From positions 51,902,373 through 51,966,372 of the forward strand of contig NC_057718.1 of the NCBI RefSeq assembly GCF_004010195.1: 64,000 nucleotides of DNA, in the 5' to 3' direction. This document shows positions 1-64,000 of this stretch, in pieces. The notes beneath the pieces are model-generated. The model worked only from the letters and a program-made list of their open reading frames with translations. It did not search any database and was not told the DNA's origin. The DNA is from Chiloscyllium plagiosum. Lineage: Eukaryota. A program made the translations under genes and the position numbers. Every line of letters starts with the position of its first letter. Position 1 is the stretch's first letter.

Positions 1-1569
1 CCTCTTCCCTTCACTCTGCTGCATTCTCTACTCTGCCGCAGAGAATTATAACTATAGCTGCCATATTGGCAGCAAGTCAAGCATCCAGCCACCTTTAAAA
101 ATTCAACCATATCTTAACTGGATCTACAGCAGTAGGAGGCGTTGAGGATGGAGGGAACTGAGCAAGGAAACTTAACAAATGGTGAATGTGAGGAAAGGCA
201 GCTGGGCTAGATGAACACAATCTCTTGGGAAAATGGGTGCAAGGAACACTGATGGAAAGGGGTTCAGATGAATTCCTCAGCCCAATGTAACTCACAGGCT
301 CATTCAATGGAAATACTACATATAGTTTCTCATTTATCCTTCATATCCCTTCATATTTTTAATGACCGGAAATGAATGGAAAAAAAGGACCACTGTTTCA
401 TGATCTGTAGACCTTTTACATTCACATCTCATGTTACAATGCTAAAGGTCCAGTACCACGCTACTCATACAAAATGTATTTCTGTCAATTCTTTTAAAAA
501 TGTTATACAGCCACTAACTTCTCAGCAGTAAAAAGATAATTAAACAAATTTGATCAAAGAGATGATGCTGGCAAATTGCATAGTGCACAGTCCCTTATGC
601 ATTTTTACCAGCGAGTGTTTATGTGAAGGAATCGGCAGGAACTAGCAAGACCTAAATTAGCAGGTTAAATACTGAAGCAGCATTAGACACTGATTAATGC
701 TGCAATTTGATCTCTGCACATGCTTTTGACACTCTTAAGGAAAACTGAGCCACAACTATTTGAAACATGGCAATAGATATGGTTGCTCTAGAAGCGACTG
801 GAAATGAACGATCCCTCTATCATTTTTTCATCACAATCCAATAATACCAAAGCCAGAAACACTGAAATTTAGTGATTCCGGTGTCTTATATAAATGGATT
901 GAATCTGTGTCAAGATAACGTACAGCGTTTCAGCTCAATTCTAGAATCAGATTTGACTGTTCCATCAATCCCTTGAGCATGTTGGATAATCAGGTAATGT
1001 GGAGCTGATCTCTGACTTGCATCAGTCGAGAGATGATTGTATTTTATTTCAAATTGGGAATTGATGTGAATATAAGCTTTCTTATTGTTCTGATAGCCTT
1101 TTCTTTTCTATCAAATAAACCTTTCTAGGTAATGTTGCAAGTCACATTTTGTCAAACTGAACCTATGGATCAATACTAAGGTTCAGCTGATTGAAAAGAA
1201 TATGATATCATGCAGTTGAGATTCAATTTGGATCCTTTGATTCCTCAATTTATGAACAATTGAAACACTAATATCCTGCAGAACATGAAAAAGTTTAAGG
1301 GTGGTGGGAAATAGGAGCTGTTTTTGGTCAGTTGTCTGCCTACCATGAAAAACTGATTTATGTTAAGATTGTCAGAGAGGTAGGCCCTTACTTTATGTGG
1401 ATATGCATCTCCTGACAAATTAGAGCCAATGGAGTCAAATGCAGAGGTGGGATGGATGAAGTTTGGGGCTGATTTGGACTTCTTGCTGCAGCCTATTTGT
1501 CCTTCGGAAGAAATCTGTTTCTTATGCAAAAGCTACCCAGAGAGAGAAGCCAAACATCACAGGAGAGCC

Positions 1570-1665
1570 AGGGGCCTGGCACCAGAGTCTTCCCCTCATT
1601 TTATTGATGCTGACTTAGATCTAATGTTGGAGTCCATGAGAAAGAAGAGGAAAATCTTCATCTGA
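1570..1665 (+). mobile_element. Possible decayed Myb/SANT-like N-terminus of a PIF/Harbinger element
   Basis: Peptide SPHFIDADLDLMLESMRKKRKIF resembles the APRFSDxxLExLLxxVxxRRxxL start of Harbinger Myb/SANT proteins. Short and degenerate. Confidence 0.35.
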
Positions 1666-1879
1666 GTGTGACTGGGGTGAAGACTTCATTGCACATAGCC
1701 AAATGGTTCACTGGGTGTCTTCTTACTCTGTTCTCCTGCTTTCCTCTGCTGGCAGCAGTGGGACTCAAAGAATCCTTACAGTGTGGAAGTAGGTCATTTA
1801 GCCCATCAAGCCACAGACACTCCAACAAGCATCCACCCAGACCCCCACCCTATCCTTCCAATATCTAATCCACCCACCT

Positions 1880-2075
1880 TCACATCCCTAGATAGTATGA
1901 ACAATTTCCCATGGTCGATCCACCTACCTTCCCATCATTGGACTACAGGACGAAACCAAAGCACCCGGAGAAAAGCCACACAAACACGTGAAAACTTCAC
2001 ACAGTAGTTCAAGGGTGGAATTGAACGCAGGCCCCTGGCATTATGAGGCAGTTGTGCTAACTGCAGTGAGCCAGC
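1880..2075 (-). mobile_element. Degenerate HE1-like SINE
   Basis: Contains gaaaccaaagcacccggagaaaagccaca and ggaattgaac...gtgctaac, the reverse complement of the HE1 body and head seen intact elsewhere in the window. Confidence 0.65.
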
Positions 2076-3216
2076 ATACTGACTCTTTTCATTATTACCA
2101 TGGTAAAAAATTGTTGTACGAGCCAGGAAGTGCCAAACCTCTGGGCTGGTGTGTTTCCTTAATTGGCAAGTGAGTAGATGTTCCAGGTTGTCATCTTCTG
2201 CTTGTTACCTCAAACTTCCTTTCATGGCCCATCCAATCTGGTGGCCTAACAAGTTTAAATTACAGCAAGCTATTCTAATATATCCGATACATGTATTTTT
2301 AGTCCCCATGGGATTGTCACTGACATGGGATATTCACAGGCTCACCCTTCATTGGCATGGAGATAAGATCTCTGTGTGGATGGCACAAGGTTTTGAAGCT
2401 TGACGGCCAATTAGAGCCCAATCAGTTTCAGAGTATTATTGAGTTGTAACAAAGAGAAATGCCCTCTCAGCAATGGTTTCTTTCAAAATGTAAATGGTTG
2501 TAGTGGCAGTGTGGGGTTGGTGGAGGGGAGGTGGGGGCAAAGGGGTCTGGATATCCCAAGTGACCTTTGGCAGTGGTCAACTCTAAACAGGAAGAGAGAT
2601 GGAAGACCTCAAAGCTTGCCCGCAACACTGGCATTCTGACCCTGTCACTACGTGACCATTTCTAAGCAGTTGACCTGAAAACTGAAGATCAAATACAAAA
2701 TTATCTGGGGACATACAGCCTTGTCAAGCCTATGATCAACCTCCTCTAAAATGAAAGGCACTGGGAAATATGTTGTGAAAATTGCATGCTGGCATAGAAA
2801 TTCCATCTTATGTGATAAAGTCAATTGAAAAACGCTATTTCAGCTGGCTATCTATTAAATAGCTGTACAGCACAAATGTGAGAATGCAAGTCCCATTATA
2901 CTCCAATCAAATTGCAACCAATCTCAGACAGTCTGCTTCTTTGAATTGAAAGGCTAATGGCAAGGAAGTCGAATTTGTCTTCTTTATAAGAGAAACTTAT
3001 AACAGCATAACAGCACAGTGCTATCCTAAAATTCTGTGGTGTCTATATCCCAGTAGCATCGATACTGCTGCTCACATCCAACTCATATAGGTCAATGGGA
3101 TTAGGGACCGGCCCATGATGAAGCCAAACAGATGAAATTAAAGTTCCATCGCACTGAAGTAATGGTAGTGCCATTAGATCATTGTATCGCTGCAATATGT
3201 TTACAAGAGAGGTCAT

Positions 3217-3485
3217 GGTTGGCATGGTGGCTCAGTGGTTAGCACTGCTACCTCATAGTGCCAGGGACCTGGGTTCAATTCCAATCTTGGGCAACTATGT
3301 AGAATCTATGTAGAGTTTACACATTCTCTGTGCATTCCAAAGTTGTGTTGCTTAGGTGAAGTGGCCATGCTAATTTGCCCATAGTGTTCGGGGATGTGTG
3401 GGTTAGGTGCATTAGTTAGGAGAATGGGTGTGGATGTGTTGGGTGTGGATGTGTTGGGCCTAATGGCCTGTTTCCACACAGTAAG
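3217..3485 (+). mobile_element. Degenerate HE1-like tRNA-derived SINE
   Basis: ggcatggtggctcagtggttagcactg (A box), gggttcaattcc (B box), ends ggcctgtttccacac. Confidence 0.85.
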
Positions 3486-4544
3486 GATTGCATGAATACG
3501 ATGTCACTGTCTCTGGACAAAGCATTATAATATTACCACAGCTTGAAGTTTGAACTCATGGAAAAAAGTCACATTTAGCATTCCTGTGAGCAAGTGACTT
3601 GAAGGCTTATTGTGTATAGTTGACCTACGCTCATCAGGAAGCAACCATAACTCAGATGAAAATTGAAATGACGAGAGGATGATTTAATCAAGTAATGTGG
3701 CATTAAAGAACCCTTTGGTGCAATCAACCTTGTAACAGTTACATACTCAAGATGATTTACCTTTCTGTCAACATTTCTAACAACATGTAACAACTGCAAT
3801 AATGGCTAAATAATGATACTTTAATGCCCCATATGGTAATTTTTGCCACAGTCAAGGAGCAACACTTTTTTTCAGTCTTTTATGGTTATTGTCCATAGGC
3901 AATTGTTCTGCTAATGGTAAACATGTCATTAACAATAAGTTTCATTTTATACTCAATCCTACAGTATTCTAATATTTCCACAATCTGCTGTAGATTGTAG
4001 GCCTCATGAGCAAGGAGTTGCCCTGTTTACATGAAAATAAAAGAACATAAATCAGACAAGAATAATTCATGCATATTTTCTTGCATAAATCAAGTGTACG
4101 CTCTCTGCTAAGCATTTATCAGAAGACTTGTTCTCATGGTCTGGCATCTGAATTTCTTTAGCCAGTGAAACATTAATCAATATACAGCATTCTCACATTC
4201 AGAATTACATAAAACAACCTTATTCCAAAATAAGGTGTCAGATGCACTGCATTACATTATTTATGCTGTGTTTTTGATGATTTATAATGTCTTATATTCT
4301 CAACCGTCGGAAATAATAAATTTGCTGCCTTAACTGCAAAATACACAGAAAAACAACATTACTTGCGAAAGTAATTGACAAAGTTAAGGTTAATAATTTG
4401 AGAGAACTCAGAAACTTGGGATTATTATATTTGTCTTTCTCTAAACAAAATGTCAAGAAATAAACGCTCCTCGTAAAGTTTGGTATTTAGATGGTTCTTA
4501 TCCATATTAGATGTCAGGGGTTTCACCCATTGCAATAACTGACA

Positions 4545-5450
4545 TAAGAACATAAGAAAAAGCAGCAGGAGGAGGCCATTCAGCTTCTCTCACTGCTTCA
4601 TCTTCATTAGTATCATGGCTAATCTGATTGTGACCAGCACTCCAATTTTCTGTCTGTTCCACAGAACCCTTATGTCACTTGTCAATCAAGAGTCTATCCA
4701 GCTCAGCCTTGAATATATTCTATAATCCAGCCTCCACTGCTCACAGGGGAAGAGAAAGCCAAACACTAATGATCCTCTGAGAGATGAAATCCCTCATCTC
4801 ATCTCGAACTGAAAGACCCATTATTATGAAACTATATTTATTGCTGCAATAGGAAATATCCTGTCAATATTCACCATGTCATGTCCCTCTTTTAGTTTGC
4901 GGTTAGATCTTGTCTCATTCTTCTAAGCTGCATTGAGCATTGGCCCAACCTGCTCAACCCTTCCTCATAAGATAAATCTCTCTTCCAAGGGGTTGACCTG
5001 ATGGTCCTTTTCTGAACAGCTTACAATGGAATTCCATCCCTCATAAAGTAAGGTAGCTGAAATTGGACTGAACTTTTCATGGCGAAATCTCAGCAATCTC
5101 CTTTATAGTTGCAGCAAGACCTTACTTTTATATTTCATTGCCAAACCTCCTGCAATAAAGGTTAACATTTAATTTGTTTTCCTAGTTACTTGTTGCACCT
5201 CCTTGCTGACATTTTGTGATTCATGTAGAAGGTCACCCAAGTTCTTCTGCACTGCAACATTCTGGAATTACTCTCTCCATTTAATTAATATTCTGCTGTT
5301 GTATTCGTCTTGCCAAAGTGGATAAACTGACATTTTCCAAGATTGTACACCATCTACCAAATTTGTTGCCAATTCACTTAACACATTAACATCCCTTTTC
5401 AATCTCATTTTATTCTCCTCAAACTTGCAGCAATCACCCCCTTGAAAATT
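4545..5450 (-). mobile_element. Old CR1 LINE 3' fragment
   Basis: cataagaacataagaa tail, ggaggccattcagc 3'UTR motif, decayed RT C-terminal sequence (SWKMSVYPLWQ). Confidence 0.7.
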
Positions 5451-5789
5451 AATTAATTTCACCACCAATGCTTAGTGGCAACAATGGGTATGACCTACAA
5501 GATACACTGCAGCAACTCACCAAGGTACTTCTCAACCTGTGAGCTCTACCAGTTAGGAGGATAAGGTCAGCAGATGCACAGAAACACCATCACCTGCAGG
5601 TTCCATCCACGCCACATGTCATGCTGACTTGGAAATATGTTACTGTACCTTCACTGTCACTGAGTCAAAATCCTGAAACTCTCTTCCTTATCAGTATTGT
5701 GGGTATACATGCATCCCAAAGACTGCAGCAATTCAAGGAGGGACCTCATTGCCACCTTCTTAAGCACAATTAGATCTCATCCATTGGTT

Positions 5790-6930
5790 GTGGGATCACT
5801 TAGCTCTGCCTATTGCTTGCTGTTCATGTGGTTTTGCATACAAGTTATCTTGTTTGTTGATTTCACCAGATTGATATCTCATTTTTAGTTATGTCTAGCA
5901 TAGCCTCCTGAACTCTCTGCTGAATCAAGGTTGATCCTTGGGCTTGATGGTAATGTGGGGGATATTTGCAGATCTTGCTGGAGTACAATTCTGATGCTGT
6001 AGATGGCCCGAAATGTCTAATGAATGCATAGTGTAGAGTTGTTACATTGTTCAAAGTCTGTGCCATTTAGCATGGTGATAGTGTTGTACAACACCTTCAG
6101 TACATCCTCCAAGCAATGTTCAACATGGAGAAGCACTGATTCATCATTGGAGGGAGGATGGTATGTGGTAATCAGCAGGACATTACCTTACCTATGTTTA
6201 ACCTGATGCCATGAGACTTCATGGAGTCCTTCCCCTGAATACCAATGTGCTACCAACTCTGCCGGGTCTAACCTGCTAGTGGGACTGAACATATCCAGGG
6301 ATGGTGATGGTGTCAGTACATAAGAATATCAGAAATAGGAGTACGAGTTAGCCATCTGGCCTGAAGCGGCCTCCTCTGCCAGTCAATAACAGCATGGCTG
6401 ACCTTTTCATGGAGTTATGCTTCGATGAGTAGTCAGGCCGTTGCTTGACTAGTCTGTTAGACAGCTTTCCCAATTTTGGCACCAGACCCCAGGTGTTAGT
6501 AAGGAGAACTTTGCACGATCAACAGGGCTGTTCCTGCTTTTGTCATTTTCAGGGCCTAGATCTATGCCAGGTGGCCTGTCCAGTTTCATTTTTTAGTTGA
6601 GACTTTTTAGTGACTGATGCAACTAAGTGGCTTGCTAGGCCATTTTAGAAGGCAGTTGAAAGTCAACCACATTGCTGTGGTTGTGGAGTCACATGTAGGT
6701 CAGACCCAGGTGAGGATGGCAGATTTCCTTCCCCGAAGGACCTTACTGAATCAAGTTTGTCTTCTCCCGATAATCAACAATGGTTACATGGTCATCAGTA
6801 GATTATTAATTCCAGATTTTTTAAAAAATTGAATTCAAATTTTAACATCTGTTGTGGATTCCATCATCTGGCATGATATGAAGCTGGGTTACAGAATATT
6901 AGCTGAGTTTCTAAATTAATAGTTTCGTGA
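5790..6930 (-). mobile_element. 5' part of a CR1/L2-clade LINE with a SINE-like head, decayed
   Basis: Minus strand gives ITIKPKDQP-FS-like post-endonuclease sequence near 5900-5960. A typical shark repeat head (ggaaggaaatctgccatcctcacctggg...) lies at 6620-6930. Confidence 0.5.
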
Positions 6931-6949
6931 TAATTGCCTGCCCCTGATG

Positions 6950-8045
6950 AAGAGCTAATTTCCAGAGGTGAGGTGAGAGTGAAAACTAGTGATATCAAAA
7001 CCACATTTGACAGAATATGGATATCAGGGCAAAACTCTCTGATGGCCCATAGGAAGGTGGTTTGGTTGTTGGAGGTCAGTCATCTCAACTCCGGACATCT
7101 CTGCAGGAGTTCCTCAGGGTAGTGATCTAGGTCCACTCTTCTTCAGCTATTTCATCAACGACCTCCCATCCATCATAAGATCAGAAGTGGCTATTTTCGC
7201 CGATGACTGCACAATGTTTAACACCATTTGTGACTCATAAGAAACTTAAGCAGTCCATGCTCAAATGCAACAAAATCTGGACAATATTCCAGCTTGGGTG
7301 ACAAGTGGCAAGGAACATTTACACCACACAAATGTCAGGCAGTGACCATCTCCAACAAGCAACAATCTAACCACTGTCCCTTGATACTCAATTGTGCTAC
7401 CATCTTCGAATCCCCAACCATCAATATCATAGAGGTTACCAAAAACCAGAGACTCAACTGGGTGCCATATAAATACTGTGGCTACAAGAGCAGGTCAGAT
7501 GCTAGGAATATGGTGACTAGCAACTCACCTACTGACTCCCCAAATTTGGTCCACCATCTATAAGGTGCAAGTCAGGAGTGTGACGGAATATTCCCCACTT
7601 GCCTGGATGGGTGCAGCTCCAACAACACTCAAGGAACTTGACACTATTCAGAATAAAGCAGCCCACTTAATTGGCATCACACCCACAAACATGCAGTCCC
7701 TTCACCTCTCAGTAGCAGCAGTGTGAATTATCTACAAAATGCACTATAGAAATTCACCAAGGATCCTTAGGTAGCACCTTCCAAACCCCTCACCACTCCA
7801 TCCAGAAGGACAAGGCAGCAGATATATGGAGACACCATCACCTTCAAGTTTCCCTTAAAGCTACTTTAGTGTTGTTGGGACAAAATCCTGGAATTCCCTC
7901 CCTATGGGCATTATGGGTTAAACTACAGTACATGGACTGCCGCAATTCAGGAAGGCAGCTCACCACCTCCTTCTCAAGAGCAACTATGGATGGGCAATAA
8001 ATGCTGGTTAGGCAGCGATGCCCATGTCCCATGATTGAGTTAAAA
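6950..8045 (+). mobile_element. CR1/L2-clade LINE 3' fragment (RT and 3' tail), decayed
   Basis: GVPQGS motif (ggagttcctcagggtagt), IFADDC at about 7193, tail ggatgggcaataaatgctgg...aaaaa. Same family as 58625-60030. Confidence 0.85.
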
Positions 8046-8879
8046 AGAAACTTTCCTCCCTCCCTTTGTCTTTTGATTTTTTACGATTCTTGTGGGTTTT
8101 TTTAAATATTCCATTGTAAAGACAAACGCAAAATATTTGTTCAAAGCTTCTGTCATTTCCTTGATTCCCATTAATTTGCCAGTTTCAGCTTCTAAACGAC
8201 CAATGTTCATTTAACAACCGTCTCTCACTTTGGCTAATTATCATAGTTGAACTATTTTGCTTATTTTAGGCAGGTAGAAAATTGCTGTGGCAGACTTTCA
8301 GCTTTGTCAGAATCCTGAAATTATTATCGTTTTTCTCCATGGATATATTTAAGGCAGGCTTTTATTAAAATTAAATTCTCCTTCTCTCACCTACCAGCCT
8401 GGACAACATGAATGTATACTGTTGCGAGTGAACACATCAGAAATGTCCAATTATACCCAAACCAACATAATACACATGCCTATAACTGGAGAGCCTGCTC
8501 ATAAATCTATTGTTTACAGCAAAAAATCTCTGAAATGTCAGAAGACTGTAGAGACTCGATAAACTATCTCTCAAAGAATGTCACAAAATGCTGTCCTTCA
8601 TCTATTTGTCGCTAATAGATTCTCCTCTGTACAGAAACTGCTTTAAAATAAATAATATTCAACAGTTTATGGTTATCCTTGACCAATTAAAATGATTTGT
8701 TTTTAAGTCTAGCATTCTAATCACATACCAAAGATTAGTATTGCTTATAAGAGCGAAATAAGAGAGAGTTAAAAATGCAGACATGTTGTAAACTGGAAGA
8801 TACATGTGAATGTGATAGCCAATTACATAAATTATATTAAATTTAAGAGATATTGGTGTATTTACTGCACATTGAGCAA

Positions 8880-9428
8880 AACAAGTTACTCAAGTCTATT
8901 AATCATTAAAAAGGTACCACATAAAAGCCTTATTACTTACAAAAATGAAAGTACATGGTATTAAAGGCAATTTTGTGCATGGATGGAGAGAGGGCTTGAG
9001 GATAAAAAGCAAAGATGACGGTTCAATCGATTTTTTTTTCAAACTGGTAAGATGTGTCTGGTAGTGTAGCTTAACAGGATTACTTCAACTCGGATATAAA
9101 AGAAAGGATATCAAAATTTGCGAATGTATCTAATGAGGGTATACCATAAACAGCAAAGAAGAATCTTGGAAGGCAGAGAAAAGCTAGTGAAATTCACTGG
9201 AAAGGCATCAGAAAAATGTTAAATATTATACTTGGGGAAAAAAAAACAGTATTTTAATTATTTAGATTTTTAACAAAAGTGGAGACAGATCCAGGAGTGC
9301 ACATTTGTTGATCTTTAAAGATGGGCACCCAATTAAAGAAAGGCTAAAAGCTACCAAACAGGATTGTGAGTTTTATACACCGAAATACTGACTACAAAAA
9401 TGAGGAAGTGATGTTAAATTTGTATAAC
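8880..9428 (+). mobile_element. Very old CR1 RT fragment
   Basis: aaggtaccacataaaagc (KVPHK), atatcaaaatttgcgaat (ISKFA), gaagtgatgttaaatttgtataa. Confidence 0.55.
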
Positions 9429-9429
9429 C

Positions 9430-9667
9430 ATGATGCGGAGGTGCTGGTGTTGGACTGGGGTGGACAAAGTCAGAAGCTACATGACATCAGGTTATAGTCC
9501 ACCAGGTTTATTTAAAATCATTAAACTGTCGGAGCTCTGCTTCTTCATCAAGTGAAATGGAGGGTGCTTCCCTCCACTTCACGTGACGAAGGGGCAGTGC
9601 TTCGAAAGATTGTGATTTCAAATAAACCTGGTGGACTATAACCTAGTGTTGTGTAACTTCTGACTTT
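9430..9667. mobile_element. Short fold-back Penelope-like derivative (family B) with a hammerhead remnant in each arm
   Basis: Inverted arms aggttatagtccaccaggtttattt / aaataaacctggtggactataacct around a central hairpin. The ggtgttggactggggtggacaaag tail is on the left only. Confidence 0.8.
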
Positions 9668-10039
9668 CTATAAGACAATAGTTACACCACTGGTATTCTA
9701 TTCAAATGTAAAATCAAATGGTGATAACACAGATGGATGCCATTTTGTTCATCATCTCTGCACTAGCTCTTTGTAAGAGCAACTCAGCTTGTCTCACTCC
9801 TTCCCCTTTTCTCTTAAGAATTGGAATTTTGTTTTTTTCCTTATAATCTGGAATCCCACTATGCAAAAGGTTTCAGAACTATGCAAAGTGTAAATTGAAG
9901 GATCACAGGACCAACACATTTATTTTGCACTGCTTTGCAACACAAAGTGTTATACAGGAGTGTTATCAAATAGAATTGAAAGTCAAACTACATTGGGTGA
10001 AATTAGACCCTCTCATCAAAAACTTTTATTTATATAGTA

Positions 10040-11050
10040 TTTTGACATAATAGGCCATTCTAAGGTAACTCACAAGAACATTACCATTAATAATCTGATA
10101 CTGTGACACAGAAGGATATATCATGACAAATGAGCAAGAATTTGGCCAAAGAGGTAAGTTTTAAGAAGTGCTCTAAAATCAGTGCAACGAGATAGGGAAA
10201 ATAATTCAGATCTTAGGACTAAAGTAGTCAAAAGTAAGCAGACCAATAGTGGAGTGATACAAAACAGTATCTAGAAGTGACAGGATTAGACAGAGATAAA
10301 TACCTTAAAGAGTTGTACGGTTGGGTGAAACCATAAATAGGAAGGGTGAGGCCATGGAGGGATTTGATACTATAGACAAACTATTTAAAATCACAGCATT
10401 GTCTCAACCACCACCCACTATAAGTCTGTAAGGCTAGATAATCAGTCAACAGGATCTGATGCAAGTTGAGGTCTGGAATGGTAGATGTTGGTGAAGAAGC
10501 ATGCTACTGGTTAGGCCTGCGACTCAGTTTCAAACACAGCTTCAAAGTTGAAAACAGACGGGTTCAACTTCAGGCAGTGGCCAGAGAGAGGGAGAAAAAT
10601 AGTGACGGAAGGTAACATTTTTGGTGGGGACTGATAAAGGTATCTTCTATCCTCCAAATATTTATTTGGAGGGAATTTCTGGTCATTCAATGTTGGAGAA
10701 TCAGAAACAGAGAGGGAGGCAAGTAAGGCTGTATTAAGCTGGAATGAAGTTTTCAGGATACATATAAAATCTGGTTTTTATATTTTGGATGGCATTGCTG
10801 GGAGTATGTAGCCATAAGGAGAAGGGAGTGGCACCAAGGTTTAGGGAGGGAGTTTTGGAGAATAGCGTTTGGGAAATAAAGGAATAAACATCAATGGTGG
10901 AGAAATGAAAATTGAGAATGCCTAGAGGCCAGAATTGGGAGGAGTGCAGAGATCTTGAAGGGTTGTAGGGCGAGAGGAAGTTGTAGGCATTGGGAAAGGT
11001 GGGTATATGGAGAGGTTTGAAAATAAAAATGAGAGTTTAAAGCTGGAATT
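10040..11050 (-). mobile_element. Probable highly decayed L2-type LINE fragments
   Basis: Purine-rich plus strand with recurring shark-LINE-like phrases (gccatggagggatttga, ggagtgcagagatcttgaagggttgtaggg). No clean protein motif. Confidence 0.4.
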
Positions 11051-11230
11051 CAGAGAGTTATTAGGTCAGCAATTAAAGCTCACCTGGTGTTGTGTAACAT
11101 CTGACTTTCTGACCGGGGTGAGCTTTAAAAATCATGGTCCTGGAGGTCACCTCGGGAGCTAATGTCTCTGGAAGAGTTTCGGACTTGGAAAAGCTAGGGA
11201 GAAGGGATAGAGCACAGAACTCGCCCACCA

Positions 11231-11296
11231 TAAAGAGCATGTTACAGACTTTGTTCCTTAAAGAGTCCTTAAAGAGCATGTTACAGACTTTGTTCC
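11231..11296 (+). repeat. Local direct duplication of taaagagcatgttacagactttgttcc (27 bp) with a short spacer
   Basis: Copies at 11231-11257 and 11270-11296. Confidence 0.9.
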
Positions 11297-12440
11297 CGAA
11301 TGCCATTTTCAAGCTTTGTTTCATCCAGTGAGCCCCAAATAGTCCTGATTAGGCCAGTGCACAGCTGTCAGGTTCCTCACAGGGTCTAAATAAATTTCTC
11401 TGATTTTGTTCTGGAAACAAAATCTGTGGGATCAACCGATCCTGGCATAATTGCTTCATCTGCTTCCCATGAACTTCACAGGAGTTGAGAGCTGAAATTG
11501 ATAAGTCAGCAGCAACTCCCAATGTGGCTACTGCTGCTAGGCAGGCCCCATCTCCTATAAGCCAAACTCACCTCCTGGCTAATTAAGCTATTTGTAGTTA
11601 TAAATCATGTTGCCAGAGCAATGTATCTCAAACATAGAATTCGGATTCAGAATTCATCTAGGTGTCGATTTCCTGACCATGCATCGGAAATCCAGTCCTC
11701 AAAATCAAGCCATTTTCTGATTTCATGGCTAACACAGGTCAATGAGAACAGAGACCATAGATTAATAGAATTACTGCAATTTAGAAGCCAGAAGGTAAAA
11801 ACAATAAAAATTGCAAATGACACCTTCTGGTCCAACTTATACACTTCAAAATGGTGCTCCAGTGTAACCAATATGTTCATTCCCCAGTATTTCTTTTAAC
11901 TGGTTTTTCGCTTTTAGTAATATGGGCAAGAGAGCATTTTGTAGTCTCGTGCTCAAGTCTGTGAGAGATTTGAAGGCAGTCAGGAGACTGTGATAACTGA
12001 GTTTAGAGGTTAAAAAAATGAATTGGTGCTTCATCAGGAAACAAGCTGAGCATGATTGAGATAAATAATGCTGGGGAACTAGAATTTGGTTGCCTTGATG
12101 ATGAGAGATATTATGGAATTGTAAGCTCGGCCCAGGATCAAGTAGCATGCCAGACTTCTGCAGAGTCTGGTTCAATTGATAGGATTGTTACATCATGCTA
12201 GGTTATCATGAGGAGTTGTATGTAGCTGAGAAATAGGAGGGGCCCAAGCCTCGAGCAATGGGGTATTTCAGAAAAAAACTAACAAGAAAAGACATTGCAG
12301 CACTTTCTCTCATCAGAATGAAAATCATCAAGGGCAGTGGCATCTAGTCATAAATTAGATAAAAGGTGTTGGAGAAGGATAGTGTGAGCAATATATCCTT
12401 CTTGAATGAAATGGTAGATCATCTAGTTGATTTCTAGTAT

Positions 12441-12620
12441 GCAGATATCATGGTTAGTAGCAAGAAAACAAATTCTAAAAAAGATACAGGGGCCAGTGTA
12501 TCCATCCTATCAGAGTGCTATGTTAAATCCTCAATTCCTCTAACCATCTACAGCTAACCTTCTAGCCGCCAGAGGAACTACAGGAAGAATATAAGGCTAG
12601 ATAGAAGTTCATCTTTGCTG
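12441..12620 (+). mobile_element. Gypsy-like LTR retrotransposon aspartic protease remnant
   Basis: Frame from 12441 reads ADIMVSSKKTNSKKDTGASVSILSE, matching the retropepsin xKxDTGASVS active-site motif. Confidence 0.55.
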
Positions 12621-13118
12621 CAAGGAGAGATAGATTAATCATACCCTTTTAAGTTATTCCCAATCTGTCCATGGGAAAAAAAACTCCCACTCACGATCTA
12701 AAATTGCTAATGAGAACCATCAGCAGGCCATGGAAGCTAAGACTTCTCTTAATGATAAAAGTGAGGCACAAGCTATAGAATTTCAGCAACTGAACAATAT
12801 CATAGATAATATTAAAGTGGAACAGCAAAACACGCTTAAACAGATCAAAGCTCGATAGACATCTCACAATCTAATCATTACCAACAGTCATACAACATAT
12901 TCAACCTAACGGACTGGAAAAGGAAAGCTTACAGATGATTTATAACACTTCTGTAGACAGATACCCAGTGTTGCCATGAAATTGTCACAATGAAGAAACA
13001 TTCTGATAGAAGAAAAGTTCTCTCTATCACAGAAATATTCAGAACATAAAGACTATAGTGAATAATTAGGGATGGGAAATGTGTTACAGTTAATAAGCAG
13101 TGACATTGTATCTCAGAA

Positions 13119-13139
13119 TCTGCAGTCCTCACTTTCTCC
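13119..13139 (+). mobile_element. 21-nt PLE (family A) 3'-tail micro-insertion with 13-bp target-site duplication
   Basis: tctgcagtcctcactttctcc matches the terminus of the element at 42213-42233. Flanked by ttgtatctcagaa at 13106-13118 and 13140-13152. Confidence 0.85.
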
Positions 13140-13208
13140 TTGTATCTCAGAAAGCAAACATGAGAGAAGAATGAACATCTTTATTCAACTCTGCATATGA
13201 TCATCATG

Positions 13209-15327
13209 ATGTGGAGCTGCTGGTGTTGGACTGGGGTGGACAGAATTAAAATTCACACAACACAAGGTTATAGTCCAACAGGTTTATTTGGAAATACTAG
13301 TATACGGATCTCTGTTCCTTCATCAGGTAGCTGTGAAGCAGGATCATAAGACACAGAATTTATAGCAAAAGATCATAGTGTCATGCAACTGATCCAATAT
13401 ATTGAACAAACCTAGATTGCTGTTAGGTCTTTCATCGTTTAGAATGGGTTGCAGGTATCGATTCATTAATATGTAAATCTCAGAACTTCTTTCAAGTCAA
13501 ATTCCTGAGACAACTTAAGGTTTTATAAAACAAAAGGTGACATAGTTAGGCCACCTTTGGAAAATTGCATGCATTTTGGGTCTCCTTCCTATCAGAAGGA
13601 TTTTGTGAAACTTGAAAGGGTTCAGAAAAGATTTACAAGGATGCTGCCAGGGTTGGAGGATTTGAGCTATAGGGAGAGGCTGAATAGGCTGGGGCTATTT
13701 TCTCTAGAGCATCGGAGGCTGAAGGGTGACCTTAAAGAGGTATATAAAATCATGAGGGGCGTGAATAGGATAATCAGACATGGTGTCTTCCCTGGGGAGA
13801 GGGGTCGAGAACTAGAAGGCATAGGTTTAGGGTGAGAGGGGAAAGATATAAAAGGGACCTAAGGAACAATGTTTTCACATAGAGGATAGTGTGTGTATGG
13901 AGTGAGCTGCCAGAAGAAGTTTTGGAGGCTGGTACAATTACAGCATTTAAAAGGCATTTGAATGGATATATAAATAGGTAGGGTTTAAAGGGATATGGAC
14001 CAAGTGCTGGCTAATGGGACTAGATAAGGTTAGGATATCTGGTCGGCATGAACGGGTTGGACCGAAGGGTCTGTTTCCGAGCTGTACATCTCTATGACTC
14101 TCTGATCTCAGTTCAGACAATGCATTAAGTCGGTCTGTATTCCAATCTTGAGTCAGACTGGTTCTAATTCTAAAATAGGAATTTATAAAATGTCACATGG
14201 ATTGACTGCCTGCAGATTGCAGGCTTTTCTGTAAATACAATTCTGCAAATGCAAATTTACCCTATAGACTTATATGTGTATGTGCATGCATGTGAGGGAG
14301 AGAGAGAGAGTGAGCGTGTGTGTGCACGCATGCGCATGTTTCTCACCTGCAAGGATGCCCTGAGGCATGGTACATTAGTGAGACCAAGCAGACGCTATAA
14401 CAATGCATGAATGGACACTGTGCAACAATCATCAGACAGGGATGTTCCCTCCCAGTTGGGGAACACTTCAGCGGTCTGGGGCATTTTACCAAAGATCTTT
14501 GGGTGACCGTCCTCGAAGGCACACTTCAGGAGAACAACAATGCAGATGGGCTGAGCAGAGGCTGATAGCCAACTTCCGTACCCATGAGGATGGCCTTAAC
14601 CCGAACCTTGGGTTCATGTCACACTATAGGTGACCCCACTACACTATACACTCATACATATACACACATACAACACTTTCACATGCTCGCACACTGATGC
14701 AGACCCTCTCTCATATACATGCTGTTTCTCAGACATACACACATACACCCACACACTCTCACCCATGCGCATACTCTCTCACAGGCTTATACTCCGTCAC
14801 ACTCAAGCACACTCTACCAAGCACGCGCACACACACACACACACACACATCTATAGGGTGAAGTTGCACGTGCAGAATTGCATTTACAGCTACATTCTAT
14901 TTTGTTCAAAAAGCACACAACCTGCAGACCGTCAATCCATGTAACATTTTATAAATTCCTGCTTTGGAAACAGAACCAGTTGGACTCAAGATTGGAATAC
15001 AAACAGACTCTAACCTCATACCTTTAATGCATTATCTGAGTTGAGATGTCACCTTTTTAAAGTTATCTTTGGAATATTATTTGAACGAGGCTCTGGGATT
15101 TACATATTAATGAATGGCTACCTCCAATCCATTCTAAAAGATGAAAGACTTAACAACAATCGAGGCTTGTTCAATATATCAGTTGCATGACACTATGATC
15201 TTTTGCAGTAAATTCTGCGTTTTATGATCCTGCCCCAATAGTTACTTGATGAAGGAGCAGCGCTCTGAAAGCTAGTACCCCCAAATAAACCTGTTGGACG
15301 ACAACCTGGTGTTGTGTGATTTTTAAC
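13209..15327. mobile_element. Penelope-like element (family B), 5'-truncated, with long inverted pseudo-LTR and internal GIY-YIG fragment
   Basis: Left arm 13236-14335 (interrupted by CR1) is the reverse complement of about 14820-15327. tggtacattagtgagaccaagcagacgcta gives WYISETKQTL (YIGET motif), followed by AEQRLIANFRTHEDGLN. Degenerate TSD tgatcatcatg / tgattatcgtg. Confidence 0.85.
13544..14103 (+). mobile_element. CR1 (HER1-like) LINE 3' fragment inserted in the PLE arm
   Basis: LERVQKRFTRMLPGLEDLSYRERLNRLGLFSLE; tail ggaccgaagggtctgtttcc...ctatgactc. Confidence 0.92.
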
Positions 15328-15957
15328 TGATTATCGTGGAGAAGTGAACCCAACTTAATGTCAGAGAGCCCCCGCAGCATGAAGTTGACTTTTCAAAAAT
15401 GTCTGCACACCAGAGTATTACACAAGGATTTTCTAGCAGTTTAGTTTCATTTTCAATCATGACACAAACCTATTTCCCCAGGCAGCCACTGGGTGCCATT
15501 GTCAGTGAGTGGGGCATGGGAGGGAGTAAACTTATAGTTAAATGTTCATGGCTATATGTTAATGGTGAAAAGAGGTATTGTAAAAGGACTTGCAGTTTTA
15601 TGGACTAACTTGGGGTAAAAAGATGTAATGTAATGGGTAGAATACCTAAATTAAAGGATAAACAGTGGCCATGTGCTATGTCATAGCAATGTTAGAACAC
15701 ATGGAACTGAAACTTGAGTTTACAGGGCTCCAGATAATATGACCTCTCCTATCCCTATCAAGCACTGAACACAGTAATGTACAATAAGACCTTATTGCAA
15801 TTCATTCACAAGCAAATAGGCCTCACACTGCTACAATTTTAGGGATAGAGCAGTACTTTACAAAGACAAAATGATGGTGGGTATAGTTCTTCAGAAGGGC
15901 TTTGCTAATGAAAACTTTCGGGGGGGGGGGGGAATAGCTTAACTCTTTAGAAGTTAT

Positions 15958-16275
15958 GGGCGGCATGGTGGCACAGTGGTTAGCACTGCTGACTCACAGC
16001 GCCAGAGACCCGGGTTCAATTCCTGCCTCAGGTGACTGACTGTGTGGAGTTTGCACGTTCTCCCCGTGTCTGCGTGGGTTTCCTCCAGGTGCTCCGGTTT
16101 CCTCCCACAGTCCAAAGATCTGCAGGTTAGGTGAATTGGCCATGCTAAATTGCCCGTAGTGTTAGGTAAGGGGTAAATGTAGGGTTATGGGTGGGTTGCA
16201 CTTCGGCAGGTCGGTGTGGACTTGTTGGGCCGAAGGGCCTGTTTCCACACTGTCATGTAATCTAATCTAATCTAA
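15958..16275 (+). mobile_element. Full-length HE1-type SINE (tRNA head, V-SINE-like core, CR1-like tail)
   Basis: gggcggcatggtggcacagtggttagc, gggttcaattc B box, gggccgaagggcctgtttccacactgt followed by (tctaa)n. Confidence 0.93.
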
Positions 16276-17285
16276 AAAGAGGGAAATGTTAACAATATTA
16301 GCTCATACATGGTCAAGAAGTGAAGTTGTGTTTTAAGTAGCATAAATCAAGGTAATTAATAAATAATTTTAAGTATTTAAGATTATATTTTCTCAGGACA
16401 CTCCATAGCTCAAGGAGAAACCAATACAGTTCTGAAAATTATGAAAGATTTCACTGGTACTGGTTATACATATATTGTGAATTAACACAAGAAAACAAAA
16501 TAGCTATTTCATAGAATTATTTATTTTCAATGCTCTTGTATCACAAAATGAATATTTAGCTAATGTCTTGTTATCATTTGGAATGGAACTGGATAAATAC
16601 TTGTAAACTATCTTGAAGTGACCCAAAAAGAGTAGGAAATTCAGGTGAGTAAAAACCTCCAATTGGCAAAGGCACATTGAGCTTGTTTGTGCACTGTAAA
16701 TTTTATAACAATCTTGTCTGAAAAATATATAAGAAGAAGGACATGCTCGGGATCTGAAGTTGAGAACACAAGTCAGGCAGAATAGGCACAGTCAAAATAT
16801 TTCAAACAAATGCATTACTTACCAATTTTTAGTTAAAAAGCTGTCATGCTGATTTTTAGGACTGTCATAGAAATCAGATGAATAATTTTAAAATGCCTCA
16901 CTAATGAGTTTGTGAAAGGAGTGGATGACATTAGGCTAATTAAACAAAAGACAAAGTAATGAGGAAGAATGGGAATGTAGGAAATGACAAGAACAACTGG
17001 GGCACAATGACTGTCATTTGAGTATTCAAACGGCAGTAATTTGAAATCTAACTTTGCACTTTAAAGGAATGATAATAAATGAGATTTAATTAATGCATAA
17101 AATGTATTTTATGCAATTTCATAATGCAGAATTTGCTATGCTTGCCTTCAAAAGGCATTACTTTTGATGTTCGTAGCAGATGTGCCTCTGAACTTGCTGT
17201 TTTTCAGTAACATCTCTTCAGTTTTACTTCTGCAATATATTTTCTCTGAGTTTTCATTGAAGTCGAGAGGGAAACTCTGAGCAAA

Positions 17286-17342
17286 CCCATATCCCACGTT
17301 TTCTAATTCTGAGCCCCATATCCCACGTTTTCTAATTCTGAG
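17286..17342 (+). repeat. Tandem duplication with 29-bp period
   Basis: cccatatcccacgttttctaattctgag at 17286-17313 and 17315-17342. Confidence 0.92.
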
Positions 17343-19139
17343 TCCTCAGTAGCAGAAGATGCCCAGAAGATAAATTTAATATTCATTGTTCTGATTTTGT
17401 TGTGGGCCAGGAGAGACATAATGGCAAGCCCAGCACCAAAGGCCCACCCTAAGTTAGGCTACCATAGCAAACCATAGCAAAACAAAACATGGCCCCAGTC
17501 ACCATTCACCATTCTTAAACTCCTTTCATTTTCTCCATCCGGCCCCAAGCTTTGAAATGCTATCATCACAAATTCACCATTCGAATCATGGTCTCAAAAC
17601 TTTCATCTTTTTTGGCTCCTAAGTATGACTCCTTTGCACTCTCAATCATCAGGTTTTAGACTAGATACAGCAGCACGTCATTTAACTGAGACTCGGCTAT
17701 TTAGACAGATTGTTACGGCATATTCCTGGCCTTGTCAGATTTGACACACGCAAACACGATACCCTCCCTTTGATTTGTTTCGTGCGACTTCATTTATCTG
17801 TTCTGTAAATTTTCATGCTGCAACACTGAACTTTTCTTCACTTTATCCAGATAGGCATTATGTCATAGGCATTACTCTTGCATTTGTCAATGACTACAGA
17901 TGCTGAATTCCTGACTTGCTGCATTCCTTCGAGATTAAGGCTATTTAGCTGTTTGCTATTTTGAGTACTTTTACTTCCATCAGTAGGGCAGTGTAGCTTT
18001 ACATTTCTATAATGGTTTTTTTGCAGTGATTTCATATCAACCACGTTTCATATGCTCTCCCCATAATGTTGTCCAAAAACACTCACATCTTTTAAAGATG
18101 AACCTGTCCAGAGTGCTATGAAGTAAATTATTATGAAATAGTTTTCTTGCAAAGATACAAAGCCTTTTGGCTATGGCTGCATTATATCAGCAATGAAATA
18201 TGAATTATTCCTGATTCATTGCCTTACACAGTTCCCTAAAAGTCTGTTATTTACAGCATTGGTAGGTTTTGCTGAAAGAAAATGGCATCTGAATGGCATA
18301 TACTGTTATTAATATGCAAATTGGTTATCAAACTGTCGTGAAGAATAGATACCCTGTGAATTGCAAAATATCACAAGTTGACAACTGGATAGTGTCGCAC
18401 AGCAATTAGCTTTCGGAAAAGAAGACTGCATGTTTAACTGCCCAGCAAACTGTATTTACACACTTATTGTTCACTAAACCCACCACTGGGAGTCAAGCCT
18501 AGCAATTAACAATAAAGGGTCTTCCAGAACAAGGAGTTGACCCTGACCGATGTGTAGGCCTGGCACATTCCAAGGTTCAGCACTGTGTGTTGAGGGACAC
18601 AATAAAGTTGGGGCAGCTGCCACTAAGGCAGAGTGGGGAAAGACCACTGACTGAGGTCTTTCTGCTGAGGTTAATTGGGGGACCATTCTGTCATCAGACC
18701 CTCCCGGTACCTCAAATATATGCAAACAAAGTCTTGCACAAGTGAAAATGCCTTTGGTTTGTTTGCTGGATAGTCTTTTTTCTTCACGTTACTGTACAGA
18801 ACCGAACTGCTCTAGGGACTATGCATATAAAGATATTTTATGAATAAAGTACATTATTAATATCAAAAAAATTAACAGCAAAGGTAATTACTGATGACTA
18901 TTAATCAACATCTTTGGCCCAGAAAATGAAGTAAGTGTGGAGTCTAATTCTTCAAAAAATTAATACTTGGAGATTTGATGAAATATTAAATTAAAAATAT
19001 AACTATTTTCTTGCATTGCCTTTCTGCTTCTTTTCTCTCCTTCACTTAAACCAATATTTATTTCTCTCTTTTTCTGTAGCTGATTCAACATAGGATGGGA
19101 TACATATGGATAAGGACAAGAATGCACCTTAGATGAAGG

Positions 19140-21570
19140 CTTCAAATTGGGGGAAGGCCATCTATAACCAAAGATTGGGAAAATGTGGGCTGCGAGTGGC
19201 TGTTTGGGGGTAAATCCACATCTGGTACTTGGAGTCTTTTAAGGACCAGCTGATTACAGTGCAGGACAGGCACATTCCTGTGAAAATGAAGGAGAGGAAT
19301 GCAGGATTCGGGTACCTTGGATAACAGGGAAGTTATCAGCTTACTCAAAAAAAAGGAAGCATAGCGAAGGTCTGGGCAACTGAAAACAGACAAAATCCTT
19401 GAAGAATATCAAGAAAGCAGAAATGAACTCAAACAGGGAGTTATGAGGGCTAAAACGGGTTATGAAATGTCCTTAGCCAACAGGGTTAAGGAGAATCCCA
19501 AGGCATTTTATGCATATATTAGGAACAAGATGGTAGCTAGGGAAAGAGTAGGACAAGGATAAAGAAGGGAGGTTATGTGTGGAGCGAGATGAAATGGATA
19601 ACATTCTTAATGAGTATTTTACATCTGTATTCACCAAAGAGAGGAACGTGAGGGATGTTGAGGTTAGGGAAAGGTATTTAAGTACTCTCAGGCAGGCGGA
19701 GGAACAGTTGGGTGTCTTGAAATACATTAATGTCCCCAGGGTCAGGCAGGATCTATCCCAGGACACTGTGGGAGGCAAGGGAGGAAATAGCTGGAGTCTT
19801 AATGGATATCTTTGCATCTTCTTTGGCCTCAAGTGAGGCTCCAGACGACTGGAAAATGGCCAAGGTTACTCCTTTGTCTAAGAAGGGAAACAAAGATAAT
19901 CCAGGTAATTACAAGTCAATGAACCTGATGTCAGTGGTGGGGACGTTTTGGAGAAGATACTGAAGGACCATATATAATCACATTTGGAAGCGAATGGACT
20001 TATTAGTGATAGGCAGCATGGGTTTGTGCAGGGAAGGTCATGTCTCATCAACATGATTGAGTTTTTTGAGGAGGTGACAAGAATGATTGATGAGGGAAGG
20101 GCAGTGGATGTTGTCTACTTGTACTTTAGTGAGGCATTTGATAAGGTACCTCATGGCAGGCTGCTACAAAGGTAGAGTCTTATGGGATCTGGGGGTGTGC
20201 TGGCTGGATGGATACAAAAATGGTTTGGTCATAGAATACAGAGAGTAGCGATGGAAGGGTGCTTTTCAGAATAGAGATCAGTAACAAGTGGTGTTCCACA
20301 GGGATTAGTGCCGGGACCTTTGTTGTTTGTAATATATATAAATGATCCAGAGGAAAATGTAGTCTGATCAGTAAGTTTGCAGGTGATACCAAAATTGGCA
20401 GAGTTGCAGATAGTGAGGAGGTTTGTCAAAGGATACAGTGGGATATAGATAGATTGTAGATATGGGAAGAGAAATGGCAGATGGAGTTTAATCCAGACAA
20501 ATGTGAGGTGATGCATTTTGGAAGATCAAATTCAGGTATAAGTTATACAATAAATAGCAGAACCCTGAGGAGCATTACAGAGTGATTTGGGGGTTCAGCT
20601 CCACAGATCCCTGAAAGTGGTAACACAGGTGGATAAGGTGGTCAAGAAGGCATACCTCATACTTATCTTAATTGGCTGGGGCACTGAATATGAAAGTTGG
20701 CAAGTTATGTTACAGCAGTACAAAACTTCATTTAGATTAGATTAGATTACATTACAGTGTGGAAACAGGCCCTTCGGCCCAACAAGTCCACACCAACCCG
20801 CCGAAGCGCAACCCACCCATACCTCTACATTTACCCCTTACCTAACACTACGGGCAATTTAGCGTGGCCAATTCACCTGACCTGCACATCTTTGTGACTG
20901 TGGGAGGAAACCGGAGCACCCGGAGGAAACCCACGCAGACATGGGGAGAATGTGCAAACTCCACACAGTCAGTCGCCTGAGGCGGGAATTGAACCCAGGT
21001 CTCCGGCGCTGTGAGGCAGCAGTGCTAACCACTGTGCCACCGTGCCGCCCACATTTGCAATATTGTGTGCAGTTCTGGTCGCCACAACACCAGAAAGACT
21101 TCGATGCTTTGGAGAAGGTGCAGAGAATGTTTACTGGGATGTTGCCTGGTCTGGAGGGTTTTAGCTATGAGGAGAGGTGGGATAAACTCAGATTGTCTTC
21201 ACTTGAAAGACGGAGGCTGAGAGATTACCTGATAGAGGTCTATAAAATTATAAGTGGTATAGATAGGGGGGATAGTCAGAAGCTTTTTCCCAGGATGGAA
21301 AGATCAACCACAAGAGGGCACAGGTGTAAGGTGAGGGGAAGAAAGTTTGAGGGCAGGTGTGGGGAAAATATTTCATGTTGAGTGTGGGGGATGCCACACT
21401 GCCAGCAGAAGTGTGGAAGCAGACATGTTGGCAACAATTAAGGCGTATCTCATGAACATGAGGTGAACAGAGGGATAGAAACCGCACATGGGCAATAGCG
21501 GGTCTGAATTACGACTAGGAATTGGTGCAGGCTTGGTGAGCTGAAGGGCCTGTTCCTATGCTGTATTGTA
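19140..21570 (+). mobile_element. Long decayed CR1 LINE ORF2 (RT) plus 3'UTR, interrupted by an HE1 SINE
   Basis: KENPKAFYAY, DWKMAKVTPLSKKGNKDNPGNY, QHGFVQGRSC, VDVVYLYFSEAFDKVPH, SGVPQG, YCVQFWSP, LEKVQRMFT; many stops and frameshifts. Confidence 0.95.
20731..21050 (-). mobile_element. Full-length HE1-type SINE nested in the CR1
   Basis: (ttaga)n ... ccactgtgccaccgtgccgccc; reverse complement of the 15958 copy. Confidence 0.93.
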
Positions 21571-23958
21571 TTATTGCATGCACTTACTCTAACCTCCAGC
21601 TCATTCATTCAGTTATTTATTTCCAAATCATTAAATCTATGGATTGATGCTGATGGTCCTATTTTTCACCAAGGTTTTATATGTGGTTTGCTGCATCAAT
21701 GTTAGTTCATGCTTTGAGCAACCTAATAGCCAAATTTTCAAAATGTGTGAACTAATAAACAAGTATAACTGACAAGGTATACAGTGGTCTACCACCATTT
21801 AACAAAATCTCATGCTTACCTTGATCAGGTTGCCTGAGGTGAATAAAATTGTCTCAAGGCAATTGTCTCCCACCTCCATCTGGAAAAATGTCTCCCCTCA
21901 GAATGCTGTCAGCTAAGAAATGGTCAGCAGTTCTTCAGTGTCAGCACTGGCTTTGGAAGTGGTTTCCATTGAAGAGGCATTTCCCAATGTCTTTCACAAA
22001 ATGAAAGGAGAGTATAAACTGATTTTGTGCCTGCTGCTGGAACCAGGTTGCCAGGTACTGCTGAGAGGGGTGGGAGGGGGTTGGGGGTGGGACTGGAGGG
22101 TGAAGATGTTGGAAAGAAACAATGCTGTGTTCAGCAGTGCAAACACAGAGGAAGGTGGGTAACATTTTAGTTACTCAGGGGTCTCAATTGTTCTCAAGGT
22201 GCCTGAACTGGAGGGTCAATCGCCCACACTAACCCCCATTTTCCCTACTCACATTCAACCTGCAACATATCATGGCCATCCTCCACAATTTTGTAAAGGA
22301 CCATTGGTGATGGGAGGAGATTGCAAATAAAGCTGCCCGTGCCTCCCCAATCCTTACAAGCAGAGGCAGGGAGATGATGCCTTCGTGGCACCTGATCTTA
22401 TCTCTGTCACCTGAGAGCGCTCTTTGGAGTTGAAGTCATAAAATTTCAACCTATTAGTATATTTGAGTAACAAGTTAGAAATGTACCTGCTCTTTAATTC
22501 AGTTTCTATGTGTTTCTTAAATGCTTGTCCTAAGCAAGGAGAGATTATTTCTAACCTAAAATCTGCTCATTCTGTACACTTGATCTATGTTAGATTTTTT
22601 TTTGTCATGCTTTACTTGGCTGTCTTTGTTTGTGGTGAGTCTTTTCATAGTTATATTAAGATCAATTCAAACCACGTTATAAACTGGTGGCAAATAACTA
22701 TGCCTTCAAAGATGGGTGATCTGTCTATTCTGTCAAATCCCATCTGAATGTTCACTTCCTAATCTAACAAATGTAATTGTTAGACTTATGTTGACAGGAA
22801 ATTTGCTAATGTTTCAATATTGTGCAGCTTAGAATAGAGTTGTTGTTATGCATGAATACTTTGGCCAAGAATAAATTACTGTCAGTCGTGTATTTCCATA
22901 TCCACTTTTTTGCCTGATGGCTCTGGAAAATACAGGTTATGTTGCAATTCACACAGAATAGAATTCTAATCTCTGCGAATGACTGATTTTGCTCATTCAC
23001 TAACAAAAACTTCTGAAGCAAATCAACACTGTAATTGTAAATCTTTAGCCATTAAACTGCACATCCTAATCCAATGCTGGTCTTTAGTACAAAGGTGTAT
23101 TAAAAAAATCTGCTGCCATATGCCGCCTAAAGGGATTTGTCAAAAAAATGTTTCAGATAATATCAGGTATTGTGCAGTTCCTCTTGCATTCATTAAATCA
23201 CATCACCTCCTGTTGTTCTCAATTTCGCTTTATATGTTAATCTCAAGTGTTATTGCACATCGTTGCAATTGTTGAAATTGCTCACAAATGTTTGTTATTT
23301 TCCATCAACCACTTCTTCCTTTGTTAACAGCTTGTAATTTTTTTTAAATCTCAGGACAATTTACTTTCAGCTTAAGTTCTTCAAACATTTCAGAAAGAAC
23401 ACATAAAACAAGCTGTCATCAAACAGAGCTTGCACTTGGAGATCCCTTCCATCCAATCCAATGTTTTTCCTCATGACTAATTAAATGCTAAGATGGTAAT
23501 CCTTTTCCATCCCTTCTATGATCCAAGTACGTTACTGATAATTTATTCCTTTCCTTTATAGCTCTGCTATGTTGAAATTGAAACTCACTGCAGCCTTTTT
23601 CATTGATTTCCAGAGATTCCAAAATGTAGATTTCCTTTGTTACTTTTATAAGCTATTGACTTTTTAAGTCAAAGCCAAATGTCTTTAACTTCTGACTTGC
23701 ATTATTTGTGAAGGTTCCTCATCAAAACAGTTAACTTGGTTTCCCTTTTCACAGATGCTTACTGCCCTGTTGAATGCTTCCAGCATTTTTTGGTATATGA
23801 TAGCACAAAGAATGTCTATGCAGTACGTGTCACTGAATTAGGAGAAAAATACAGACCATAAAACACGTAGGTTAGGAAAGAAAAAAAATACAATCTATTT
23901 TTAGTATATTTTTGAAAACCAATGATGATAAGCACTACAAATAGTCAATGTGTCTTTT

Positions 23959-24465
23959 ATAGAGTCATAGAGATGTACAGCATGGAAACAGACCTTTCAG
24001 TCCAACTTGTCCATGCTGACCAGATAATCAAGTTTCATTTGCCAGCATTTAGCCCTTATTCCCTAAACCCTTCCTATTCATGTACCTATCCAGATGCCTT
24101 TTAAAAGTTGTAATTGTACCAGCCTCCACTACTTCCTCTGGCAGACCATTTCACACACGCACCACCCTCTGTGTGAAAAAGTTGCCCCTTAGGTCCCTTT
24201 TAAATCTTTCCCCTCTCATCCTAAACCTATGCCCTCTGGTTCTGGACTTCCCCCACCCCAGGGAAATTTTGTATATTTACCCTATCCATGCCCCTTAAGA
24301 GTTTATAAACCTCTATAAGGTCACCCCTCAGACTCCAAAGCTCCAGAGAAAACAGCCCCAGCCTATTCAGCCTCCTCCATAGCTCAAATCCTTCAGCCCT
24401 GGCAACATCCTTGTAAATCTTTTCTGAACCCTTTCGAGTTTCACAACATCCTTTCAATAGGAGGG
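23959..24465 (-). mobile_element. CR1 LINE 3' fragment
   Basis: RLNRLGLFSLELWSLRGDLIEVYKLLRGMDRV; atagagtcatagag tail. Confidence 0.92.
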
Positions 24466-24569
24466 AGTCAGACTCTGCAGAAAGGTTTGATATATTTTAG
24501 GCATAAAGCTTGCATTAGAACTTGATATTATATTTGATCCCATGGCCAGTGATGTATCGACTGCTGACT

Positions 24570-24860
24570 ATAACAGGAGGCTGGAAGAACACAGAAAGCT
24601 AGGCAGCATCAGGAGGTGCAGAAGTCGACGTTTCGGGTGTAACCCTTCTTCAGGACAGCGAGTGGGTGTGAGGGGAGCTGGAGATAAAGCGTTAGGTGGG
24701 GACAAGATAGTGAAATGGAGATAGGTGAAGACAGGTAGAGAGTACGACCTGGTTGGTCAGTGGGAGGAATGAATCCGGTTGGTGGCAGGGAGATTTGAAA
24801 TTGGAAAACTGAATGCTGAGCCCTCTGGGCTGTAGGGTGCCCAAGCAGAAGATAAACTGC
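24570..24860 (-). mobile_element. PLE 3' end (family A-related)
   Basis: gctggaagaacacag...aggcagcatc end motif, hammerhead motif, and LGTLQPRGLSIQF-like C-terminus on the minus strand. Confidence 0.75.
24624..24656 (-). ncRNA. Minimal hammerhead ribozyme motif, core intact, sense to the neurexin pre-mRNA
   Basis: guc-CUGAAGA-a-GGGU-uac-ACCC-GAAAC-GUC^gac: stem I guc/gac, stem II GGGU/ACCC, palindromic ACGU stem III. Activity untested. Confidence 0.75.
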
Positions 24861-24904
24861 AAAATCTACAGTTTATTTTGTCTTAACTGGACAGCAGTCC
24901 TGAT

Positions 24905-25050
24905 AATAAATAAAAACCAAAAGAACTATGGATACTGTAAATCAGAAACAAAAACAGAAATTGCTGGAAAAGGTCAGCAATTTTGGCAGCATCCGTGAAG
25001 AGAAATCAGAGTTAACATTTCAAGTCCGATGACCCTTCCTCAAAACAGTG
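24905..25050 (-). mobile_element. PLE 3' end (family C) with decayed hammerhead
   Basis: aaacagaaattgctggaaaaggtcagc...cagagttaacatttc...acccttcctca; homologous to 28757-28880. Confidence 0.75.
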
Positions 25051-25697
25051 CCAATAGTGGTCACTTAATTGGTCATCACTTGCTATAATTTCTCTGAGCT
25101 ATCATTGTCTGCCTGAAAAGCCTTGTGGCCCTCTTTTGGTACCTATGATGAAATCCACTGCTAAGCCCTTGCATTCCAAAGCTAATATGCTATAATGAAT
25201 AATAATGTCTATAACAAAAAGCATGTGGGGCCTGAAATTTCAATTTTGGCCCCAAAGGTGAAGTGAAGATGAGTAGCAAGCTAATTTCCTACCCATGGAT
25301 GAAATCTCAGACAAAACCAACTTCTATGAAGAATTCCTCATGTTCATTGATGATCATGATTTCCCAATTGTGGTGAAAGGTTATTCTTTGCCATCTATTT
25401 CATCACAGGAAGATGAGGCTGGCTCAGTTTAATGGCCACAACGGGAATTCCTCCCATTCTGCTCTTATAAGGTATAAGGAAAATCCTTGTTACCCAAGTG
25501 CTGCTTAACTTTTACGAAATCTTTCAAAAATTGAACTGAATAAAAATCCCTTTTTTTGAACAATGGGAAGTACATTAGATGAAATGTCTCTGCAATTTCC
25601 AATCTCTCTAAATATCTCCATTCATTTTCAGGTTGACGTTTCATCTGTATTCCTTCAGGTGTCAGGCAGGGTAACCGCCAAAGAAATTCTTACCCTT

Positions 25698-25922
25698 TGT
25701 AGTGATTGGCCAGGTGGATTGCACTGAGTATGATTTCCCTGATTGGGGCTGTTAACCTGGTGTAATCAAGGAGTCCTGGCTGACAGATATAAACAGGAGT
25801 CTCAGGGATTCTCCTCAGTCTAAGGAATGACTCTGAACTAGCTGATCAGAGTTCTGGTACTGTACATGTGTAAATAAAGAGTAACTTGGTGATGGGATAC
25901 CAGCCCCTACGGAGTTATTTCA
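25698..25922 (+). mobile_element. Probable solo LTR
   Basis: TG...CA ends (tgtagtgatt...ttatttca), internal tataaa then aataaa, near-match 4-bp flanks cctt/catt. Confidence 0.5.
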
Positions 25923-28279
25923 CATTTGCTACGGAAAGAAGAAACAAAATCCTAAACAAGGAGTTGAAATGCTTCTACTTTGTAATATTGGCCAAGATAT
26001 TGACCTGCCTCTGTTAATGTGAATCTGAAACCAACTATCCTGCATGAGGCGGCCATCTAGCTCTTCTTTTCATTTGTCCTCAGTGCCTCTAATAAAAGAG
26101 CTGATGGCAACTGCACCCTTTGGTGGGAAGTGATCTGGAATAATTTATATATGTTATCATTAATGACTGGCCATTAAAATTCTATACTACCATGAAATGT
26201 TATACTTAGATATGCAGAGGAAGATAATTTGATTTTTTTTAGGGTTATTTATAATATCGGATGTCTAACAACCAATCTGTGATAACTGCTTTTATACAAA
26301 TAGCCAAGGTAAGAGTCATACTTTATGTTTCTAACACTAATTACATCAACCCATTAAATCACTTAAGCAATGAATTTGGTTATGAGGTAATAAAAATAAG
26401 CTGTGCTGGATAAATGGCATTCTGCTAAAGAAATTTATAAATGGCTCCATTAATTTTAGGACCCTAACACATACCTTAACTATATCCGTTAAATATTCCT
26501 GAGAACTATTTAAGTCGCTCACCACCACAGGATTAGATCTTAATCACGTACCATGCCGAAGACATTTCATATCGACATGCAAATAACCTTATGAAGTTAA
26601 CTGGGACACATATTTCTAATTTTCTTGAAACAATGGTCAGTATGAATTAATGAATGAGAACCAGTTTGAGTGGTTTGTGTTCACCAAATGTGATGAATAG
26701 CTATACAAATGTAAAATCATAAAAGAATTATGGAACAAGAAAGGAACTTCAATCATCTAAGTACATACAGTCATAATACCCTGAGGTCTCCGCTTTGCAG
26801 CTTCCAATTGTTTCTTAAATATTTTGAAACTCACTGTCTGTGCTGTTTTATCTGCAAGTCCATATTGATCATTCTCTGTCTGAAGAAAAGTATTCTGACA
26901 TCAGCCCTGAATTTTCATTTTATGAGTTTGAAGCTACTCTTACAGTTTAGTTCAAAAATGTTTCCAGAATTATCAGTTCTATATTGTTTCCTGTCATATA
27001 CCTGAACAAATTTACCTCTCAATCCCCTTGTTTCAAGCCTGAAAAACTCTGTCATAGCCTACTCTCTTCTCATAAATCATTCTTTTTTTGCTAAGGCTCA
27101 AATCATACCACAGAAACTTAGGAATAGGAATAGGCTACTCAGCCCCTTGAACCTGTTCCACCATTTAGTGAGATTGTGGTTGGTCTGTGGTATAACTCCA
27201 TAAACCTGCCTTTGACCCATATCCATTAATACTTGTGCTTATCAAAAATGTATCTGTCTCAAGTTTAAAATGAACAAACGATACCACACAACCAGCATTT
27301 CACTAAATCTTTGCAACTTTTCAAGGCAGTAGTTTCCATATTACAGTAAGTAAAGACAGTCTGAAGGTCTCAAAGCCTCTCACACAGCTACTCAGATGGT
27401 TAATTCTGTCAGTAAAGTGGGCATGAGTAGGGTGGCATGTAGGTGGGTATGTCTGTAAAGTGGCAGATGGTTGAGGGTGAAGTGGGCAGGTTAGATCTTC
27501 AGTGGTTGAGTAGGTAGGATGCTTAACGCATAAGGAGGTAGGATGGCAGATGAGTACAAGATAAGGTGGCTAGTGGGTGGAGCATTGGACAAGTAAAGGG
27601 CAGATAAGTGAGTGAGAGATTAGGTAACAGGTGAATGTGCGGGTGCAGTGGCAGAAGGTAAGCAGGTAAGGTGGCAGGTGGTAGATGGTTTGCAGGTACG
27701 TCGAGAGTAGGATAGCAACTAAATCAAGTCATAGAATGGCAGTTAACAAATAGCAGGGTGACAAATAGGTAGCCAATGGGTGTGTGAAGATGTACAGTGA
27801 CAATTAAGTCAGTGAAGTGTCAGAGGAGATAGAGGTATACATGATGTGATTGGTTATTGTGAGTGATTGTGGCTCAGTTTTATCATTAGCCAGGAATTAC
27901 AGCAAAGCATAATCTCTCCAACTTTTTCTGGCTAGCCTACAAAGTAAAGAGATGAATAAACTGCAAGTGCTGGAATCCAAAGTAGATCAACAAGAGGCTG
28001 GAAGAACACAGCAAGCCAGGCAGCATCAAGAGGGGGAGAACAGTTAAGGTTAAGTCAGAGCCCTATGAAATGTCGAACTCTAACACAGAATTTGAGACAT
28101 TTTTTCAGGATTCCGAATTTCTTACAATTGTCCATAGGAATTTTAAAATTGACAGGCAATTCCTGAGTGGTTAGCGCTTTGGGAGCTCTGAAAAGTTCTG
28201 ATATGCATCTTTCAATGTATGTCCAGAGAACAAGAGACCTAGACCCATGTATTTTCAGTACAGCTCATTCAGTGCCTAC

Positions 28280-28885
28280 AAAAACAGAAAGTGCTGGAAA
28301 AAGTCAGCAGGTCTGACAGCCTCTGTTGAGAGGAATCAGAGTCAATGTTTCAGCTTGAGTGATCCTTCCTCAGAACTGATGGTAGCTAGGAAGATGTTGG
28401 TTTACATGCAGATGACAGGGTGGGGGGAGGGGGTAAGTAGTAAATGATAGGTGTGGATAGAGCCACAGGAGAGCAAAGAGCAGTTGGACTGATAAAGCAG
28501 TGGATCATGATCTGGCTAGGAGGGTGAATAGTTTTTAATGAGGACTGTTAGCAGCTAACAATGTGTCACTAGAATGCAGTACACAAAATTGTGTGAAGTG
28601 CAGGTCGTGAACCTGTGTAGTCAAGGTAACTGTGGGAGGCAGTAGGTTTGTAGTGGATGTTGGTGGCCAGCCTTTCCCCAGAAATAGAAACAGTGATGTC
28701 AAAGAAGGAAAGGGAGGAATCTGGGATGGACCAGATGACAGTGAGTAGCTACTGTCAGTTCTGAGGAAGGGTGATTCAACCCGAAATGTTAACTCTGATT
28801 TCTCTCCACAGTTGCTACCAGACATGCTGAGCTTTTCCAGCAATTTTTGTTTTTGTTTTCGATTTGCAGCATCTGCAGTTCATTC
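28280..28885. mobile_element. Fold-back PLE derivative (family C)
   Basis: 28280-28387 is the inverted copy of about 28747-28855. Hammerhead motif in both arms; gatttgcagcatctgcagtt tail on the right only. Confidence 0.8.
28757..28794 (+). ncRNA. Minimal hammerhead motif (family C)
   Basis: aguu-CUGAGGA-a-GGGU-gauuca-ACCC-GAAAU-GUU^aacu; stem I aguu/aacu. Confidence 0.6.
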
Positions 28886-29792
28886 TGTTTGTACATTCAG
28901 TACATATGTGATTTGTTGGCCAGCATTCACCAGGATCTGACCTACTTGTCGGTTTTTACAACATTATTTGTAACATTTGTGCAAGAAATAAGGCTTCCAC
29001 TGATAAGTACATTTAAAATTATTAAATGCCTCTAATATTCCTTTATAAATGTATAATTCTGTATCAATGGTAGGAAACACTGAAATTATCACACTGTGTC
29101 TTGAAGTATCGAAAGAAAGCTGAGACAGATGTTATTGTATTAAAGATTAGATCACAGATCAATCTACTTCTATAAATTTAAAAATCTCCAGGTGAAGCTT
29201 GCACAGATATATACACAAGTTAAAGAAAGGTAAAGCAGCTGGAAATTGCAAGTACCCTTTAATAACACAGAAGTATCAGATGAAAAGCCAGGAGTTGAAT
29301 CACTGGCATTTATGTTTTGTTTTATAAGCTTTTTGATTGTTCTGAAATACAGCTTCAGGACTTATGGTCTGCCTCATCAGGAACTATTGTTCTTTGTTTT
29401 GACACTCAGAGAACAAATCTGACAACTAGGGACATCACAAAAGCAGGCTTTGAATCACATCAAGATGATAAGATACATCCTGTAGACTTGGCCCTCCACA
29501 CATACATTATTTGTTTAAATTATTGTGTTTTATAATAGCTTGGCTTTGCTCATTTCAAAATTCATGAAATTCAAAAAAAAACTTATCAATTAAAAGTCTG
29601 ATATGAATATGTTCTAAATATAGGCTGAAGTTAAAAAAAAGTCTTAAATAAAGGTTGAGCAGTTTGTATTCTTCAGAAACCATAATTTAGGTTATATTCT
29701 TGAGTTTACTCCACATTCAGCTTGACAAGCGAACAGTTTGACTCAAAGGTGAATATCAGAATTACTCATGTCACAATTAACAACACGTTAAA

Positions 29793-29926
29793 GTGAGGTC
29801 ATAGATTCATTTGCTGAGCTTTTGTGTTTTTCTGCAGATGTTTCATCGCCTCGCTAGATGACATCGTCAGTGAGTCTTTGCTAAGGTGCTGGTGGTCTGT
29901 TCCGACTGGTATTCATGTGTCTTCAT
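29793..29926 (-). mobile_element. Inverted pseudo-LTR arm of PLE family D with hammerhead motif at 29835-29872
   Basis: Reverse complement of about 32915-33025; ca-CUGACGA-u-GUCAUC-uagcga-GGCGAU-GAAAC-AUC^ug. Confidence 0.7.
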
Positions 29927-30204
29927 GGGCGGCACGGTGGCACAGTGGTTAGCACTGCTGCCTCGCAGCGCCAGAGACCCGGGTTCAATTCCCGACTCAG
30001 GCGACTGACTGTGTGGAGTTTGCACGTTCTCCCCGTGTCTGCGTGGGTTTCCTCCGGGTGCTCCGGTTTCCTCCCACAGTCACAAAGATGTGCAGGTTAG
30101 GTGAATTGGTCATACTAAATTGCCCGTAGTGTTAGGTAAGGGGTAAATGTAGGGGTATGGGTGGGTTTCGCTTCGGCGGGTCGGTGTGGACTTGTTGGGC
30201 CGAA
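29927..30204 (+). mobile_element. Young HE1-type SINE running into the assembly gap
   Basis: Near-identical to the 15958 copy with CpGs intact. Confidence 0.93.
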
Positions 30205-31195
30205 NNNNNNNNNNNNNNNNNNNNNNNNNNNNNNNNNNNNNNNNNNNNNNNNNNNNNNNNNNNNNNNNNNNNNNNNNNNNNNNNNNNNNNNNNNNNNNNN
30301 NNNNNNNNNNNNNNNNNNNNNNNNNNNNNNNNNNNNNNNNNNNNNNNNNNNNNNNNNNNNNNNNNNNNNNNNNNNNNNNNNNNNNNNNNNNNNNNNNNNN
30401 NNNNNNNNNNNNNNNNNNNNNNNNNNNNNNNNNNNNNNNNNNNNNNNNNNNNNNNNNNNNNNNNNNNNNNNNNNNNNNNNNNNNNNNNNNNNNNNNNNNN
30501 NNNNNNNNNNNNNNNNNNNNNNNNNNNNNNNNNNNNNNNNNNNNNNNNNNNNNNNNNNNNNNNNNNNNNNNNNNNNNNNNNNNNNNNNNNNNNNNNNNNN
30601 NNNNNNNNNNNNNNNNNNNNNNNNNNNNNNNNNNNNNNNNNNNNNNNNNNNNNNNNNNNNNNNNNNNNNNNNNNNNNNNNNNNNNNNNNNNNNNNNNNNN
30701 NNNNNNNNNNNNNNNNNNNNNNNNNNNNNNNNNNNNNNNNNNNNNNNNNNNNNNNNNNNNNNNNNNNNNNNNNNNNNNNNNNNNNNNNNNNNNNNNNNNN
30801 NNNNNNNNNNNNNNNNNNNNNNNNNNNNNNNNNNNNNNNNNNNNNNNNNNNNNNNNNNNNNNNNNNNNNNNNNNNNNNNNNNNNNNNNNNNNNNNNNNNN
30901 NNNNNNNNNNNNNNNNNNNNNNNNNNNNNNNNNNNNNNNNNNNNNNNNNNNNNNNNNNNNNNNNNNNNNNNNNNNNNNNNNNNNNNNNNNNNNNNNNNNN
31001 NNNNNNNNNNNNNNNNNNNNNNNNNNNNNNNNNNNNNNNNNNNNNNNNNNNNNNNNNNNNNNNNNNNNNNNNNNNNNNNNNNNNNNNNNNNNNNNNNNNN
31101 NNNNNNNNNNNNNNNNNNNNNNNNNNNNNNNNNNNNNNNNNNNNNNNNNNNNNNNNNNNNNNNNNNNNNNNNNNNNNNNNNNNNNNNNNNNNNNN
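30205..31195. other. Assembly gap (N run)
   Basis: Run of N. Confidence 1.
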
Positions 31196-32560
31196 TGACT
31201 GCATTGGCGCCACCTCGTGCTCCCACGAGGAAGTTGAGCAATTCATCAACTTCACCAACACATTCCACCCTAACCTTAAACTTACCTGGACCATCTCTGA
31301 CACCTCCCTTCCCTTCCTGTACCTCTCCATCTCCATTAATAATGGCAGACTTGACTGACATTTTTTACAAACCCACCGACTCCCACAGCTACCTAGATTA
31401 CACCTCTTCCCACCCTACCTCTTGCAAAAATTCCATCCCATATTCCCAATTCCTCCGCCTCTGCCGTATCTGCTCCCAGAAGGACTAGTTCCACCATAGA
31501 ATACACTAGATGGTCTCCTTCTTTAGAGACCGCAATTTCCCTTCCCACGTGGTTAAAGATGCCTTCCAACACATCTCGTCCACATCCCGCACCTCCGCCC
31601 TCACACCACACCCCTCCAACCGTAACAAGGACAGAATGCCCCTGGTGCTCACCTTCCACCCTACCAACCTTCGCATAAACCAAATCATCTGCCGACATTT
31701 CCGCCATATCCAAAAAGACCCCACCACCAGGGATATATTTCCCTCCCCACCCCTTTCCGCCTTCTGCAAAGACCGTTCCCACCGTGACTACCTGGTCAGG
31801 TCCACGCCCCACTACAACCCACCATCCCATCCTGGCACCTTCCCCTGCCACCGCAGGAATTGCAAAACCTGCGCCCACACCTCCTTCCTCACCTCCAGCC
31901 AAGGCCATAAAGGAGCTTTCCACATCCATCAAAGTTTTACCTGCACATCCACCAATATCATTTATTGTATCCGTTGCTCCCGATGCAGTCTCCTCTACAT
32001 TGGGTAGACTGGACGCCTCCGAGCAGAGCACTTTAGGGAACATCTCCGGGACACCCGCACCAATCTACCACACCGCCCCGTGGCCCAACATTTCAACTCC
32101 CCCTCCCACTCTGCCGAGGACATGGAGGTCATGGGCCTCCTTCGCCGCCGCTCCCTCACCACCAGACGCCTGGAAGAAGAACGCCTCATCTTCCACTCGG
32201 AACACTTCATGGCATCAATGTGGACTTCAACAGTTTCCTCATTTCCCCTTCCCCCACCTCACTTTAATTCCAAACTTCCAGCTCAGCACTGTCTCCATGA
32301 CTTGTCCTACCTGCCTATCTTCTTTTCCACCTATCCACTCCACCCTCCTCCTTGACCTATCACCTTCATCCCCTCCCCCCCACACCTATTGTACTCTATG
32401 CTACTTTCTCCCCACCCCCACCCTCCTCTAGCTTATCTCTCCACCCTTCAGGCTCTTTGCCTTTATTCCTGATGAAGGGCTTTTGCCCGAAACGTCGATT
32501 TTACTGCTCCTTGGATGCAGCCTGAACTGCTGTGCTCTTCCAGCACCACTAATCCAGAAT
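31196..32560 (+). mobile_element. Penelope-like element (family A; Cys-rich linker suggests Neptune type): RT C-terminus, GIY-YIG endonuclease and 3' end, pseudogenised
   Basis: DCIG...FHPNLKLTW...LPFL, FYKPTDSHSYL, SIPYSQFLRL, CHRRNCKTC, NIIYCIRCSRCSLLYIG*TGR, RRLEEERLIF; stops present. Confidence 0.92.
32465..32500 (+). ncRNA. Minimal hammerhead ribozyme motif at the PLE family A 3' end
   Basis: CUGAUGA-a-GGGC-uuuu-GCCC-GAAAC-GUC^ga. Core is perfect; stem I is very short. Confidence 0.75.
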
Positions 32561-33055
32561 ATGAATTCAACTGGGACAACGTAACTATTCATGCCCTTTA
32601 TTGTCTGTGTAATTGGAAGTGAGAGGATACTGGTTATGTCTGGCAGTGGTGAGTTGACGTTCATGTCCTTGTATGGCCAGTTTTCTTCCTATTTGTCCTA
32701 TGCAGTGTTTTTCACAATCCTTGGACACAAATACAAGTGGGACATTGTAACCATCATAATACAGGCAATACAGAGACACACGAGAGAACTCCTTGAAGCC
32801 TGGCGCTCCAACCGGAACTCAATCAATAAACACATTGAACTGGACCCTTTCTACAAACCACTCAGATACAGAACTGGAAGTACCAACAAACAGAGACACA
32901 TAAATATCAAGCAGGACGGACCACCAACACCTTATCAAAACCTCACTAATGATGTCACCTAGCGAGACGACGAATCATCTGCAAAAGAAAATTAGCTCAG
33001 CGAACAAATCTATGACCTCATCCACAACCTGAGCTACCAAACTTTTCAAAAACTC
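32561..33055 (+). mobile_element. PLE family D GIY-YIG C-terminus and 3' end with an internal inversion
   Basis: Minus 32590-32720 reads KHCIGQIGRKLA...DNKGHE (YIGQT motif). Plus 32723-32960 reads GHKYKWD...RELLEAWRSNRNSINKHIELDP. Decayed hammerhead at about 32943-32980. Confidence 0.75.
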
Positions 33056-33679
33056 CAAACAGGTAAAGTTCCCAGGCTGGTTTCTGGTTCATGTTCAGAT
33101 TACTAAGATAGACTGAGTAAATGGTAGGAGTGATATAGTTTGCCATCCATTGACTTTATCTGGAAGTTGCACTGTGCAAACATCGAGGAAGCTTGAATAG
33201 CCTATAGACATTCACAATCAATGCTCACAAATTAATTATGATACTTGAATGAATGACCACAGAACAACAAAGCAGGATCAAGAAGAACATTGATTAAAGA
33301 AAAAAAAAGAAGTGAATTAGGTATTATAATTAAATCATGCTCTGTGCAGTTTATAATGTCAAATGATCTCATGCTCAATGAATCTTGTTTAATTCACTTT
33401 GCAATTTATAGTGGTCATGAATCAGCAGCTCAGATAATCACCTGCAAGATGAAATATGATTTTATCATTATTGGATTTCCAATAATTGGAAGATTCTTTG
33501 CAAAAATAGCTTGTTCATACATTCACACGTATAGAATATTTGTGAATCAAAAGGCCTTCAAACCATTTTTAGGTCATTTGAAAATCAATCTTGGATCAAA
33601 CACATTGATTAAACACACAACTGTGACTTTCTTTTGTTGTCATATTGAATGGAATTATAGCATATTGACATGTTGAAAA

Positions 33680-33914
33680 GGAGAAAGTGCGGACTGCAGA
33701 TGCTGGAGATCAGAGTTGAAAGCTATGGTGCTGGAAAAGCACAATCGCTCAGTCGGCATCCAAGGAGCAGAATAGTCGACATTTTGAGCCTCAGCTCTTT
33801 TCTTCATCAGGAATGAGCTCATTGCTGATGAAGAGCTCATGCTTGAAACATCGACTCTCATGCTCCTTGGATGCCGCCTGACCGGTTGTGCTTTTCCAGC
33901 ACCACACTTTTTGA
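33680..33914. mobile_element. Mini fold-back PLE derivative (family A): two hammerheads back to back
   Basis: Arms meet at the palindrome aatgagctcatt. Right arm: ctgatgaagagctcatgcttgaaacatcgac. Tail on the left only. Decayed TSD tgacatgttgaaaa / tgatgtgctgaaaa. Confidence 0.8.
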
Positions 33915-35658
33915 CGACTGATGTGCTGAAAACTCCAGAACCAAGCAGTACATAGGGTGCTTTGAAGTCTGGACGTGTTCAGTCTAATCTCTGACTCCTC
34001 AGCAGGGTAAGGGGCAGGTCTGAGCCCTGAAACAGGAGGGAGGCATCCAACCACTGGGTCAGGGCATGAGACAGTGCTTTGCCTGAGAGACAGGACAGCT
34101 TATGGAGATGAGCTTCAGCAGATGAAAGAAGCATTGCTCCCTCTGGTCTACAAGGAATTCACCTTAAGGCTGTTCTTGTCTCACAATAGCTGTTGGATTT
34201 CCCAAAGCCCGGAGACTTGACTCATCACATTTAAACCAGAAAAGCAAGTTAAAGATGAAAACCTAATTTTAGTAGCCTTTTGGCGATGGCCTGTAAGGCT
34301 GGCAAAATGACACTGCAAGGCACGGGGATAACTGATATGCTCACAACACTATTCTAATTCAGCAAATGGCAGAAACTTGGCAAATTGGCCATCTGCTAGG
34401 AACTCAGTTAATTGAATAACAAAGTTTAATTTGCTCTCTTTTGAAGGGGAAGTGGGGCAGGGGTGGGGAGATTGGAGCGATGCAGGAGCTGTCACTGTGA
34501 AGAGAGATCATCTAGTGAAACCTGGCAGTCTGTCAGTGGGCTGTGTGAGGCAGGTATAGCTTTCCTGTTTGTGGGCACATCAGCCATTGAAACACATTCT
34601 CCTCACAGCTGCAGCCTCAGCAATGACCCGCAGCCTCAGCACAAGGTGACTGGCATGGCAGCTCTCAAAGAAAGCCAGTTGTCCTACGTTCCTCAACTTC
34701 CTTTTCTTGTCCACTTCAACCCCACTTGTATCCAAATCTACTCCCTCACTGATGATACAATTTCTCCCATTCTCCTTGAATCTGTCTAGCAGCAATTTCT
34801 TCCATCTAATGTGGCAATAAAGGATGTCAATATAATGCAGAAGTGTAACTGTACAGTTATGCTTTAAAAAGGTGCTGCTTCTGATGATAAAATCATATCT
34901 TTGCATTATCTATTGTCATGAAACTGATGCCATATACTCAAATGTCATGATTCAGGTTTAGAAATTACTCAGGAAATTGATATATTAATGGAATGCATTC
35001 ATAGGTTCTACGTTAATGTGAATTTTAATCATGTGCAATATTGTGAATGCAATTTAACATAAAGACACAGCAGAGAGCTGTGCAAATCGTGTCACATCAC
35101 CAGTCTTTTTACACTATATTGCAAATGCTCTCCTTTCAAGAGTTTATCCAATTAACTTCTGAAAGGAACAACTGGATCTGCTTCCACTATCCTTTTAGGC
35201 ATTGCAGATCATGAAAAAGGTATTTCTCCCTCATGTTTCATTTGACTGATTTGCCAATGTCTTTAATCCTGTCTCCTTCAATGAATTAATTACCTCTATA
35301 ATTAACTTTTGAGGAAACGTTGGACAGGCTACACTTGAATCAGCTGGAGTTTACAACAGTAAGAAGCAATTTGTTTGAAACACACAATTGAAAGATCAAA
35401 TTTCCTTTTAACCTTCTTCACTCTGAGAAGGAGAATACAATACCAGGTTCTCAATGTAACAAAAGTTCCTGATGTTAGTATTGTTCATTTAATTGTTAGG
35501 AAACCTTCCTGCATCCACTCTCAGGCCATGACACCCCTCCTAAAATAAATGCGTTGCCCAGACTGCACACTATCAGCTGTATTTTTACAGAGGCATGGAG
35601 CTTCATGGAGGAGTGAAAACCGCAGCTAGGACCATATATTGATATTCCCAATAACATT

Positions 35659-36211
35659 ATTTGGAGATGCGGACTGGGGTGTACAAAGTTAAAAATCACA
35701 CAACACTAGGTTACAGTCTAACAAGTTTAATTGAAAGCACTGGCTTTCAGTGCGCTGCTCCTTCATCAGGTGGTTGTGGGCACGTCAGCCATTGAAGCAC
35801 CTTCTCCTCACAGCTGCAGCCTCAGCACAAGGTGACTGGGGGCATGGCAGCTCTCAAAGGCAGCCAATTGTCTTACATTCCTCAACTTCCTTTTCTTGTC
35901 CACTTCAACCCCACTTGTATCCAAATCTACTCCCTCACGGATGATACAATTTCTCCCATTCTTCTTGAATCTGTCTTGCAACAATTTCTTCCATCTAATA
36001 TGGTACCTGATGAAGGCTGCCTTTGAGAGCTGCCATGCCCCCAGTCACCTTGTGCTGAGGCTGCGGGTCATTGCTGAGGCTGCAGCTGTGAGGGGAAGGT
36101 GCTTCAATGGCTGACGTGCCCACAACCACCTGATGAAGGAGCAGCGCACTGAAAGCTAGTGCTTTCAATTAAACTTGTTTGACTGTAACCTAGTGTTGTG
36201 TGATTTTTAAC
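35659..36211. mobile_element. Fold-back PLE derivative (family B) carrying a captured copy of 34569-34815
   Basis: Inverted arms 35688-35865 and 36015-36211; 12-bp TSD cccaataacatt at 35647-35658 and 36211-36222. Confidence 0.9.
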
Positions 36212-36499
36212 CCAATAACATTGCCAGGATTCTGATTTTTACTAGTTGCATTTCATGATTCAGGCTTGTACAGATTGTGACCTTGCATTCTGCAACTCTG
36301 ACCTTTCCAGGTCTGTTACTGGAGATGGGTAATTTGCAATTCTCATGGAGTCATGTCAACTATTAATGGATCCATAATGGTTCATGGTATCTCAGATGTG
36401 CCATGAACTACAGTTTTGATGAGGGAACGCTTTGCAAGGTAAGGTCAAAAGGTCTCACCAATGACCCAACACTGAGCTACGCCGCTGCAATCACCTGGC

Positions 36500-37075
36500 C
36501 CTTCATGCGCTCCATGCCACCCATTTTGCCAGTCAGAATATGAAAGGGTGCTGGATTGGATGGTGCAGGGGCTTTACTCCCAGCAGTAGAGGCCACAACA
36601 CCAGTCCATGCCAGTCTGCCTGCTCCAGGTTTGCCAACCAGGTTAAAGTAGTCCCCACCACCTGAGTGGAGGAATGCCCAGGGTTGTGGGAAGAAGTTAA
36701 ATTACATTTACAATTCCACCAGTGAAAGTACCACCACTTCTCTCAGACACCTCACACTCACTCTATGTCTGCTACTGTACTCACTTTCTGTGCTCCTTCA
36801 CTCTCACTGCAAAGTGTTCCATCATGAGGTGTCACCCACCCCAGCCCCCCACACCCTTTGCACTGTCTACTTACTCACTCACTCTCCACCCACCATCACC
36901 AAAGCTGTGCCAGTTGCTTTCATCACCCTTAATACCTGCTGCTTCCTCATTCGAGGAGGAAAACAACCCACAACAGGGCAGAAAGAATCAAGGCAGTGGC
37001 TGGCTGCCCAAGATTTGGCTCCTCACCCTTCATGAGGAGAGGATCCTGTCTTTGACTGCCATGAGTGGTTACTGA
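36500..37075 (+). mobile_element. Probable PIF/Harbinger Myb/SANT-like gene remnant
   Basis: aggaatgcccagggttgtgggaagaagttaaat gives RNAQGCGKKLN (RTxxQCxKKxNDL-like). Downstream: EKTTHNRAERI and LPKIWLLTLHEERILSL. Confidence 0.45.
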
Positions 37076-62895: not shown

Positions 62896-64000
62896 ACCAC
62901 AATATACCTATTAATTCATGACTAAATTTTTGATTCCGCTTGTTAGAGAATAGGAGGTTATCTAAGATATTGTGTTTATCTTGACTGATTTTAGTACAGG
63001 AGAAATTAATTTGTTTTTAACTATGCAACCTTGTGGCTTCATTACTTTCGGAAATAATTGATACTTTTGATTTTTTCTACTTTGTTTCAAAGTTACTGAT
63101 CTGTATTGGGGTCATAAAAGCAGTAAGAAAAATTGTAACAACTGTAAAACCACCTTTTTTTGGAGCAAACAAAGCATTTCAAACATTGAACAAGTAATTC
63201 AGAATTGCTTTGGATTGTAAAGCTACCTCTGTGAAAAGTTTATTTGAATGAACTTCTAATTAGGTTTCAGAATTAAGACAATAATGAACAGTGAATGCAG
63301 TTAAAATTATAACACAGTGTACCTGGACATTGATAGACACTCTAAATTATTTCCAACATTCACACCAATAAAAACTATCAGCCTTGTTTATGAAAATAAT
63401 CTATGTATACACAATCCAGAATGAACATGTACATATTTTAAAATGTGCAGCTTCTACTTTAAATTTAATGATGACTGAATTTTCCTAGGTGCCTGTACGT
63501 GGCTATGAATAATGCAAGGTATGAGGCTAATTCTAAAAAAAAGACTTTGGGTCAGTTTGCCAATGGGTTCCCTGCCTCTAGCTGTTTTCCATTAGCATAG
63601 GATGGATCCAGTACTATAAATCTGTGTATCCCATGGTGGATTACCAATTAAAGTTGTTGAGTGACTAATTGGTGGAACTTTCACACAAGGCAAACCGACC
63701 AGCTCGCTCAGGCCTCCACGACTGACTGATGCCATCCCACCCCACTATGTCAGTAATGTGACAAAGAGAGAAGGCAGTTTTGCAATGAGTAGGCTACCTG
63801 ACAAAGAAAAGGGATTTAAATATTTTTGTCAGAACATGATGGGGCTACTTTCTTCTGTAAAGACCGTGGCTTTTTATTTGTATGTATTATTAATTGTGCA
63901 CTGAAGCAAGCAAAGAACAGTTATAAAACCAAGGACTACTGCATGTTTTGAATACAAGACACCTGAGAGTCATTGCAAGCATCATTTATACAGATGCTTG

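What the first reader, a model, noticed from the sequence alone, without database searches (positions are those of the whole stretch)
34569..36222. Ribozyme-tipped palindrome that captured about 240 bp of neighbouring intron via microhomology switches
Seen: between 12-bp TSDs (cccaataacatt) the order is PLE end (inverted), a copy of 34569-34815 (35774-36005), a 12-nt PLE hammerhead fragment acctgatgaagg (36005-36016), an inverted copy of the first part of the captured sequence, then the PLE end. The first junction shares ttgtgg between the family sequence (caggtagttgtgg at about 38655) and the donor (34569-34574). The inner junction shares gg. The donor lies about 1 kb from the insertion site. 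Inference: the PLE RT or repair synthesis jumped from element to local DNA or RNA, back to the element, then folded back. That would be a PLE-driven local duplication route that creates a roughly 180-bp hairpin in the host pre-mRNA.
Basis: partly seen in the sequence, partly recalled or inferred. Interest (0 to 1): 0.72.

Follow-up and report, generated by a model that had tools for sequence, protein, structure and literature searches.

The report
Penelope palindrome holding copied nearby intron
A mirror-image insertion of a likely Penelope-type jumping gene in a likely neurexin intron holds a copy of 246 bases from 1.1 kb away, likely picked up by template switching, and its two arms have likely been copied onto each other since three related species split; a clean case built from known parts.

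Summary
The structure is real. It has a 12-bp target-site duplication, a head-to-head pair of hammerhead-bearing Penelope-like ends (a 29-nt tail on the left only), a 94%-identical copy of 34569-34814, a 13-nt element fragment and a partial inverted copy. Contigs show the captured DNA at single-locus depth, so it is not a dispersed repeat. The insertion is present in three organisms 3-4% apart; no empty site was seen and no contig spans it whole. New point: the arms are 98% alike although the donor is 94%. Both arms share a 3-base expansion that the donor lacks and, by inference from contig ends, the relatives lack too. The arms were therefore likely homogenised after speciation. Best reading (0.5): two primings at the family's two start sites, a 6-nt microhomology jump to a nearby template, then a fold-back. 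A later repair patch at the palindrome centre (0.25) is the main rival. DNA versus nascent neurexin RNA as template is unresolved. Host capture between Penelope ends, LINE-1 templated insertions and inverted-repeat homogenisation are each published. The hammerheads look degraded. New variant of a known kind; interest 0.33.

The parts
34569..34814 (+). Donor: single-locus intronic DNA, 246 bases, starting 1078 bases before the insertion
   Evidence: low depth
35647..35658 (+). Left target-site duplication CCCAATAACATT
35659..35687 (-). 'Tail': 29 bases present on the left element end only (end at +108 from the hammerhead ATG, counted from the corrected TSD, versus +79 on the right)
   Evidence: alignment; tail concept from PMC11167929, PMC8557442
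35688..35779 (-). Left Penelope-like end with minimal hammerhead motif (CTGATGA...GAAA), degraded
35774..35779 (+). TTGTGG microhomology shared by the family end (copy at 38662-38667) and donor 34569-34574
35774..36003 (+). Direct copy of the donor (230 bases; 19-base deletion at about 35816, 3-base G expansion at 35838-35842)
35866..36014 (.). 149-base loop between the arms
36004..36016 (+). 13-nt element fragment TACCTGATGAAGG; keeps the family T where both arms have C
36015..36125 (-). Inverted copy of donor 34569-34676, entered at a GG microhomology; carries the same 3-base expansion (36038-36042)
36120..36211 (+). Right Penelope-like end with hammerhead motif, no tail
36211..36222 (+). 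Right target-site duplication (first base also fits the element)
51420..51752 (-). Neurexin-alpha exon (second laminin-G domain); further exons at about 47180 and 46005-46160, also minus; the insertion lies downstream, likely in the next intron
   Evidence: (E 6e-94 to neurexin-1-alpha 3qcw_A)
38539..38667 (-). Family copy used as reference for the junctions

Best explanation
This is a TSD-flanked head-to-head pair of likely Penelope-like ends holding a copy of single-locus DNA from 1.1 kb away, likely captured during insertion and likely kept palindromic by later arm-to-arm copying. Steps. (1, inferred) The element enzyme made a 12-base staggered cut and primed cDNA from both ends at the family's two start sites: left with tail, right without. 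(2, junction shown, agent inferred) The left cDNA's 3' end, TTGTGG, annealed to the same hexamer at 34569 and copied 246 bases towards the insertion site. The template has bottom-strand polarity, so it could be bottom-strand DNA (about 0.6) or nascent neurexin pre-mRNA (about 0.4). (3, inferred) This end was joined without microhomology to the 5'-truncated right cDNA; 36004-36016 is its relic. (4, inferred) Thirteen bases on, the strand slipped at GG, folded back onto its own captured sequence and copied back through the left arm before rejoining the right end, giving a 178-bp stem with a 149-base loop. (5, shown) The insertion is older than the split of organisms A, B and C. (6, inferred, about 0.8) Since then, intrastrand template switching or gene conversion has copied changes between the arms. 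The hammerheads are likely inert passengers. A hairpin in neurexin pre-mRNA is predicted; no function is shown.
For: Anatomy. The one-sided tail and a predicted cut 26 nt after the ATG match the anole element, which cuts and extends both strands from two start sites (PMC11167929). The tail-less end recurs at 15327 and near 9665. Single-locus depth and presence in three organisms: (left junction bridged in X2, X7, X10; captured-to-fragment join in X2, X7, X11; right end reached 28-30 bases into the arm in X2, X7). Homogenisation: arm-arm 3 of 178 versus donor-copy 13 of 227 substitutions, Fisher p 0.03, with A-B 3.2% and A-C 4.0%. The arms share 10 differences from the majority of three other copies in 92 columns, against 1 left-only, 0 right-only and 1 site differing in both. 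Both arms carry a 5-G run where the donors of A, B and C align without a gap. C's right-arm contig is 3 letters short in 36021-36102. Of 1940 model-by-change trials, only 'both B arms lack the 3 bases' plus one extra change fits all three B contig ends. The same 31-mer logic reproduces 5 of 6 compared A contig ends exactly and 1 within 2 bases.
Against: The order of steps 1-4 cannot be read from one fossil. The arms are about 11% from the window's family majority but only about 3% per branch from the donor, which would fit a capture later than the insertion. The post-split copying rests on contig ends, not displayed letters: 76 difference rows and 2 indel rows were hidden, and assumed B's left arm has A's 19-base deletion and needed one unlisted change. 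The arms still differ by 3 substitutions and the 19-base deletion. The other 4 head-to-head pairs in the window have arms only 81-85% alike (ages unknown). One A contig (record 19) ran 31 bases past the predicted end, so contig ends are not always plain 31-mer boundaries. No contig spans the whole insertion; the right junction was not seen in C; no empty site was seen. Pfam found nothing in the family's putative endonuclease remnant.
Confidence: 0.5

Rival explanations
1. Later repair patch: an ordinary head-to-head Penelope palindrome came first; its fragile centre broke later and host repair copied the nearby donor in at TTGTGG, then folded back. The element enzyme played no part in the capture.
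For: The arms differ from the window's family majority at 10-12 of 92 columns, far more than the roughly 3% per branch implied by donor versus copy. Bare head-to-head pairs are common (4 others in the window; many joints near 35775-35779 to 36120-36124 in all four runs). Templated and inverted insertions at breaks are known (PMC11724301, search listing).
Against: The TSD is 12 of 12 identical, likelier for a younger insertion (inference). A majority of three worn copies is a poor stand-in for the true source subfamily. The capture sits exactly where the two cDNAs would meet.
Confidence: 0.25
2. One reading: one strand ran from the element to the donor, returned to the element by folding onto its own cDNA, folded back again at GG and ended at the right flank; no second priming.
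For: Both arms have the identical element-donor junction, simplest if one was copied from the other. Self-priming was proposed for head-to-head Penelope palindromes (PMC3846280 passages).
Against: The return junction at 36003/36004 has no microhomology. The fold-back would have to stop at +79, the family's usual tail-less end, unless the endonuclease trims it there.
Confidence: 0.15
3. Chimeric RNA: a since-lost element end at the donor's edge gave a read-through neurexin-sense transcript, and both primings copied this one RNA to different lengths.
For: Explains identical junctions and the polarity (gene on minus strand). Chimeric transcripts are a known source of LINE-1 chimeras (PMC13174262 passages).
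Against: No element at 34568 in A, B or C (donor contigs X2 record 17, X7 record 26 and X10 record 2 run across it). It needs re-insertion 1.1 kb from its source and a further switch for the 13-nt fragment.
Confidence: 0.07
4. Dispersed composite repeat or assembly artefact.
For: Palindromes trouble assemblies (PMC8557442 passage); no single contig spans the whole.
Against: Captured DNA is at single-locus depth in 4 of 4 runs. X2 records 18, 19, 20 and 24 match the window without a difference, and junctions recur in two other organisms.
Confidence: 0.03

Closest known systems
Canonical endonuclease-bearing Penelope-like insertion unit (Craig et al. 2021, PMC8557442; Frangieh et al. 2024, PMC11167929)
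   Same: Inverted 5'-truncated copy, 30-40-base tail at one end only, hammerhead at the pLTR-ORF junction with an ATG at stem II and the cut 26 nt on, AT-rich target, TSD.
   Different: No ORF here; the centre holds host DNA, and part of that DNA is duplicated in both arms.
Host DNA captured between Penelope pLTRs in Adineta vaga (Arkhipova et al. 2013, PMC3846280, passages)
   Same: Unrelated non-coding sequence between solo pLTRs, flanked by TSDs; palindromes at inverted junctions.
   Different: In the passages read, donors are not placed near the insertion site and no microhomology path is given for the captures; here the donor is 1.1 kb away and each junction can be read.
LINE-1 templated insertions and twin priming with switching (bioRxiv 10.1101/2024.08.27.596794; PMC11702581, passages)
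   Same: The growing cDNA leaves the element RNA, copies under about 250 bases of nearby genome and returns; two primings give inverted products.
   Different: LINE-1 templates were typically within 15 bp of the site; here 0.8-1.1 kb. Germline and fixed rather than somatic; a different enzyme class.
Inverted-repeat arm homogenisation by template switching (Abraham and Hazkani-Covo 2021, PMC8604942, abstract; PMC8794818, search listing)
   Same: Changes are copied between the arms of an imperfect inverted repeat after it forms.
   Different: Those cases are short repeats in yeast genes or RNA stems; here a 178-bp retroelement-made stem with a 149-base loop in a vertebrate intron.

Membership tests
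Penelope-like element insertion unit | Inverted (head-to-head) terminal repeats | tested here: met
   35688-35779 minus and 36120-36211 plus, 90 of 92 identical
Penelope-like element insertion unit | 30-40-base tail on one end only | tested here: met
   29 bases on the left, shorter than the copies at 13.2 kb and 38.5 kb because of an internal gap; absent on the right
Penelope-like element insertion unit | Short target-site duplication | tested here: met
   12 of 12; not confirmed by an empty site (none seen)
Penelope-like element insertion unit | Hammerhead motif in the pLTR | tested here: met
   core motifs at 35769 (minus) and 36130 (plus); ATG-to-cut spacing of 26 nt as in the anole element; no Rfam hit at gathering score
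Penelope-like element insertion unit | Family linked to a reverse transcriptase plus GIY-YIG endonuclease ORF | tested here: inconclusive
   A longer family copy in the window has a broken frame that looks GIY-YIG-like by eye (motif recalled). Pfam gave no credible family for 3 of 3 pieces, and no homology-search result was obtained, so the link rests on recall.
Minimal (dimer-type) hammerhead ribozyme | Intact helix II with G10.1-C11.1 pair, short palindromic helix III, intact cleavage triplet | tested here: not met
   Both arms carry two changes in helix II; the left also has a U-to-C change in the triplet. Neither folds helix II on its own, though the copy at 38.6 kb also did not. Features from PMC4209133 passages.
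Minimal (dimer-type) hammerhead ribozyme | Self-cleavage | not testable with these tools
   needs an in vitro assay
Templated insertion made during retrotransposition | Inserted DNA copies a single nearby locus, with microhomology at the switch, inside the TSD | tested here: met
Templated insertion made during retrotransposition | Capture simultaneous with the insertion | tested here: inconclusive
   perfect TSD for; excess distance of the arms from the family majority against; all three organisms carry both
Inverted-repeat homogenisation | A derived change present in both arms but absent from the source and from relatives' arms | tested here: met
   3-base expansion in both arms of A shown; absence in B and C inferred from contig ends and gap counts

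The most novel reading that the evidence does not exclude
Double-primed Penelope insertion is a regular local-duplication machine in sharks. The free cDNA end borrows templates about 1 kb away, far beyond LINE-1's usual reach and possibly from nascent pre-mRNA, builds long intronic hairpins out of host sequence, and these hairpins then stay near-perfect across species splits by arm-to-arm copying, supplying long-lived double-stranded RNA in genes such as neurexin.
Probability: 0.25. Interest if true: 0.6.

Novelty: new variant of a known kind. Interest (0 to 1): 0.33.

Why it matters
The steps after first-strand synthesis in Penelope retrotransposition are stated to be unvalidated (PMC11167929). 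A fossil in which every junction can be read constrains them: it fits two primings and an exposed 3' end able to use 6-nt microhomology 1 kb away. If such captures are frequent, this very abundant family is a source of local duplications and host-derived hairpins. The likely post-speciation copying between arms warns that arm identity cannot date these palindromes. As a single locus it is a neat example, not a new system.

Tried and rejected
Whole-genome search: no genome is held for this window, so uniqueness rests on contig depth at 85% likeness or more. Rfam: no hit at gathering scores. Pfam on three element-frame pieces: nothing credible. Empty site: none among the 15 joints shown of 378, and all three organisms carry the insertion. 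I first misread the neurexin strand and concluded that pre-mRNA was excluded as template; reversed this, so polarity does not separate DNA from RNA. Interiors of the other 4 head-to-head pairs: 0 of 4 match single-copy DNA in the window. For organism B, 'right arm only lacks the 3 bases', 'point change in one arm', 'point change in both arms' and 'same as A' were all rejected. GC-biased conversion: the captured paired part leans GC in the arms (5:0 versus 1:6 in the loop, p 0.015, post hoc), but the element part does not, so it is not claimed. Two further sites (36079, 36099), where B and C share a base and A's right arm equals its left arm and donor, fit conversion but also an A,(B,C) tree; not counted as proof. 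PMC9977147 passages held nothing on capture. Two look-ups of earlier findings returned nothing. Expression, hairpin formation and editing were not tested: no RNA run held the stretch among 19 holders.

Full report
Observation. A 12-base duplication (35647-35658, 36211-36222) flanks 552 bases. In order: an element end on the minus strand (35659-35779); a direct copy of 34569-34814 (35774-36003); a 13-base element fragment (36004-36016); an inverted copy of 34569-34676 (36015-36125); and the element end on the plus strand (36120-36211). The first junction shares TTGTGG between the family copy at 38662-38667 and the donor, the inner junction shares GG, and the join between captured DNA and the fragment shares nothing. 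A 12-mer match has a chance of about 1e-7 per place and the hexamer 2e-4 at a fixed junction; five such hexamers lie within 2 kb either side. The arms pair over 178 bases around a 149-base loop; the RNA folds at -387 kcal/mol (z -32) on plus and -380 on minus.

Setting. An exon at 51420-51752 on the minus strand matches neurexin-1-alpha (E 6e-94), with further exons near 47180 and 46005-46160. No later neurexin exon was found below 46000 by short recalled motifs or among the 35 ORFs of 110 residues or more, so the site likely lies in a long intron (inference). Because the gene is on the minus strand, the captured copy, which has the polarity of the element cDNA, is complementary to the pre-mRNA. 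Bottom-strand DNA and nascent RNA are both possible templates.

The element. Both ends carry a CTGATGA...GAAA core. The ATG inside it lies 26 nt before the predicted cut, as reported for the anole element PAc, which cuts and extends both target strands and starts reverse transcription at two sites whose interval is the one-sided 'tail' (PMC11167929; parts 1-2 of 4 and passages read). Here the left end runs to +108 with a tail and the right to +79 without. The pairs at 9.4-9.7 kb and 13.2-15.3 kb have the same asymmetry. An inverted 5'-truncated copy with a one-sided tail is the standard Penelope insertion unit (PMC8557442 passages). The link of this family to a GIY-YIG ORF stayed inconclusive: a broken frame looks right by eye, but Pfam found nothing credible in 3 of 3 pieces. 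The two hammerheads have two changes in helix II, the left also one in the cleavage triplet, and each is buried in the long stem; they are likely inert. Rfam gave no hit.

Other genomes. Nineteen of 24 listed runs hold the stretch, from three coded organisms; I laid 4 of them, all contigs. Depth over the donor is 1.75-7.7 in X2 against about 3 in the flanks and 2e5-7e5 over the element ends, and the other three runs agree. The tool warns that contig depth is no copy number, but five orders of magnitude exclude a dispersed repeat at 85% likeness or more. Loose ends at 36120 show family sequence, not the captured piece. The left junction is bridged in X2, X7 and X10, and the captured-to-fragment join in X2, X7 and X11. 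The GG junction is fully bridged in X11 and with 28 bases on one side in X2 and X7. The right end is reached 28-30 bases into the arm in X2 and X7, just under the tool's 31-base rule, and was not seen in C. No listed piece spans the whole and no empty site appeared (15 of 378 joints and 32 of 79,817 pieces were shown). A-B distance is 3.2% and A-C 4.0% from the listed single-copy records. The insertion is therefore older than these splits.

The arms are too alike. Donor and copy differ at 13 of 227 bases, the arms at 3 of 178 (Fisher p 0.03; 0.046 counting indels). Against the majority of three other family copies the arms share 10 differences in 92 columns, with 1 left-only, 0 right-only and 1 differing in both; some may be subfamily variants. 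The sharpest sign is a run of five G in both arms where the donor has two. X2 records 19 and 20 cover both runs with no difference, at their edges. The donors of B and C align across the run without a gap. C's right-arm contig (X11 record 14) is three letters short within 36021-36102. B's contigs stop on either side of the run, with 5 and 6 loose letters. Counting single-copy 31-mers reproduces 5 of 6 compared A contig ends exactly and one within 2 bases; a seventh (record 19) ran 31 bases further. Over five models and every single extra change in 129 positions (1940 trials), only 'both B arms lack the three bases', with one extra change at 34629 or its mirror 36065, fits all three B ends; B's left arm was assumed to carry A's 19-base deletion. 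So the expansion likely arose once in A's line after the split and was copied to the other arm. Against this: the letters were not displayed (76 and 2 rows hidden), 3 substitutions and the 19-base deletion remain, and the other four pairs in the window have arms only 81-85% alike.

Mechanism. My preferred path (0.5) is two primings, a jump of the left cDNA to the donor at TTGTGG, a blunt join to the truncated right cDNA, whose first 13 bases survive, and a fold-back at GG that copied the left arm into the right. It explains the tail-less right end, the missing microhomology at the second junction and the identical element-donor junction in both arms. The fragment keeps the family T where both arms have C, which fits later homogenisation but does not separate the paths. 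The main rival (0.25) is a later repair patch at the centre of an ordinary palindrome, because the arms are about 11% from the local family majority but about 3% per branch from the donor; the perfect TSD leans the other way.

What is known. Capture of unrelated non-coding DNA between solo Penelope repeats with TSDs, and palindromic junctions, are described in a rotifer (PMC3846280 passages). LINE-1 makes templated insertions under 250 bases, typically from within 15 bp of the site (bioRxiv 10.1101/2024.08.27.596794 passages; PMC11702581 passages), and chimeras with other RNAs (PMC13174262 passages). Template switching homogenises inverted-repeat arms (PMC8604942 abstract; PMC8794818 search listing). 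Four searches showed no paper on locally templated capture with readable junctions, or on arm homogenisation, in Penelope insertions. The library lacks most subscription papers and I read no supplements. Earlier unchecked notes on this genome report several similar captures with donors 0.4-3 kb away; I did not test them, and they are leads only. They suggest recurrence, which lowers the surprise of this locus and raises the value of a genome-wide count.

Verdict. Real, old and locally templated; a new variant of a known kind, with likely post-speciation arm-to-arm copying as the added point. Interest 0.33.

Noticed in passing
window 9419-9673, 13198-15335, 28253-28905, 33671-33932: Four other head-to-head hammerhead-bearing pairs, arms 81-85% alike, candidate TSDs of 8-10 bases with one mismatch each (weak); none holds single-copy local DNA. 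The 9.4-kb and 13-15-kb pairs have the tail on the left only.
   Followed up: partly
window 35688-35779 and 36120-36211: The arms are about 11% from the local family majority but the donor implies about 3% per branch; unexplained (divergent source subfamily, or an insertion older than the capture).
   Followed up: partly
window 35774-36003 versus 34569-34814: In the paired part all 5 donor-copy substitutions have G/C in the arms; in the loop 6 of 7 have A/T in the copy (p 0.015, post hoc). Could mean faster decay in the loop.
   Followed up: partly
window 36182-36224: 5 of the 15 differences in organism B's contig (X7 record 32) were not listed and may lie in the element end or TSD, an excess over the flank; positions not visible.
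   Followed up: no
window 35301-35377: A short stretch at about ten times single-copy depth in all four runs: a small low-copy repeat between donor and insertion.
   Followed up: no
window 31196-32550 and 41090-42230: Remnants of another hammerhead-ended element with reverse-transcriptase- and endonuclease-like frames (by eye, no Pfam hit), each next to an assembly gap (30205-31195, 41627-41843).
   Followed up: no
window about 47150-47200, minus strand: Small neurexin exon between the two larger exons, likely an alternatively spliced insert (recalled label).
   Followed up: no
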